This document shows, one piece after another, positions 1-64,000 of a DNA stretch of 64,000 nt (position 1 is its first letter; every line of letters starts with the position of its first letter). The stretch spans positions 929,951-993,950 of the forward strand of contig CAVXHJ010000010.1 of the NCBI GenBank assembly GCA_963761435.1, written 5' to 3'. The notes under the pieces were generated by a model. It was not told where the DNA came from. It ran no database searches and saw nothing but the letters and a program-made list of their open reading frames with translations. Source of the DNA: an uncultured Alphaproteobacteria bacterium (GTDB lineage Bacteria > Pseudomonadota > Alphaproteobacteria > Rhizobiales > Beijerinckiaceae). The position numbers and the translations under genes are program-made.

Positions 1-43
1 AGGCGGCCGCCGAGCCAAACAGCAGGGTTCTGGAAAGCATCAT
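1..43 (-). CDS. 5' end of a secreted protein, possibly an alphaproteobacterial porin (partial, runs off window)
   Basis: Minus strand reads MMLSRTLLFGSAAA..., resembling the 'KSLLLGSAAA' signal peptide of Omp2/RopA porins; AT-rich upstream region ~240-330. Only 14 codons visible. Confidence 0.3.
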   Translation of the reverse strand, partial: MMLSRTLLFGSAAA

Positions 44-514
44 GTCCGGCCCAACCCATGTTGCGAAGACAGTCATCATCTGCGCGACTACAGGCAAAAC
101 CCGAGATCAACCGCGAATGCGGTTGGCCTCATCAGTATTTCTACCTATACCATCGCCAGAGTGAGTCTTGGTGTGTCGGAGCGACTGTTCATTCCAGCCG
201 TTTTCGAACCCCCAACTGAAGAGCAAACTCGACTCCGACGCTTCGCAAATATTATTTCGCAGCAAATATCTATAGCAAGTGCTGTGGAGCAAGATTAGAA
301 ACGATCCATTTTAGAACTATTCAAAATCGCTTCCTTCCTCATGTCCAGCCTCCCGCAACTCGGAGCTCTGGGCGCGCTTCAATCGCCACGTCGAGCGGAT
401 CGCCCGCTGTCGCGTAAATTTGTTAGCCGAAATCGCAGAAACCTCTTGCGCATGAGGTCCAATTCGCACAAATAGTCGGCTGCCCAATACGCACGTGCCT
501 GTGGTCGTGTGTCG

Positions 515-650
515 GTCGGCGGGGATCTGGACAAGAGGCCAGTCAACCGCCCCTGGAAGACCGGCAGCCGGAGGCCAACCGGCGAACCCCGCCAAACGGG
601 GGACGCGACTTGAAGCAACGACGGACCGGGCTTTTTTGGTCTCTGCCGAC
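515..650 (+). ncRNA. speF leader / alpha-r45-like structured RNA upstream of ornithine decarboxylase
   Basis: Located in the long 5' region of odc; AGAGGCCA (534-541) can pair with TGGTCTCT (637-644); internal CTGGAA..CGGCAGC..GGAGGC..ACCGGCG and GCGACTTGAAGCAACGACG..GGGCTTTTTTG match my recollection of the Rhizobiales speF motif. Confidence 0.7.
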
Positions 651-966
651 CCTCCAAAGGTTGGCGCCCAAAGAGGCTTGTCTATCTTGCCGGGCGTGCG
701 GACGGGCATTTCTCGTCCAAACGATGGCTCTCGATCGCTTAGGTCTGCAAACAGGCCCGGGCGTGTCACGGCTACGGCGCAGCAGCTGATTGCTCGCGTC
801 TTCGTTGGCGGCTTTTTCAAAGCCGTCGCGGGGGCCAACGGGCAATCGCGTCGGCGGGTCAACGACTTCGCGTCGCGTCTCCAACGCGCGGCGTGAAAAG
901 TCGCATCGCCGGCGAGTCCTTCATGTTTCCAGGCGCGGAGCAACCGCGCGCTTGGGGGATGCCGCT

Positions 967-2097
967 ATGACGGACCGCATCAAGGAATTCCTCGCCCGAA
1001 ACTGCGAGGACGGACCGCGACTCGTCGTCGATCTCGACGTCGTGCGCGAAAACTATATGGGCTTCGCCTGCGCCCTGCCGGACACCCGCGTGTTTTACGC
1101 CGTCAAGGCGAATCCGGCTCCGGAGATCCTCGCTTTGCTCGCAGGCCTCGGGGCGTGTTTCGACACCGCCTCGCTCACCGAGATCGAGCAGGCGCTCGCC
1201 GCCGGCGCGACGCCCGACCGCATCAGCTTCGGCAACACGATCAAGAAGGAAAAGGACATCGCGCGCGCCTATGGGCTCGGGATCCGGCTTTTTGCCATGG
1301 ATTGCGAGGCGGAAGTCGAGAAGATCGCGCGCGCCGCGCCGGGGGCGAAAGTGTTCTGCCGAATCATGTGCGACGGCGCGGGCGCCGAATGGCCGCTGTC
1401 GCGCAAGTTCGGCTGCGCGCCGGATATGGCCGCTCGCGTGCTCGAGCGCGCGCACGCGCTCGGCCTCGTCGCCCACGGGCTCTCGTTTCATGTCGGCTCG
1501 CAGCAACCCAATCCGCGGATGTGGGATCGGGCGCTGAAAGCCTCGGCGGCGATCTTTCGCGACCTGGCGGAGCGCGGGGTTCAGCTCGCCATGATCAACC
1601 TCGGCGGCGGCTTCCCGACCCGCTATTTAAAGGACGTGCCTGCGATCAAGACTTACGGTCAGACGATCTTCCGTGCGCTCCGCCGCCATTTCGGCAACCG
1701 CATCCCCGAGACGATCATCGAGCCTGGCCGCGGCATGGTCGGCAACGCGGGGATCATCGAAGCTGAGGTGGTGCTGATCTCCAAGAAGGCGAATGAGGAC
1801 AAGAGCCGCTGGGTCTATCTCGACATCGGCAAGTTCAACGGGCTCGCCGAGACGACGGACGAGATGATTCGCTATCCGATCCGCACTGCTTTCGACGATG
1901 ACCCGCTCGGGCCTTGCGTCATCGCGGGGCCGAGCTGCGACTCGGTCGACGTGCTCTACGAGAAGGAGCCCTATCTCCTGCCGATCTCGCTCGAGATCGG
2001 CGCGAAGGTCCTCATCGAGGGAACGGGCGCCTATACGACGACCTATTCCTCCGTGGGCTTCAACGGCTTCCCGCCTCTCAAGTCGTATGTGATCTGA
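967..2097 (+). CDS. odc: Ornithine decarboxylase (fold type III PLP-dependent)
   Basis: FYAVKANP (PLP lysine), SFHVGSQ, NLGGGF, IEPGRG, GPSCDS.D, GAYT motifs; start MTDRIKEF at ATG 967. Confidence 0.93.
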   Translation: MTDRIKEFLARNCEDGPRLVVDLDVVRENYMGFACALPDTRVFYAVKANPAPEILALLAGLGACFDTASLTEIEQALAAGATPDRISFGNTIKKEKDIARAYGLGIRLFAMDCEAEVEKIARAAPGAKVFCRIMCDGAGAEWPLSRKFGCAPDMAARVLERAHALGLVAHGLSFHVGSQQPNPRMWDRALKASAAIFRDLAERGVQLAMINLGGGFPTRYLKDVPAIKTYGQTIFRALRRHFGNRIPETIIEPGRGMVGNAGIIEAEVVLISKKANEDKSRWVYLDIGKFNGLAETTDEMIRYPIRTAFDDDPLGPCVIAGPSCDSVDVLYEKEPYLLPISLEIGAKVLIEGTGAYTTTYSSVGFNGFPPLKSYVI

Positions 2098-2142
2098 GCG
2101 CGCGCGCCTCGCGTCGTCCCGTTCATAGAGGCGCGCGGGCTC
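2096..2142. terminator. GC-rich hairpin between convergent genes
   Basis: GAGCGCGCGCGCCTC ... GAGGCGCGCGGGCTC inverted repeat directly after the odc stop. Confidence 0.4.
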
Positions 2143-2158
2143 AAGCTTCGCCGAGCCA

Positions 2159-2932
2159 TCAGAGCGTGAAGCGGGTCGGCTTGCCGAGCTGCAGGCTCGT
2201 GAGTCGATCCGCGATCTTCAGGACCGCGAAGGCCTGCGTGAGGTCCTCCGCGCTCTCCTTGAAATGCGCCCAGCCCTGATTGTGAACCCCGACGATCTTC
2301 GCATTCGGAAACGCATGCGCTGTCTCGATCACGTCGTTCGCGTCCATCGTCAGGTGGAACCGCGCGCGCGTCTCCGCCGATCCGGCGAATGCGATGACGA
2401 GCTTGGGCTGGAACCGCCGCGCCACTTCCGCCGTTCCGTCGTACCAGACCGTGTCGCCAGTGACATAGATCGCGTCGCCCTCACGCCCGCGCCCGATGAG
2501 GAACCCGACGACGTCGCCGGTCAGCGGCTCGACTCCGGCAGGTCCGTGCCGCGCCGGCGTCGCCGTAATCAAGAGCCGGGAGCCGCCGGCGCCCTCGATG
2601 GTCGCTGTTTCAAACGGCGCGAGACCCTTGCTCTTGCCCCCGACCCGTCCGGCGCCGACTTTGGTCGTGAAAGTGGTCTTCGCCTTCTCGAGAAGGGCGC
2701 GGCCGGAACGATCGAGGTTGTCGAAATGCTGGTCGTGGCTGAGCAGCACGGCGTCGATCGCGCCGACCTCCTCAGCCGTCAGCGCGGGCCCGGCCGTCTT
2801 GGTGAGCACCGCGCCGCCCTGATATTCGCCCGGCGGATCGAAGGTCGGATCGGTCAGCAGCCTGAAGCCGTCGAACTCGATGAGGACCGTGGGGCCGCCG
2901 ATGAGGGTGAGCGTCGCGTCGAAACCGTCCAT
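2159..2932 (-). CDS. MBL-fold metallo-hydrolase
   Basis: LLTDPTFD, LSHDQHFDNLD metal motif, TPARHGP, YVTGDT. Confidence 0.88.
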   Translation of the reverse strand: MDGFDATLTLIGGPTVLIEFDGFRLLTDPTFDPPGEYQGGAVLTKTAGPALTAEEVGAIDAVLLSHDQHFDNLDRSGRALLEKAKTTFTTKVGAGRVGGKSKGLAPFETATIEGAGGSRLLITATPARHGPAGVEPLTGDVVGFLIGRGREGDAIYVTGDTVWYDGTAEVARRFQPKLVIAFAGSAETRARFHLTMDANDVIETAHAFPNAKIVGVHNQGWAHFKESAEDLTQAFAVLKIADRLTSLQLGKPTRFTL

Positions 2933-3123
2933 GGAGCGTCCTCCGATCCCATTGGGTCCATCCTAGCAGCCCGAGCTGTCATATACGTGGCGCGCGCTTG
3001 ACCTATCCTCGACCGCTGCGCGAGGAAGTCGGAGCCTCGCTCCGCCGTCGGGCGACGGCCGGTCGTCCCTCGGGGCGGGCGCCACGAGAGGCGCGCCCAA
3101 ACTCAGATGCGCGGAACGTTCGA

Positions 3124-5236
3124 ATGAAGCTCACCCTTCCCCTCATCGCTGCTCTTGCGGCCTGCGTAAGCCTCGTCAACCCGGCGCGAGCCGCATCCTC
3201 CCTCCCTGCCGTCACGACGCAACCCGATCCGCCAGCGGACGTCGCGCCCTATTTCGTCGCCGACACCGACCCGCGCTGGACCGACGCGAACTGGTCGGCG
3301 GAGGACATCGCCGCGCTCCGGCAGAAGGTGAAGTACGTGTTCGTGATCTTCAACGAGAACCGCTCGTTCGACCACGAATACGGGACGCTTCCCGGCGTCA
3401 ACGGCCTCTATTCCGACGGCAAGAATGCGCGCAGCCCCGCCGATACGCCGGGCTTTACCGAGAGCTATCTCGACGCCAACACCGGGCAGACCGTAACCGT
3501 CCAGCCATTCCGCGTCGGTCCTGAGCAGAACGCGACCATCAAGGACTTCGACCGACCATTCCCATACCGGCCTCGCAGCGAAACTCGACGTCCAGAACGG
3601 GGTCCCGCAGATGGACAAATTCGCGGCCGTGGAGTGGTATCGATACGCCCATACCGGCAGCGCCAAGGGCGAGGCGATGGGCAAGCAGTTCGCCCGCCTC
3701 GTCATGACGCATATCGACTGCGACACCATCCCGTTCTTCTGGCGCTACGCCAGCCGCTTCACGATCTTCGACAATATCTTCGCCACCGAGGATACGCCCT
3801 CGACGCCGAACGCCGTCGCGATGATCGCCGGGCAGTCGGGCGAAACCCAATGGGTCAAGCACCCGGGCGCGGCGGCGAACCCCGCCAATGACGGCTTCAC
3901 CGGTCCTATCAGCGGCACGATCAACGGCCAGACCTATTCGGGCTCGGCGACCACGCAAGGGCCGCCTCTGGTCAACGACCCCGAGCCCTGGTGGGGCTCC
4001 GAATTCGACGACACGACCGCAGGACGCGAGCCGGCCGGAGCGGCGGGGAAAGAGTCCTACAACTCCGCCAACATCGCTTCGAACCTCACCTTCGCCACGC
4101 TGCCGCTCACCTTCATGGGCGGCTGGATCAACTGGTTCACCAACCTGGACCGCAACGCGGCCTTCGACCTTCTCGACCTCCAGAAGGACATCCCCTTCAT
4201 CGCCAATCTCGGCGGCGAGCCGGTCCAGTGGCGCTGGTACCAGAACGGCTACGACCAGGAGCCGACCGACAAAGGCGGTCCGGCGTCACACGAGAACTAC
4301 GTCAGTCACCACAACGGCCCTCAGTATTTCGGCTATCTGGCCAACAATCCGGCCGAAGAGACCAACATGCGCGGCGAAGGCGACTTCTTCGCCGACCTGG
4401 CGAAGAACGCGCTGCCGCGCAACGGCGGCGTGTTCTATCTTCGCGGCGGCTACTACAACCTCAACTACCCGAAGCAGACCGCGATCATCCAGAACCCGAA
4501 CTACCCGAACAAAAATGGCCTCACCCCGGCCGAAATCGCGGCGATCGACGTCTCCAAGTCCGGCGACGACGATCATCCGAGCTATTCGGACAGCCAGCTC
4601 ACCGAAGCCATGGCGGCGCGCGCAATCAACGCCATCGCCGCCAACAGGGACATCTGGGAGAAGAGCGCAATCATCATCACCTACGACGAGTCCGACGGTC
4701 TCTACGACCATGTGTCGCCGCGGATCTTGAGCTACGGGCCCGACGGACTGCCGCTCGCGCGCGGCGTCCGAATTCCGCTTCTGCTCATTTCGCCCTATGC
4801 GCGCGTCCATGCGGTGTCGCACGCGGAGGGGGACCACAATGCGGTGATCGAGACGATCAACGCGCTCTTCGGCCTGCCCGCCCTTTCGAGCCTGCCGGAC
4901 GAAGCCGACGCGCTCGCCGCCGGCGATTCGCCCTCGTTCAACGCTGTTGCGCCGCCCGGTTTCGAACAGAAATATCTCGGGCCTCGCGACGCCAACTCGC
5001 CAAGCGCGGAGAGTTTGTTGTCGGGCTTCGACAAGGCGCGGCTGAGCGGCGCCCTGTCCGCTCTGCCCGGATCCTACGCGACGATCCCGAGCGACATCGT
5101 CGAGACATTCCCACACTATGGTGGCAAGGGCTGCGAAGCGATCGGGATCACGCCGGAAGACGTGCGCCAGGGGATCCCGAACGCGATACCGGAAGGGTTC
5201 AATTCGCTGCCCGCGACGCTGCCGGCGTACAATTGA
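3124..5236 (+). CDS. Secreted phosphoesterase / phospholipase C-acid phosphatase family protein (frameshift near 3547)
   Basis: Signal peptide MKLTLPLIAALAAC..ARA; VFVIFNENRSFDH, TIFDNIF..TPSTPN, DDHP, IIITYDESDGLYDHV, GVRIPLLLISPYA. Removing one base in 'gacttcgacc' joins the two ORFs (..KD-S-TDHSHTG..). Confidence 0.85.
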
Positions 5237-6339
5237 AACCGAGCCTGCTCGAGTCGTCCTTCGAGACGCGCTGCTTCGCATCGCTCCTCAGGACGAGGTT
5301 TGGGGCGAGAGGTCGCACGCAAAGCCCTCGTCCCGAGGAGCCCGCAAAGCGGGCGTCTCGAAGGACGACTCCAGCGCTCGGCGTCGCGATCGCCGTCGCG
5401 CTCGCCTCGTGTCCCGCCGCCCACGCGGGCGCGATTGTCGATCGCATCAAGTCGTCCGGCGTCATCCGCTGCGGTGGCGTTCCGCGTCCTGGCCTCGCCG
5501 ACCGGCCGGCTGTGGGTCGTGGGCCGGGCGGGTTCTATCTCGACCTTTGCCGCGCGGTCGGCGCAGCGCTCCTTGCCCAGAACGGCAGGTTCGAGTTCCA
5601 CCCTTACGATTCCGATCACGCCTTCGAGCGCGTCGAGACCGGCGCCGACGATCTCTCCTTTCTCGACGGCTCGGACATCGCCGATCATCGCCTCGCCGCC
5701 AAGGTCGCGCTCGGTCCGCCGGTTTATTTCGTTTCGACGTCGGCGATGGTCCACAGCGACTCGGCGGTCCGGCGCTTGGACGACCTAGGCGCGAAGTCGA
5801 TCTGCTTCTACCAGGGCGACAGCGCCCACCGACATCTGGAAGGCTGGATGGCGGCGCATCGACAGAGCTTCGTGCGCATGGGCTATATGGAGTATGGCGA
5901 GCTTCACGACGCCTTCAATGCCCGGATCTGTGAGGCTCAAGTCGGCGAAAGCGGCGATCTGGCGTCCACCCGGCTCGAGGAAAGGGCCGAAAAGTCGAGC
6001 CGCATCCTCTCCGAGCCGCTCGGTGCCTTTCCCGTGTTCGCGGCGACCCCGGCGAGCGACCCGCAATGGTCGGCGATCGTCGCCTGGGCGATCTTCGCCT
6101 TGCAGCGCGCCGAGCTCGCGGCCTCGCCATGGGCGGCGGCGGGTGTCGATTCCCTTGGCGTCGAGGGGCGGGAGCTCGGCCTCCCCGACGACTGGATCAA
6201 GCATGTGATCGGCGCCGCCGGATCCTATGCCGACATCTACGCGCGCAACCTCGGCGACGCGTCGCCTCTCAAGCTCCCTCGCGGCCCGAATGCGCCCGCC
6301 GAAACCGGCGGCCTGTTCGCGACGCCCTTTCGGGAATAG
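5233..6339 (+). CDS. Amino-acid ABC transporter substrate-binding protein (AapJ/BztA-like)
   Basis: Hydrophobic signal (GVAIAVALASCPAAHA), then IVDRIKSSGVIRCG, DLCRAVGAA, DPQWSAIVAW, GSYADIYARNLG..LPRGPN..GGLFATPFR; TTG 5233 overlaps the upstream stop (TTGA). Confidence 0.82.
   Translation: MKPSLLESSFETRCFASLLRTRFGARGRTQSPRPEEPAKRASRRTTPALGVAIAVALASCPAAHAGAIVDRIKSSGVIRCGGVPRPGLADRPAVGRGPGGFYLDLCRAVGAALLAQNGRFEFHPYDSDHAFERVETGADDLSFLDGSDIADHRLAAKVALGPPVYFVSTSAMVHSDSAVRRLDDLGAKSICFYQGDSAHRHLEGWMAAHRQSFVRMGYMEYGELHDAFNARICEAQVGESGDLASTRLEERAEKSSRILSEPLGAFPVFAATPASDPQWSAIVAWAIFALQRAELAASPWAAAGVDSLGVEGRELGLPDDWIKHVIGAAGSYADIYARNLGDASPLKLPRGPNAPAETGGLFATPFRE
5251..5371. repeat. REP/RPE-like palindromic element
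   Basis: Perfect 19-bp inverted repeat GAGTCGTCCTTCGAGACGC (5251-5269) / GCGTCTCGAAGGACGACTC (5353-5371) plus inner arms GCTCCTCAGGACGAGG / CCTCGTCCCGAGGAGC. Confidence 0.85.
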
Positions 6340-6342
6340 CCG

Positions 6343-6804
6343 GTGGCCAAGATAAGCGCCGGCATCCTCCTCTTCCGAAGACGCCCGGCGGGAGTTGAAG
6401 TCCTGCTAGTGCATCCGGGCGGCCCGTTCTGGGCGAAGAAGGACTTGGGCGCGTGGTCGATTCCCAAGGGGCTCATGAACGAGGGGGAAGACCCGCTCCA
6501 GGCGGCGAAGCGGGAATTCCTCGAGGAAACGGGGACGGCGATCGATTGGGATTTTCTCGAGCTCGGCGCGTATCGGCAGCTCGGCGGCAAGACGATCGTG
6601 GCCTATGCGCAGGAGGGCGATTTCGATCCCGCATCGCTCTTGAGCAACATGTTCTCGACCGAATGGCCGCCCCATTCCGGACGTGTGGCCGAGTTCCCGG
6701 AGGTCGACAAAGCAGCCTGGTATTCGATCGATGAAGCGATGGAGAAGGTGACGAAAGGCCAGAAGCCGATCATCGCCGCCCTGGCGGAAAAGCTCGGCGT
6801 TTAG
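6343..6804 (+). CDS. NUDIX hydrolase
   Basis: LLVHPGGPFW..WSIPKG..AAKREFLEETG Nudix box; FPEVDKAAW. Confidence 0.9.
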   Translation: MAKISAGILLFRRRPAGVEVLLVHPGGPFWAKKDLGAWSIPKGLMNEGEDPLQAAKREFLEETGTAIDWDFLELGAYRQLGGKTIVAYAQEGDFDPASLLSNMFSTEWPPHSGRVAEFPEVDKAAWYSIDEAMEKVTKGQKPIIAALAEKLGV

Positions 6805-6885
6805 CGGCTTGCCTTCCGCACCGCGCCGTGAAAAAGCGCGCGCTCGACCTATATCTGGCCTCTCGCCTCTTAGGAGCCCGGTTTC

Positions 6886-7905
6886 ATGGCGTTCTGGTTG
6901 GACATTGCGGCCTTTCTGGTCAAGGCGCTCATCATCGTCGCCGCCATCGGCAGCCTCGCAATCCTGATCGCGCGGCTGGCGCGCTCGGGCGAAGCCAAGG
7001 AATTGGAGATCAAGATCCGTTCGCTCAACGAGCGTTATGACGACATGAGCGACGCGATGGATGGCGCCCTCCTCGACAAGAAGGAGCGCAAGGCGCGCTT
7101 GAAAACGCGCAAGAAGGAGGACAAGGCCGCCGCCAAGGCGCGACGCGGGCAGGCGCCGGGCAAACGCATCTACGTGCTCGGCTTCAAGGGCGACCTGCGC
7201 GCGACCGCGGTCAAGCGACTGGGCTCGGAGATCGACGCCGTGCTGATTGCGGCTCGGCCCGGAACCGACGAAGCCGTGATCAGAATTGAAAGTCCGGGCG
7301 GCACCGTAACCGGCTATGGGCTTGCGGCGGCAGAGATCCTGAGATTGCGGGAGCACAAGGTCAAGGTTGTCGCCTCGATCGATCAGGTGGCGGCGAGCGG
7401 CGGCTACATGATGGCTTGCGCGGCGGACCGCATCGTCGCCGCGCCATTCGCAGTCGTGGGTTCGATTGGCGTCGTGGCGCCAGTCCCGAACCTCCATCGG
7501 CTCCTGCAGAAGAACGAGATCGATTTCGAGGAGATGACCTCGGGCCAATTCAAGCGCACAGTTTCGGTCCTGGGCGAGATCACGCCTGCGGGGCGCGAGC
7601 ATTTCCGCGGCAAGCTCGAGGACACGCACGAGGCGTTCAAAGCCCATGTCGCTCAATGCCGCCCCCAGGTCGACATGGCCAAAGTCGCCAACGGCGACCA
7701 CTGGCTGGCCCGTGAGGCGCTCGGCCTCGGCCTCGTCGATGAGATCATGACAGGGGACGAGCTTCTGTTTCGCGCCCGCGACAGCGCGCGGCTTTATGAG
7801 GTGAGCACGGAGCCGCGCAAGACTTTGGCGCAGCAGCTCCTGAGCGGATTAGGGGCCGCGGCGCAGGGGGTGGCGGATAGCGTCATGGCCCGAATCCGCA
7901 GCTGA
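6886..7905 (+). CDS. sohB: Protease SohB (S49 family)
   Basis: N-terminal TM, FKGDLRA, IESPGGTVTGYGLAA, DQVAASGGYMMAC, GSIGVVA. Confidence 0.92.
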   Translation: MAFWLDIAAFLVKALIIVAAIGSLAILIARLARSGEAKELEIKIRSLNERYDDMSDAMDGALLDKKERKARLKTRKKEDKAAAKARRGQAPGKRIYVLGFKGDLRATAVKRLGSEIDAVLIAARPGTDEAVIRIESPGGTVTGYGLAAAEILRLREHKVKVVASIDQVAASGGYMMACAADRIVAAPFAVVGSIGVVAPVPNLHRLLQKNEIDFEEMTSGQFKRTVSVLGEITPAGREHFRGKLEDTHEAFKAHVAQCRPQVDMAKVANGDHWLAREALGLGLVDEIMTGDELLFRARDSARLYEVSTEPRKTLAQQLLSGLGAAAQGVADSVMARIRS

Positions 7906-7930
7906 TTGAACGGGCAAAGGGAGAGCTCAA

Positions 7931-8992
7931 ATGCCCGAGGTATTTTCCATCTACAATTGTGGGACTTCGCACAACCGCCAAAATCTGGATGAGACGGTCG
8001 CGGATCTGGCGCGCCGCAGCGCCGGTGCGGAGAATCGCGACTGGATGATAAACGACGGCCCGGGAAGCCACTCTCACGACCCAGGCAAGTCGGGGACGGC
8101 CCTTGATCGGGGGCTCGCGGCGCAGGCCAGCGCGCCGGGGACGCGCGATCCGGTCACCGGGCTGGAGGAAGCCTCAAACTTCGCGGTCATTCGCGGAATG
8201 ATTAGCGGCTATGGCTGGGAGCACAACGTCGAGCATACGATGGCGGTGCTGAACGGGACCCTCGACCTGCCGCGCACCATCAACATGGCAGGCTGGAGCC
8301 GGGGCGCGATTACATGCTTCATGATCGCCCATGCGCTCAGTGAAAATCCACGGACGAACGCGATTGCGGTGAACATCTTTGCATTGGATCCTGTCCCCGG
8401 CCCGGGGAACTTCGACGACCCCGACAAGGTGACGCTGCCGGCGAATGTGCAGCACTATTCGGCGGTGGTGCAGCAGGACGAGCGGCGCAAGATATTCAGA
8501 CCGGCGCTGATCGACGAAGACGCCGCGCCGGGGATCAAGACCAGGTTCTACTACATGCCCGGCGGCCACTCGACCGGGGTGTTCCGGACCAAGAACGAGA
8601 TCGGCCTGATCGCGACATTCCTCGTCCACAAGTTCCTGCAGAAGCACGGCACCCGGCTTAGCGGGGCGATCGAGCTCACCCCACGCGACCTGTGCGAACT
8701 CTACGCCAAGGTTCGCCTGGATATCGCGGAATACGAAAGAAGTGGCGGAGGCGCGTTGCTGCTTCTGGGCAAGCAGCGCCGCACCCTCCCCAATCGATTT
8801 CAAGACACGGCCTATTTTATCAACGACCATCACGCGAACCAGTTCCGCAAGACCTTTCCACTTGTATGGTCGGCGTTGGAACAGGGCGTAAGCGGCACTT
8901 TCCAGCCCATATTCGAGAGCGCGATGACGACGCTCAGAAATCAAGCGCCCACCACGTATCTGTCGCTCGAGAGGGTTGGGATTTTATCGTGA
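7931..8992 (+). CDS. Alpha/beta-hydrolase-fold protein, Tle1/DUF2235-like putative lipase
   Basis: N-terminal YNCGT, DGPGS, nucleophile elbow GWSRG, IFALDPVPG, QDERR, MPGGH; no signal peptide. Confidence 0.65.
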   Translation: MPEVFSIYNCGTSHNRQNLDETVADLARRSAGAENRDWMINDGPGSHSHDPGKSGTALDRGLAAQASAPGTRDPVTGLEEASNFAVIRGMISGYGWEHNVEHTMAVLNGTLDLPRTINMAGWSRGAITCFMIAHALSENPRTNAIAVNIFALDPVPGPGNFDDPDKVTLPANVQHYSAVVQQDERRKIFRPALIDEDAAPGIKTRFYYMPGGHSTGVFRTKNEIGLIATFLVHKFLQKHGTRLSGAIELTPRDLCELYAKVRLDIAEYERSGGGALLLLGKQRRTLPNRFQDTAYFINDHHANQFRKTFPLVWSALEQGVSGTFQPIFESAMTTLRNQAPTTYLSLERVGILS

Positions 8993-9078
8993 GTTGGGCG
9001 GTCACTACGGCAGGGCCGCCCTCCACAACTCGTCGGAAAACAGGCGTTCCGCCAAACGCTTAATCGACCAGTCGACAA

Positions 9079-9339
9079 TCAGCGCAGCTGGTAGCAGTTG
9101 ATGATCGTATGCGGATTGCGCGTCACGTCATAGAGCACGCCGCACTGGACAAGCGCGTTCGTCCCCGGATGACGGAACAGGATCAGCGACGTTCGATTGT
9201 CGTAGCCGCTCGCATAGCCGGCAATCTCCCACCCGTCGGCGAGCAGGCCCTCGATGGTCGGCGACGGCTCGGCCGCGGCGACCGCGGTCATGCTCATTGC
9301 GACGATAGTTGTGAGGCGCGCAGCACCCCGTCTGGTCAG
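9079..9339 (-). CDS. Small secreted hypothetical protein (start uncertain)
   Basis: Signal-like [13 protein letters not shown], then [24 protein letters not shown] with a Cys pair. Confidence 0.6.
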
Positions 9340-9424
9340 CGTCGCATTGAAGCTCGCTTGTTCAAGACGCGGCCAACTGCTAGTCAGCCGCCAACTTCCC
9401 TTTCCCCTCACGGACAGTCCTCGC

Positions 9425-11080
<1,656 letters not shown>

Positions 11081-11081
11081 G

Positions 11082-11723
11082 GTGCGGCAAAGCACGGCGT
11101 CGTGCTGCAAAAAGGACACGCCCTTGATCGTCGTCTTCGACATCGGCAATGTGCTTGTGCGCTGGAATCCGCGCAACCTGTTCCGCAAAACGATGAAGGA
11201 CGAGGCTCGGATGGAGCGGTTTCTCTCGACCGCGCTCGCCATGGATTTTGTCTCTCTCACCGATATCGTCGCGGATTTCTCCGCGGCTGTGACCGAGCGG
11301 GCGCGCGCATTTCCGGAATTCGCCCGCGAACTCCATCTCTTCGACGATCGGTGGGTCGAGACGCTCGGCACTCCGATCGAGGAGAACGTCGCGCTGCTTC
11401 GCCGGCTCAGAAACGCCGGCCGGCCGGTTTACGCGCTCAGCAACTTCGCCACCGTCAAGTTCGCGATCGCCCGCCAGATGTTCGATTTCTTGAACGAGTT
11501 TGACCATGCGGTGATCTCAGGCCACGTCGGCGCGGCGAAGCCCGACCCGCGCATCTACGAGATCCTGTTCGATAAGGCGGGGAAACGGCCGCACGAATTG
11601 GTGTTCATCGACAATTCGCCCGCGAACGTCCGCGCGGCAGAAGCCCTTGGCATGGCGACGATCCACTTCCACCCGGGCGTCGATCTCGAAAGGGAACTGA
11701 AGGCGCGCGGCGCCCTGCCCTGA
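11082..11723 (+). CDS. HAD-family phosphatase (start may be TTG 11124)
   Basis: VFDIGNVL, ALSNF, KPDPRIY, FIDNS..NV. Confidence 0.88.
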   Translation: MRQSTASCCKKDTPLIVVFDIGNVLVRWNPRNLFRKTMKDEARMERFLSTALAMDFVSLTDIVADFSAAVTERARAFPEFARELHLFDDRWVETLGTPIEENVALLRRLRNAGRPVYALSNFATVKFAIARQMFDFLNEFDHAVISGHVGAAKPDPRIYEILFDKAGKRPHELVFIDNSPANVRAAEALGMATIHFHPGVDLERELKARGALP

Positions 11724-11836
11724 GCAGCAAAGCGTGACCTTGGCCGGGCGCAGCTCGGCGCCGTTCCCAGGCCGGATGCATGTCGATCAGCGAGCAGCGC
11801 CGCGCGTCGCGTTCGGGGGTCGAAGCTGAACCCAAA

Positions 11837-12457
11837 TCAAGCGAGGTCGTCGATTGCCGCAAGCCGCTCAGCCTCGGCGAGGTCGTCGAGCGTGTTGACG
11901 TTGAAGAACGGATCCAGCGGCTCGGCCGGCCAGGTCACAGTCGCCAATCGGTGGCGCGCGGCCCATTGGCTGATCTTGCGGACGCCCTCGACAACCAGCG
12001 CTTCGCGCAGCCCATCGCGCAGCGTGAGGCTCCAGAGCCCGACGACGGGATGCGATCGCCCGTTGGAGGCCGCGACCGCGAGTTCGGCGCCGTCCGCGAT
12101 CACCGCCCGGCCCAGACGGGAGACAAGATCGCGCGGCAGGAACGGGCAGTCCCCCGGCGCGCTGAGAATCCACGGCGCCTTCGGCCTGTTCGCCGCGGCC
12201 CAGTCGAGCGCGGCGAGGATTCCGGCTAGCGGTCCCGGATAGCCCCCGACCCCGTCGGCGACGATGGGCAGGCCGAACGAGGCGAAGCGCCGAGGATCGC
12301 CGTTCGCGCTGATGACCAAGCTTTCGCATTGCGGCTCGAGCCGGGCGACAACCCGGGCGAGGATCGTGCGGCCGCCGATTTCGCGCAGCGGCTTATCCCC
12401 GCCGCGCATGCGGCGCGCCAGACCCCCCGCGAGCACCACGCCGGGCGACAGCCCCAA
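11837..12457 (-). CDS. mobA: Molybdenum cofactor guanylyltransferase
   Basis: [38 protein letters not shown]. Confidence 0.93.
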
Positions 12458-12621
12458 GTTCAGTCGTCACGGTCGGCGTCTTGCATGCGTGAGGCGGATT
12501 CGATGTCAATCGTCGCTGGCGCCATTGCCGGACGGCCGGTTGAGCGGAATAGGCTCGCGATCGCTTCTATCACGGCGGGGGCGCGATTGACGCTCCGCAA
12601 ACGAATGGCGCAGGTTAGGAC

Positions 12622-12879
12622 ATGGCCGTCATCAAGCTCGACCTATCGGGGCTGAGGTGCCCTCTCCCGGCGCTCAAGACCCGAAAAGCCCTGAAAACCC
12701 TGACCCCTGGCGATCGGCTGGAAGTGCGTTGCACCGATCCGCTCGCGGCAATCGACATTCCCCATCTCGTCGGAGTGACCGGCGACCGGTTGGAGGGCGT
12801 CGAGCGTGGCGAGCGCGACACAGTCTTCCTGATTGAGAAATCCTATCCGCCGGCGGCGTCAAGACCGCCGTCTGATTGA
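12622..12879 (+). CDS. tusA: Sulfurtransferase TusA family protein
   Basis: LDLSGLRCPLP, TDP..DIP motifs; AGGA RBS. Confidence 0.88.
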   Translation: MAVIKLDLSGLRCPLPALKTRKALKTLTPGDRLEVRCTDPLAAIDIPHLVGVTGDRLEGVERGERDTVFLIEKSYPPAASRPPSD

Positions 12880-12990
12880 TCCTAGCCGGAGCGCACCGCG
12901 GTATTCCGCCGGGACCAGGCGGTCTCGCCAAGCGCAGACGCCAAAACGGCCCAATGGCGTCCGCTCAGGGATATTTTTGCTCGCCGCCCC

Positions 12991-13028
12991 TTGCATAAGC
13001 GTGCTCACTATATTATAAGCATGCTTAT
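12991..13028 (+). promoter_or_regulatory. Promoter and MarR-type operator of marR-emrAB
   Basis: TTGCAT (12991) N17 TATAAG (13014); perfect palindrome ATAAGCATGCTTAT 13015-13028 and a degenerate copy ATAAGCGTGCTCAC at 12995. Confidence 0.7.
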
Positions 13029-13050
13029 GTTATCACTTGCTCAAAAACCC

Positions 13051-13509
13051 ATGGTCTCGCAGCCCATGGTCTCGCCGGCGCGCGAACTCGGCTTCGCGCT
13101 CCACGACGTGGCGCGCCTACTCAGGACCTATTCCGACCAGCGCGCCCGCGAACTTGGCACGACGCGGGCCCAGTGGGCGGTGCTCTCGCGCCTGCAGCGC
13201 TGCGAGGGCGTCAAGCAGAGCGAACTTGCGGAGGCGCTCGACCTCGCGCCGATCACCCTCGGGCGCCTGATCGACAAACTGACGGCTGCAGGCCTCGTCG
13301 AGCGGCGCGACGATGCGGCCGACCGCCGCGCCAACCGCCTCTACCTGACCGAAAAGGCGACGCCGGCTCTAAAGGAACTCGGCGCACTCGCCGAGGACCT
13401 GATGGGACGGGCGCTGGCGGGCGTCGACGAAACGACGATCCGCGTCATGCACGACGGCCTCAAGGTCATCAAAGCCAACGTCAAGAATCAATTGACTCCT
13501 GGAGCCTGA
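13051..13509 (+). CDS. MarR/SlyA-family transcriptional regulator
   Basis: LHDVARLLR, TRAQWAVL, QSELAEALD..TLGRLIDKL, DRRANRLYLT. Confidence 0.92.
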   Translation: MVSQPMVSPARELGFALHDVARLLRTYSDQRARELGTTRAQWAVLSRLQRCEGVKQSELAEALDLAPITLGRLIDKLTAAGLVERRDDAADRRANRLYLTEKATPALKELGALAEDLMGRALAGVDETTIRVMHDGLKVIKANVKNQLTPGA

Positions 13510-13513
13510 CAAA

Positions 13514-14876
13514 GTGACCCAACCAAAGTCGGCCGCCGGGCGCGATCCCGCGCCCGAGGACCCGTCCAAGCCCGCCCTACCCGCGGCGCAGCCGCTGGCC
13601 TTTACGCCGGCGAAAAGCGCCGCTCCGCCGGCGACTGGACGCGAGACAGCCCCACAAACGCCGTCCGCCCAGCCGTCGCAGCCGATCCAGTTCACGCCGG
13701 CCCGAACGCCTCCGCCGACCCCGCAATCTCCCCCGGCGGCGCGCGCCGCCGGCCGCCGAGAAGCCGATCACGATCAAGAAGAAGCGCGGCGTGAGCCGCT
13801 TCGTCATGCTGGTCGTGATCCCGCTCGTTGCGCTGGCGCTCGGCTTCAGCTGGTGGCTTAGCAGCGGGCGCTATGTCTCGACCGACAACGCCTATGTCGG
13901 CGCCGACAAGTCGCTCATCACGCCCCAGGTCACAGGCGCGATCACGGCTGTTCATGTGGTCGAAGGGCAGCAGGTCAAGGTCGGCGATCCGTTGTTCGAT
14001 ATCGATTCGCAGCCCTACGAGATCGCGCTCGCGCTCGCCAAGGGCCGCCTCGAAGCGGCGAAGGTCGAATTCGCCAACTTGAAATCCTCGTACCTGAGCA
14101 ACGCGGAACAGATCAAAATGGGCGAGGACGCCGTCGCCGTGCGCCAGACCGACTTTGACCGGAAGAACGGTCTTGCGATCCATGGCACGGGAACCACCGC
14201 CGATCGCGACACCTCGATGGGCAACCTCATCCAGGCCAAACAGATCCTCGAATTCGTCCGTCAGCAGCAGGCGACTGTGACGGTGAAGCTCGGCGGCGGC
14301 CCCGACGCGTCGATCGACAACTTCCCCGACTACATGCAGGCGAAGGCAGGACTCGAGGATGCCGAGCGCAATCTGCGCGACACCAAGGTGGTCGCGCCGA
14401 TCGACGGCGTTGCGACGCAAGTGCCCGAGATTCAGGTTGGGCGCGTGGCGGCCGCGGGCCAGCCGGTCTTCGCGATTGTCGCCAACACCGGCCTCTGGGT
14501 CGACGCCAATCCGAAGGAATCGGACTTGACCTACGTCCACGCCGGCCTGCCGGCGCGGGTGAGCGTCGACACGTTCCCTGACCGGGAATGGAAAGGCTCG
14601 ATCTGCTCGATCGCCCCGGGCACGGGGGCGCAGTTCGCGATCCTGCCGGCGCAGAACGCGACCGGAAACTGGGTGAAAGTCGTCCAGCGGGTGCCGCTCC
14701 GGTTCTGCTTCGATCCGAAGGAGGACACGACGGGCCTGCGAGCGGGCATGAGCGCCTATCTGACGATCGACACCGGGCGTACGCGCACGCTTGCCGGCAC
14801 GCTTGAAGGGATCAAGCAGTGGGTCGTCGGATACGTTGACACTCTTCTCGGCGCGAGGACGGCCGTCATCCGATGA
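13514..14876 (+). CDS. emrA: EmrA/HlyD-family membrane fusion protein with Pro-rich N-terminus (frameshift near 13745)
   Basis: TM then STDNAYV, APIDG, ANPKESDL, FAILPAQNATGNWVKVVQRVP; upstream Pro-rich ORF 13514 joins via PAAEKPITIKKKRG after a one-base shift. Confidence 0.88.
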
Positions 14877-16440
14877 ACGCGGCCGTTCCCGCTCCGCCGC
14901 TCTACGAGACCATCTCGCCAACGCTGCGATGGCTCTTGACCGTCTGCATCATGATGGCGACAATCATGCAGGCGCTCGACACGACCATCGCCAACGTCGC
15001 CCTGCCCTATATGCAGGGTTCGCTCTCGACGACCCAGGACCAGATCAACTGGGTCCTGACCTCCTACATCGTCGCCGCGGCGATCATGACCTCGCCGCTC
15101 GGGTGGATGGCGGCCCGCTTCGGGCGCAAGCGGCTGTTCATCGTCTGCACCGCCGGCTTCACCGTCGCCTCTATGCTGTGCGGGGTTGCGCTCACGATCG
15201 AGCAGATGGTCGCCTACCGGCTCTTGCAGGGCGTGTTCGGCGCGGCGCTGGTGCCCCTCTCCCAAGCGGTGATGCTCGACATTTTTCCCCGGCGCGGCGC
15301 GGCTCGGCGATGGCGATCTGGGGCATGGGAGTGATGCTCGGGCCGATCATGGGTCCGACGCTGGGGGGCTTTCTCACCGACTCCTATTCCTGGCGCTGGG
15401 TATTCTTCGTCAACCTTCCATTCGGAATTCTCACCACCGCGGGCTTATGGCTCTTCATGAGCGAAACCCCGACCCGCCGGGACGTGCCCTTTTCCTGGTT
15501 CGGTTTCCTGAGCCTCTCGCTTGGCATCGGATCCTTGCAGATGATGCTCGATCGCGGCGAACAGCTCGGCTGGTTCGATTCGCCCGAGATCATCCTCGAG
15601 ACGATCCTCGCTTGCGTCGGCTTCTACTTCTTTCTCGCCGACTGCTTCACCTCCAGCCGGCCGTTCATCACCGTTCGCATTTTCCGCGACTGGAATTTCT
15701 CCATCGCCCTCGTCTTCATGTTCCTGATCGGCATCATCCTGCTCGCGACCATGGCCCTGGTGACGCCGTTCATCCAGAACATGCTTGGCTACCCGGTGCT
15801 GTCGAGCGGCTATCTGCTTGGCACACGGGGCATCGGCACATTCGTGGCGATGTTCCTGGTCGGGCGCCTCAGCGGCAAGGTCGATGCGCGCCTGCTCATC
15901 TTCATCGGCCTCGTGTTGGCGACCTCGTCGCTCTGGCTGATGGTCGGCTGGTCGCTTGACGTCCCGGCGAGCGTCATCGCCATCAATTCGGTCGCGCAGG
16001 GGTTCGGCCTCGGCTTCATCTTCGTGCCGCTCAACACCATCGCCTTCGCCAGCCTGCCGGGCGAACTGCGCACCGAGGGCGCCGCTCTGTGGACGCTGAT
16101 CCGCAACATCGGATCGGCGGTCGGCATCTCGATCGTCATCGCCCGGCTGACGAGCTCGATCACCATATTCCACAGCCAGCTCGTCGAGCACGTGACGCCG
16201 TTCAACGACGCGATGCGAATGCCCAACGCCTCGATGCTCTCGGGACACGGCTTGCCGAGTCTGGCGATGCTCGAAGGCATCGTCACCCAGCAGGCGGCGG
16301 CGATGGCCTATTCGAACGATTTCCTGTTCATGACCTTCATTTCGCTCTGCGCCTTCCCGCTGCTCGCTCTCATCCGCTCGCCGAAGTCGGTGGCCGCGGC
16401 CGCGTCTCGTGAAGCCGCGGCCCATGCGGTGATGGACTAG
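14873..16440 (+). CDS. emrB: EmrB/QacA DHA2 MFS efflux permease (frameshift near 15288)
   Basis: MQALDTTIANVALP, WVLTSYIVA, WRWVFFVNLP, LDRGEQLGWF; break at the homopolymer ATTTTTCCCCGG. Confidence 0.92.
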
Positions 16441-16626
16441 AGCCTGTTGCGTTCGGGCGGAGCCAGACTCGTCATTTGCGAGCGTGAGCGAAGCAATCCA
16501 TGAGAATGTCGGGCCTTGCGTTCCCCTGGATTGCCTCGTCGCCATAGCCCGTCGGAGACGGGCGTTCGGAAGAACGCCTATCGCTCCTCGCGACTGACGA
16601 TTCCAGGCCGGCGCAAGCTGCTCCAG
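16437..16626. repeat. MITE-like element B enclosing a GTCATTGCGAG-type REP doublet
   Basis: GTCATTTGCGAGCGTGAGCGAAGCAATCCA..TGGATTGCCTCGTCGC..CTCCTCGCGACTGAC palindrome; left end TGTTGCGTTCGGGCGGAGCCAGACT recurs inverted at ~38650-38690; degenerate ends CTAGAGCCTGTTGCG / CGCAAGCTGCTCCAG. Confidence 0.65.
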
Positions 16627-16678
16627 GCCGTCGATCCGGTCGATGACGCCAATGGCGCCGGTCAGACCCAAGCCTGGA

Positions 16679-16891
16679 GGAAGCCCAGCAAAGACTCCGG
16701 GAAGCCCAGCAAAGGAAACCGGAAGCGGGGCAAAGGAATCCGGAAAGGTATCAAAGGAAAACCCTTCCGCGGATTGGGCCTTTTCAATGGGTTACGACGA
16801 TCCGGGGCAAAAACCCGCTTCTCCGCGCCGCTCCTCGAGGCGGCGCGTTCGGCGACAGGACCACTCTATCCGTGGTTTCTGATAATCGCAA
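16679..16891 (-). repeat. Dispersed cassette copy 1: sigma70-like promoter, hairpin, conserved core, four 21-nt repeats
   Basis: Minus strand TTGCGA (16886-91) N17 TAGAGT (16863-68); core GGATTGGGCCTTTTCAATGGGTTACG 16771-96; GGAA-starting 21-mers at 16679, 16700, 16721, 16742. Confidence 0.75.
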
Positions 16892-16901
16892 GAAAAAGTC
16901 G

Positions 16902-17192
16902 CGCTCTTATGGCGTTATCTGTTGGTCGACCGGTTTGCTGTTCGTTCGTCGAACCCTTGCCGTCATGGCCGGGCTTGTCCGGCCATCCACGCCGGGCCGC
17001 CGCAAGAACGAGTCCCGCCTCGGCGCGACGGCAGGAAGGCGGACGGTCGCAAGGCTTTTCGCGCTTGCCTGCGTAGATGCGCTGGGCCTTCGGGATGGCC
17101 GGGACAAGCCCGGCCATGACGCCTTGATGGCGCCGTCCGCCACCTCCGCCATGCTCCCGATTCCTTCCCCACAACAGCCAACGATAAGAGCG
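16902..17192. mobile_element. MITE A copy 1
   Basis: Terminal inverted repeats GCTCTTAT..ATAAGAGC (imperfect to ~23 bp); internal REP-like doublet GTCATGGCCGGGCTTGTCC.. / ..GGACAAGCCCGGCCATGAC; no transposase. Confidence 0.85.
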
Positions 17193-17195
17193 GCT

Positions 17196-17491
17196 GGCTC
17201 TTATGGCGTTATGTGTTGGTCGACCGGTTTGCTGTTCGTTCGTCGAACCCTTGCCGTCATGGCCGGGCTTGTCCCGGCCATCCACGCCGGGCCGCCGCAA
17301 GAACGAGTCCCGCCTCGGCGCGACCGGCAGGAAGGCGGACGGTCGCAAGGCTTTTCGCGCTTGCCTGCGTAGATGCGCTGGGCCTTCGGGGATGGCCGGG
17401 ACAAGCCCGGCCATGACGCCTTGATGGCGCCGTCCGCCACCTCCGCCATGCTCCCAATTCCTTGCCCACAACAGCCAACGCGATAAGAGCG
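17196..17491. mobile_element. MITE A copy 2 (tandem with copy 1)
   Basis: Near-identical direct repeat of copy 1, separated by 3 nt. Confidence 0.85.
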
Positions 17492-17547
17492 AAAGCCGGC
17501 GCCAGTTGCTCTCGTCGCGCCCAACCCAGATTGAAGCCGCTCCCCGG

Positions 17548-18189
17548 CTAGAGGGCGATCGCGATCGCTTCGCGGCCTTTGGGTGTCTCGACAACGCGCA
17601 TCGAAACCGGTTGGCCTTCAAAGAGGCTCGAGACTCCTGCAGCGCCAAGAATCGAGCTGTGGAGGAAGACGTCCTTGCCAAAGTCGTCGCTGGCGACGAA
17701 GCCGAAGCCGCGAGCCCCATCAAACCATTTGACCTTGCCGGTCATATTCACTGCGGTCGACGCGTCGGGAGGCGGTCGTCGCGGTGGCCGCTCCGGCCGT
17801 TCCACAACGCTCGCGGTGTCGACCTCGATAACCCGGACCACCTGCGCGCCTCGGGACCCGGAGCGGACGACAGCGCGAATCTTGGCGCCGGAAGGCAGCG
17901 TCTCGCGTCCGATCTGTCGTAAGGTCTTAAGATGCACGAAAGCATCGCCTCCGCCGCCCGTCAGCTCGACGAAGCCATAGCTCTTCTCGGCGTTGAACCA
18001 TTTCACAATCGCCTCGACCGTCAACCCGCTGGCCAACGGATCGTCGCTCGCCGCAGAAGCGCCGAAAGCCGTGGTTGTGTCCTCTCGGTCTCGCGCCAAG
18101 CCACGCGATTCTGACGGCTCCGGGGCCTCCACAAGGCGCTCGTCCTCTTCGAACGCGAACCTGACGGGGGCTCCGCAACTGATGCACAT
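17548..18189 (-). CDS. Cold-shock protein with two CSD domains
   Basis: VKWFNAEKSYGFV..DAFVH and VKWFDGARGFGFV..DVFLH; start ATG 18189, or ATG 18196 with a frameshift. Confidence 0.88.
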   Translation of the reverse strand: MCISCGAPVRFAFEEDERLVEAPEPSESRGLARDREDTTTAFGASAASDDPLASGLTVEAIVKWFNAEKSYGFVELTGGGGDAFVHLKTLRQIGRETLPSGAKIRAVVRSGSRGAQVVRVIEVDTASVVERPERPPRRPPPDASTAVNMTGKVKWFDGARGFGFVASDDFGKDVFLHSSILGAAGVSSLFEGQPVSMRVVETPKGREAIAIAL

Positions 18190-18598
18190 TACCCATTGCT
18201 CCAATCCTCCGTGACAACCCTCGCTCGGACCGCCTCCCGCTCGAAAACCCGCGCCATCCGCCATAACGCCGCAACGACCGGCGCTGCTGCGCGATCTACG
18301 CTCGCGCCGATAGCCCAAGTTCACTTTCGGGGTGCGCTCCCACCGAGCGCCCGGACATCCCACCGTCGTCCGGAACACCCGAACTCTAAGACGGCGCTGC
18401 AGCGGGGGCAGTGAGCGGCGTCACAGCGCGGGCCGGCGGAGCGGTGTATGGGTTTATTGGGGTGGCGCGGTCCCATAAACGGCGCCGGCGCGGAGAATGG
18501 CTTTTGGCAGGGCGGCGAAACGCCGCCGATTCAGCGATAAAATGCCTGACAGTTTATGGCGCGCGCACCGCAGCGGGCGAGTAGCCCCGCTGTCTCGC

Positions 18599-20935
18599 TC
18601 ACGCCACGCGCGCCATCGCGATCGCGCGCGCGCCACGCTGGACCCTCGGCAGGATGACCACCGCCACCGCCCCCTCGCCCGCGCGCGGCTGGAGACGCAG
18701 CGTCCCGCCATGGAGCTCGACCAGCGAATTGGCGATCGCAAGCCCGAGCCCCGATCCCTTCATGCCGTTGGCCATGGCAACGTCGCCCTGCTCGAAAGGC
18801 CGACCAAGGCGCGCGACATCCTCGGCGGCAATGCCCGGCCCATTGTCCTCGACCGTGAAGCGGATCAGTTCGGCGACCGTGACGGCGCCGATCGTGACCT
18901 CTCCGCCCTCAGGCGCGAACTTCACCGCGTTGCGCATCAGCGTGGTGAGAATCCGCTCGACCGCCATGGGGTCCGCCTCGAGCATCATTTCCGAGCCGAC
19001 CTCGACCTTGACTTCGATCCGTTTCTCCCGCGCTGCCGGCGCGATATCGAGCACCGCTCGGCTCACCGCCTGCTCGGCGTGGAAGCGGGCGTAGGACAGG
19101 CGTTCCCGGCCTGCTTCGAGCCGCGCCATGTCAAGAACGTCGCCAATCACATGCATCAGATATTCGCCGCTCGCCAGAATGTGAGCGCAGTAATCGTGGT
19201 ACTTTTGCGATCCGAGCGGCCCGAAGGTCTGGCTGCCCATCAACTGCGAGAAGCCGATGATCGCGTTGAGCGGCGTTCGCAATTCGTGGCTCATGTTGGC
19301 GAGGAACTCCGCCTTGGCGCGGTTGGCGGCCTCGGCGCGCGATTTCTGCTCGTGGTAGCGCTCGGCCAGATCGGCAAGCTGCTGGGCCTGCTCCTCGAGC
19401 GACCGGCGCGACTGTTTGAGCTGAGCCACGGTGGCGAGAAGCAGCCTCTCGGAGTTCACAAGCTGCTGTTCATGCTCCTTGAGGGCGGTGATGTCCGCGC
19501 CGACCGACACATAGCCGCCGTCGTGCGTCGGGCGCTCGTTGATCTGAAGCCACCGCCCGTCGGCAAGGCGCGCTTCGTAGGTGCGCGACCGGCCGGCAAG
19601 GGCGCCGTCGCCCGGGCGGGCGAACGGGGCGCGGCGAGCGCCGGGCTGCGCCGCCTCGTCGGCGACATTGCATAGACTTTGATACTTCGAGTTGCATAAC
19701 ACGAGCCGGTTGCCCGAATCCCACAAGACGAACGCCTCCGAGATCGCCTCGATCGCATCACGCAGGCGCTGGTCGGAGGTTGCCGACAGTTCGGCTTCGC
19801 GCTTGCGCTCTGTGACGTCGAAGGCGATGCCGACCAGGCTAGCCGAGCCGGTCTCCGCATCCTCCAGGACATCCGCCCGTTTTCGAAGCCATACCCAACG
19901 CCCGTCCGCCGCCCGCATCCGAAACTCGATGTCGACGCACTCGCCCCGGCGCTCCGCGGCCGCTCGCGCGATCGTCTCCAGTCTGAGGTCGTCGGGGTGC
20001 ACGAGAGGTTGCAGGTCAGCGATGGACCAGGAGCCGGGACGCTGATCGAACCCGAGCAGATCGAACATCGAGGCCGACCACTGTATGCGGCCGCTCCCCA
20101 GATCCCACGTCCACAAACCGCAACATCCGCGATTGAGCGCCAAGTCGACGAGGGCGCGCCGCGCACGCTCTTCCCGTACGAGCCTGCGCTTGCCTCTGGT
20201 CTCGATCGCGTAGAGCGAGGCCGCGAAAAGAATCAAAGCAATTGTCGAGGCAAGCAGGAAGACCGTCACGACCGTGGTGCGCCACCATGCGGCGAGATGC
20301 AGGTCCACCGGCGAAGCAAAGGCCACCCGCGCCGTTGTTTTCGACAGCGTTCGCACCGCGGCAAACTGCTCGTCGCCACGCTCCGTCCGCAGGCGGATCA
20401 CGCCGTCTCGATCGTCGCGCGCCGCCACGGCGCCTCGGCCGCCGGCAAGGACCGCCAACGGAGAATCGGAGCCTGCCTGCGTCTGGTCGTATTCGACCAG
20501 ACGTTCGTCGCGGTCCACGAGGATCGATTGAGCGAACCGTTCCTCGGGATGGGCGTCGAGAACGCGCCGGAAGATTTCGGCCGCCGACACTTGCGGCTCG
20601 GCGCTCAGCGCCGCGTCCAGCTGCTCGGCAAGAAGCGTGGCCCGCATGTCGACCTCGCGGGCGGCGGCGCTGAGCGCCAGGTCGCGCTCGAACCGCAATT
20701 GCTGAAGCGTCAGGGCCATGATTCCAACGATCGCCACGGCGACCCCGATCGAGGCCGCCGACGGCGCCGACCTGAGGCGCGCCCCGGCGCTTGCGATGCG
20801 CCGACGCACCCGTCCGAGCGTCAGGACCGGGCGGCGCGCGCACGCCAGGGCGAAGCGAAACGCCGCTTCGCCGCCCAGCGCTCGAGCTGGCCCTTCCGTA
20901 CAAGCGTCCCCGTTTGCCGCGCTTACACGCGTCAT
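18599..20935 (-). CDS. pleC: PAS-domain sensor histidine kinase PleC
   Basis: MTRVSAAN N-terminus, two TMs, PAS folds, [36 protein letters not shown], HATPase GSGLGL; downstream of pepN as in rhizobia. Confidence 0.85.
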
Positions 20936-21102
20936 CGCCCTTCCCAGACTTCGCCACAAATTACACTCGGGCAGCCGCCTTTACGCCCGAATCACTACGA
21001 TAAGAATCCTTGTGCGAATCTTTGTCCATACCCTTGACAGGGGGTCGGGGGAAAAAATGTGGCGGCCGGGCGGCGGCGAGAATCGCCTCCCCGCCGGACG
21101 TC

Positions 21103-23760
21103 TCAGCCGAGGCTTCGGGTCACGATGTCGCGAACATCGGGGGACAGCGTGGGTTGGGCGGCGATTCGCCTCAGCATCGCTTCGGCATGGCCGCGGCGGA
21201 CCATTTCCAGCGAGCGCCACGACCGCATCGCGGTGAGGAGACGCGCGGCGATTTGCGGATTGGTCGGATCGAGAAAGACGACCACCTCCTCGAGCAGAGC
21301 AAAGCCGGCGCCGTCGGCGCGATTGAACTGTGTCTGATTGGCGGCGAACCCGCCGATCAGCGCACGCACGCGGTTGGGGTTGGCAAGCGAGAAGCCGCGG
21401 TGATTCATCAGCGCGCGGACCCTCTCCAGCGTCTCGCGCTCCGGAATGAGCGCCTGGAGCGCGAACCATTTGTCGAGAATGAGCGGCTCCATCGCATAGC
21501 GGCGGCCGAAACTGTCGAGCGTATGTTCGCGCGCGGCGTCCGGCTTGAGGGCGATTGCCGAGAGCGCGCCGAGACGCTCTGTCATGTTGTCGGAGTGAGC
21601 GAGCTGGCGGTGGGCAAGAGGCAGTCCCTCGATCACGTCGCCGTCGACGAACAGGCTCAAGGCGACGTTGCGAAGCGCCCGCCGGCCCGCGGCGGCGGCG
21701 TCGGGGCTAAACGGCGAGGAATTGGCAAGCTCGGCATTGAGGGCGGCGAGCGCCGGCCCATGCGCGCGCCCGAGCGCTCCGCGCATGGCCTTGCGCGCGG
21801 CGTGGATCGCGTCCGGATCGACGTCCTGGCCGATCTCGCGCGCGATGTCGGCCTCGGTCGGCAGGCTCATGGCCAGCGCGGCGAAAGCGTGGTCGATCCG
21901 GCCGGCGCGCGCGTCCTCGACCAGCGCGCCAAACGCTGAAGCGAGCCCTCCGTCACGCTCAGGCGCGCGTCCGGCGCGGATTGCGGTCACGCCGCGGATC
22001 AGGACACGCGTCGCAAGGCTTTGAAGCGACTGCCAGCGGCTGAAGTTGTCGCTGTCATGGCGAGAGAGGACAATGAGATCCTCTTCGGTCAGGTCGTCCG
22101 CCACCCGCACGGGCGCGGAGAAGCCGCGCAAGAATGACAGGGTAGGCCGCTGAGGCACATCACGAAATACAATCGAACGCTCCGCGTCCCTGAGTTCGAA
22201 GACCCCGCCCGCGAGCTCCTCGGCGGTCGCATCCGACGACGAAAGCGGCAAGTCGCCGCCATTGGGACCGACAAGGCCGAGCGCGAGCGGCATCGTCGCA
22301 GGCAGCTTGACGGCTTGTCCCGGAGTTGGCGCGAGCCTCTGCGCAATGTCGAGTTGATAGGTCTTGGCGACGGCGTCATAGGCGCTGCGAACGGTGACCT
22401 TCGGCGTGCCTGCCTGACTGTACCAGCGCATGAAGAGGGTCAGATCGCGGCCGGAAGCCGTCTCGAAGCAACCGATGAAATCCTCGATCGTCGCCGCGCA
22501 GCCGTCGTAGCGATCGAAATAGAGATCCATGCCTGCGCGAAACGCCGTGGCGCCGATCAGGCGCTTCAGCATCCGGATGACCTCGGCGCCTTTTTGGTAG
22601 ACGGTCGCGGTGTAGAAGTTGCTGATCTCGTGATAGACCTCCGGGCGGACGTTGTGCGCCAAGGGGCCGGCGTCCTCGGGGAATTGGGCCGCGCGCAGCG
22701 TGCGCACGTCGGCGATGCGCTTGACTGGCCCCGAGCGCATGTCGGCGGAAAATTCCTGGTCGCGAAAGACGGTCAGACCCTCTTTCAGGCACAGCTGGAA
22801 CCAGTCGCGGCAGGTCACACGATTGCCGGTCCAGTTGTGGAAGTACTCGTGCGCTATGACCCCCTCGATGCCCGCGTAATCGTCGTCGGTCGCGGTCTCG
22901 GGCGACGCAAGGACGTATTTGTCGTTGAATATGTTGAGGCCCTTGTTCTCCATCGCGCCCATATTGAAATCGGATACGGCGACGATGTTGAAGACGTCGA
23001 GATCATACTCGCGGCCGTAGGCCCGTTCGTCCCACGCCATCGACCGCTTCAGCGCGTCCATCGCATAATGCGCGCGCTCCTCGCGGCCGTGCTCAACGAA
23101 GATTCCAAGCGCAACCTTTCGGCCCGACATCGTGACGAACGAATCCGCGATATGGCCGAGATCGCCGGCGACCAGCGCGAACAGGTAACACGGCTTCTTG
23201 TGCGGATCGCGCCAAACGGCGTAATGGCGTCCGGGAGTGTCGGCTTCGCCCACGCTCTCGAGATTGCCGTTGGAGAGCAGCACCGGCGCTTCGGCCCGAT
23301 CCGCTTCGAGCCGCACGCGATAGGTTGAGAGCACGTCCGGCCGGTCGAGGAAATAGGCGATGCGCCGGAAGCCCTCGGCCTCGCATTGCGTGCAATAGGC
23401 CGACCCGGAGCGATAAAGGCCCATCAGCTTGGTGTTGGCCGCCGGATCGAGGCGGGTCTCGACCTTGAGTTTGAACGCACGCTGGGGGGGCCGATGAAGC
23501 AGAAACTGCGACGGGCTCGTCTCGAAGTCGGCGTCGCCGAGCGGCTCGCCGTCCAAACTCGCGGACATAAACAGGAGTTCATCGCCGTCGAGGGCCAGCG
23601 CCGCTCCCTCGCGGCCAGCTGGATTGGGCCTGATCGACAGGGTCGAGACGACGCGTGTCGCATGGATGTCGAGTGAGACATCGAGCTCCACGAGGTCGAT
23701 GAGATAGTCCGGCGCGCGATAGTCGGTGAGGCGAACCGGCTGTCCGACCGATGTGCGCAT
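21103..23760 (-). CDS. pepN: Aminopeptidase N
   Basis: TQCEAEGFR, GAMENKGLNIFN, HEYFHNWTGNRVTCRDWFQL, NPNRVRAL. Confidence 0.96.
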   Translation of the reverse strand: MRTSVGQPVRLTDYRAPDYLIDLVELDVSLDIHATRVVSTLSIRPNPAGREGAALALDGDELLFMSASLDGEPLGDADFETSPSQFLLHRPPQRAFKLKVETRLDPAANTKLMGLYRSGSAYCTQCEAEGFRRIAYFLDRPDVLSTYRVRLEADRAEAPVLLSNGNLESVGEADTPGRHYAVWRDPHKKPCYLFALVAGDLGHIADSFVTMSGRKVALGIFVEHGREERAHYAMDALKRSMAWDERAYGREYDLDVFNIVAVSDFNMGAMENKGLNIFNDKYVLASPETATDDDYAGIEGVIAHEYFHNWTGNRVTCRDWFQLCLKEGLTVFRDQEFSADMRSGPVKRIADVRTLRAAQFPEDAGPLAHNVRPEVYHEISNFYTATVYQKGAEVIRMLKRLIGATAFRAGMDLYFDRYDGCAATIEDFIGCFETASGRDLTLFMRWYSQAGTPKVTVRSAYDAVAKTYQLDIAQRLAPTPGQAVKLPATMPLALGLVGPNGGDLPLSSSDATAEELAGGVFELRDAERSIVFRDVPQRPTLSFLRGFSAPVRVADDLTEEDLIVLSRHDSDNFSRWQSLQSLATRVLIRGVTAIRAGRAPERDGGLASAFGALVEDARAGRIDHAFAALAMSLPTEADIAREIGQDVDPDAIHAARKAMRGALGRAHGPALAALNAELANSSPFSPDAAAAGRRALRNVALSLFVDGDVIEGLPLAHRQLAHSDNMTERLGALSAIALKPDAAREHTLDSFGRRYAMEPLILDKWFALQALIPERETLERVRALMNHRGFSLANPNRVRALIGGFAANQTQFNRADGAGFALLEEVVVFLDPTNPQIAARLLTAMRSWRSLEMVRRGHAEAMLRRIAAQPTLSPDVRDIVTRSLG

Positions 23761-23795
23761 GGGCGGCCTTTCGGAGTGTTGGATTTGCTCCGCGA

Positions 23796-24683
23796 TCAGG
23801 CCGGAGCCGAGCCGATGGTCGGCGAGGGGGTAAACGTCAACCCGTAGCGGCGCAAGGTCTTTTGCAGCGCCGCGGGCGGCGCAACGCCGCTGGTGAAGAT
23901 CGCCGCCCCGCCGTGCGCCGCTGGAGCTTCGGCCCGGGCCGCGCCGATCACGGCGTCGAGACGGCGTGCAATCGCCGGCGCCGGATCGACGAAGCCGACC
24001 GGCCAGGGGGAAAGCCGCTCGAGCCGATCGACGATAAGCGGAAAATGGGTGCAGGCGAGCACGACATGGTCGGTGCGTCTGCCATCGCGTTCGACGAAAC
24101 ACGGCGCGATCTCGCGCACGATCTCCTGATCGTCGACCGCTTCGCCGCGCATGACGCGTTCGGCGATCACCGCCAGGTGCGACGAGCCCACGAGCGCCAC
24201 CTCGCAATCGTGCGCATGCTCGCGCACCAGCGCGTGGGTATAGTCCCGCGCCACCGTCCCGCGGGTCGCGAGCACGCTGATCAGGCGCGATCGCGACGCC
24301 GCCGCCGCCGGCTTGACCGCCGGCACAGTGCCCACGAACGGCAGACGTGGATAGGCGGCCCTCAGCGGCGGCAGGGCGAGGGTGGAGGCGGTGCTGCAGG
24401 CGATCACAACGACGTCGGGTTCGGCGTCGGCGACGAGGCGCCCCATTACCGTTTCGACCCGGGCGACGAGGGCCGCCTCATCGAGGCGGCCATAGGGAAA
24501 GGCGGCGTCGTCCGCGGCGTAGACGATCTCGACATCCGGCCTGAGGCGCCTGATTTCGGCCAGCACCGAGAGGCCGCCAAGCCCCGAATCGAAAACGAGG
24601 GCGCGCGGCGACGCCGTGTCCGCGCCCAAATCGGCGACTACGCCTAACCCCAGTTCGCCACGCTCATCGGCCGCCTTATTCAT
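23796..24683 (-). CDS. murI: Glutamate racemase
   Basis: VFDSGLGGLSV, FPYG, IACSTAS, VLACTHFP. Confidence 0.94.
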   Translation of the reverse strand: MNKAADERGELGLGVVADLGADTASPRALVFDSGLGGLSVLAEIRRLRPDVEIVYAADDAAFPYGRLDEAALVARVETVMGRLVADAEPDVVVIACSTASTLALPPLRAAYPRLPFVGTVPAVKPAAAASRSRLISVLATRGTVARDYTHALVREHAHDCEVALVGSSHLAVIAERVMRGEAVDDQEIVREIAPCFVERDGRRTDHVVLACTHFPLIVDRLERLSPWPVGFVDPAPAIARRLDAVIGAARAEAPAAHGGAAIFTSGVAPPAALQKTLRRYGLTFTPSPTIGSAPA

Positions 24684-24807
24684 TTGCGGACGCCTTACGC
24701 CAATTGGGCGCCCGCGGCAAAGGTGGGTTGGGCCATTGACCCAGCGAGAACGATTCGGCCAAGGAGAGGCTTCGCGTTTTCGCGACGGGAGTCCCGCGCT
24801 GTCCCTT

Positions 24808-25773
24808 ATGTCGTCCTCCGAGGCCGATTTCACCGCCGAGCCGGTCGAGCGCTTGATGGCGCCGGAGACGCCTACCCCGGCCGAGCGCAGGGGCCTGGCG
24901 ATAGCTCTCATCGCTGCGGCGGCGCTCCATCTCCTGATTCCGGCGGCGCTCTTTGTTTATTACCTGATCTGGCCGTATATGACCCCGACCGCGGTCCAGG
25001 AGATTCCGGTCGAAGTGGTGGTCGAGCAGCCGCCGCCAGCCCCGCCGCCCAAGCCAAAACAACCCGAGGATAAGCCCAAACCACCGCCGAAGCCTTTCGA
25101 AGAGAAGCCCGCCTTCGATGCGCCTGCGCCGGAGACCAAGGAGAAGGTCAACCGCGAGGCACCCGACAAGACAACCGAAGCTCCGGCCGCCCAGGCTCCG
25201 CCGACGCCAACTCCCGGCGCTCCGCCGAAGAGCGAGGCGCAGTCCCCCACACCCGCGCCGGCCGAGGCGCAGAAGCCGCAGAGCGCGCCGGCGTCGCACG
25301 ACCTAAAGGCGGAGCCGGAGGGCGAATTGCCAGGGGACATAAGCCCGAAGCCACAGAACGAAACGGCCGAGGCGGCCGCCCCGGCCGCACCGTCGCCCCC
25401 GGCCAAGGCGCCGGTCGGGGAGGCGCTGCCGACAATCGAGGACCTGCCGCAATATAAGTTCGCGCGCGAGGTCGAGCACTCGCCGGTGGTGGGGGGGAAC
25501 GCCGAATCCCGGTATCTCACGATCGTCTATGGAATGATCAAGCAGCATTTGCACGAAACCGCGGAGCTTCGTCTCGACAGCGCGAACAAGCGGGGCGTAG
25601 TCGACTTTTACGTCGACGAGGGCGGCAATCTTGTCGGTCGCAAGCTGATCAGTTCGAGCGGGTCGCCGAACCTGGATCTGGCGGTCATGGCGGCGATCGC
25701 CGCGGCTGCGCCGTACCCCGCGCCACCGAACTGGTCGCCCCTTTACCTGACCTATAATTTCGGCAGACGTTAA
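24808..25773 (+). CDS. TonB/TolA-like Pro-rich energy transducer
   Basis: TM anchor with ALH, IPVEVV, long Pro-rich linker, C-terminal SSGSPNLDLAVMAAI..AAPYPAPP. Confidence 0.8.
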   Translation: MSSSEADFTAEPVERLMAPETPTPAERRGLAIALIAAAALHLLIPAALFVYYLIWPYMTPTAVQEIPVEVVVEQPPPAPPPKPKQPEDKPKPPPKPFEEKPAFDAPAPETKEKVNREAPDKTTEAPAAQAPPTPTPGAPPKSEAQSPTPAPAEAQKPQSAPASHDLKAEPEGELPGDISPKPQNETAEAAAPAAPSPPAKAPVGEALPTIEDLPQYKFAREVEHSPVVGGNAESRYLTIVYGMIKQHLHETAELRLDSANKRGVVDFYVDEGGNLVGRKLISSSGSPNLDLAVMAAIAAAAPYPAPPNWSPLYLTYNFGRR

Positions 25774-25807
25774 GCCCGGGCTCTCCGGTCAGCCCGGCGC
25801 CAGGTCC

Positions 25808-26053
25808 TCACGGGACACAATAGTAATTTACTCTGACGCGATCGAAATCCGCGACGCTGTCCCAATTGTGCACGGCTTGCATGCCGTATCTCGCGCATTC
25901 CCGACTTGCCTCGGCGTAGAACGCGGAAGGCGGCGGAAACGGGGGGCTGGGCGGCGCGTTGGGATAGTAGATGAACGTGACGTCGCGATAGGCCCCGCAG
26001 CCGCTCAGGCCGCCCACGGCGGCGAGCATTCCGATCAGGAAGACAATTCGCAT
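25808..26053 (-). CDS. Small lipoprotein
   Basis: Lipobox GLSGC after a hydrophobic stretch; ASRECARYG..YYCVP. Confidence 0.7.
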   Translation of the reverse strand: MRIVFLIGMLAAVGGLSGCGAYRDVTFIYYPNAPPSPPFPPPSAFYAEASRECARYGMQAVHNWDSVADFDRVRVNYYCVP

Positions 26054-26256
26054 TTCTGCCCCACGCCTCGCGAATTGGCGGGCCGTCCCGGATCAGCCCG
26101 ACTCTCTGACCACAGTGTGCCCCTCCACAGCCCATCGCGCAAGCCTGATTGGCCCAGGCCATCGCCCAGGGCGAGAACAAAGCCGCTTCGGCAAAACGCG
26201 AGCCGCCAGAATTTCGCAGTCGCCCACCGGCGCTCCGATCTCTGCTAAGAATGGGC

Positions 26257-27141
26257 ATGGCCAGAATTAGCATCGTGCATGCAACGGAATACGCCTACCG
26301 CAATCCGGTTGGCTTCACCCGTCATCGCTTGATGCTGCGGCCGGACGACAGCCATGATCTCAAGCTTCACCACGCAGCGCTCGACATCGATCCGAAGCCC
26401 TCGCTCGTCCATTGGACGCATGACGCGTTCGACAATTCGATCTGCTTTCTCGAATGGCCGGAGAGGCTGAGAGCGGATCGTCTCAGCATTGTTTCGACCC
26501 TCGAACTGACCCATCATCCCGACGGGCCGCCGCTGCCGGTCTATAGCCTCGACCCGGGCGCCGAAACTTTTCCGTTCACCTATGCGCCCGACGAGATGCC
26601 GGATCTCGCGAGCCTCGCGGAACGGCGAGCGCCGGACGCGGATGGAGCGGTCGATGCGTGGGCGCGCCGCTTCCTCGGGGAAAAAGGCGCGGCCAAAACG
26701 CTCGCCGTCATGGAGGCGATGACGCATGCGATAAAAGCGGAATTCCGCTATCAGGCCCGACATGAAGAAGGCACGCGGACCGCGGCCGAGACAATCGCGC
26801 GCGGATCGGGAACCTGCCGTGATTTCGCTGTTCTCATGATGGAGGCGCTGCGCACCTTTGGCGTGGCCACGCGTTTCGTCACCGGATACCTCTACGACGA
26901 CACATCGGGAACGACGCGGGGCGGCGGCAGCACCCACGCCTGGTGCAATGTCTATTTGCCCGGGGCTGGATGGATGGAATACGATCCGACCAACGGCCTG
27001 GTTGCGGGGTCCAACCTCGTCCGCGTCGGTGTCGCGAGGTCGGCGGCGCAGGCGGTGCCGATCTCCGGCGGATATGTCGGCGGTCCCGATGATTCGATCG
27101 GGCTCGAGGTGGATGTCGCGGTTCGCGCCGTGCCGATCTGA
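26257..27141 (+). CDS. Transglutaminase-like protein
   Basis: H.TEYAY..LMLRP N-domain; GTCRDFA, THAW, YDPTN (Cys-His-Asp triad). Confidence 0.92.
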   Translation: MARISIVHATEYAYRNPVGFTRHRLMLRPDDSHDLKLHHAALDIDPKPSLVHWTHDAFDNSICFLEWPERLRADRLSIVSTLELTHHPDGPPLPVYSLDPGAETFPFTYAPDEMPDLASLAERRAPDADGAVDAWARRFLGEKGAAKTLAVMEAMTHAIKAEFRYQARHEEGTRTAAETIARGSGTCRDFAVLMMEALRTFGVATRFVTGYLYDDTSGTTRGGGSTHAWCNVYLPGAGWMEYDPTNGLVAGSNLVRVGVARSAAQAVPISGGYVGGPDDSIGLEVDVAVRAVPI

Positions 27142-27161
27142 CGCGCATTGGAATAACGGGC

Positions 27162-28196
27162 GTGAGGCGGCTCGGGACTTGGAGCGAAGGGTTGAGTTCC
27201 GACCGGCCGAGCGACGCATCAGTCGATCCGCCCTATGTTTCGACCGGGCGGCTACCGTCTTCGGATGTGGTGCGGACGCTGGTGAGCCAAGCGCACGAGC
27301 GCTTCAAGGCGAACCGCGACGGCGCCAACTCTGACGTTTACCCTGCTCTCGCAAATGTCGCGCCGGATCTCCTCGGGCTTTGCGTGGTCGGCGTCACAGG
27401 GCAGGCCTACGCGAGCGGAGATTGGGACTTCCCGTTCTCGATCATGAGCGTGTCGAAGCCGTTCGTCTTTGCGCTCATCTGTCAGACTCTGGGGCCGGAG
27501 GCCGCGCGCAAGCGCCTGGGCGTCAACGCGACCGGCCTGCCGTTCAATTCGCTCACTGCGGTTGAGCACAGCGCTGACGGGCGAACCAATCCGATGGTCA
27601 ATCCAGGCGCGATCGCTACGACGAGCCTCGCCCCCGGGGCGACCATCGACGAGCAATGGCGGTTCATTCTCGACGGGCTCTCCCGGTTCGCTGGCCGCGC
27701 GCTCAAGATCAACGACGCGGTCTTCACTTCCGCGATGGGCGGCAACTCGCGCAATCAGGCGATTGCCCAGTTGCTCCAAAACTACGGGCAGATCGCGATC
27801 GAGCCATCCGACGCCGTCGAACTCTATACACGGCAATGCTCGCTGAACGTGACCGCGAAGGATCTGGCCGTCATGGGAGCGACGCTCGCCGATGGCGGCG
27901 TCAATCCAGTAACGAATACGCGCGTGATCGGCTCCGAGAGTTGCAAGTGCGCGCTGGCGGTGATGGCGACGGCGGGGCTCTACGAAACCTCGGGCGACTG
28001 GCTCTACGATGTCGGCCTGCCGGGCAAGAGTGGGATCGGCGGCGGCATTGTCGCGGTTTCGCCGGGCAAGGGGGGCTTCGGCGCCTTCGGCCCGCGGCTC
28101 GATGAAGCCGGCAACAGCGTCAAGGGACAGCTTGCCGCCCGCTACCTCTCGGAACGCCTGGGCTTGAGCCTGTTTGCCTCGGCGGCGGAGCCTTGA
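27162..28196 (+). CDS. glsA: Glutaminase A
   Basis: FSIMSVSKP, NPMVNPGAI, YTRQCS, GLPGKSGIGGG, LDEAGNSVKG. Confidence 0.94.
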   Translation: MRRLGTWSEGLSSDRPSDASVDPPYVSTGRLPSSDVVRTLVSQAHERFKANRDGANSDVYPALANVAPDLLGLCVVGVTGQAYASGDWDFPFSIMSVSKPFVFALICQTLGPEAARKRLGVNATGLPFNSLTAVEHSADGRTNPMVNPGAIATTSLAPGATIDEQWRFILDGLSRFAGRALKINDAVFTSAMGGNSRNQAIAQLLQNYGQIAIEPSDAVELYTRQCSLNVTAKDLAVMGATLADGGVNPVTNTRVIGSESCKCALAVMATAGLYETSGDWLYDVGLPGKSGIGGGIVAVSPGKGGFGAFGPRLDEAGNSVKGQLAARYLSERLGLSLFASAAEP

Positions 28197-28211
28197 GGTG
28201 GCGACAGCGCC

Positions 28212-28299
28212 GTCATTGCGAGCGCAGCGAAGCAATCCAGGGCAACGTAGGGCGCCCAGTATCTCCGGATCGCGACGTCGCTTTGCTCCTCGCGATGAC
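28212..28299. repeat. GTCATTGCGAG-type REP-like palindrome
   Basis: GTCATTGCGAGCGCAGCGAAGCAATCC..GGATCGCGACGTCGCTTTGCTCCTCGCGATGAC; same family as the one at ~16471. Confidence 0.75.
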
Positions 28300-28343
28300 A
28301 GATCCCCCGTGGACGCGGCATGTTCAGAGGGAACGGAAAGACA

Positions 28344-29549
28344 ATGAGGTCGATCGAGGCGCCCGGCCTGCTGACGTTCACGATCGCGATCCTGGTGTTC
28401 TTCGCCGGCGCCGGGCTCAATCGTCTCATCCCGCCGCTGAGACGCTGGAACATTCCCGAGGCAGTGACCGGCGGGCTGCTGGCCGCAGTGCTGACGCTCA
28501 TCGCTTATCTCGGGCTCGGGATCGAGATCGGCTTCTCGCTCGAGGCGCGCGACCTCTTGCTGCTCTATTTCTTCACCGGCATCGGCCTCAACGCCAAACT
28601 TGACGACCTCATTGCGGGCGGCCGCCCGTTTCTCATGCTGCTCGGCCTCACGCTCGCCTATCTCGTCATCCAGAACCTGATCGCCGCCGGCAGCGTCGCG
28701 GCGCTCGGCCTGCCGAAGGGGATCACGCCCTTTCTCGGCTCGGCGTCGCTCATCGGCGGTCATGGAACCACGATCGCCTGGGCGCCGATCATCGCTGAGC
28801 GCTTCGGGCTCGCCAACGCGCTCGAAGTCGGCATCGCCACGGCGACGCTCGGGCTCGTGGTCGCGAGCCTGGTCGGCGGGCCGATCGCCGGCTTCCTCAT
28901 AGCCCGCCACAAACTGAGCGGCCCCTCGGCGGCCGATCCGGTTGTCGGCCTGCCCGACGCACCGGACGACAGGCCGGTCGACGATATCAGCCACGTCCGG
29001 CTTCTGCGCACGCTTCTCGTGCTCAATGTGGTGATCCTGATCGGCTACGGGCTCGAGGAAACGGTGGAAGAGACCGGCGTCAAGCTGCCGCTGTTCGTCG
29101 TCTGCCTTTTGGTCGCGATCGTCATCACCAACATTGTTCCGCGGCTCTATCCGAAACTCGAATGGCCGACGCGGTCGCGCTCGCTCGCGCTGATCTCCGA
29201 TCTGTCGCTCAACATCTTCCTGGCGATGTCGCTGATGAGCATGCAGCTCTGGACGCTTGGCGGGCTCGGACCGGCCCTGGTTGTCGTCCTCGCGGCGCAG
29301 ACGGTCGCGGCGGTCGCCTATATCGTCTTCGCCGTCTTCCCGGCCATGGGCCGAGATTATCAGGCCGCGGTGATCTCGGCTGGGTTCACCGGCATCAGCC
29401 TTGGCGCAACGCCAACGGCAATCGCCAATATGACCGCCGTGACCAAGCTGCACGGCGCCTGCGCCCAGGCTTTCATCATCCTGCCGCTGGTCTCGGCCTT
29501 TTTCATCGACATCGCGAATGCGTTCGCGATCGGATTCATGGCGCGGTGA
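28344..29549 (+). CDS. gltS: Sodium/glutamate symporter
   Basis: IPEAVTGG, FFTGIGL, GGHGT, LGATPTAIANM, PLVSAFFID. Confidence 0.93.
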   Translation: MRSIEAPGLLTFTIAILVFFAGAGLNRLIPPLRRWNIPEAVTGGLLAAVLTLIAYLGLGIEIGFSLEARDLLLLYFFTGIGLNAKLDDLIAGGRPFLMLLGLTLAYLVIQNLIAAGSVAALGLPKGITPFLGSASLIGGHGTTIAWAPIIAERFGLANALEVGIATATLGLVVASLVGGPIAGFLIARHKLSGPSAADPVVGLPDAPDDRPVDDISHVRLLRTLLVLNVVILIGYGLEETVEETGVKLPLFVVCLLVAIVITNIVPRLYPKLEWPTRSRSLALISDLSLNIFLAMSLMSMQLWTLGGLGPALVVVLAAQTVAAVAYIVFAVFPAMGRDYQAAVISAGFTGISLGATPTAIANMTAVTKLHGACAQAFIILPLVSAFFIDIANAFAIGFMAR

Positions 29550-29584
29550 GGACAGGAGCGTCCTCCCTCCCGCCGGCCGTCCGA

Positions 29585-29824
29585 TCAGAGACGGGGCGTG
29601 GCGCGCACGTGGCGCGCATGTTCGGCGGTGGAGCGGGCGCGTTGTCGGTTGAGCGTGCCCCGATGCCTGGCCCGGGCCGCGTTCGTTCCGGCGCCGGCCC
29701 CCATTCTCGACGCGACGGGCGCCGAAGTCGCTGAAGCGCCCGGCTGGCCGCTCTGGGCGAGGGCGGCCAACGGCGAGAGCGCCAGCCCAGCCGCCAAGCC
29801 GATCAAGGCGATCCTGTTGACCAT
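29585..29824 (-). CDS. Small secreted hypothetical protein
   Basis: Signal peptide MVNRIALIGLAAGLALSPLAALAQ; Arg-rich tail. Confidence 0.6.
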   Translation of the reverse strand: MVNRIALIGLAAGLALSPLAALAQSGQPGASATSAPVASRMGAGAGTNAARARHRGTLNRQRARSTAEHARHVRATPRL

Positions 29825-29969
29825 CGTCGCGGAGTCCGGGCAATACGGGAGCGCCCCGCTTACCCGCCAGCGACCGCCGTGTCGAGGCTCCCGTTGCGGG
29901 ACGCCCTCGGTTTGGGGGCGAACCCGAAAGTCCGGGTGACAACGAGGCGCGCACACTGACCCTTCCTTC

Positions 29970-30962
29970 ATGACGCCCCTATCGATCCTCGAGCTCGTCC
30001 GAGTCACCCAGGGCGCCGACGCCAGCGCCGCGCTCGCCAACGCCCGCGATCTCGCGGCGCATGCCGAGAAATGGGGCTACCGCCGCATCTGGGTGGCGGA
30101 GCATCACAACATGCCGGGCGTCGCCAGCGCGGCGACTTCGGTCGTGCTCGCCCATCTCGCGGCCGGGACGGCGACCATCCGGGTCGGGGCGGGCGGGATC
30201 ATGCTGCCGAACCATGCGCCCTACGTCATCGCCGAGCAATTCGGAACGCTGGCCCGGCTCTTTCCCGGCCGCATCGACCTGGGCCTCGGGCGCGCCCCCG
30301 GCACCGACCAGACGACCCTCCGCGCTCTGCGGCGTCCCCCGGAGGCGGCGGAAACCTTCCCCCAGGACGTTCTCGAATTGCAGGCGTTCCTGGCTCCCGC
30401 AGGTCCCGCCCAGCGCATCCAGGCGGTCCCGGCGGCGGGAACGGAAGTGCCGCTCTACATCCTCGGTTCGAGCCATTTCGGCGCGATGCTCGCCGCTGAG
30501 CTGGGCCTTCCCTACGCCTTCGCCTCGCATTTCGCGCCCGACCTGCTCATTCCCGCGCTTGAGATTTATCGCAGCCGGTTCAAGCCGTCGGAGCAACTCG
30601 ACCGGCCCTACGCCATGGTCGGCGTCAACATCGTCGCCGCCGACAGCGACGACGAAGCGCGCCGTCTCGCCACGACCCAGCAGATGTCGTTCACAAACAT
30701 CTTTCGCGGCGCGCGCGGCTTAAGCCAGCCGCCGATTGACGACATTGAAAGCTATTGGTCGCCGACCGAGAAGGCTCAGGCGAAAAGAATGCTCGCCCGC
30801 TCGATTATCGGCTCTCCCGATACGGTCCAATCCGGCATAGAGGCCCTGGTCGCGGAAACCGGGGCGGATGAGTTGATCGTAGTCTCGGATGTCTATGACC
30901 ATGCCAGGCGACTGCGTTCGTTCGAGCTTATCGCCCGGGCTGCGAGCTTCCAACCGATTTAA
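29970..30962 (+). CDS. LLM-class flavin-dependent oxidoreductase (luciferase-like)
   Basis: [35 protein letters not shown]. Confidence 0.93.
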
Positions 30963-30964
30963 TT

Positions 30965-31150
30965 CTACGCGTGAGCCTGGCTTTTTTCTATGATGCCGAG
31001 CCTGTCGCAGACGATGTTTTCCGGCAGACCGTTGGACTTTATGAATTCCGGGTAAGCCTGCAGCGCGCCATCCCATCGCGGTTCGGCGAGGCTGCAGTCA
31101 TCAACCACGATCATTCCGGACCTCCCGATAGCTGTGGCGCCAGGCAAACT
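30965..31150 (-). pseudogene. 3' remnant of a TylF/MycF-like methyltransferase
   Basis: GMIVVDDC..WDGALQAY.EF resembles the TylF C-terminus; no 5' part present. Confidence 0.4.
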
Positions 31151-31226
31151 TCGTGATTGCCTTGTTGGTCTGATCCAATGCGGGCCCCGCCGCGTATCAA
31201 GCGAGGTTGGCTTCTCCCGCTGGCTC

Positions 31227-31261
31227 AGGCCCCAAGGCGAAAACCGCGGGGCCTTCTTTTT
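31227..31261 (+). terminator. Rho-independent terminator-like hairpin
   Basis: AGGCCCC..GGGGCCT followed by TCTTTTT. Confidence 0.45.
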
Positions 31262-31344
31262 GCTCCATACCTCGCAAAACGGCGCGACCATGGCGCCGAC
31301 GCGCGGTGGTCGTCGACCTTCAAATCAAATAGGAGCGCAGGCCC

Positions 31345-31506
31345 ATGCGGCTTCCGATCATTCTCGCTCTCGCGGCCTTCGCGCTCGCCGGCTGCAACGC
31401 GAGCCCGGCGCCCGACGCCTCAGCGCAGTCCGGCCGATTTGCCGTCTCCGCCGTGCAGGATCCGATCCATCAGGCGCAAACAAGCGGCTTCTATGCCGGC
31501 CGCTGA
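31345..31506 (+). CDS. 53-aa lipoprotein (absent from the ORF track)
   Basis: AGGAG RBS; MRLPIILALAAFALAGC lipobox, then NASPAPDASAQSGRFAVSAVQDPIHQAQTSGFYAGR*. Confidence 0.75.
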   Translation: MRLPIILALAAFALAGCNASPAPDASAQSGRFAVSAVQDPIHQAQTSGFYAGR

Positions 31507-31693
31507 TTGCGCCGTCGATCATCCCCGTTTCGGCATGGGCCAAGCCCTTGAGGCTTTGGCGGCCGCCGGGCCTGCCAGTTGCGCGGCCACGTACGGCTAA
31601 CGTAACGTTAACTCTGGTGGGCATAGGCCGTCTCAACGGGAACAATTGTTGGTCAAGCCCCATTTGACGAACGATCGCTGACCGCGGGGGAAA

Positions 31694-32797
31694 ATGGACC
31701 GCCGCAATTTTCTGCTCGGCGCCGTCGGGATGTCGACCCTTCCCGGCGCGGCGCGAGCGGCCCCCCCTCCTCCGATCGACGAAACGCGCGCCATCGCGGG
31801 CGAACTGCTGATCCTCGGATTTTCCGGCAGTGACGCGCAATCCTCATCTGCGCAGGCGCTCGCGGCGCAGATTCGCGACGGTTCGGTCGGCGGGGTCGTC
31901 TTCGTCAAAGATAATATTGGCGGTAGGGACGACGTACTAGGGCTGACAGATCTCTTTTCCGGCGCCGCGCCGCGGAAATTGATCCTCGCCATCGATCACG
32001 AGGGCGGCGCCGTCCAGCGGCTGGTCGAGGCGCACGGCTGCGCCAAACTTCCTTCGGCTCAGCGCGTGGCCGCGGAACTGACTGTGGCCGAGGCGCAGGA
32101 GTTATATTCCGAGGCCGGGCAAGCGGTCGCTCGCCTCGGGTTCAACTTGAACCTCGCGCCCGTCGTCGATCTCGCGAACGACGATAATCCGGCGATCGGC
32201 CGATTTGGCAGATCATTCAGCCGCGACCCGGACAAAGTGACGGCCTACGCGCGGGCATTCATCCGTGGATTTGAGGCGAGCGGAGTTTGCTGCGTCCTCA
32301 AGCATTTCCCGGGGCAAGGCGGCGCGCAAGACGACAGCCACGAGACGGCCCCCGACATATCCGCGGCTTGGTCGCAGGCCGATCTTCTCCCGTTCCGGCG
32401 GCTTGTCCGCGAAGGCTGCGCGGCTGCGGTCATGAGCGGCTATTCGCTCCTTCGGCCCCTAGCTTCCGATAACCGGCCGGCCGCCCTGTCGCGCGATATT
32501 GTCACTGGACTCCTCCATGAAGAGCTCGAGTTCGACGGCGTCGCGATGACCGACGATCTCGACATGGGCGCGGTCGGGTTTGGCTTTACCCGGCGCCTCG
32601 CCATCATGCAGGCCCTTCAGGCAGGTAATGATGCGCTTATGGTAAGAAATCGCAGGAATTACGATCCAATCCTGCCAATAACGTTAGCGTCATGGATCGG
32701 CGAGGCGCTGACTTACGGATCGTTAACTATCAGCTCCCTAAACAAATCAGTGGACCGCGTCCGGAAGCTGCGCGATAAGCTGAACCGAACAACCTAA
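31694..32797 (+). CDS. Tat-exported GH3 beta-N-acetylhexosaminidase (NagZ-like)
   Basis: RRNFL Tat motif; IDHEGG.VQR, NLAPVVD, RSFS.DP, KHFPGQG...DSH, TDDLDM. Confidence 0.88.
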   Translation: MDRRNFLLGAVGMSTLPGAARAAPPPPIDETRAIAGELLILGFSGSDAQSSSAQALAAQIRDGSVGGVVFVKDNIGGRDDVLGLTDLFSGAAPRKLILAIDHEGGAVQRLVEAHGCAKLPSAQRVAAELTVAEAQELYSEAGQAVARLGFNLNLAPVVDLANDDNPAIGRFGRSFSRDPDKVTAYARAFIRGFEASGVCCVLKHFPGQGGAQDDSHETAPDISAAWSQADLLPFRRLVREGCAAAVMSGYSLLRPLASDNRPAALSRDIVTGLLHEELEFDGVAMTDDLDMGAVGFGFTRRLAIMQALQAGNDALMVRNRRNYDPILPITLASWIGEALTYGSLTISSLNKSVDRVRKLRDKLNRTT

Positions 32798-32810
32798 TGG
32801 GTCCCGTGCG

Positions 32811-33401
32811 ATGCTGGAACTAGCGCTCGAAACGGAGATGGAGGTCGCCCGCGCCGGACAATACATTTTCGTGCCGGACAGGTTTCTGGACGCGGACGTG
32901 GCGATCGTTCTTGGGATGAGCGATTGGCGCCGACCGGTCATGCGCGCGGTCGAACTGTACCGAGAAGGGAAGGCGAAAAGGCTCCTCTTCACCGGCGGCT
33001 ACAACTCGAAGATCGACGCGACCGAGGCGATCAGGATGGCGGCGCTGGCGCGGGCCCTGGATGTTCCGGCGGCGAATATCGCTGTCGAACCCCGAGCCGC
33101 CCATACCGACCAGAACATGGCTTTTTCCAGAGAGCTGCTCGACGCCGAGATCGGGCTCAGCGCATTGCGGTCAATCCTGTTGGTCACGATCCACTACCAC
33201 ATCAGACGGGCGATTATCGCCGCTCGGCGTCATTTCCCAAGATCGATCGAGATTGGGTGGGTTTGCTATCCGAGCAGGCATTATTCATCGACCGATTGGC
33301 GCGCCTCCTACCGCGGCCGCGAGAACGTCGCCTCGGAAATCAGCAAAATCGAAAAATATTACGCCGTCTCGATGCGCCGAAACGAGGAAAGGACGGCATG
33401 A
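32811..33401 (+). CDS. YdcF/ElyC/SanA (DUF218) family protein
   Basis: IVLG, LLFTGG, EA..M, E.RA.HTDQN, LVT..YHIRRA. Confidence 0.88.
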   Translation: MLELALETEMEVARAGQYIFVPDRFLDADVAIVLGMSDWRRPVMRAVELYREGKAKRLLFTGGYNSKIDATEAIRMAALARALDVPAANIAVEPRAAHTDQNMAFSRELLDAEIGLSALRSILLVTIHYHIRRAIIAARRHFPRSIEIGWVCYPSRHYSSTDWRASYRGRENVASEISKIEKYYAVSMRRNEERTA

Positions 33402-36400
33402 CGCTCGCCATCGCGCATGGCGAAACCGTCGAGCCGCCGCCATACGCCTCGCTGCGCGACGCCATCGTCGGCGCGGTCGAGCTGATGCCTGACGGGGAGT
33501 TCATCCACGCGAAGGCGAACGCGCAGCACCTTATTTCGACCTATCAGGAGACGCTCGAGAAAGCGGCAAACCTCGCGTCGGGTCTGATTGAGCGTGGAAT
33601 GCGCCCCGGCGATGGCCTGATCATCGATCTGCGCAACAGCGAAGATTTCGTCCCGACGCTTTGGGCCGCCGTTTTCGGCGGCTTCGTCGCCGCGCCATTG
33701 GCTCAACATCTCAGGCGGCGCTTGGGAGAAAGGGGACCTGAAGAGATTCTTGCCTTCGTTCGAGCAGCCCTGAAGCGGGCGACGCTCATCACGGACGACC
33801 TGCGCCTTTCGAAAAACGCTCCCGTGGAGGCTATCGTTCTCGACGAATTCGCCTCCCGGACGGGCGACCGCCGGAACGTCCCCAGCGGTTTCAGTTCCGG
33901 AGGCGAGAAGCTTTGCCTCGCCGTCCCGACCTCGGGCGCGACGGGCCGGCCCAAGATGGTCGGCCTCGGAGAAAGCGCAGTTCTGGCGCGTTGGTGGCCC
34001 AAAGTGCCTGACGCCGAGAACGCAAGCACGTTTCTTTCCTGGTCCCCTTACGACCACGTCATGGGGCTGGGCCTGGCCGCTCCAAACCTGAGACGCAAAG
34101 TCCACCTGGAGGCGGCGAATTTTGTCGCCGATCCGCTTTTGTGGCTCGACCTTATGGACGAGACGCACGCCACCCATGCGACCATGACCAGCTTCGGCCT
34201 TTCGCTGGTCATCGACGCCGTTCAGGCCAACCCCGAGAGATCCTGGCGCCTCGGCCATGTCCGCAAGATCGGCGTCGGCGCGGAACCCGTCTCTCCCAAG
34301 CTCTGCCGGCGGTTTTTCGAACGCCTCTCGCCATTCGGATTGCGCGGGGACGCAATCATTCTGGGCTACGGCCTGACCGAATGCGGTCCGGTTGTCGGCG
34401 GCGGAACCGCATTCTCTCCCGACGCGACACCTGCAGACGACGGGCGGATCCTTCTCGACCGGCCGACAGCGGGACATGCCGTTCGCGTTGTCGGCGAAGA
34501 CGGTCAAATCCTCAAGGAGGATTGCGTCGGCGCGATCGAAGTGCGCGGCCCTACGATGACCTCCGGCTATATTGGCGATCCGTTGGAGACGGATCGGCTG
34601 TTCACGGATGACGGATGGCTGCGAACCGGCGACCTCGGCGTGCTCGAGAACGGAAGGCTCGCCGTCATCGGCCGCGAGAAGGAGCTGATCGTCGTCAACG
34701 CGCGCAAATATTCCTGCCAGGAGATCGAGGAGGCGATCAAGAGGCGAAGCGAATTCGTGGAGGCGTACGCAGCGCCATTGGACAGCGCCGTTTCGTCGCC
34801 AGACCCGGGCCGAGGCAAGCCGTTCGCCGTCTTCGTCGCGGTCGACGACGTTCACGATTTCGCGCTCGCCGATGTCGCGGCCGAGGTCCGAGGAATCCTG
34901 GCTTCGGCCTATCGCTTCGCTCCTGAGGCGGTCGCGCTTATCGATCGCCGGGACGTTCCGAGGACGCCACTCGGAAAGGTAAGGCGCCTCCACCTCGCCG
35001 CGATGATCGGCCAAGCTCAATTCGAGAAACACGTTCATCGGCTCAATTCCCAACCGCCGCCGCTCGCCTATCGTCGGGGAGACGGCGAGATCGAGGCGAC
35101 GGTCGCGGCGACTTGGGCGCGATTGTTGAATTGTCCTGAGGATTTCGACCGTGGCGCAGATTTTTTCGCCGTCGGGGGCGATTCCGTCCTGGCCCTGCAA
35201 CTGTCCTTGTCGCTAGAGCAGAAGTTCGGATTTCCAATTCCGTTCGAAGAGTTTGCCGAACGCGTCAGCGTATTCGAGGTCGCAAAGTACATCGCCGGCC
35301 GGACGGGGCGGGCGCCCGCTCACGTCGGCCCGCCGGCGAGTTTGAAGCCGACGGGCGACGACAACGCGCTTCCGGATTCGATCGCCGCGAGGTTGCGCTC
35401 CCTGCTGAGACCGTGGCCCGGGACGCCGATCGGCGATGGCCGATTTATCCGGCGCGTCGGAACGGCGCAAAAGGGCATCCCTGTGTTCTGGTGCCTGCAG
35501 GCGGCCTGGGAGGTGGAGCAACTCGCAGCGATCGTCGGCGCCCGCCGTCCGGCGTTTGCGATGCGCTCCGGCTACCTCCTGGTCGACTACGGAACGCCAG
35601 CCGCAAAGGCGCTCGCCAGACGGTATGTCGAGGAAATCAAGGAGGCCTTTCCCGACGGGCCTTACGTCATCGCTGGAAACTGTCAGGGCGCGATTGTCGC
35701 GCTGGACGTCGCCCGCCAATTGCTTCGCGAGGGCCGCAAGGTTCAGATGTTGGTGGTCGTGGATACGCCGCCGTTCGAGTTGTTCCAAAACGCGCCTTTC
35801 GGCGCGCCGGTCGCGGCGTATGTGGCGAACCGCAGCAAGTTCAACCCGTACCGGAAATACCGCTTTCCGGCGCATGGCCTCAAAAAGCTCTTGCCGGCCG
35901 GCTGCCGGATGACGGTCATATCCGCCGAATACACCGAGATCATGAGGGGAGACGCCTTCGCCCAGTTGAGCGCGGATCTCGAAGAGGCCATCGCCTGGTC
36001 CGACCAGATCTCGCCCCCGCCTTCCGGCGTCAATCCCGGCGCCTATCCGAATTCGGCCTACCACAACAGGATCGCCGCCCGGACCTCCCAATTGACGCTC
36101 GCTCCCGGAGAAACGGCGGACCTCAATCTGGATCTCCACAATGACGGCCCGACGGATTGGGAGGCGTTCGAATCGAGCGGAATAACGGTCGGCAACCACT
36201 GGCTTTCGCTGGACGGTGAAATGCTCACATGGTCCGACGGACGCACGCCGCTGACAGAGACCATCGCCGCAGCGCGCGGGGGGACGGCGACGCTCAAAAT
36301 CACCGCTCCACCGACGAGCGGGCGCTATATTCTCGAGGTTGATCTGATTGAAGAGGGCGTGAAGTGGTTTGGCGAGATGGCTTCGGCCCCGCTGCACATT

Positions 36401-36598
36401 CCCGTCGTTGTAAGGGAAGCGCCCTCGCCCGCAACGAGCCCCACTCCCGGAGAAGCGGCAAAGGAGCCGAACCCGACCGGATTGGAGGCCGCGATCCGCC
36501 GCATCAGGGGCGACATCCGAGCCTCTCCGCTTCCTGGTTGGAGAAAGCTTTGGGCCAAGGCCGCTCTCTCGCTCACCAAGCGCGCGATAGGCATGTAA
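33398..36598 (+). CDS. Single-module NRPS-like protein: FAAL-type adenylation, carrier, thioesterase-like and Ig-like domains
   Basis: TSGATGRPK, SWSPYDHVMGL, GYGLTE, RTGDLG, GREKELIVVN, PRTPLGK; FFAVGGDS carrier Ser; GPYVIAGNCQG; C-terminal NDGPTDW..GRYILEVDLIEEGVKWF. ATGA overlap with ydcF. Confidence 0.88.
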   Translation: MTLAIAHGETVEPPPYASLRDAIVGAVELMPDGEFIHAKANAQHLISTYQETLEKAANLASGLIERGMRPGDGLIIDLRNSEDFVPTLWAAVFGGFVAAPLAQHLRRRLGERGPEEILAFVRAALKRATLITDDLRLSKNAPVEAIVLDEFASRTGDRRNVPSGFSSGGEKLCLAVPTSGATGRPKMVGLGESAVLARWWPKVPDAENASTFLSWSPYDHVMGLGLAAPNLRRKVHLEAANFVADPLLWLDLMDETHATHATMTSFGLSLVIDAVQANPERSWRLGHVRKIGVGAEPVSPKLCRRFFERLSPFGLRGDAIILGYGLTECGPVVGGGTAFSPDATPADDGRILLDRPTAGHAVRVVGEDGQILKEDCVGAIEVRGPTMTSGYIGDPLETDRLFTDDGWLRTGDLGVLENGRLAVIGREKELIVVNARKYSCQEIEEAIKRRSEFVEAYAAPLDSAVSSPDPGRGKPFAVFVAVDDVHDFALADVAAEVRGILASAYRFAPEAVALIDRRDVPRTPLGKVRRLHLAAMIGQAQFEKHVHRLNSQPPPLAYRRGDGEIEATVAATWARLLNCPEDFDRGADFFAVGGDSVLALQLSLSLEQKFGFPIPFEEFAERVSVFEVAKYIAGRTGRAPAHVGPPASLKPTGDDNALPDSIAARLRSLLRPWPGTPIGDGRFIRRVGTAQKGIPVFWCLQAAWEVEQLAAIVGARRPAFAMRSGYLLVDYGTPAAKALARRYVEEIKEAFPDGPYVIAGNCQGAIVALDVARQLLREGRKVQMLVVVDTPPFELFQNAPFGAPVAAYVANRSKFNPYRKYRFPAHGLKKLLPAGCRMTVISAEYTEIMRGDAFAQLSADLEEAIAWSDQISPPPSGVNPGAYPNSAYHNRIAARTSQLTLAPGETADLNLDLHNDGPTDWEAFESSGITVGNHWLSLDGEMLTWSDGRTPLTETIAAARGGTATLKITAPPTSGRYILEVDLIEEGVKWFGEMASAPLHIPVVVREAPSPATSPTPGEAAKEPNPTGLEAAIRRIRGDIRASPLPGWRKLWAKAALSLTKRAIGM

Positions 36599-36644
36599 GC
36601 GATCGAGGGACCCCGAGGGGAGCCTCGAGACCCCGAGCCGCGCG

Positions 36645-37247
36645 TTACTCGCGCTCCTGAGATATCCTGACTGTCCCATGGTCCGGGCCAGACGCCTTGC
36701 ATTCGATCAGCACGTTTCCCGCCTTGCGCCGGCCCTCGCCGCTGGGATCGACTGTGGCGTCAAGTATGCAATCGGCGATCACCTTCGGCGGCGCGGCCCC
36801 GCCGGCGGCGAGTTCTCCAGCCTCCGCGGCAAGGGCGAGAAAGCGCTGGTCCGGCGCGTGCTCGTAATCGACCGTGAGGTCCGGACGCCCGGTCCCGGCG
36901 ATGGTCGGGCACAACACCGCCATCTCCTTCGCCGCGGGGTGGCTCAGCCTCAAGCTTCCGGTGTCCGGCAATCGCTCGATCATCTGGGCGTGGGTCTGCT
37001 CCATGATGGCGTCGCCAATCGAGTCGCAGAGCGAATCGGCGCGGGCGCGCTGCACTCCGCCAGCAGCGGCCGCGGCCAAGAAAACGAGGCCGGCAAGGGT
37101 GCGGAGCGCGCTCAAGCTAGGCTTGTGAATCAGCAGCGCGCCCTCGACCAACTCCAGGGAAGGGCGAGCCGCGCGCTTTGAGGGCGGCGAAGGGAGAGGG
37201 CATCGCTTGGCCTCGGGGATGACGCAGAGGGCGGCCTCATCAAACAA
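36645..37247 (-). CDS. Secreted hypothetical protein (true start probably downstream, near 37130)
   Basis: Signal-like LRTLAGLVFLAAAAAGG..ARA; four Cys in the mature part. Confidence 0.55.
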   Translation of the reverse strand: MFDEAALCVIPEAKRCPLPSPPSKRAARPSLELVEGALLIHKPSLSALRTLAGLVFLAAAAAGGVQRARADSLCDSIGDAIMEQTHAQMIERLPDTGSLRLSHPAAKEMAVLCPTIAGTGRPDLTVDYEHAPDQRFLALAAEAGELAAGGAAPPKVIADCILDATVDPSGEGRRKAGNVLIECKASGPDHGTVRISQERE

Positions 37248-37326
37248 CGACTAGCGCCCGCATTGCAACCAGCGAAACCCAGTTCCGGAGATCGGACGGC
37301 TGCTGTCGGCGCGATTACGTGAGATC

Positions 37327-37402
37327 TGGCGCTCCCAAGGGGACTCGAACCCCTGTTTTCGCCGTGAGAGGGCGACGTCCTGGACCGCTAGACGATGGGA
37401 GC
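37327..37402 (-). tRNA. tRNA-Glu (anticodon CTC)
   Basis: GCTCCCATCGTCTAGCGGTCCAGGACGTCGCCCTCTCACGGCGAAAACAGGGGTTCGAGTCCCCTTGGGAGCGCCA: cloverleaf, TTCGA T-loop, encoded CCA. Confidence 0.97.
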
Positions 37403-37592
37403 GGCGCTGCTTTTTGCAGGAAGGGCGATTGTATATCGGCGCTTGTCGGTCTAGGCAAGATGGACGGGGGTCTCGCGACGAATTGAACGGGCGCCGCCGG
37501 CTCCCGGTTCACCTTTCGTTAAGCTTCTGGCGCCGAACTTGCCTCGTGAATGGGGTTGCGAATCAAGTCCGTCGAATTGGAGTTCTGACACG

Positions 37593-38396
37593 ATGCCCAT
37601 GGCGAGTCTCGCCCGGCGGCCCATTGTACTGATCGTCCTCCACCAGGAGCATTCGACGCCTGGCCGGATCGGCGCGGTTCTCAAGGCCATGGGCGCGAGG
37701 CTCGACATCCGCCGGCCTTGCCTTGGCGACCCGCTGCCGGAGAGGCTCGCGGATCATGACGGCGTCATCGTGTTCGGCGGGCCGATGGGGGCGAACGACA
37801 CGCTCGACTGGGTCAGGCAAGAGATCGACTGGCTGGCGACGCCGCTCGCCAAGGGGACGCCGATGCTCGGCGTCTGCCTCGGGGCGCAAATGCTGGCGCG
37901 CGCGCTCGGCGCGCGGGTGTTCAGCTACGAGGACAAGCGCAGCGAGATCGGCTACTACCCGATCGAGCCGACGCCCGCCGGCGATCTCTTATGCGCCGCC
38001 CCGTTCCCGCGCACAGTCTATCAATGGCATTCCGACGGCTTCGATCTGCCCGAGGGCGCCGAGCTTCTGGCCGCGGGCGGCGCGACCTTCCCCAACCAGG
38101 CCTACCGCTATGGCCGCCACGCAGTCGGGCTCCAGTTCCACCCCGAAGTCACCTACCACATGATGTGCCGCTGGACCCATCGCGGCGCGGAACGCCTGAC
38201 CCGGCCCGGGGCGCTCAGCCGCCCCGAGCATCTCGGCGGCTGGTTCCAGCACGACGGCCGGGTGGCCGCATGGCTCGAGGCGTTCCTGCCGGCATGGCTC
38301 GAGGGGCGGCTGCCCGACGCCCAGCCGATCGCCGCATCGGCGGCCGCCAACCTCAACCGCGCCCCTGGGCCCGCGGTTCGCTACGCCGGGGCCTGA
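37593..38396 (+). CDS. Type 1 glutamine amidotransferase
   Basis: FGGPMGAND, LGVCLGAQ, QWH.DGF, QFHPE. Confidence 0.92.
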   Translation: MPMASLARRPIVLIVLHQEHSTPGRIGAVLKAMGARLDIRRPCLGDPLPERLADHDGVIVFGGPMGANDTLDWVRQEIDWLATPLAKGTPMLGVCLGAQMLARALGARVFSYEDKRSEIGYYPIEPTPAGDLLCAAPFPRTVYQWHSDGFDLPEGAELLAAGGATFPNQAYRYGRHAVGLQFHPEVTYHMMCRWTHRGAERLTRPGALSRPEHLGGWFQHDGRVAAWLEAFLPAWLEGRLPDAQPIAASAAANLNRAPGPAVRYAGA

Positions 38397-38432
38397 GGGC
38401 GCCGGCGCCGGCCGCAGGCCGCCAAATCTCGC

Positions 38433-38728
38433 GGAAGCCGAGCAAAGACTTCGGGAAGCCGAGCCAAGACAAAAGGAAGCAGAGCAAAATCCGCCGGAAA
38501 GGTATCCAAACTTTTCTCTTCCGCGAATCGAGCCTTTTCAACGGGTTGCGGCGAATCCAGATCGAAAAACCGGGCTTGCCTCAGGCCAGGCTTCTCAGCC
38601 GCGTCTCGCCTGCCATTTCTCCCGGCGCCTGAGCGCCGGGCGGCAGGGTTCGCAATGACCAGTCTGGCTCCGCCCAAACGCAACATGCATTAATCAGAAA
38701 GTCTACCCTGATTTTCTCTTTTTCGCAA
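38433..38728 (-). repeat. Dispersed cassette copy 2
   Basis: 21-mers at 38433, 38454, 38475, 38496; core GAATCGAGCCTTTTCAACGGGTTGCG 38525-50; minus-strand TTGCGA (38723-28) N17 TAGACT (38700-05); contains an element-B end at ~38650-38690. Confidence 0.75.
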
Positions 38729-38738
38729 GCAATTTCGC

Positions 38739-39028
38739 GGCTCTTATGGCGTTATCTGTTGGTCGACCGGTTTGCCTGTTCGAACCCTTGCCGTCATGGC
38801 CGGGCTTGTCCCGGCCATCCACGCCGGGCCGCCGCAAGAACGAGTCCCGCCTCGGCGCGACCGGCAGGAAGGCGGACGGTCGCAAGGCTTTTCGCGCTTG
38901 CCTGCGTCGATGCGCTGGGTCTTCGTGGATGGCCGGGACAAGCCCGGCCATGACGCCTTGATGGCGCCGTCCGCCACCTCCGCCGTGCTCCCAATTCCTT
39001 CCCCACAACAGCCAACGCGATAAGAGCG
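38739..39028. mobile_element. MITE A copy 3 with 8-bp target-site duplication
   Basis: Near-identical to copies 1 and 2; flanked by the direct repeat AATTTCGC (38731-38 and 39029-36). Confidence 0.88.
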
Positions 39029-39135
39029 AATTTCGCGAAAAGCACTTTGGCCGGGCGCGTCGCAGCTTCAACCCAAAGCCGACCAACGGAGCGCTTCACG
39101 CAAGGTCGGCTTGGCCAAGAAGGACCGAGCCCAAT

Positions 39136-40585
39136 TTATACAGAGCCAGGAAGCGGGTATCGCTTCTCCGCAAGTCGCGGCAAAAGTTCAATCAGACCGC
39201 CAATATCGCCGGAAGTCAGAAACAGCACGGCATCGTCCTTGCGCAGCTCAGCGCCGATTTTGGCGAGGCCCTCCTCGCAGGAACGTATCGGCGTAGCGTC
39301 CACGCCGGCGCCATGCACTCGCTCCATGATCTCGCCGAGACTTGCCTGCTCATGCGTGCCGGCGCCCTGGTTCGCCGGCTCGAATATGAAAACGCGATCG
39401 CAGCCGCTAAACACGTCATCATACCATTCGAGCTTGTTGCGATTGCGCCACGAGAACGTGTGCGGCTCGAACACGACAAGCAGGCGCCGCTCCGCAAAAT
39501 GCTTTCTCATCGCCGCAATTGCGCTCTTGGCTTTGTCATAGGATGATCCAAAGCCTTCGAACATTTGCACGCTGGTGCGATCTGATTTTCGGTCGAGCCG
39601 GCGCATGACGCCGCGAAAGCTCGCCATCGCCGCTGCGTATTGCTCGACGCTGGCAAGGCCGCGGGTCAGCACGAACGCCCCGATCCCAACCATATTTTCG
39701 ATATTATGCGCGCCGAGCTGGGTGGTCTTCACTCGGGCGATCTCGCGGCCTCGCTCAGTCAACGTGAATTGGGAGACTGCGTCCATACTCGATATTTTCC
39801 GCCCGCCAGTCGCCCCTTGTGAGCCCGAAGGTCACGACATCGCGTTTCGCTTCGGTGAGAAATCGCTCGCTGAGTTCGCCAGAGGTCGCCGCAACGATGA
39901 GCCCGTCGCGCGGGACCAGATCAAAGAGCTGATGGAAGGGCGCGAGATAGGACTCGATCGTTGGAAAGACGTTGACGTGGTCATGCGCGAGCGGCGCCAG
40001 CAACACATGCGCGGGATGATAGTGCAGAAATTTCGACCGGTTGTCGGTATTGGAGGACGGATATTCGTCGCCCTCGAGCAAGAACAGCCGTCCCGCGCCG
40101 GCATTGGATGCCCGGGCAGGAGACAAAGGCACGGCGCCGATCATCCACGAGGGATCGAGCCCCGCGCTCGCGAGGCAATGCGCCATCATCGAAACGCTCG
40201 TCGTCTTGCCGAAAGATCCCGCCACCACAATGTTCTCGTGTCCACGCGAAAGAAGCGCGAGCACTTCGGCGAAGGACAGAATTTTCGGCCCGCCGGGTCT
40301 TGCGGCGCGGGCGAAAGCCTCGGCCACCTCGTCATTCTCGCTCGGAACCAAGCGCGCGTTCTTGCCGATGACGATGAGATCGGCGCCGTCAGGAATATTC
40401 TCTGCCGCGTAAGGCGTTCGGCAGACGAATTCCTCACGAGCCAGCACCTGCGAGATCGGCGGATAGATGGCTTCGTCGGAGCCTGTTACGGCAACGCCGC
40501 TGTCGCGCAGCAGGATGGCGGTGGCGCTCATGCCGACGCCGGCGAGGCCGATGAAGTGCGCTGCGCGAAATGGAAATGCGGCCAT
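39136..40585 (-). CDS. Mur ligase, Mpl/MurC-like (frameshift near 39783)
   Basis: HFIGLAGVGMS, GSDEAIYPP, AGSFGKTT, EGDEY, SKFLHY, DH, G.HN, FRGVMRR, FEPHTFS. Confidence 0.85.
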
Positions 40586-40783
40586 TGTCGCCTTGTCTCG
40601 AAGCTCGCGGATCATGCGCCGCTTGAGTTCGTCGAATCAGAGCGGCGCAGGGCCGCGAACATCTGCGTTATGCCGGCGACCCCGGCAACAGGGAATGCGC
40701 TGCCCCTCGCCTCCCCCGGACCCAGGGGCCGTTGGCGGCGTCCGCCCCTCGCGCATTTGGCGGAGCTCCGCGCCTGACGAGGA

Positions 40784-42374
40784 TCAGAACAGCGACCCCT
40801 GCCCGTCCGAGCCTTTGTCCGGTTTCGCCCTTCGGCGAGTGAGGAGCGGAGGCGGCGTCAAGGGAGGTCCGACCCGCCCTCCGGCGATGGCGTCCACCTT
40901 GCCATCGGCGAATTCGATCTCGAGCCGCTGGGTCCTGCTGATCTCCGCCGCGCGCCGCACCGGCCGCTGCATTTCGTCGCGAACGAGGGCGAACCCGCGC
41001 GACAACACGCCGCGATAGCTCATCGCGCCGAAGAGCTGCCAAGCGGAAAAAAGCTGGGCGCGGCGATTTTGCAGCCGTTCCTCATAGGCGCGCTCCATGC
41101 GGACCGCGAGTCTCGCCAACGCTTCCGCCCGCTCGCCGCGCCGCCTCGCGAGCAGCGCCGTCTCGCGCGCGAACGCGCGGCCGGCCGCGCTTGCGGCCCG
41201 CCGTGTCCGCTCGATCAGCGTCGGCCCGAGCCGGGCCATGCGGCCGGTCAGTCCTCTCACGCGCTCGCGCTGGCCAGCGAGCAGGGCGCGCGGCGAGTGA
41301 CGGGCGAGGCGCCGCTCCAGTCCCGCGGCCCGCAGCGAGCGCTGGCTGAGGCCCGAGCGGACCCGTGCGGCCAGCGTATCCGCCGCGCGGTCGAGGCGCT
41401 GGCGCGGCTGCGCGATAATCGCCTCGCCCCCCGGCAGCGCTCGCGACGTCGCCCTCAGATCAGCGCGCAAACGTTGGGCGAAGCGCAGGATCGCGCCTCG
41501 GCCGCGGGCGTCGAGGTCGGCGATCGCCGCGAGAAGCTCCGCGCGAACCGGCACGGCGAATTCGGCCGCCGCGGTCGGCGTCGGCGCGCGCATGTCGGCC
41601 GCGTGATCGATCAGCGTCCAGTCGGTCTCGTGGCCGACGGCGGCGATGAGCGGAATCGCGCTGCGCGCGACCGCGCGCACCACGGCCTCGTCGTTGAAGC
41701 TCATGAGGTCCTCGAGCGAGCCGCCGCCCCGGGCCACGATCAAAACGTCAGGCCGCGCCGCGACGCCGCCCGCTGAGAGCGCGTTGAAGCCGTCGATCGC
41801 CGCCACGATCTCGCCCGCCGAGGTTTCGCCCTGCACCCTCACCGGCCAGACGACGACCCGAACCGGAAACCGGCCGGCGAGCCGGTGCAGGATGTCGCGA
41901 ATGACGGCGCCGGTCGGCGACGTCACGACGCCGACGACTTCTTGGCAGGAACGGGACTTTCCGCTTGCGCGCGGCGTCGAAGAGCCCCTCTTCGGCGAGT
42001 TTCTTGCGCCGCGCCTCGAGCAACGCCATCAGCGCCCCGACGCCGGCAAGCTCCAGCGCCTCGATCACGATCTGGTAGCTCGATTTGCCGGGAAAGGTGG
42101 TGAGCCTGCCGGTCGCGACCACCTCGAGCCCCTCTTCGGGCTTGAGCTTGAGCCGCTGAAAGGCGGTGCGCCAGATGACGGCGTCCAGGCGCGCGTTGGC
42201 GTCCTTGAGGCTGAAATACGCATGTCCCGAGGAGTGCGGCCCGCGATAGCCGGAGATCTCGCCCCTGACGCGCACGTAGCCGAACCGGTCCTCGATGGCG
42301 CGCTTGAGCGCTCCCGCAAGTTCGCTGACGGTTATTTCGGGCGCATTGCTCGCGCGGGCGTCCGGCTCGGGCAT
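40784..42374 (-). CDS. xseA: Exodeoxyribonuclease VII large subunit (frameshift near 41940)
   Basis: [66 protein letters not shown]. Confidence 0.93.
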
Positions 42375-42593
42375 CGCCCCATTATGCCTCATCCTTGCGC
42401 CCGAAACCATGAGCGGAGAGCCGCCGCGACGGCGGTTGGAAAGGCTATGGCGCCGCCGGTTGAAACGACGTATGAAGCGCGCCGGCTCATGTGCGCGCCT
42501 TGTTCGCGCCGCGATGTCGGGTTCTAACGCGCCGGTCGGCGTTGCGCCGGCCCGGGACTCGGGGAAGAGCGAGGCACGGAGGCGGCTGACGAG

Positions 42594-43844
42594 ATGAAGG
42601 CGGCGATGACACGCATGGGAAGCGCGCTCGGAGGCGCCGGAATTCTGCGGTCGGCTGGCGTCCTGGCCGCGCTCGCCGCCTCGATCGTGGTTTTCGCCAG
42701 CGGCGAGGCGCTGGCGCAGAGCGCGGAGTGCGCCCGTCTGCAGCAGGCGATCGCCTCGCGCCACAATTCGAGCGGGGCGCAGGCGGCGGCCGAGCGTCAG
42801 CGCGCCGAACTCAGCCACACCAGCGCCTACGCCCGGTCGCTCGGCTGCGAGAACCGCAAGTTCCTGATCTTTGGTTCCGATCCGCCGGCGCAATGCGGCC
42901 AGTTGAACGGGCAAATCGCCCGGATGCAGGCCAATCTCGCCGATCTGGAGTCGCGCTCCGGCGGCGGCGGCGATCTCGTCGCCCGCTATAACGCCGAATG
43001 CCTCAACGCGCCGCCGAGGCCGACCAATTTCCTCGAGGCTTTGTTCGGCGGCGTAGCCAGGCTCGCGCCTCAGCCGCAGCAGCCGATGGAGGCGAGGGTC
43101 GATCCGCTCGAAGACGGATCGCAAAATCAGCAAAACCGGCCAACCGGGGAAAAGTCGCAAGTCGAGGCGCATGCCGGCTCCTACGCGGTTTGCGTGCGCA
43201 CCTGTGACGGCAGCTTCTTTCCCGTTTCCTATTCGGGCGCCGGCAGTCGCGCCGACAGCCTGGAGGAAGTCTGCCGGGCCTTGTGTCCGAACGCCGACAT
43301 GGCGCTCTACTCCTACCCGTTTGGCGGGACGATCGAGGAGGCCGTTTCCGCGTCCGGCGACCCTTATGCGAATTTGCCCAACGCGGGGAAATTTGAGCAG
43401 ACCAACGACCCGACCTGCTCCTGCCGGCGCAAGGGAGAGAGCTGGGCGGAAGCGCTCGCCGACGCCGAGGCGAGATACGGCCACGAGAAGCACGACATCA
43501 TCGTGACGCCGGAGAAATCAGCGGAAATGGCGCGCCCGATCATCGACCCGAAGGCGAAGCCTGCGGTGGACCCGAAGGCCAAGCCCGGTCTCCCCGCCAC
43601 GCCGGGTCTCGACGCCGGTGCGGCGCCGGCGGCCGACGCGGCGAGCGCGCCGGTCCTCGACGCCAATGGCGCCGACACCAAGCTCAGCGCGGAGGCCGCC
43701 AGTGTCAGCCGCGAGGCGTCCGGCATCGCCGGCGACGACGTCCAGAGCGCGAAGAGCTTCACCGTGAAACAGGGACGAACGGCGGAAGTCACCGGCCCCG
43801 ATGGCGTCAAACGGACGGTGCGGATAGTCGGGCCAACGCTCTAG
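42594..43844 (+). CDS. DUF2865-domain secreted protein
   Basis: Signal peptide, coiled coil, [25 protein letters not shown]; ends RTVRIVGP. Confidence 0.85.
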
Positions 43845-45156
43845 CGCGGCCGATCAAAGGCAGGAGCGTCGCGAGCTCCGGCCCCGCCTCGCGTCCGGTC
43901 AACGCCAGGCGCAAGGGATGAAACAGCGCCCGCCCCTTTCGGCCGGTAAGCTCCTTCAGCCGGCTCGTCCACGCGCCCCAGGTCGACTGGTCCCAGGGCT
44001 CGGCGGGCGCGGATGAGGCGGCGAGCCTGAGGAAGTCGGCGTCCTCGACGATCGGGGCGACCTCGCCCTCGGCGACTTCCCGCCAGATCGCCGCGTCGGC
44101 GAGACGCGAGAGATTGCCGCGAACCGCGAGCCACAGCGTCTCGGCCCTCGGCCCGGCGACGCCCAGCGCGGCGAGACGGTCCGCGACCGCCGGATAGGGC
44201 ATATGACGCAGCATGCGCGCCGAAAGCGCATCGAGCTCGGCTTCATCGAAGCGCGCGGCGCCGTGAGAGAGATGCGAGAGATCGACGAGGCCGGCGAGCT
44301 CGTCGAGCGATTCGACCGGGCGCACCGCTTCGGCCGAGCCGACCATCACCGCGAGCGCGGCGACCGCCAGCGACTCGATTCCCTTGTCGCGGAGCGAACC
44401 AATCGACAGCGCGCCCGCGCGCTTGGACAGCCCCCCGCCTCCGGCGTCGGTCAAGAGGTTGTGATGGCCGAAGCGGGGCGCGGCCCCGGCGAGCGCCTCG
44501 AAAATCTGAATCTGCACCGCCGTGTTGGTCACGTGATCCTCGCCCCGGATCACATGGGTGACGCCGAAGTCGATGTCGTCGACCACCGAGGGCAGCGTAT
44601 AGAGGTAGGTTCCGTCCTCACGGCGCAGGACCGGATCGGACAGCGACGCGCAGTCGATGTGGCTCTCGCCCCGCACGACGTCGTCCCACCGCACAACCGC
44701 CGGTTCGAGCCGGAAGCGCCAATGCGGCTTGCGGCCCGAGGCTTCGAGCGCCGCGCGCTCGGCCTCCGACAGGCGCAGGGCGGCGCGGTCGTAGATCGGC
44801 GGCCGGCCGAGCGCCTGCTGGCGCTTGCGGCGCCGGTCGAGCTCCTCTGCCGTCTCATAGGCGGGGTAGAGCCGGCCGAGAGCTTTGAGCCTCGCGGCTG
44901 CTTCCTCATAGGCCGCCATACGCTCCGATTGGCGACGCACAAGGTCCGGCCTTATTCCGAGCCACTCGAGATCGTCCTCGATGGCGTCGGCGTATTCCGC
45001 CTTTGAACGCTCGAGATCCGTATCATCGAAACGGAGGATGAACGTTCCTCCGCGGCGCTTGGCGAAGAGCCAGTTGAGGAGCGCGGTGCGGGCGTTGCCG
45101 ATGTGGATCCGCCCGGTCGGCGAGGGCGCGAAACGGACGACCGGGGGGGAGGTCAT
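43807..45156 (-). CDS. gltX: Glutamate--tRNA ligase
   Basis: [37 protein letters not shown]...GPEL. Confidence 0.95.
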
Positions 45157-45232
45157 TCGGCCTTCATAGAAGCGTCGCGACGGCGCGGCAATATGGTGTG
45201 ACATGGCCAACGGATTCGGGTAATCTCCACCC

Positions 45233-46390
45233 ATGACCATCAGCGCCCTGGCGGCGGGGATTTGCGTTACCAGCGCCGGGATTCATGGGCTGAGCGTCGC
45301 GCTGGCCGCTCCCCGGTGCCGGAAGCGGCCCGGGCGGACGCCGCCGCCGAAGGACGCCCAGGGGGTCACGATCGTGCAGCCCCTGTGCGGCGTGGAGGCG
45401 TTCTCGCGCGACACGCTGAGATCGATCTTCGCGCTCGATTATCCAATCTACGAGATCGTCTTCTGCCTCGCCAGCGCCGACGATCCGGTCGCCCCCCTGG
45501 TGCGCGGCGCGATCGACGCAAACCCGCATCGTCCGGCGCGTCTGCTCATCGGCGACGACCGGATCAGCGCCAATCCCAAGCTCAACAATGTCGTCAAGGG
45601 ATGGAAGGCGGCGCGCTACGATTGGGTGATCATCGCCGATTCCAACGTCTTGATGCCGAGCGATTATATCCAGCGCCTGCTCGCTCGCTGGCGCCCCGAC
45701 ACAGGAATCGTGTGCGCCCCGCCCATCGGCGCGCGGCCTGAGACTTTCGCCGCCGAGGTCGAGTGCGCCTTCCTCAACACCTATGAGGCCCGCTGGCAAT
45801 ATGCTGGCGAATGCTCCGGGTACGGTTTTGCCCAAGGCAAGACGATGCTCTGGCGCCGCGAAATCATGGAGGCCGGGGGCGGGATCGAAGCCCTGGGCGC
45901 CGAAATCGCCGAGGACGCGGCCGCGACCAAGCTCATCAACGCGCAGGGCTTCAACGCCCACCTCGTGGATCAGCCGTTCCAGCAGCCGCTCGGCCAGCGG
46001 CGCCTCAAGGACGTCTGGTCGCGGCAGGTCCGCTGGGCGCGGCTCCGGCGCGCGACGTTTCCGTTATTCTTCCTGCCCGAGATTTTGACGACGAGCCTGT
46101 TCACGCTCGCGGCGGCCGGATTCGCGGCGCCGCAATTCGGGGTGAGCGTCGTCATCGCCGTCGTGGCGGTAGCGGTTTTCTGGTACGGCGCCGAGGCGAT
46201 GCTCGCCCTCATCGCCGGCTGGCCGCTGACGTGGCGAATGCCCCTTGCGTGGATCATGCGCGACCTCATGCTGCCGCTGGTCTTCGCCAAGGCCTGGACA
46301 GGCCGCGCCATCGTCTGGCGCGGCAATGCGATGAGCGTCGACGAAACCATGTTCAGCGAAGCCGAGTCCGAGCCGCGACCGCAGATTTGA
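45233..46390 (+). CDS. Ceramide glucosyltransferase-like GT21 / HpnI-like glycosyltransferase
   Basis: [28 protein letters not shown]. Confidence 0.88.
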
Positions 46391-46547
46391 GCTGCCGCGA
46401 GACGCTCGCGGGCGGTTCCGGGGCCTGTCAGCCAAAATTCTGCTCAACTCACGCCCTATAAGCTTTGACATGTAGCGAGGCCGAGCCGCGCGCGAGCGCG
46501 TCGAGGGTCCAGCGCTTGAACATACTGCGCCGGGAGGAGGCAAAGAT

Positions 46548-46802
46548 ATGCGTTCCCACAGCGATGACGTGCGCGCGGGCGTTTTGAACGCGCTCTATTG
46601 GGACTTGCGGGTCCCTCGGCATGAGTTGAGCGTCGATGTCGAGAACGGATGGGTCACCGTTTCCGGAACGGTCGCCCTGCCCTATCAGCGGACATGCGCC
46701 GAGTCCGACGCCCGAAGCGTCGCCGGAGTTGTCGGCGTCACCAACCGGATCCGGCTTATGGACAGCCTGCCAGCAGGCCAGATCGCCGACAGCCGGCACT
46801 GA
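46548..46802 (+). CDS. BON-domain protein
   Basis: ALYWD..VDVENGWVTVSGTV..GVVGVTNRI; GGAGG RBS. Confidence 0.85.
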   Translation: MRSHSDDVRAGVLNALYWDLRVPRHELSVDVENGWVTVSGTVALPYQRTCAESDARSVAGVVGVTNRIRLMDSLPAGQIADSRH

Positions 46803-46839
46803 ACGAGGCCCGAGCCCGGCGAGCGGCGCGCCGCCAGGC

Positions 46840-47631
46840 TCACACCGACTTCAGCATCCCGCCGTCGACGTAGTAGGTCGAACCGACCGAATAGCTCGCC
46901 CGTTCGGAGCACAGGAAGACGAAGAAGTTGGCCAGTTCCTGCGGCGTGGCGAAGCGTTTGATCGGCGCGTATTCGCGCGCGACGCTGTCGAGGTAGCCCT
47001 GCCAATCGCCGCCTTTGTCGGCGGTGAGCTGCTTTGCCGTCTTGATCCAGTCGGGCGTCAGAATGAGGCCCGGGTTGACGCAGTCAACACGGATATTGTC
47101 GCCGATGAGTTCGGTCGAGAGCGTCTTCGAGAACATCATCAGCGCCGCCTTGGTCACATTGTAGATCGGCTCGTACCACAAGGGCTGGGCGGCGCAGATC
47201 GACGCATTGTGCAGAATGACCCCGCCGCCGCGCTTCTTCATCATCGGCGCGAGGCCGCGCGCGAGCCTGACCGCGGCCATCACATGCAAGTCCCAATAGG
47301 CTTGCCATTTGTCGTCCGGCGCCTCCATCACCGTCTCGTTGCTGCCGGAGCCGGCGTTGTTGATGAGGATGTCGGCGCCGCCGAAAAGCCGCTCGACGTC
47401 GGCGACGAGGTCGTCCGTCCCCTCACGGGTGGCGACGTCGCACGCGACCCCCTCGGCGCGGACGCCGAAAGCCTTGGCGATGCGGCCGGCTTCCGTGCGG
47501 ACACGCTCCACGCCGCGCGCCGCGATCACGACATCGACGCCCTCCGCCGCCAACCCCTCGGCGATCGCAAGCCCGATGCCGACGCTGCCGCCAGTGACGA
47601 CGGCGACCTTGCCCTTGAGCCCAAGGTCCAT
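46840..47631 (-). CDS. SDR-family oxidoreductase
   Basis: TGGSVGIG, NNAG, YNVTK, NPG. Confidence 0.92.
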   Translation of the reverse strand: MDLGLKGKVAVVTGGSVGIGLAIAEGLAAEGVDVVIAARGVERVRTEAGRIAKAFGVRAEGVACDVATREGTDDLVADVERLFGGADILINNAGSGSNETVMEAPDDKWQAYWDLHVMAAVRLARGLAPMMKKRGGGVILHNASICAAQPLWYEPIYNVTKAALMMFSKTLSTELIGDNIRVDCVNPGLILTPDWIKTAKQLTADKGGDWQGYLDSVAREYAPIKRFATPQELANFFVFLCSERASYSVGSTYYVDGGMLKSV

Positions 47632-47666
47632 TTATGCGCCCCTCCCGCTTCTGAAATTCGGCCCAC

Positions 47667-48440
47667 TCACCAGCAGGTATAGCCGCCGTCCGCCACGACG
47701 ATCGACCCGGTCATCAGGCTCGATGCGTCGGAGGCGAGGAACAGCACCACCGAGGCGATCTCGTCCGGCTCGCCCATGCGCCCCATCGGCGTCATCTCCA
47801 TCCAGGTCTCGTACATCGCCCGGTTCGTCTTGGCGTAGGCGGTGAGAGGCGTGTTGACATAGGTCGGCGCAACGGAATTGACCCGAACCCCGCGGGCGCC
47901 CCATTCGGCCGCAAGCGACCTGGTCAGATGATGCACCGCAGCCTTCGATACGTTGTAATAGGATTGCGCGTGCGGTTTGTTGACAATGAAGCCGGACATC
48001 GAGCCGATTGTCACGATCGAACCGCGCCCGGCGGCGAGCATCGGGCGACCGAAGGCGCGGCAGCACCAGAAGACGCCGTTGAGATTGACGTCGAGCACAT
48101 TCAGCCAGCGCTCGTTCTCCACGTCCTCGGCCGCGACTTCCGAGCGTGCGATGCCCGCGTTGCAGACGAGCGCGTCCACCCTGCCCTTCTCGGCGAGCAC
48201 CTGCGCGACGCAGGAGTCGACCTCGGCCGGCTTGGTCACGTCCATGCGGATCGCGTCGGCGGAAAGACCCTTGGCCTTGATTGCATCGCGCGCTTTTTCC
48301 GCGGCGGTCAGGTCGAGATCGGCCACGTAGACATGCGCGCCCGCTTCCGCGAGCGCCTCAACGCAAGCAAAGCCGATGCCCTGCGCGCCGCCAGTGACGA
48401 CCGCCACCCGACCCTTGAGTTTGAACCGCTCGAGATACAT
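47667..48440 (-). CDS. SDR polyol dehydrogenase (galactitol dehydrogenase-like)
   Basis: TGGAQGIG, NAGI, SMSG.IVNKP..Q..YNVSK. Confidence 0.9.
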   Translation of the reverse strand: MYLERFKLKGRVAVVTGGAQGIGFACVEALAEAGAHVYVADLDLTAAEKARDAIKAKGLSADAIRMDVTKPAEVDSCVAQVLAEKGRVDALVCNAGIARSEVAAEDVENERWLNVLDVNLNGVFWCCRAFGRPMLAAGRGSIVTIGSMSGFIVNKPHAQSYYNVSKAAVHHLTRSLAAEWGARGVRVNSVAPTYVNTPLTAYAKTNRAMYETWMEMTPMGRMGEPDEIASVVLFLASDASSLMTGSIVVADGGYTCW

Positions 48441-48548
48441 GGAACTCCCTATTCCCTCATGCAATGGAGCACGGCCGAACCCGGCGCGTGTCGAAGCGCG
48501 CTCCAGAACGCGCGACTGGCGCCCAATCCAAGAACCACATCCGCCAAT

Positions 48549-50027
48549 TCAGGACTTGGCGCCGAGATAGTCGGCGAGCGTCGCGCGCACGCCCTTCGTC
48601 CACAGCGATGTGAGCGCGTCGGAGAAGGCGGCGACATAGGCCGGGTTCTTGGCGAGATCGCCGAAGATGTCGCCCATCGCCAGCCAAGCTTTCGGATCGC
48701 CGCGGGCGGCCTTCGCCGCCGCTTGCAGGCGGCCCCAGTTCGGATCGTTGGGCGGGATCGGCTTGCCGCTCTCCGACTCGCCGTAGCAGTAGCGGCACCA
48801 GAGCGCCGAGCAAAGCGCAAGGCCCTTCGCGCTCGCGCCCGCCTTCAGCCGGTCGCGCGCGGTCGGGAGAATGAATTTCGGCTGGCGGTTCGAGCCATCG
48901 AGGCAGAGGCGCGTGATTGTGTCGCCGATCTTCGGGTTGGCGAAACGTTCCCCCACCTTCTTGCGATAGGATTCGAGTGTGACGCCTGGCGGGGGCGGGA
49001 CGGTGGGAATGATCTCGCGCCTGGTCAGCGTTTCGAGGAACTCGGCGATCTGCCTGTCCTCCATCGCCTCGTGGACGAAATGAACGTCGAGAAGGCCGGC
49101 GGGATAGGCGATCGCCGCGTGCCCGCCGTTGAGAATCCTGATCTTCATGAACTCGTAGGGCGCGACATCGCCGGTGAAGGTGACGCCGACCCTGTCGAGC
49201 GCAGGGCGGCCGGACGTGAACTTGTCCTCCACCACCCATTGCTTGAACTCCTCGCAGAAGACCGGCCAATTGTCCTCGACGGCCCATTGGTCCTTGAGGA
49301 TCGCGCGCTCCCGGTCGGTGGTCGCCGGCGTGATGCGATCAACCATGCCGTTGGGAAACGCGACGTTTCCACGAATCCACGTGGCCAGAGCAGGATCTGA
49401 CAGCTCGGCCAGTCCGACGACGGCGTTTTCCGTGACGTGGCCATTGCCGGGAAGATTGTCGCAGGACATCACCGTGTAAGGCGCGACGCCCGCCGCGCGT
49501 CGCTTTCTGAGCCCGGCGACGATGAGGCCGAAGGCCGTCCTTGGCGCGTCAGGGCTCTTGCCGTCGGCGACGATGTCGGGATGGCCGGGATCGAAATGCT
49601 GCGTGGCCGGAGACACGTAATAACCGCCTTCCGTGACGGTCAGCGAAACGATGCGGATCCTGGGATCGGTCAGCATGGCGAGGTTGGCGGCGACATCGAA
49701 CGGCTTGACGAAATCGATCATCGCCCCCGTCACATGCGCGGCGCTCGACCCGGCTTCCTGCTCGACGACAGTGGTGAACCAGTCCTGCGCCTTGAGCTTC
49801 TCGCGCATCGCGATGTCCGGTTCGCGGACGCCCGCGCCGACGATCGCCCAGTCGTGGTCGGTTCCGGAATTGAACAGATCGTCGAGATAGACGGCCTGGT
49901 GGGCGCGATGAAAGTTGCCGACGCCGATGTGGAAGATGCCGGGCTTGAGGTCGGAGCGCTTGTATTTCGGAACGCCGACCGTCTTCGGCAGGCTCGATAG
50001 GGTCGTCGAAGACAGTTTCACGCTCAT
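48549..50027 (-). CDS. mtlK: Mannitol/D-arabitol 2-dehydrogenase
   Basis: HIGVGNFHRAHQA, SLTVTEGGY, SCDN, NGMVDRITP, KIRILNGGH. Confidence 0.93.
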   Translation of the reverse strand: MSVKLSSTTLSSLPKTVGVPKYKRSDLKPGIFHIGVGNFHRAHQAVYLDDLFNSGTDHDWAIVGAGVREPDIAMREKLKAQDWFTTVVEQEAGSSAAHVTGAMIDFVKPFDVAANLAMLTDPRIRIVSLTVTEGGYYVSPATQHFDPGHPDIVADGKSPDAPRTAFGLIVAGLRKRRAAGVAPYTVMSCDNLPGNGHVTENAVVGLAELSDPALATWIRGNVAFPNGMVDRITPATTDRERAILKDQWAVEDNWPVFCEEFKQWVVEDKFTSGRPALDRVGVTFTGDVAPYEFMKIRILNGGHAAIAYPAGLLDVHFVHEAMEDRQIAEFLETLTRREIIPTVPPPPGVTLESYRKKVGERFANPKIGDTITRLCLDGSNRQPKFILPTARDRLKAGASAKGLALCSALWCRYCYGESESGKPIPPNDPNWGRLQAAAKAARGDPKAWLAMGDIFGDLAKNPAYVAAFSDALTSLWTKGVRATLADYLGAKS

Positions 50028-50092
50028 CTCGTCACCCTCGTCGCGACGCCCGCCCGCAACCAGCCCGGGAATTCTTGGGCCGAGCGCCGCCC

Positions 50093-51094
50093 TCAGGCGA
50101 TGCGCCGCCCGTCCTTGTCGAAACGATGCAGATGCGCTTCGCGCGGGGTGACGAAGATGCTCTGGCCCGGCTTCAGCGGAGCTTCGCCTTCCAGACGCAG
50201 GGTGAGGGGTCCGATGCCTTCGCCTTCCGCGTAAACAAAGGTATCGGAGCCGAGGTGCTCGGTGAGGCGCACCTTCGCCGGCCATTCGCCCGCAGTGGTG
50301 GATATATCCGCGTGCTCGGGACGGATGCCGATGGTCTCGGCCCCCCGCTTGGCCGCCGGCGCGCCCTTGATCAGGTTCATGGTCGGCGAGCCGATGAAGC
50401 CGGCGACGAAAAGGCCATTGGGCTTGTTGTAGAGCTCGAGCGGCGAGCCGACCTGCGCGACCGAGCCGCGGTCGAGCACGACGATCTTGTCGGCCATGGT
50501 CATCGCCTCGACCTGATCGTGGGTCACATAGATCATCGTCGTCTTGAGCGCTTCGTGAAGCTCGCCGATCTCGATACGCATCTGAACACGCAGCGCGGCG
50601 TCGAGATTGGAGAGCGGCTCGTCGAACAGGAACGCCTTCGGCTCGCGCACGATCGCGCGTCCGATGGCGACGCGCTGGCGCTGCCCGCCGGAAAGCTGGC
50701 GTGGCTTGCGATCGAGATAATCGGTCAGGTTCAGGGTCGACGCCGCCTTCTTGACCTTCTGCTCGATGACGTCGGCGCTCTGACCCGCCATCTTGAGGGC
50801 GAAAGCGATGTTGCCGCGCACGCTCATGTGCGGATAGAGCGCATAGGACTGGAAGACCATCGCGAGGCCGCGCTGCGCGGGGCCGACATTGGTCATATCC
50901 TTGGCGTCGATCAGCACCTGTCCCGAGGAGACGTCCTCGAGACCCGCGATGAGCCGCAGAAGCGTCGACTTTCCACAGCCCGACGGCCCAACGAACACCG
51001 CGAACTCGCCGTTCTCGATATTGAGATCGACGCCGTTGATCACGCTGACCGGGCCGAACTCCTTGCGCACGGACTTCAGTTGGATGCTGCCCAT
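50093..51094 (-). CDS. smoK: Polyol ABC transporter ATPase
   Basis: [28 protein letters not shown] tail. Confidence 0.92.
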
Positions 51095-51118
51095 GGGTGC
51101 TTTTCCCTCAATTCCGAA

Positions 51119-51949
51119 TCACTTCACCGCGCCGAACGTCAGGCCACGGACCAGTTGTTTCTGCGAGAACCAGCCAAGAATGAGAATGGGCGCGATGGCA
51201 AGCGTCGAGGCCGCCGAAAGCTTGGCCCAGAAGTACCCTTCCGGCGCGGAGTATGAGGCGATGAAAGCCGTCAGAGGGGCCGCGTTCGAGGTCGCCAGAT
51301 TGAGGGTCCAGAAGGCTTCGTTCCACGACAGGATGATCGCCAGCAACATCGTCGACGCGATGCCCGGGACCGCCATCGGCGTAAGCACGTAGACGATCTC
51401 GTTCATGAGCGACGCGCCGTCCATCCGCGCCGCCTCGAGGATGTCGTTCGGGATTTCCTTGAAGTAGGTGTAGAGCATCCAGATCAGGAGCGGCAGGTTG
51501 ATGAGCATGAGTACGAGGCCAATCCCCAACAGGCTGTCAAGCAGACCCAGGCTCTTGAACACGAGGTAGATCGGCACGAGCACGCCGACGGCGGGCATCA
51601 TCTTGGTGGAGAGCATCCACATCAGGAGGTCCTTGGTGCGCTTCCCGGGCGCGAAAGCCATCGACCACGCGGCCGGAACAGCGAAGATAAGGCCGACGAT
51701 GTTCGCGCCGATCGAGAGCACGATCGAATTGAAGGCAAAATGCAGATAGTTCGAACGCTGTTGCACTTCGACATAATTCTCGAGCGTCCAGTTGAAGAAC
51801 AGGAACTTCGGCGGCATGGCGATGGCGTCGAGTTCGCTCTTGAAACTGGTCAGAATCGTCCACAGGATCGGGAAGAAGATGATGAACGCTACGATCCAGG
51901 CGAGGATCGATACCCTGATGCGCTGGCCGGTAGTCTGTCGCAACGCCAT
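51119..51949 (-). CDS. smoG: Polyol ABC permease
   Basis: EAARMDGA loop; WMLSTKMMPAVG; QLVRGLTFGAVK. Confidence 0.92.
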   Translation of the reverse strand: MALRQTTGQRIRVSILAWIVAFIIFFPILWTILTSFKSELDAIAMPPKFLFFNWTLENYVEVQQRSNYLHFAFNSIVLSIGANIVGLIFAVPAAWSMAFAPGKRTKDLLMWMLSTKMMPAVGVLVPIYLVFKSLGLLDSLLGIGLVLMLINLPLLIWMLYTYFKEIPNDILEAARMDGASLMNEIVYVLTPMAVPGIASTMLLAIILSWNEAFWTLNLATSNAAPLTAFIASYSAPEGYFWAKLSAASTLAIAPILILGWFSQKQLVRGLTFGAVK

Positions 51950-51952
51950 CGT

Positions 51953-52826
51953 TCAGCCCTCCAGGTTCCTGCCGATGATGCGCATCAGGAAGAACGCGAC
52001 AATGTTTGCGAGGATGACGGCGACGATGCCGCCCGCGGACGCGCTGCCGACGTCGAAGTTGAGCAGCGCCTGTTTATAGACGAGGAACGGGATGTTGGTC
52101 GTCGCCACCCCCGGCCCGCCGGAGGTTGTGACGTAAATCTCCGCGAACACGCTGAGCAGGAAGATCGTCTCGATCAGGATGACGACCGTGATCGCGCGCG
52201 AGATATGCGGCAGAACGATGTAGAAGAAGTAGGAGAACGGACCGGCGCCGTCGAGCGCGGAGGCTTCCTTCTGCTCCTCGTCAAGCGATTGCAGCGCAGT
52301 CAAGAGGATGAGGCTCGCAAACGGCAGCCATTCCCAGGACACGACGATGACCACCGACAGCATCGGCCAGTTGGTGAACCAGACGATCGGCTGGAAGCCC
52401 AGCGACTTCGCGATCCAGGCGAAGAAGCCCGAAGTCGGGGTTCATCAACAGGTTCTTCCACACCAGGGCGCTGACCGTCGGCATGACGAAGAACGGCGCG
52501 ATCACCATGAGACGCAGGACGTTCAGCCCGTACACCGGCTGATCCATCAGAAGTGCAACGAGGATGCCGCCGCAGACGCTGATGACGAGCACCGAGACGA
52601 CGAGAACCAGCGTGTTGACGAGAGCGGCGATGAAATCCGGGTCGGTGAGGAACGCTGTGTAGTTCTGCAGGCCGACGAAGCCGACATTGTCCGGATCGAG
52701 TAAGCTGTAGCGCAGCGTCGAGAAATAGAGCGTCATCACCAGCGGCACGATCATCCAAATGAAGAGGATGATCACCGATGGGGAGACGAGAGCTCGACCC
52801 GCTGTCGCCGTTTGCTGCGTCGCCAT
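51953..52826 (-). CDS. smoF: Polyol ABC permease (frameshift near 52438)
   Basis: WMIVPL.MT, APFFVMPTVSALVWKN, WLPFA, EASALDGA; one extra base in a 4-nt C run. Confidence 0.9.
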
Positions 52827-52961
52827 CCTTGCCGCCTCCCTCCCCGGTTTCCCGCGCCGACCGCCCTAAGGGTTCGCCGACGCAGGCTTTTGTCGCGGAT
52901 CGTCTCCCGGCTCTACCGGGCCGCTGCGAGACATAATGCGAGTTCTTCGCTCGGTTCTCTA

Positions 52962-53010
52962 CCTCCCCCTATCCCCTTTCCGCGAACGGAAAGGGGGCGG
53001 GACGGGGAGG
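52962..53010 (-). other. Intercistronic stem-loop after smoE
   Basis: CCCCTTTCCG-CGAA-CGGAAAGGGG (UUCG loop on the mRNA strand) inside CCTCCCC..GGGGAGG. Confidence 0.6.
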
Positions 53011-53064
53011 AACGTCCCTAAGGCCGCCCCGCGCGAAACTCTCGCGAGGCGAATTCCTGCGGGC

Positions 53065-54379
53065 TTACTTGATGTAGCCGGCCTTCTTCATCGCAGCCGT
53101 GGTCGAAGCTTGAGCCTTCGCGAGCGCGTCGTCGATGCTCATCGTCCCGGCGAGCGCGGCGGAGAAGTCCTGCCCGACGTCGGTGCCGATGCCCTGGAAC
53201 TCGGGGATCGCGACGAACTGGACGCCGGTATAGGGAACCGGCTTCACCGTCGGTTTCGTTGGATCGGCGGAGTTGATAAACTCGAGCGTCATCTCCGCGA
53301 AGGGCGCAGCTTTCAGATAGTCCGGGTTCTTGTAAAGCGAGGTCCGGGTGCCCGGAGGGACGCTCCCCCAGCCCAACTTCGAAGCCACGAGCTCGTCGTA
53401 GTGCTTATCGGTGGCCCACGAAATGAACTTTTGCGCGGCGTCGGCGTTCTTCGTGCCGGCTGGAATGCCAAGCGACCAAGCCCAAAGCCAATTGCCTCGC
53501 TTGCCAAGGCCGTTGTCAGGCGCGAGCGCATAGCCGACCTTGCCCGCAACCTTCGAAATCCTTGCCGCCAATAAGCCCGGCGGCGACGGTGGCGTCGATC
53601 CACATGCCGCATTTGCCGCCGTCGAAGAGGGCGAGGTTCTCATTGAAGCCATTCGACGAGGCGCCGGGCGGGCCATCGGCCTTCATCAGCGGAACATAGT
53701 AGTCGAGCGTCGCTTTCCATTCCGGCGAATTGAACTGCGGCTCCCATTTCTCGTCGAACCACCGCGCGCCGAACGAATTGGAGGTCGCGGTCAGGAAGGC
53801 CATGTTCTCGCCCCAGCCGGGCTTCCCTCGCAGGCAGATGCCATAAACGCCGGCGGCCTTGTCGGTCATCTTGTCGGCCGCCTGCTTGATGAACTCCCAG
53901 GTCGGCTTCTCCGGCATCTTGAGGCCGGCTTTCTCCATCAGGTCGGTACGGTACATGACGAAGGAGCTCTCGCCATAGAAGGGCGCTGCGTAAAGCTTGC
54001 CGTCGTAGGAGAGACCAGCCCGAATCGCAGGGATCAGGTCGTCGGCGTCGTAATCGGCGCCGAGCTTGTCGAGCGGCACGAGCCAATTCTTCTTGGCCCA
54101 GATCGGAACTTCGTAGGTGCCGATGGTTATCACGTCGAACTGGCCGCCCTTGGTGGCGATGTCGGTCGTCACTTTCTGGCGCAGAACGTTCTCCTCGAGC
54201 GTCACCCAGTTGAGCTTGATGTCGGGATTGGCCTTGGTGAAATCGTCCGTCAGCTTCTGCATGTCGATCATATTGCCGTTGTTGACGGTCGCGATCGTCA
54301 GCGTTGTCTCCGCGTATGCGGGAAGCGAGAAGCTAGCCAGGGCAACCGCCCCCAGCACGCCCTTCACGTGAACCTTCAT
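53065..54379 (-). CDS. smoE: Polyol ABC substrate-binding protein (frameshift near 53557)
   Basis: Signal peptide; TIATVNNG, LEENVLRQKVTTDIAT, PFYGESS, RGKPGWGEN, WLWAW, PPGTR. Confidence 0.92.
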
Positions 54380-54399
54380 AGTGTTTCCTCCGATGAGGC

Positions 54400-54446
54400 A
54401 ATGCCGAGCATTGGGCATTTGCCAAGTAAGCGGGCGAATATTCGCC
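54400..54446. promoter_or_regulatory. Candidate SmoC operator sites
   Basis: Imperfect palindrome AATGCCGAGCATTGGGCATT (54400-19) and perfect GGCGAATATTCGCC (54433-46) upstream of smoE. Confidence 0.55.
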
Positions 54447-54546
54447 ATATCCACCCGCGCAAGTCAATGCGAATTTGGCCGCGACGCTCAAAAACGACGC
54501 AGCTTTGATCCAAGTATTTGACGTTTATGGTGTTTTTTCGATGGCT

Positions 54547-55503
54547 TCAACGCTGGAGCAAATGCTCGGCCGTCGCCTCGTCGGTGACCAATCCGGAAAT
54601 CAACCGCCCCGCGAGCGCTCCGCGTATCGGCGCCCGCCGCGACGGCCCCATCGCGACGCCTATGACCAGCCGGTTGTCGGCCCGCCGCAGCGGCGCCGAA
54701 GCGACCCGCTGGTTCGTGCCTTCGGACAGCACTTTCCCCGCCGAATCGAACGCCCAGCCGGTGATCTCGCCGACCGCGCCCGCCTGGCGGAGCGCCTCGG
54801 CCTCCTGCCGGGTGATGATCCCGTCCTGCACCAGCGCGCCGGAATCGCCAACCGAGCCGACCCCGACGAAACTGACATCGGTGCGCTCGACGAGGGCGAA
54901 CAGGCTCTTGACCGAGGCGAGGCTCGTGAGCAAGTTCCGCTCCTCGACCGAGCGCGCAATGACCGGCAGCGGGATCGGATAGTGCGGCGCGCGCACGCTG
55001 TCGGACACCCGAATGATGACGTCGTAGAACGACGCCGAGCCGTCGGTCTTGGTGTTGCCGACGAGCGCGACCAGCTTGTGTTGCGGACATTCCATCGCCG
55101 GCAATTGATCGGCGACGGCCCGCATCGTGCGCCCGGTGCCGATGCCGATGACGGCCGGCTCGGGCCTCCTCAGCCAGCGCTCGAACTCGGCCGCCGCAAC
55201 CTGCGCGATTCCGAGCGTCGACGACGTCGAGTCCGGATCGGTCGGGGCGACTTCGCAGAAACGCAGATCGTGGCGCAGTTTCAGCGCCGCGGCGAGCTCC
55301 ATGCAGCGGGCGATCGGATGGTCGAGCCTGACCTTGATCAGCCGCTCGCTGATCGCCAGCGAAACCAGGCGTTGCGCCGCCTGGCGCGAAATGCCGAGCT
55401 TGCGGGCGATCTCGTCCTGGGTGTTGCCGGCGACGTAATAGAGCCACCCGGCGCGAGCGGCCTCGTCGAGCCTCAGACCGTCGTGATCCGACTTGCGCGG
55501 CAT
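54547..55503 (-). CDS. smoC: SorC/DeoR-family sugar-binding regulator
   Basis: AARAGWLYY..TQDEIA..ISRQAAQRL HTH; GTGRT; GLVTDE.TA. Confidence 0.92.
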   Translation of the reverse strand: MPRKSDHDGLRLDEAARAGWLYYVAGNTQDEIARKLGISRQAAQRLVSLAISERLIKVRLDHPIARCMELAAALKLRHDLRFCEVAPTDPDSTSSTLGIAQVAAAEFERWLRRPEPAVIGIGTGRTMRAVADQLPAMECPQHKLVALVGNTKTDGSASFYDVIIRVSDSVRAPHYPIPLPVIARSVEERNLLTSLASVKSLFALVERTDVSFVGVGSVGDSGALVQDGIITRQEAEALRQAGAVGEITGWAFDSAGKVLSEGTNQRVASAPLRRADNRLVIGVAMGPSRRAPIRGALAGRLISGLVTDEATAEHLLQR

Positions 55504-55507
55504 GACC

Positions 55508-57814
55508 TCAGCCAGTGTTCGTCGCGCCTGATAGCGCCCGCGCCGCCACGATGTCGGGCAGCTTCGTCATGTCGTCGAAGATGAGTTCGGCGCCGGCCGC
55601 AGTCAAATCCGCTCCCTCGTCGTGGGGCGAGAAATGGCTCGCGCCGACAAAACCGAACACCCTCATTCCGGCGGCGCGCGCGGCGGCGACGCCCGCGACG
55701 CTGTCCTCGATCACCAGGCAATCTTTCGGCGCGCCGGCCATCGCGCGGGCCGCGAACAGGAAAAGATCGGGACTGGGTTTTCCCTGCGCGACCTCGGCGG
55801 CGGAAAAAATGTTGGGCGCGAACAACGTCTCGTAACCAGTGACCTGGAGTGCGAAGCTCAGACGTTCGGGCGCGCTCGAAGAAGCGACGCAAACGCGTGT
55901 CCGCAAGCCCGCAACGGCCTGCCGCACGCCTTCAATCCCCTTGAGCTCACGCGCGAACGTCGACAGAATCTCACGCGCGAGATCGTCGGAAAATCCCTTC
56001 GGCAACGGCGCCCCGAGTTCGCTCTCGACCCTGCGCAAGACCGAATCGAGACGCAGCCCCAGGAAGCGTTCGCGCGTCTCCTCATCGCTCAAGTGAAGGC
56101 CGACTTCGCCCAGCCGGCGACGGGTCACGGCGAGGGCGATCACCTCGCTGTCGACCAGGACGCCGTCGCAATCGAAAATCACGACTTCGGGCCAACGGGT
56201 CTTCAGAGCCAAGCGGCGAATATCCCGCTCGGCCTGTCGCAGGGTCTCGTGCGCGCGGCGCTTTCGGGCGTGGAACGCCGCGATCGCTCCGCCCGCGGGC
56301 TCGGTCCGCTCCGCGATGGTCGACATCGAGTCCATCGCCGAGGCAAGCGTCCGCCTCCCCGCCGCAACGGCGCCGATCATGGCCGAGCCGAGCAGCACCG
56401 GCTCCGCCGTGGCCGGCGCCTCGACCGCCTTGCCGCACACATCGGCGATGATCTGGCGGACCAGCGGGCTTTTCGCGGCGCCGCCGCTGACGACGATCGC
56501 GTCGAATCGATAGCCGGCCCGCTCGAGCTTGGCGAAAATGTCCGCAAGGCCGTAGGCGAGACCACAGAGGGCGGCGACATGGAGCTCCTGCAGGCTCGCA
56601 GCGTCTTCGCGCAGGTCCATCCCCAAGACCCCGCCGCGCGCCGCCGGATCGGCCATAGGCGACCGGCTGCCGATGAAGTCAGGCAGGATATGCAGACCTT
56701 CGGCGATGAGCGCCGCGGGCGACAGACCGCCCGCGCGGGCGACGATGTCCCTTTCCAGCGCCGCAAGCGCATGCGGCCCAGCACGCCCCTTGAGTTCGGC
56801 GAACGCCGGATGCAGCCGCAACAGATGATCGATCGCCGCGCCGAACGCCGACTGGCCTCCGTCGATGAGCCATTGATCGGGAGTCAATGCCGCGAAATGC
56901 GGCCCCCACACGCCCTCGACGAACCGCGGTTCGTCCGAGAGCGCCATGCAGCTCGACGAGGTGCCGAGAATGAGCGCGAGCCGCCGCCGCGGATCGCCGT
57001 GCTCGCTGCCGGCGCGTGCGCCGAGCGTGCCTGCGGCGCCGGCGTGGGCGTCGATGAGCCCGGCGCCGACCGGCGTCCCCTTGCGCAGGGCCATTGCAGC
57101 GGCGGCGTCGGCGGTCAATCCATGCCCGAGCGGCGCGCCGGGCGGCGCCGGGCGAGCGCCGATAAGGGCGTGGTCGTCGTCCTTCAGAAAGCTCAGGCCC
57201 ACGCCGTCGAAGAATTCGTCCGGCCAACGCTTTTCATGCGCAAGATAGCCGAACTTGCAGGTCGCCGTGCATGCGGAGCGGGTGAGCGAGCCCGTGGCGC
57301 GGAACGACAGGAAATCGGTGAGATCGAACACATGCCCGGCCTTGGCGATCGTCTCCGGCTTGTGCTTCGCGAGCCATGCGATCTTCGGAGCATGCATCTC
57401 TGGCGAGATCTTGCCGCCGACGTAGCGCAGCGTCTCGTGTCCGCTGGCGTTGATCCGGTCGGCGTCCCCGGCGGCGCGATGGTCCATCCACACGATCACG
57501 TCGCGCTCGGGCGCGCCGGTCAGGCTCACCGACAGCGGACGCCGATCGCGGTCGAGCGCGACCAGCGAGCATGTGGCGTCAAAACCGATGCCGGCGATGG
57601 CCTCGGGCGGCAAGCCCGACGCCTCGACCGCCTCCTTGATCGCCGCGGTGGCCGCCAACCAGATATCGTCAGACGATTGCTCGACGATTTCGCCTGGCTC
57701 GCGCCAGATCGCGATCGGACGCCGAGCGCTGGCGATGAGCTGTCCCGCGGAATCGAAAACGCCGGCCCTCGCGCTCAAGGTCCCGACATCCACTCCAAGA
57801 TAGGCTTCGCGCAT
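55508..57814 (-). CDS. FGGY pentulose (D-ribulose) kinase fused to a C-terminal HAD phosphatase
   Basis: GVDVGT.SAR, GFDATCS, VWMDHRA, IDAHAG, GTSSC, SGG; then FDCDGVLVDSE, VASSS, KPSPDLF, IEDS..G. Confidence 0.9.
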   Translation of the reverse strand: MREAYLGVDVGTLSARAGVFDSAGQLIASARRPIAIWREPGEIVEQSSDDIWLAATAAIKEAVEASGLPPEAIAGIGFDATCSLVALDRDRRPLSVSLTGAPERDVIVWMDHRAAGDADRINASGHETLRYVGGKISPEMHAPKIAWLAKHKPETIAKAGHVFDLTDFLSFRATGSLTRSACTATCKFGYLAHEKRWPDEFFDGVGLSFLKDDDHALIGARPAPPGAPLGHGLTADAAAAMALRKGTPVGAGLIDAHAGAAGTLGARAGSEHGDPRRRLALILGTSSSCMALSDEPRFVEGVWGPHFAALTPDQWLIDGGQSAFGAAIDHLLRLHPAFAELKGRAGPHALAALERDIVARAGGLSPAALIAEGLHILPDFIGSRSPMADPAARGGVLGMDLREDAASLQELHVAALCGLAYGLADIFAKLERAGYRFDAIVVSGGAAKSPLVRQIIADVCGKAVEAPATAEPVLLGSAMIGAVAAGRRTLASAMDSMSTIAERTEPAGGAIAAFHARKRRAHETLRQAERDIRRLALKTRWPEVVIFDCDGVLVDSEVIALAVTRRRLGEVGLHLSDEETRERFLGLRLDSVLRRVESELGAPLPKGFSDDLAREILSTFARELKGIEGVRQAVAGLRTRVCVASSSAPERLSFALQVTGYETLFAPNIFSAAEVAQGKPSPDLFLFAARAMAGAPKDCLVIEDSVAGVAAARAAGMRVFGFVGASHFSPHDEGADLTAAGAELIFDDMTKLPDIVAARALSGATNTG

Positions 57815-57888
57815 GGCGCTCCCGGCGTCGCTTGCGGCGGGAGACTTCTCCCTTTCGCGCGCCGCTGGCAAGCGAGGAAGCGCCGGCG

Positions 57889-58892
57889 TCAGGCCGGCAA
57901 GGTCAGAAGGCCCGCCGCGCCCGACTCGAGGCCGAACTGGAGCCGCGCGCCCGTGGCGTCCCAACCGAGCGCGCTGACCGGACCGGCGCCGGGATCGCGC
58001 ACGGGAATCTCGGCCCCGTCCGCCAGCCGGCACAAGAGAACGGCGCCGTCCGCGTAGCCGATCGCCACGACGAGCGCTTTGGGATGAAAGGCGACCCTCG
58101 TCACCCGCGCTTGGCGCACGCCGCATTCGCGAGGCGCCTTGCCCATCGGGCCGTCCTTGTCCTTGAACGGCCAGACCACGGCCGCGTCCGCTCCAGAGCT
58201 CGCGAGCCATTGGCCGTCGTGCGACCAGGAGAGCGAGCGCGTCTTGGCGGGGTATCCGGTCATCCGCATGTTGCGCGAATCCGCGATCCTCCACCCGTGC
58301 AGGGCGTTCTCCTGCATCGAGGTGACGAGAAAGCGCCCGTCGGGAGAGAAGGTCGCGTCGAGATGCGCGCCCTTCCATTCCAGCGTTTGCGGCGCGCCTT
58401 CCACCTTCGGGAACCAGAGCGTCGCGCCATTGTAGTGGGTCGCCGCGAGGCGAAAGCCTTTGGGCTGGAAGGCGAGGCCGCGAACGGTCGTCGGCGCGCT
58501 CCAGCTCTTGACCGCCCCAGTCTCATCGCGGGCGCGAACCTGCTTTCCCGCGCTCCATGCATAGGCCTTGCCTCGCATCGCGAGAGCGTCGATCCACCGG
58601 CCTTTTTCGTGCGCGATCTCGTTGCTGCGCGCCATCAGCCTCGACCGCGACGACGCGGCCATCGTCGCCGCCGGTGAGCAGGGTCTTCCCGTCGCTGATC
58701 GCAGTGAGGATCGCCGCTTCGGGATGAGCCGCCACACGCTTCTGCTGCCCCGGGCTCGCCGATCAGCACGGCTCCGTCAGCCAGAGCCAGAGCCGGAGCG
58801 CCGTCGAGAAACGCCGCGGCGACGACATGCGCGCTCGCTTCGAACTTGCGGGCATGCTGCACGAGGGTGGCGGCGGCGCGGGCGTCGGTCAT
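57889..58892 (-). CDS. WD40-repeat protein (frameshifts near 58748 and 58628)
   Basis: TGGDDG, FSPDGRFLVTSMQENALHGW, MTGYPAKTRS.SW, WPF..KDGPMG; the usual partner downstream of CobW-like GTPases. Confidence 0.85.
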
Positions 58893-58908
58893 TTGAGGCG
58901 ATCAGCAA

Positions 58909-59946
58909 TCACGCCGCGCAGGCCAGGAATCCGTTGCGGATGTCCTCCTCCTCGAGGTCGCGGCCGATGAACACCACCTTCAACTCCCGCTTCTCGTCCG
59001 GCTTCCATTCACGCTGCAAATCGCCGTCGAGCATCATGTGAACGCCCTGGAACACGAAGCGCTTGGGGTCGCCTTTCATCGCCACGATGCCCTTGCAACG
59101 CAGGATACTGGGACCTTGCTCCTGGGTGATGCGATTGATCCACGGCATGAACTTGGCCGGATCGACGTCGCCATCGAGCCTGACCGCAACCGACTGCATG
59201 TCCTCATCGTGATAGTGCTTGAGGCCATGGTGATGGTCTTCGCCGTGCTCGTGGTGATGGCTGTGATCGTGGTCCTCGGTCACGAGGAAATCCGGCTCGA
59301 TGTCGAGGATGCGGTCGAGATCGAAGGCGCGGCGCTCGAGCACGTCGGCGATCGGAACGTCGCATTTCTTCGCCCGATGAAGCGTAGCATAGGGATTGAT
59401 CGCACGGATGCGCGCCTCGACCTCGCGCAATTCCGCGGCGCTGACGAGGTCGATCTTGTTGATGATGATGACGTCGGCGAAGGCGATCTGGTTCTTCGCC
59501 TCCGGGGCGTCGCGGAGCCGCTGGGCGAGCCATTTGGCGTCGGCGACCGTCACCACCGCGTCGAGCCGGGCCGCCTCGCGCACGTCTTCGTCGACGAAGA
59601 AGGTCTGCGCCACCGGCGCGGGATCGGCGAGGCCAGTCGTCTCGACGATGATCGCGTCGAACCGGCCCTTGCGCTTCATCAGGCCCTCGATGATCCGAAT
59701 GAGGTCGCCGCGCACCGTGCAGCAGATGCAGCCGTTGTTCATCTCGAACACTTCCTCGTCCGCGCCGACGATCAGCTCGTTGTCGATGCCGATCTCGCCG
59801 AACTCATTGACGACGACCGCATAACGCTTGCCGTGCGGCTCGCTCAGGATCCGGTTGAGCAGCGTCGTCTTGCCGGCGCCGAGATAGCCGGTGAGCACCG
59901 TGACGGGAATTCTCTCCGGCTCGTGGCTTGTGGTCACGCGGTTCAT
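58909..59946 (-). CDS. CobW/COG0523 metallochaperone GTPase
   Basis: [31 protein letters not shown], His-rich linker, FQGVH. Confidence 0.94.
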
Positions 59947-60028
59947 CTCCTGCTCTCGAGGGGTCGACCCGCCATATAGGACCGCGCCGCGCTCATGGGT
60001 AGGGGCGGCGCCGATGGCCGGTCCGGTC

Positions 60029-60415
60029 CTACCAGCCGCCGTTGCCGAAGCCGAAGTTGGTCCCGACATAGGCGCCCGTCCATCGCCATACCGGCGGCGT
60101 GATCCAGGTCGGCTGCACATAGACGAACGGCGGCGGCATTTCGTCGCCCGGCAATGTCGCCGGCGGCGGGCCCAGAACCACCGCTTCGGCCGGGATATAG
60201 CCCGACAAATGCCGCCACGAGGCCCGGCACCAGCCGCGCGGGCATCTCTTGTCAACCTCGATCTCGGCGCTCGCCGGGACGCGCTGCACGACCGCCGCCT
60301 TCCCCGATGGCGCGGCGCGCATCGTGACGTGTGATCCCGTCATCGCGAGCTCGGCGAAAGCCGGACTGGCCAACCCGACGGCGAATAAGACCACAAAAGC
60401 AACCCGTCCAATCAT
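60029..60415 (-). CDS. Secreted bacterial SH3-domain protein
   Basis: Signal peptide; VTMRAAP..C..GWC..SGYI. Confidence 0.75.
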
Positions 60416-60565
60416 CCAGCCGGACTCCCTGCTCCAGCAATCAGGATAGCCGCTTGGCCCGGGCGGGTCGAGGGGCGGCCGAGTTCCGCATCAGGAAAGC
60501 TGGGGCGGCGGCCCAGGAAAACTGGCGAAAATCCACGAAAACGAAATTGCTGTTTTTTGCTTTTT

Positions 60566-60694
60566 GGAATTGAGGCTTTTCAGAGTGTTACGGACAATTC
60601 AAATGCTTTCTTTGCTCCTCGTTTCTCTGCCTAGCACGCGGCTTCGCTAGTCGGCGAAAGAGAACCTTATAGCGTATATTTCTGCTTTTCGCAA
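60566..60694 (-). repeat. Dispersed cassette copy 3 (divergent, no MITE)
   Basis: Minus-strand TTGCGA (60689-94) N17 TATAAG (60666-71); CTAGC..GCTAG hairpin; core GGAATTGAGGCTTTTCAGAGTGTTACG. Confidence 0.6.
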
Positions 60695-60753
60695 GTCATA
60701 TCCACGACGCGTTTCCTCATGTCGTTTTGCCGCAACGCCAGCCCGCAGAGCGG

Positions 60754-61278
60754 CTAGACCCTTGTCGCCCGCCAGCTGGGGCCGTTCGGGCCGAAGGCCG
60801 GCTCGATGCGGAAATTATCTTCCGGGGTCATCTTGCCCAGCGGCACATCCTCGTCGGGCATGACGAGCGTGGCTTGCTCGCCCACGAACATGAGGAGATG
60901 GCGATGCTGGTCGAGCAGGGTTTTCGCCATTGCATGCAGCCGTTCGTAGTAAGGCGGCTTTCGCCACGCGTTGGGCGAGCCGAGATCGACTTGCCCGTAG
61001 ACGAAGCCATTCCCCGGATAGACCGTCAGCACGAACCGGGCGCGATCGGGCCGCCATTCGTCCGGCATGGTCCCGTCGGTCATCCACAGGCAGAAGAAGT
61101 CACGGCACTGACCGGGCAGATTGTCGTGGATCGTGCATCCCTTGCCGGGCTTGCAGAACTTGCACCAGACGCCCGCCGGCTTGTTGATCTCGGGAAAGGT
61201 ATAGACCTTGCAGCACATGTTGCAGCTGCCGCATTCGCGGCCGGGCGCGGCGCCGTAGGGCGTGAAAGACATGGACAT
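60754..61278 (-). CDS. Cysteine-cluster (YkgJ-like) hypothetical protein
   Basis: CGSCNMCCK..WCKFC..GCTIH...C..F.CLW, WRPD. Confidence 0.8.
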   Translation of the reverse strand: MSMSFTPYGAAPGRECGSCNMCCKVYTFPEINKPAGVWCKFCKPGKGCTIHDNLPGQCRDFFCLWMTDGTMPDEWRPDRARFVLTVYPGNGFVYGQVDLGSPNAWRKPPYYERLHAMAKTLLDQHRHLLMFVGEQATLVMPDEDVPLGKMTPEDNFRIEPAFGPNGPSWRATRV

Positions 61279-61506
61279 GCGTGCGGCCGTCAGCTTTTCG
61301 CGTCAGTTAGGTCGTGTGCGCTATCGCGATGCGCCGGCGCTGGCAAGGGCGCCCCAGGCGCCGCCCCGACGCCGGGGCCCCCCAGGGACGAAACGCCGGT
61401 AGTGGGCCAGTTTGAATGAGGCATCGATTGACCTTGCCTTGGAATTGATGCAGCGAACGCGCATAATGTCGGCATGGCAGCGCGTGACAGGTGGTCAGTT
61501 GACCTA

Positions 61507-62343
61507 GGGTCCGGACCCATAAAGTGGTTGGCATGATGTCCGGCTTGTGATTCACGGCTTCCGAAAGGAAGCGCTGATGAATCGGGACCATTTCTGGCTG
61601 ACGGACGATCAGTTTTCGAAGATCGAGCCGCATTTGCCGACGGACACGCGAGGCAAGGCGCGGGTGGACGATCGTCGGGTGATCAGCGGGATCATCAATG
61701 TGTTGAGGTCCGGCGGTCGCTGGATCGACGCTCCACCAGAATACGGGCCGAGGAAAACCCTCTACAACCGCTATGTCCGCTGGGCGGCAAGAGGCGTCTG
61801 GGTCGACTTGTTCCACGCGCTTGCGCAGGCCGGAGGGCCGCCCGAGCAAGTCTTGATCGACAGCTCCGCCGTGAAGGCCCATCGCTCGGCTTCGGGCGGA
61901 AAAGGGGGAGAAAAACCAGGCGATCGGTCGCTCGCGCGGGGGACGGACGACCAAAATCCACGCGTTGACGGACGCACAATGCCGTCCGCTCTCGTTCACA
62001 CTCACAGGCGGCCAAGTCGCCGATTGCCGAGCGGGCGCGGAACTTTTGGCGCGGCTTCCGCCTTGCCAAATCCTGCACGCGGACAAGGGTTACAACTCGA
62101 ACGCAATCCGCAGGCAAGTCGAGGGGCGCGGCGCGATCCCCAACATTCCGCCCAAAGCCAATCGCAAGTGGAAGAATTGCTTCTCGCCGTTCCTCTATCG
62201 AGCGCGCAACGCCATCGAGCGCATGTTCTGCCGCTTGAAAGACTTCAGGCGAGTAGCCACGCGCTATGACCGAAACGCCGCCAATTTCCTCGCCGCAGTC
62301 TGCATCGCCGCAACCGTCAGCTACTGGTTATAAGTCCGGACCC
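61507..62343 (+). mobile_element. IS5-family (IS427 subgroup) insertion sequence, 837 bp
   Basis: Inverted repeats GGGTCCGGACCCATA / TATAAGTCCGGACCC, TA on both flanks within CTAG. Confidence 0.93.
61577..62333 (+). CDS. IS5-family transposase (orfA/orfB, frameshift at AAAAGGGGG ~61900)
   Basis: WLTDDQ..DDRRVISGI..YNRYVRW..IDSS.VKAH; orfB GRSRGG.TTKIH, ADKGY, RNAIERMF.RLKDFRRVATRYD. Confidence 0.92.
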
Positions 62344-63339
62344 TAGTTCACGAGGAGCTACGAGGTCCGCGAGATCGTCCAGCGCAACTCGAAGCACTCG
62401 TTCCCAAAAGCCTCTGGTCGGTGCAACTGGAGCGAGAACAACAGGCCCATCGAAGTCGTGGCCCTCAAAATCGAGGAAGATCACTTCCCCAGGGTGCTTC
62501 TCGTAAAGGTCCCGCGCTTTCCTCATCATGCCAATCGAGTGGGTCGCGACCCACATTTGCGAGCCGGATGGAATTAGCTCGTAGAGTTCACCAAGCAGAG
62601 CCCCTTGAAGTCGCGTGTTCATATGCACTTCGGGTTCGTCTATGGCGAATACAGTGTCGTTATAGGACCGAGTCTTAATGACCATGTCTAAGAGCAGGCC
62701 AAAGGCTGCCTTTTCGCCGCCCGATAGGTTCTTGTAACTGAACCCCTTCGCCGTACCTTTGGTGAATGTGAAGGTACCGTCACGAAGAGGATTGCCCAGC
62801 GTATTCAAGTCGAGGTCGGGAAATAGGCGCAAGACGGCGGTCCGAATATCGCCGATAGCTTCGTGCCGAAAATCCTTCAGCGTTGTATTCTCATCCTCGC
62901 GCTCGAAGGCATTTTGGAAAGCGTCTGATGCAAGGCGTTGGTAATTCTCAGCTACAGCACCATCCTGTTCGATCATACGCCGCACACGCACATGTTCTGT
63001 GGCCACCGGCAAATTCTGAAGGGCGTTGATTTTGAAATCCGGATCGTTGCGGTACGCAGACCTCAGATAAAACGTCTTCTTCTCTGTATGAGCGCCATGG
63101 AATTCGATCTGTACCTGATTGCTCCATCCCGGGTGAGTGGCGTCTCGCTGGTGATAGCTGGCGTCCCAGGAAAGGCCGTAGTACATGGCTTGTTGCCAGA
63201 CCGAGAACGCGTCGAATAGCGAGGATTTCCCCGACCCGTTTGGGCCGGCCATTACAATGAGGCGAGCTGGAGGGAGGTCAGGAACAGACAGGCTCTCAAA
63301 TCGCCGAAAGCGATTAACGGTCACGGTTTTGATTTTCAC
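62344..63339 (-). pseudogene. AAA/ABC ATPase of OLD-like ATP-dependent nuclease type, 3'-truncated by the IS
   Basis: FRRF, GPNGSGKSS, LSGGEK, IDEPEVH, ATHS; native sequence stops at DLVAPREL at the IS end; visibly lower GC than flanks. Confidence 0.8.
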
Positions 63340-63479
63340 GCCAACTCCCCTAGCCCCCGTCGGAGTTGAGGATATAATCAGCCGTGAGTATTAGCGGAAA
63401 AGGTGGCGCCTTTGGTGTTACTCCAACATCGTCAGCATCTCTGACCATTCTTATTAAAAATTTTTCGGGAGAAATATTT

Positions 63480-64000
63480 TCAACGGCTTCGGAGAAATCG
63501 GCATAACCCGCAAGTCAATGATTTCGGACCATTCTCGATTTTTTCTGTGGGAAATTTAGCCATCTTGTTCACCCCCTCCTCCGCCCCCTCATCTTCCCGC
63601 CCTTCGGCCTGCGCCTCGCCGCCGCCCCAATTGTGCGGGCCCATGTCGGCGTCGGTGGGTTTGCGGGGCCGTGTTGAGGGCAGGTTGGCGGCGCGGCCGA
63701 ATTTGCGCTCGCCGGCGTAGGCGCCGGCGGTCGCCTCGACGTCCGCCTGCCGCGCGAGCGGGTCGTCGCCGATCGCGAGCGCCACGTTCTGCAGGCGCTT
63801 GATCTCGTCGCGCAGGCGCCCCGCCTCCTCGAATTCGAGATTGCCGGCCGCTTGCCTCATCCGCTTCTCGAGATCGGCGATCGTGCCCTGCAGGTTCTGA
63901 CCGATCGCGGCGGAGTCGGCGAGGCCGATGTCGACGGTGACGTGGTCGGCCTCGTAGACCGAGCCGAGGATGTCCTGGATGCCGCGCTTGATCGACGCCG
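63480..64000 (-). CDS. uvrB: Excinuclease ABC subunit UvrB, C-terminal part (partial)
   Basis: [47 protein letters not shown] domain; true stop probably 63569 (..[12 protein letters not shown]) after a one-base error near 63611. Confidence 0.92.

Follow-up and report, generated by a model that had tools for sequence, protein, structure and literature searches.

Three short loci in a 64,000-nucleotide stretch of DNA (the window) are very probably gene-less shells of a cassette, the complete form of which carries a gene resembling that of a small terminase (terS). Judged by its sequence, the cassette is a real, DNA-level element with a predicted function. The reading that we prefer, with a probability of roughly 0.55, is that shells and terS modules are dispersed TerS-plus-pac start sites, from which a head-tail gene cluster of the host would carry out headful packaging. 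What points to a packaging module is that the cassette joins TerS-like, pac-like and IHF-site-like parts, and that the resident large terminase (TerL) often has no TerS of its own. The genome that holds the window (G000) is a 4.8-Mb assembly of 65% GC and is 85% complete.

Copies in the window

All three copies lie on the minus strand. Each is made up of a promoter-like motif, a spacer, a core and a tail, and MITEs lie beside two of them:

16863..16891, minus strand: copy 1 promoter-like motif, -35 TTGCGA, N17 with the conserved AATCAGAA, -10 TAGAGT
16797..16862, minus strand: copy 1 spacer of 66 nt, subfamily A, occupying the place of the terS gene
16780..16796, minus strand: copy 1 core, IHF-site-like, with literal TTGATA variants in relatives
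16668..16779, minus strand: copy 1 tail, about 9 T-rich units with a 10.5-bp period, sTTCC type; predicted TerS-binding/pac array
16902..17192, unstranded: MITE beside copy 1, of a family of about 296 bp with GCTCTTAT termini, 11 nt upstream of the copy 1 -35
17196..17491, unstranded: second tandem copy of the same MITE of about 296 bp, near copy 1
38700..38728, minus strand: copy 2 promoter-like motif, TTGCGA/TAGACT; orthologous site in 4/5 relatives, the fifth contig stopping short
38551..38699, minus strand: copy 2 spacer of 149 nt, extended by a piece of another genomic repeat (11 matches elsewhere in the genome)
38534..38550, minus strand: copy 2 IHF-like core, also at the orthologous site in 5/5 relatives
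38422..38533, minus strand: copy 2 phased tail, sTTCC type; four aligned relatives carry a different tail sequence here
38739..39028, unstranded: MITE beside copy 2, inserted 11 nt upstream of the copy 2 -35
60666..60694, minus strand: copy 3 promoter-like motif, TTGCGA/TATAAG
60593..60665, minus strand: copy 3 spacer of 73 nt
60576..60592, minus strand: copy 3 IHF-like core
60516..60575, minus strand: copy 3 shorter tail, A-tract units and then TTTC units; the orthologous gap lacks it in 5/5 relatives

The promoter-like sites named in the preliminary description are present at 16891, 38728 and 60694, with TTGCGA set 17 nt from TAGAGT, TAGACT or TATAAG, and the shared core that it reported was recovered at the three core positions listed above. 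In copies 1 and 2, four 21-nt units starting with GGAA do stand in identical register (starts 16679/16700/16721/16742 and 38433/38454/38475/38496). The distance from unit 4 to the core had been given as 29 nt; measured from the start of that unit, it is 38 nt in both copies. Treating the 21-nt unit as two helical turns was right as to phasing, but the true repeat unit is its 10.5-bp half. Copies 1 and 2 point at the 3' ends of convergent genes, as had been described, whereas copy 3 is followed by a co-directional gene. The window also holds an Rfam ar45 sRNA (482-635), a speF leader (644-802) and a tRNA-Glu (37327-37402), which have no relation to the cassettes.

The cassette family

A scan for further copies, of the kind suggested at the outset, was run with an iterated nhmmer model (E<=1e-3), and it returned 118 copies in G000 and 0 in the reversed genome. 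The copies include subfamily A, with 34 near-identical recent members (among them copy 1), and the older types B, C and D. Subfamily A was cut to one or two copies for the matrix, phasing and periodicity tests. From upstream to downstream, a cassette has the -35 TTGCGA, the conserved AATCAGAA, an extended -10, a spacer mostly of 65-170 nt, a 17-nt core and the tail. A promoter matrix, trained on the same cassette copies that it scored, exceeded 12 upstream of 104 of the 118 copies and in 1 of 400 random windows. Genome-wide, 126 promoter sites scored above 20, and 102 of these had a core within 300 nt (reversed control, 3); among the remaining 24, several carry a diverged core or a spacer with a MITE inside it.

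Autocorrelation of the tail peaks at 10, 21 and 42, which gives a period of 10.5 bp. The commonest chains in the 83 non-redundant copies have nine units (20/83) or seven (19/83), and B- and C-type tails open with two or three inverted units that are followed by direct ones. The claimed likeness of the core to an IHF site held up well: 67 of the 83 non-redundant cores have at most one mismatch from the IHF consensus, and the literal TTGATA form of the core is found in many relatives. The cassette thus has an array of sites one helical turn apart next to a core that looks like a bending site, as pac and cos sites do.

As for genomic setting, 84 of the 118 copies face an opposite-strand gene, compared with about 47% expected from crude gene calls. 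This enrichment in convergent gaps fits tolerated parasites equally well as functional sites. In an informal comparison on C10 and C1, cassette strand and replichore showed no clear pattern. Two copies have unusual surroundings. The degenerate cassette at C10:290991+ immediately precedes a co-oriented gene that looks like lexA, and at C1:378217 to 376897 (minus strand) the gap between promoter and core measures 1.3 kb and contains an apparent broken transposase gene.

Peptide, RNA and repeat readings

Three interpretations had been offered for the loci: a short peptide, a small RNA, and an iteron-like nucleoprotein site with IHF. The third survives, in view of the 10.5-bp period and of the many cores near the IHF consensus, and the other two do not. 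The idea that core and tail encode a short RNPLK... peptide drew on a 21-nt unit that preserves frame and on the similar translations of copies 1 and 2. It is already largely refuted, and we give it almost no credence. Among 71 non-A spacers, ATGs near the start number 6, 7 and 8 over the three frames, which leaves no in-frame start bias, and the RNPLK frame itself has the most stops (57 vs 42 and 43); there are also stops within B-type tails and frameshifts among A copies.

In a second reading, the shells would be a multicopy sRNA family driven by the conserved promoter, and its active part would be the pyrimidine-rich tail. The preservation of the promoter motif in 104 of 118 copies would be accounted for in this way, as would the finding that most copies have no co-directional gene for that promoter to serve. 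We nevertheless hold it to be improbable: the cassettes had no match in an Rfam search, no consensus pair appeared in 22 aligned copies, and copy 1 folds no better than its shuffled versions (z=0.23). Helical phasing and an IHF-like site are DNA-level features, and in complete cassettes the core overlaps or follows the stop codon and the tail changes with the clade of the protein.

The cassette was also rejected as a MITE or non-autonomous IS, as it has no terminal inverted repeats, no fixed ends and no target duplication. The ends of subfamily A are ragged on both sides and lie within REP/MITE mosaics, so that subfamily A is not itself a MITE. Guide-like captured spacers were rejected as well: matches elsewhere in the genome were found for 17 of 72, nearly all of them single matches or repeats. 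A search of shell spacer translations for terS remnants gave none.

The complete cassette and its protein

The promoter at C10:621309+ in G000 had seemed an orphan. It is followed by a 168-aa helix-turn-helix (HTH) gene and then by core and tail, and is one complete cassette, with the only full-length cassette gene in G000. In complete cassettes, an HTH gene of 160-170 aa stands between promoter and core. From several hundred matches, 98 high-scoring gene-bearing loci of relatives, outside the cluster, were examined; the promoter is present in 80 of them and the core in 85. In 63 loci the distance from promoter to core is 489-855 nt, with the terS-like gene alone inside. The last 25-45 nt of several B and C shell spacers align to the segment that precedes the core in gene-bearing cassettes. 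The cassette genes are under purifying selection (dN/dS 0.16-0.56 in 12 pairs), with internal stops in 2 of 98.

In 23 of the 30 loci of the head-tail cluster, a full-length homologue of the cassette protein abuts the start of terL, which argues that the cassette protein is, by position, a small terminase (TerS). A homologue also lies directly upstream of terL in two loci of another genus. All members match phrog_645 (45/45), five of the 45 match a TerS phrog, and the top viral Foldseek matches are phage HTH/TerS proteins. The best phage match, gp1 of Gordonia phage Jace (E 9e-3), overlaps the start of its terL, and a weaker match in phage Tonitrus is encoded four genes upstream of its terminase. 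Helices are predicted at 16-31, 36-43, 47-62, 66-89, 93-112 and 121-151, which would give an HTH, a hairpin and a C-terminal segment. The structure model has a pTM of 0.38 and matches G20c/P74-26 TerS in the PDB only weakly (E 0.5-1.2; Z 6.9, with the HTH alone aligned); a wide structure search returned nothing but generic helical hairpins. Sigma70_r4 matches 17 of 36 members. The cassette proteins have a sigma-4-like recognition helix, which is diverged in the cluster copy, and both retain a C-terminal helix. A single supported branch (97/93) divides the cluster proteins from those of the cassettes.

Protein and tail

One residue of the recognition helix, the one before R[IV]R[QK]I, tracks the tail motif, so the cassette protein may bind its tail in a base-specific way. 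Over 85 loci (13 of the 98, in which no core was detected, were excluded) and with tail motif definitions refined after a first look at the data, E goes with yTTGG in 41/44, S with TTTA in 11/11 and R with sTTCC in 9/13, and Q is mixed. Arg-G and Glu-C pairings make chemical sense. The link is confounded by the physical linkage of gene and tail, and phylogenetically independent pairs, too few to give the test adequate power, are not significant (at best, for R/K, 6 pairs, 3.1 the same way and 0.1 opposite, p 0.25). In G000 the full-length cassette gene is of the Q type, and 61 of the 118 tails, including those of copies 1 and 2, are of the sTTCC (R) type; no R-type cassette gene was found in this 85%-complete assembly. 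The mismatch counts against a simple picture of a residue code.

The resident head-tail cluster

The large terminase that the cassettes would use belongs to a predicted gene transfer agent (GTA), known here from its genes:

G000 C1:280000-300339, minus strand: GTA-like head-tail cluster (L076), RcGTA-like tail genes and non-RcGTA head genes

In G000 the cluster has genes for TerL, portal, protease, adaptor and tape measure, together with the RcGTA-like tail genes. A putative capsid of 490 aa was assigned by position only and is single-copy in 16 of 151 family genomes. G000 carries a second, partial portal. TerL is present in 58 of 61 genus genomes, with a dN/dS of 0.14-0.17. Coverage of the cluster is partial or split in four of five compared genomes: it is partial in G022 and G010, and most head-tail genes fell outside the stretches compared for G054 and G024. 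A literature search for a GTA-like cluster with RcGTA-like tail genes found no paper.

The cluster terS copy encodes a protein that keeps an N-terminus of HTH length, and it has no cassette promoter or tail of its own. In place of the cassette promoter, the cluster promoter carries a LexA-like box: 23 of 30 loci have GAAC-N7-GAAC ahead of the cluster, and a coding control gave it in 1 of 30. GTTC-N7-GTTC is described as the alphaproteobacterial LexA motif (PMC3323433). A promoter common to cassettes and cluster operon was considered and rejected, the sole strong matrix match in C1:268000-302000 being a divergent truncated cassette. Upstream of terL, G000, G051, G017 and G003 all carry a divergent truncated cassette core.

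Seven loci have no intact cluster terS. One is a contig end, and in the other six (G000, G051, G017, G003, G054 and G001) the gene has decayed in different ways. This decay, in the presence of a conserved TerL, suggests replacement in trans. The remnants (loci L045-L049 and L061) take several forms. In G000 there is a 40-aa internal deletion with both ends retained, while G051 and G017 have a short stub, G003 and G054 a highly diverged ORF, and G001 frameshifts.

A prophage distinct from the cluster lies at C19:7400-40000 in G000, and it has a portal and a terminase pair of its own. Cassettes might then hijack the packaging of transient temperate phages and not that of the resident cluster, in the way that a SaPI TerS pairs with helper-phage TerL (PMC6687093). 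We see little likelihood in this: the C19 prophage has its own, different-looking gene at the small-terminase position, the viral contigs and the phage collection searched yielded nothing closely related to the cassette protein, and its nearest relatives found are the cluster genes.

Distribution and spread

Homologues of the cassette protein are present in 41/41 and 61/61 genus genomes, with 1-38 matches per genome; these figures include the cluster gene and are not copy numbers. At the level of the order, a sample of 300 genomes gave none, and a family sample of 150 gave single matches in 4 genomes of other genera. The core pattern has up to 120 matches per genome in the genus, where 54 of 61 genomes are positive; among 147 genomes from other genera, none has more than 5. 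In G355 the cluster gene alone is present, and the core pattern is absent. Since database labels name Roseiarcus, this is the likely genus.

The copy 2 site is occupied in 5/5 relatives, with different tails in the four that could be aligned. Copies 1 and 3 are absent from 5/5, and at copy 1 the neighbouring gene differs too. Copies are thus gained and kept over species distances. Comparing the copy 2 site (38422-38728) with L156, L157, L159 and L160, both tails and spacers differ, which suggests tail turnover or conversion in place. At copy 1, the contigs compared showed no clean empty-site joint. At the copy 3 site (window 60400-60750), two relatives (L153 and L154) carry a different element, with repeated CCCTGTT units and an oppositely oriented IHF-like site, which may belong to a second family built on the same plan.

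The flanks of subfamily A (e.g., window 16440-16670) contain REP-like units that are apparently circularly permuted between copies, and many of the flank junctions are at CTAG/TTAG/TTAA. Lying as it does in ragged REP/MITE mosaics, the recent subfamily A likely moved as their cargo. The 296-bp MITE with GCTCTTAT termini has 8-bp target duplications in 36/61, and 48 of its 169 ends lie 10-11 nt upstream of a cassette -35, in both orientations and often in tandem stacks. This MITE is presumably ISL3-like; an autonomous ISL3 partner was sought, and the PF01610/ISL3 transposase was not found in the G000 assembly.

A proposed model for packaging from dispersed sites

In the packaging reading that we prefer, the cassette protein is predicted to form a TerS ring. 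The cognate tail would wind around this ring, likely with the help of a bend made by IHF, and the ring would bring in TerL from the GTA-like cluster via the C-terminal helix that both TerS groups have. Headful packaging of the neighbouring chromosome would then begin at the cassette, and gene-less shells would be served in trans. Ring formation, IHF binding, TerL recruitment, particle production and packaging are all steps that we infer. The 10.5-bp phasing of the tail would suit such a ring: in SPP1-like phages, the HTH motifs of the TerS ring are described as spaced by one turn of DNA, with perhaps 100 bp or so wound around the ring (PMC4737164). In lambda cosB, sites for TerS stand together with one for IHF (PMC4669245), TerL is bound by the C-terminus of TerS in lambda and P22 (PMC9611059), and SaPI TerS redirects helper-phage TerL to its own pac (PMC6687093). 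Against a pac role, it gives no account of why gene-less shells retain a promoter.

A TerS-derived protein could also bind the tails with no coupling to packaging, for autoregulation by promoter looping, nucleoid organisation or terminase block, and the shells would then be selfish or neutral leftovers. Shells do keep promoter and core together, and spacer lengths have a period of about 11.5 nt, as looping would need (jitter p 0.001; 0.056 without the modal 82-91 cluster). The promoter motif includes a partial palindrome, TTCTGA-N3-TCAGAA, over the -35 (complementarity at that centre averages 0.48). Shells avoid pointing into genes, and for some dispersed genes the match to the profile ends at about position 115, without the C-terminal helix. 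We still think such uncoupled binding unlikely, as most cassette proteins retain the C-terminal helix that they have in common with cluster TerS, the TerL-binding segment in lambda and P22 (PMC9611059), and as the loss of cluster terS beside a conserved TerL speaks for replacement in trans.

The packaging reading can be extended, much more tentatively and with the odds somewhat against it, to a GTA with programmable start sites over the whole chromosome. Recognition would have been handed to a radiating family of stand-alone TerS proteins, each reading its own phased array by a one-residue code; a hundred gene-less shells would mark the starts, and competing TerS-site pairs would decide which regions are transferred. 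If this is true, the cassette would be the smallest known packaging parasite or accessory, with one gene and its site. GTAs are described without discrete packaging start sites or known binding sites, as far as the accounts in PMC6854486 and, for start sites, PMC7947584 extend. The cassettes offer exact coordinates, orientations and a predicted cognate protein, so that one particle-DNA sequencing run could test site-directed GTA packaging. DNA recognition by TerS is unsettled, and dozens of natural TerS-array pairs that vary together could offer a ready specificity code. Even without a role in packaging, the cassettes form a repeat family that extends over the genus, numbers up to about 120 copies and derives from a terminase gene.

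Comparison with known systems

A literature search, with most subscription papers and supplements outside its scope, found no description of dispersed terS-plus-array cassettes. The Caulobacter CIR, REP/RIME and MITE repeats of Alphaproteobacteria are intergenic, multicopy and enriched between convergent genes, and some have IHF sites. Set beside these repeats, cassettes are likewise intergenic, multicopy and placed between convergent genes. However, they are asymmetric, without terminal inverted repeats or target duplications, and their gene-bearing form encodes a TerS-like protein and not a transposase.

The gene for the TerS of SaPI and PICI islands, like that of the cassette protein, lies outside the packaging operon of the helper. 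The island TerS has its own pac site, redirects the TerL of another element and can mobilise unlinked chromosomal DNA as well (PMC6687093), which the cassette protein, with its predicted cognate site, would do too. Unlike these satellites, the cassette has one gene, without an integrase, replication or excision module. It measures about 0.8 kb or 0.25 kb, in contrast to an island, and one chromosome can hold as many as a hundred copies or more, most of them without the gene. Its likely helper is a resident domesticated cluster. With P22 pseudo-pac sites, the cassettes would have in common that headful packaging of host DNA starts on the chromosome, which is predicted here and described there (PMC10996546). 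Pseudo-pac sites are chance look-alikes, whereas the cassettes are homologous, multi-part and derived from a gene-bearing unit.

The closest parallels in design are with phage packaging sites. As in the pac of SPP1/SF6, read by a ring-shaped HTH TerS, the cassette protein would have an HTH, a helical hairpin and a C-terminal segment (PMC4737164). As in that pac and in lambda cosB, about 100 bp of sites are spaced one turn apart with mixed inverted and direct units (PMC4737164, PMC4669245), and the IHF-like site adjoins the tail as site I1 accompanies the R sites in cosB (PMC4669245). No cut site was identified in the cassettes. Unlike these phage sites, they lie outside a phage genome and away from terL, are multicopy and have their own sigma70-like promoter.

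Like RcGTA and the Caulobacter GTAs, the cluster is vertically kept and mostly single-copy (PMC6854486, PMC7947584), and like RcGTA it has distal tail, hub, NlpC/P60 and megatron genes. It departs from RcGTA in its control, with a LexA-like box before terS; no GafA/DUF6456 activator was found in G000 (85% complete). In these same sources, as far as they go, RcGTA TerS has no HTH and no discrete start sites are known (PMC6854486, PMC7947584), whereas the TerS here has an HTH. The head genes are not of the RcGTA type and, unlike in RcGTA, dispersed TerS paralogues carry candidate sites with them.

Follow-up and report, generated by a model that had tools for sequence, protein, structure and literature searches.

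MITE A, a short transposable element in the genome of an uncultured alphaproteobacterium (G000, our source genome), and its autonomous partner from the IS1595 family both insert at one fixed offset from a 15-bp quasi-palindrome. It is this palindrome, rather than a promoter, that fixes the landing spot. Target selection by this clade of IS1595 elements and its MITEs is real, strong, and conserved, and it follows the clade of the transposase. We see about an even chance that this is palindrome-anchored targeting in which the transposase itself reads the palindrome.

Insertions in the window

The window is the whole 64,000-nt stretch of DNA that we analyzed. A sequence-only reading of it had placed MITE A exactly 10 nt from the -35 box of a repeated cassette at two loci, and both gaps are exact: TCGCAA ends at 16891 and MITE A begins at 16902 (locus 1), and TCGCAA ends at 38728 and MITE A begins at 38739 (locus 2). 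Each gap consists of 2 nt plus an 8-nt target site duplication (TSD). As that reading had it, the TSD is clean at locus 2 (AATTTCGC at 38731-38738 and 39029-39036) and degenerate at locus 1, where the bounding sequences are AAAAGTCG and AAAGCCGG, and a third cassette is empty (head at 60696, minus strand). At locus 1, two MITE units lie head to tail as a dimer (16902-17192 and 17196-17491). The features are:

16640-16901, minus strand: cassette 1, a member of the c1 subfamily (left limit approximate), whose tail has 10/21-nt periodic repeats
16780-16794, minus strand: conserved core of cassette 1
16863-16868, minus strand: -10-like hexamer of cassette 1 (TAGAGT), 17 nt from the -35 hexamer, in a predicted promoter
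16877-16891, minus strand: 15-bp quasi-palindrome of cassette 1 (TTGCG-ATTAT-CAGAA), at offsets 10-24 from the element end
16886-16891: -35 hexamer of cassette 1, overlapped by the quasi-palindrome
16894-16901, plus strand: TSD of locus 1 on the head side, AAAAGTCG
16902-17192, plus strand: MITE A copy 1, the first unit of the dimer, with its left end facing the head
17193-17195: 3-nt spacer between the MITE units of locus 1 (most other junctions are 8 nt)
17196-17491, plus strand: MITE A copy 2, the second unit of the dimer
17492-17499: partner of the locus 1 TSD, which represents the second c1 allele and is shorter by one A
38400-38738: cassette 2
38534-38548, minus strand: conserved core of cassette 2
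38700-38705, minus strand: -10-like hexamer of cassette 2 (TAGACT)
38714-38728, minus strand: quasi-palindrome of cassette 2 (TTGCG-AAAAA-GAGAA), which overlaps the -35 hexamer at 38723-38728
38731-38738, plus strand: TSD of locus 2, AATTTCGC, with an identical partner at 39029-39036
38739-39028, plus strand: single copy of MITE A at locus 2, 290 bp
60460-60704: cassette 3
60576-60590: core of cassette 3
60666-60671: -10-like hexamer of cassette 3
60680-60694, minus strand: palindrome in the head of the empty cassette 3 (TTGCG-AAAAG-CAGAA)
60697-60704: empty slot of cassette 3

We take the conserved core of the cassettes to be similar to an IHF site. Cassettes 1 and 2 each lie between convergent genes: cassette 1 has an MFS transporter gene and a cold-shock-domain gene as neighbors, and cassette 2 has an amidotransferase gene and a Mur ligase gene. 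The Mur ligase gene (39136-40615) is apparently split into two overlapping frames, for the middle and C-terminal domains, perhaps by a frameshift in the assembly. A short repeat with 86% complementary arms adjoins cassette 1 (16435-16476) and is found inside cassette 2 (38654-38695). MITE A itself contains two inverted 45-nt arms of a palindromic repeat (17255-17418 and 38792-38955), presumably REP-like, and this repeat is very abundant in soil metagenome contigs.

MITE A and its IS1595 partner

MITE A is 296 bp long, non-coding, and present in about 80 copies in the source genome (82 left ends and 76 right ends). The sequence-only reading expected an autonomous IS with the same ends and listed IS1595 among the candidate families, and there is such an element: a 1091-bp IS1595-family IS with five copies, of which one is interrupted and one is frameshifted. 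It has 23-bp terminal inverted repeats (TIRs) and an 8-bp TSD in common with MITE A. Searching the genome with its transposase (tblastn) matched only these five copies. The 341-aa transposase scores 146.9 bits against NF033547 (cut-off 75) and 29.1 bits against PF12762 (DDE_Tnp_IS1595; cut-off 27), and its N-terminal zinc finger scores 43.9 bits against NF050000 (cut-off 28). ISL3, our first guess from the ends, was rejected (19 bits versus a cut-off of 180), and in the profile search no model of an IS256, ISKra4, or ISLre2 transposase matched, only the generic zinc domain IS256_N_4Cys. Given the shared ends, TSD, and target, MITE A is likely mobilized in trans by this transposase. At the 51 loci with both outer ends, the two copies of the TSD agree at 8/8 positions in 27 cases and at 7/8 in 15. 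One IS1595 copy (L002, C11:152286-153177) is interrupted by an element of about 0.9 kb that looks IS5-like by eye.

The predicted structure of the transposase (pLDDT 88) has a helical hairpin, a zinc finger, a helix-turn-helix (HTH), and an RNase H core, and its best structural matches are retroviral integrases and DDE transposases. No additional target-binding domain is present in this model. We considered an extra N-terminal targeting domain, but the hairpin is also found in non-targeting proteins. The HTH sequence VHPTT and the loop HPG accompany targeting in the few elements compared, which is a lead only, as VHPTT is also found in 21 of 150 distant representatives whose insertion sites we have not seen.

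MITE A often forms arrays. All 22 MITE-MITE junctions are head-to-tail; of 28 junction spacers, 26 are foreign and just 2 equal the local TSD; and a common array spacer, CGAATTTT, changes orientation together with the MITE. These observations led us to reject serial re-insertion as the origin of the arrays; because the spacers are foreign and the junctions head-to-tail, the multimers probably transpose as whole units or form from circles. The head-to-tail arrangement could also reflect the loss of inverted dimers. Two pairs of MITE loci have swapped flanks (C11:92276-92569 with C17:65222-65518, and C17:325912-326208 with C26:135889-136185), which suggests MITE-mediated rearrangement or misassembly.

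The target repeat

The cassette is a genus-restricted non-coding repeat of 250-300 bp with about 110 copies in the source genome. It consists of a promoter/operator-like head, a variable middle of 90-150 nt, the conserved core, and a tail with 10/21-nt phasing. A scan for the core, which is independent of the heads, found 107 copies with a score of at least 30. A head lies within 320 nt of 87 of these cores, versus 0.33% of random windows, and 48 of the 107 carry an element.

As proposed from the sequence alone, the head resembles a sigma-70-type promoter. TTG at offset 9 pairs with TA at 32 (11 versus 3 heads) and TTG at offset 10 pairs with TA at 33 (14 versus 1), so the two covary at a 17-bp spacing (Fisher p = 1e-4; 29 of 56 non-redundant heads were informative). 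The heads are thus predicted promoters, and we infer that they are active. The cassette is not a small-protein gene, as there was no preference for a reading frame among 56 cassettes. In Rfam, there was no credible match for 16300-17700 of the window or at 7 loci. Across the 56 cassettes, the folding signal was weak, with z scores of -1.0 for the sense strand versus -0.8 for the antisense strand. Cassettes often lie between convergent genes (47/83, versus 199/1129 long gaps, using rough gene calls).

A strict version of the core pattern occurs 58 times in G000, 66 times in a relative (G071), and 2-9 times in four other members of the genus; among 150 other genomes from the order, 3 have a single copy each. 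Genomes without a TIR match (G047, G050, and G017) also contain many heads, and five heads in G050 have the same layout as those in the source genome. A second IS (L004, G000:C1 from about 343010 onward), which has the start of a zinc-finger transposase and a GGCGATTAT end and which we take to be ISNwi1-like, begins directly behind the core of a cassette; other elements, too, may therefore use cassettes as landing pads.

A fixed offset across the genome

At 48 of the 65 element loci in the source genome, the head motif lies at exactly offset 10 (47 loci above the list cut-off of 12, plus C10:837514, whose head score is 11.9). At 11 more, a head or core lies within 450-600 nt but not at this offset; at 4, a contig end interrupts the locus; and 2, both with mismatched flanks, have no cassette nearby. 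Positions within 600 nt of a core make up only 2.7% of the genome. A random position reaches a head-matrix score of 10 with P = 5.7e-5 per side, for a matrix trained on the same sites; leave-one-out scores were 15-33 for 23 of 24 sites. Elements that are one base off a head do not occur, and the distance is equal throughout, except for one element behind a 14-bp duplication.

The element loci have 22 distinct TSDs. The idea of independent insertions at a set position is supported by 22 unique cassettes, each with its own TSD at one exact offset. The same orientation seen at the two loci in the window does not hold genome-wide: the MITE end nearest the head is the left end in 21 cases and the right end in 22, and for the IS the left end in 2 and the right end in 1.

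The sequence-only reading had also raised the possibility that cassette and MITE were duplicated together. This fails for the 22 unique sites and holds for the 24 exact-offset loci in the near-identical c1 subfamily, to which locus 1 belongs. This subfamily comprises 32 cassettes with ragged ends and both MITE orientations, and a MITE was parsed at the head in 25 of them. Because they are near-identical and ragged-ended with two MITE orientations, the c1 loci may represent as few as two events. At locus 1, the imperfect duplication corresponds to the two slot alleles of the subfamily, and near-identical cassettes such as this one were in part copied together with their MITE. The ragged ends adjoin REP-like palindromes. 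Among the matches listed for four public runs per locus, there were no alleles without the MITE.

The palindrome, not the promoter, sets the position

Our data do not support positioning of the insertions by the -35 box. Across 24 non-redundant sites in the source genome, the -35 box starts at offset 9 in 11 sites and at offset 10 in 11 (2 sites were mis-called in this test). The half-site TCAGAA is at offset 19 in all 24. Nor do they support the claim that target sequence does not matter: the insertion point tracks the 15-bp palindrome even at sites that lack promoter geometry.

In relatives, we found 115 distinct elements with a pair of TIRs, kept 91 whose TSD matched at 7-8 of 8 positions, and dropped the other 24. 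A matrix trained on the source genome peaks at offset 10 in 53 close elements, whose transposases are 61-95% identical (z = 8.3-8.5; these elements are kin and hence not independent, and 26 of the 53 are from one genome). It also peaks at offset 10 in 10 elements from G009 (z = 6.2-6.6) and in 2 from G069. In sister elements from G048 (n = 10, with the same TIR) and G066 (n = 15, leaving out of the scoring one more element of another type), the motif is absent (z = -0.6 to 0.3). The pattern extends to further MITEs that share these ends (G062, G068, and G006): 9 of the 13 with a TIR pair match at least 4 of 6 palindrome positions at the expected offset. In the far flank of the insertion sites, the signal is absent.

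The G009 sites have the consensus T-N-C-N-G-N5-C-N-G-N-A. Using the six-position pattern TNCNG-N5-CNGNA, which was derived from the G009 sites themselves, 21 sites from close relatives that lack the cassette core match at 4.0 of 6 positions at offset 10, versus about 2 elsewhere (z = 7.3). Just 3 of these 21 sites, and 0 of 10 sites in G009, have a -10 TA. Where G009 and G069 sites do have a canonical -35 box, it is at offset 15-16. One G009 site is in coding DNA and matches the palindrome at 6/6 positions.

A model built from 29 non-cassette sites of other genomes also predicts the targets in the source genome: its top 200 among 9.6 million positions include 92 cassette heads (46 of them filled), versus 2 for a control model from G048 and G066. 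Elements can insert at the mirror position, inside the head on the -10 side (C11:3269 in G000 and L131 in G009), but in G000 there are 48 upstream insertions versus 1 mirror insertion. A model from 23 non-cassette sites scores the upstream slot above the mirror slot in 49 of 56 heads, so the apparent upstream rule reflects the preferred sequence of the upstream slot. RNA polymerase may add to the frequency of insertion at heads, without setting the base.

We considered that the target might be a look-alike of the IS end, but the G048 elements share these ends and lack the motif, so we rejected this. Beyond the genus, a homologue at E <= 1e-60 was present in 3 of 400 genomes at the level of the order; of the 7 loci there, the 4 with a clean TSD lack the motif. 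Two different IS1595 elements from two genomes (L060 and L129) lie beside GAAC-N7-GAAC, which is presumably the alphaproteobacterial SOS box and which the palindrome overlaps. Also, TTCNG-N5-CNGAA is somewhat depleted in coding DNA of the source genome (51, versus 71-78 for spacings in the matching frame), perhaps because the target site is avoided there.

What reads the palindrome

We propose that the transposase of the 1091-bp IS, which would also mobilize MITE A (they share their ends and the 8-bp duplication), reads the quasi-palindrome TNCNG-N5-CNGNA with its AT-rich center directly. The 8-bp slot to be duplicated would start 2 bases beyond either edge of the palindrome, and a T-rich slot would decide the side. 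In the source genome, the best sites would be the heads of the ~110-copy repeat. Because the palindrome overlaps the -35 box of the predicted sigma-70 promoter there, most insertions would land just upstream of the promoter and spare it. Most insertions do leave the predicted promoter intact, as the sequence-only reading suggested, and their fitness cost is probably low; a safe harbor is plausible as a consequence of the insertion position.

In favor of direct read-out, the trait follows the clade of the transposase and not the ends or the host genus, and targeting extends to weak, GC-rich, and coding sites. Against it, none of the 108 positions in the model's top 200 that are not heads is filled. 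These comprise 58 positions in or just upstream of genes, 25 that are cassette-related, and 25 that are plain intergenic, and the last have an equal median score. Since equally scoring positions are empty, cassette context or selection must add something. The one-sidedness of the palindrome is easier to square with a separate dimer than with a symmetric transpososome. Even 32 empty heads retain the palindrome, and it is abundant in G047, G050, and G017, with no TIR match, so something besides the 1091-bp IS maintains it. Finally, the trait maps to one clade, or a single evolutionary change.

A fuller version of direct read-out is that a Roseiarcus IS1595 clade gained the reading of a 15-bp operator-like palindrome, and insertion at a fixed 10 bp from it, through minor changes to its 341-aa transposase, needing neither an accessory gene nor a guide RNA. 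It would parasitize a genus-restricted, promoter-driven non-coding family of about 100 members whose own regulator defines the site. We think this version possible but less likely than not. If it is true, site selectivity would be new to the IS1595/Merlin superfamily, and the element would be a very compact targeted integrase.

Alternatively, a host dimeric DNA-binding protein (a regulator of the cassette promoter or a nucleoid protein) on the palindrome might tether or position the transposase, a mechanism proposed for XerCD sites and IS1202-type elements, with the palindrome still the anchor. We view this as possible but somewhat doubtful. It is also one form that the earlier idea of a protein bound to the promoter could take. 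The dyad symmetry and one-sidedness of the palindrome and its conservation in empty heads and IS-free genomes fit a host dimer, as does the predicted transposase model with no extra domain. So does occupancy: 49 of 97 heads are filled, while 31 lone high-scoring sites and the 25 plain intergenic ones, like all 108 of the non-head positions, are not. However, outside cassettes the N5 palindrome is no more frequent than other spacings, so a wider host regulon is not evident; G009 has few cassettes and uses weak, GC-rich, and coding sites; and no candidate protein was identified. Of the regulator motifs compared by eye (IclR/PcaR, LysR T-N11-A, RcnR, LexA, and FNR), none fits all sites.

The first proposal, in which sigma-70 RNA polymerase sits on the promoter and directs the transposase to a point upstream of the -35 box, has a precedent in TnGBS, ISLre2, and ISKra4 (PMC3942029), and both the promoter-like heads and the excess of upstream insertions would fit. 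We consider it improbable: insertion is independent of the promoter register, promoter-less sites retain the offset, the -35 boxes in G009 and G069 are displaced, and the sidedness is accounted for by the slot sequence.

That there is no targeting, with cassette and MITE copied together and the survivors sieved by selection in harmless AT-rich gaps, is very improbable: the c1 subfamily and the location between convergent genes would fit, but distinct TSDs refute it at the 22 unique cassettes, single-base precision is beyond the reach of selection, the G048 and G066 elements are also mostly intergenic yet lack the motif, and other MITEs with the same ends show the offset in three genomes.

Insertion next to promoters is usually ascribed to contact with the transcription machinery, and here this pattern resolves into a palindrome that merely overlaps the promoter, so similar claims call for caution. 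The case can be tested directly, since sister transposases that do and do not target (G000 and G009 versus G048) share their ends. If read-out is direct, then this is a small one-gene integrase with a preference for about 25 bp. The work also exposes an abundant, uncharacterized repeat family in a common soil genus.

Comparison with known systems

IS1595-family elements have a zinc finger, a DDE_Tnp_IS1595 domain, and an 8-bp TSD (PMC8101967), and all three are present here. The family is over-represented between co-directional genes (PMC9208149). For ISApl4, also of this family, the available text reports only A/T-rich 8-bp repeats and no flanking motif (PMC12561309), which resembles our G048 and G066 elements. 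ISApl4 forms a circle joined by an 8-bp repeat (PMC12561309), and such a circle would fit the foreign 8-bp spacers in our MITE multimers. In the openly accessible literature that we searched, we found no target motif for IS1595, and an earlier description elsewhere is possible.

REP-targeting ISs belong to the IS3, IS4, IS5, IS110, and IS256 families, and IS1595 is absent from the main text of that paper (PMC1525189). As here, they are highly selective for a dispersed non-coding repeat that is often between convergent genes. They insert inside the dyad, whereas our elements insert beside it and target the promoter-like head of a repeat of 250-300 bp.

The ISAba32 subgroup of IS1202 abuts XerCD (xrs/dif) sites (bioRxiv 10.1101/2022.12.17.520857). 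The likeness is a fixed distance outside a protein-binding site, in a single subclade with sequence signatures in the transposase. That subgroup has a 5-bp direct repeat, a fixed orientation of IRL, and a known site, while we see an 8-bp TSD and both orientations. In a by-eye comparison with the dif consensus, no second arm is conserved across the TSD slot.

Our elements belong neither to that subgroup nor to the TnGBS ICEs, ISLre2 (p-MULT 3), and ISKra4 (p-MULT 4), which have a similar pattern. The latter are bacterial DDE elements whose insertions lie upstream of housekeeping -35 boxes at a set distance; those with near-perfect inverted repeats insert both ways, and a low-cost strategy was proposed (PMC3942029). 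Our elements are similar in their fixed distance upstream of the -35 box and in using both orientations. They differ in the transposase (Mutator-like in those elements, IS1595 here) and in the distance to the -35 box (13-17 bp, versus 9-10 here). The anchor also differs: it is described as the sigma-A promoter in those systems, while here it is a 15-bp palindrome that can be used from either side and for which the promoter is dispensable.
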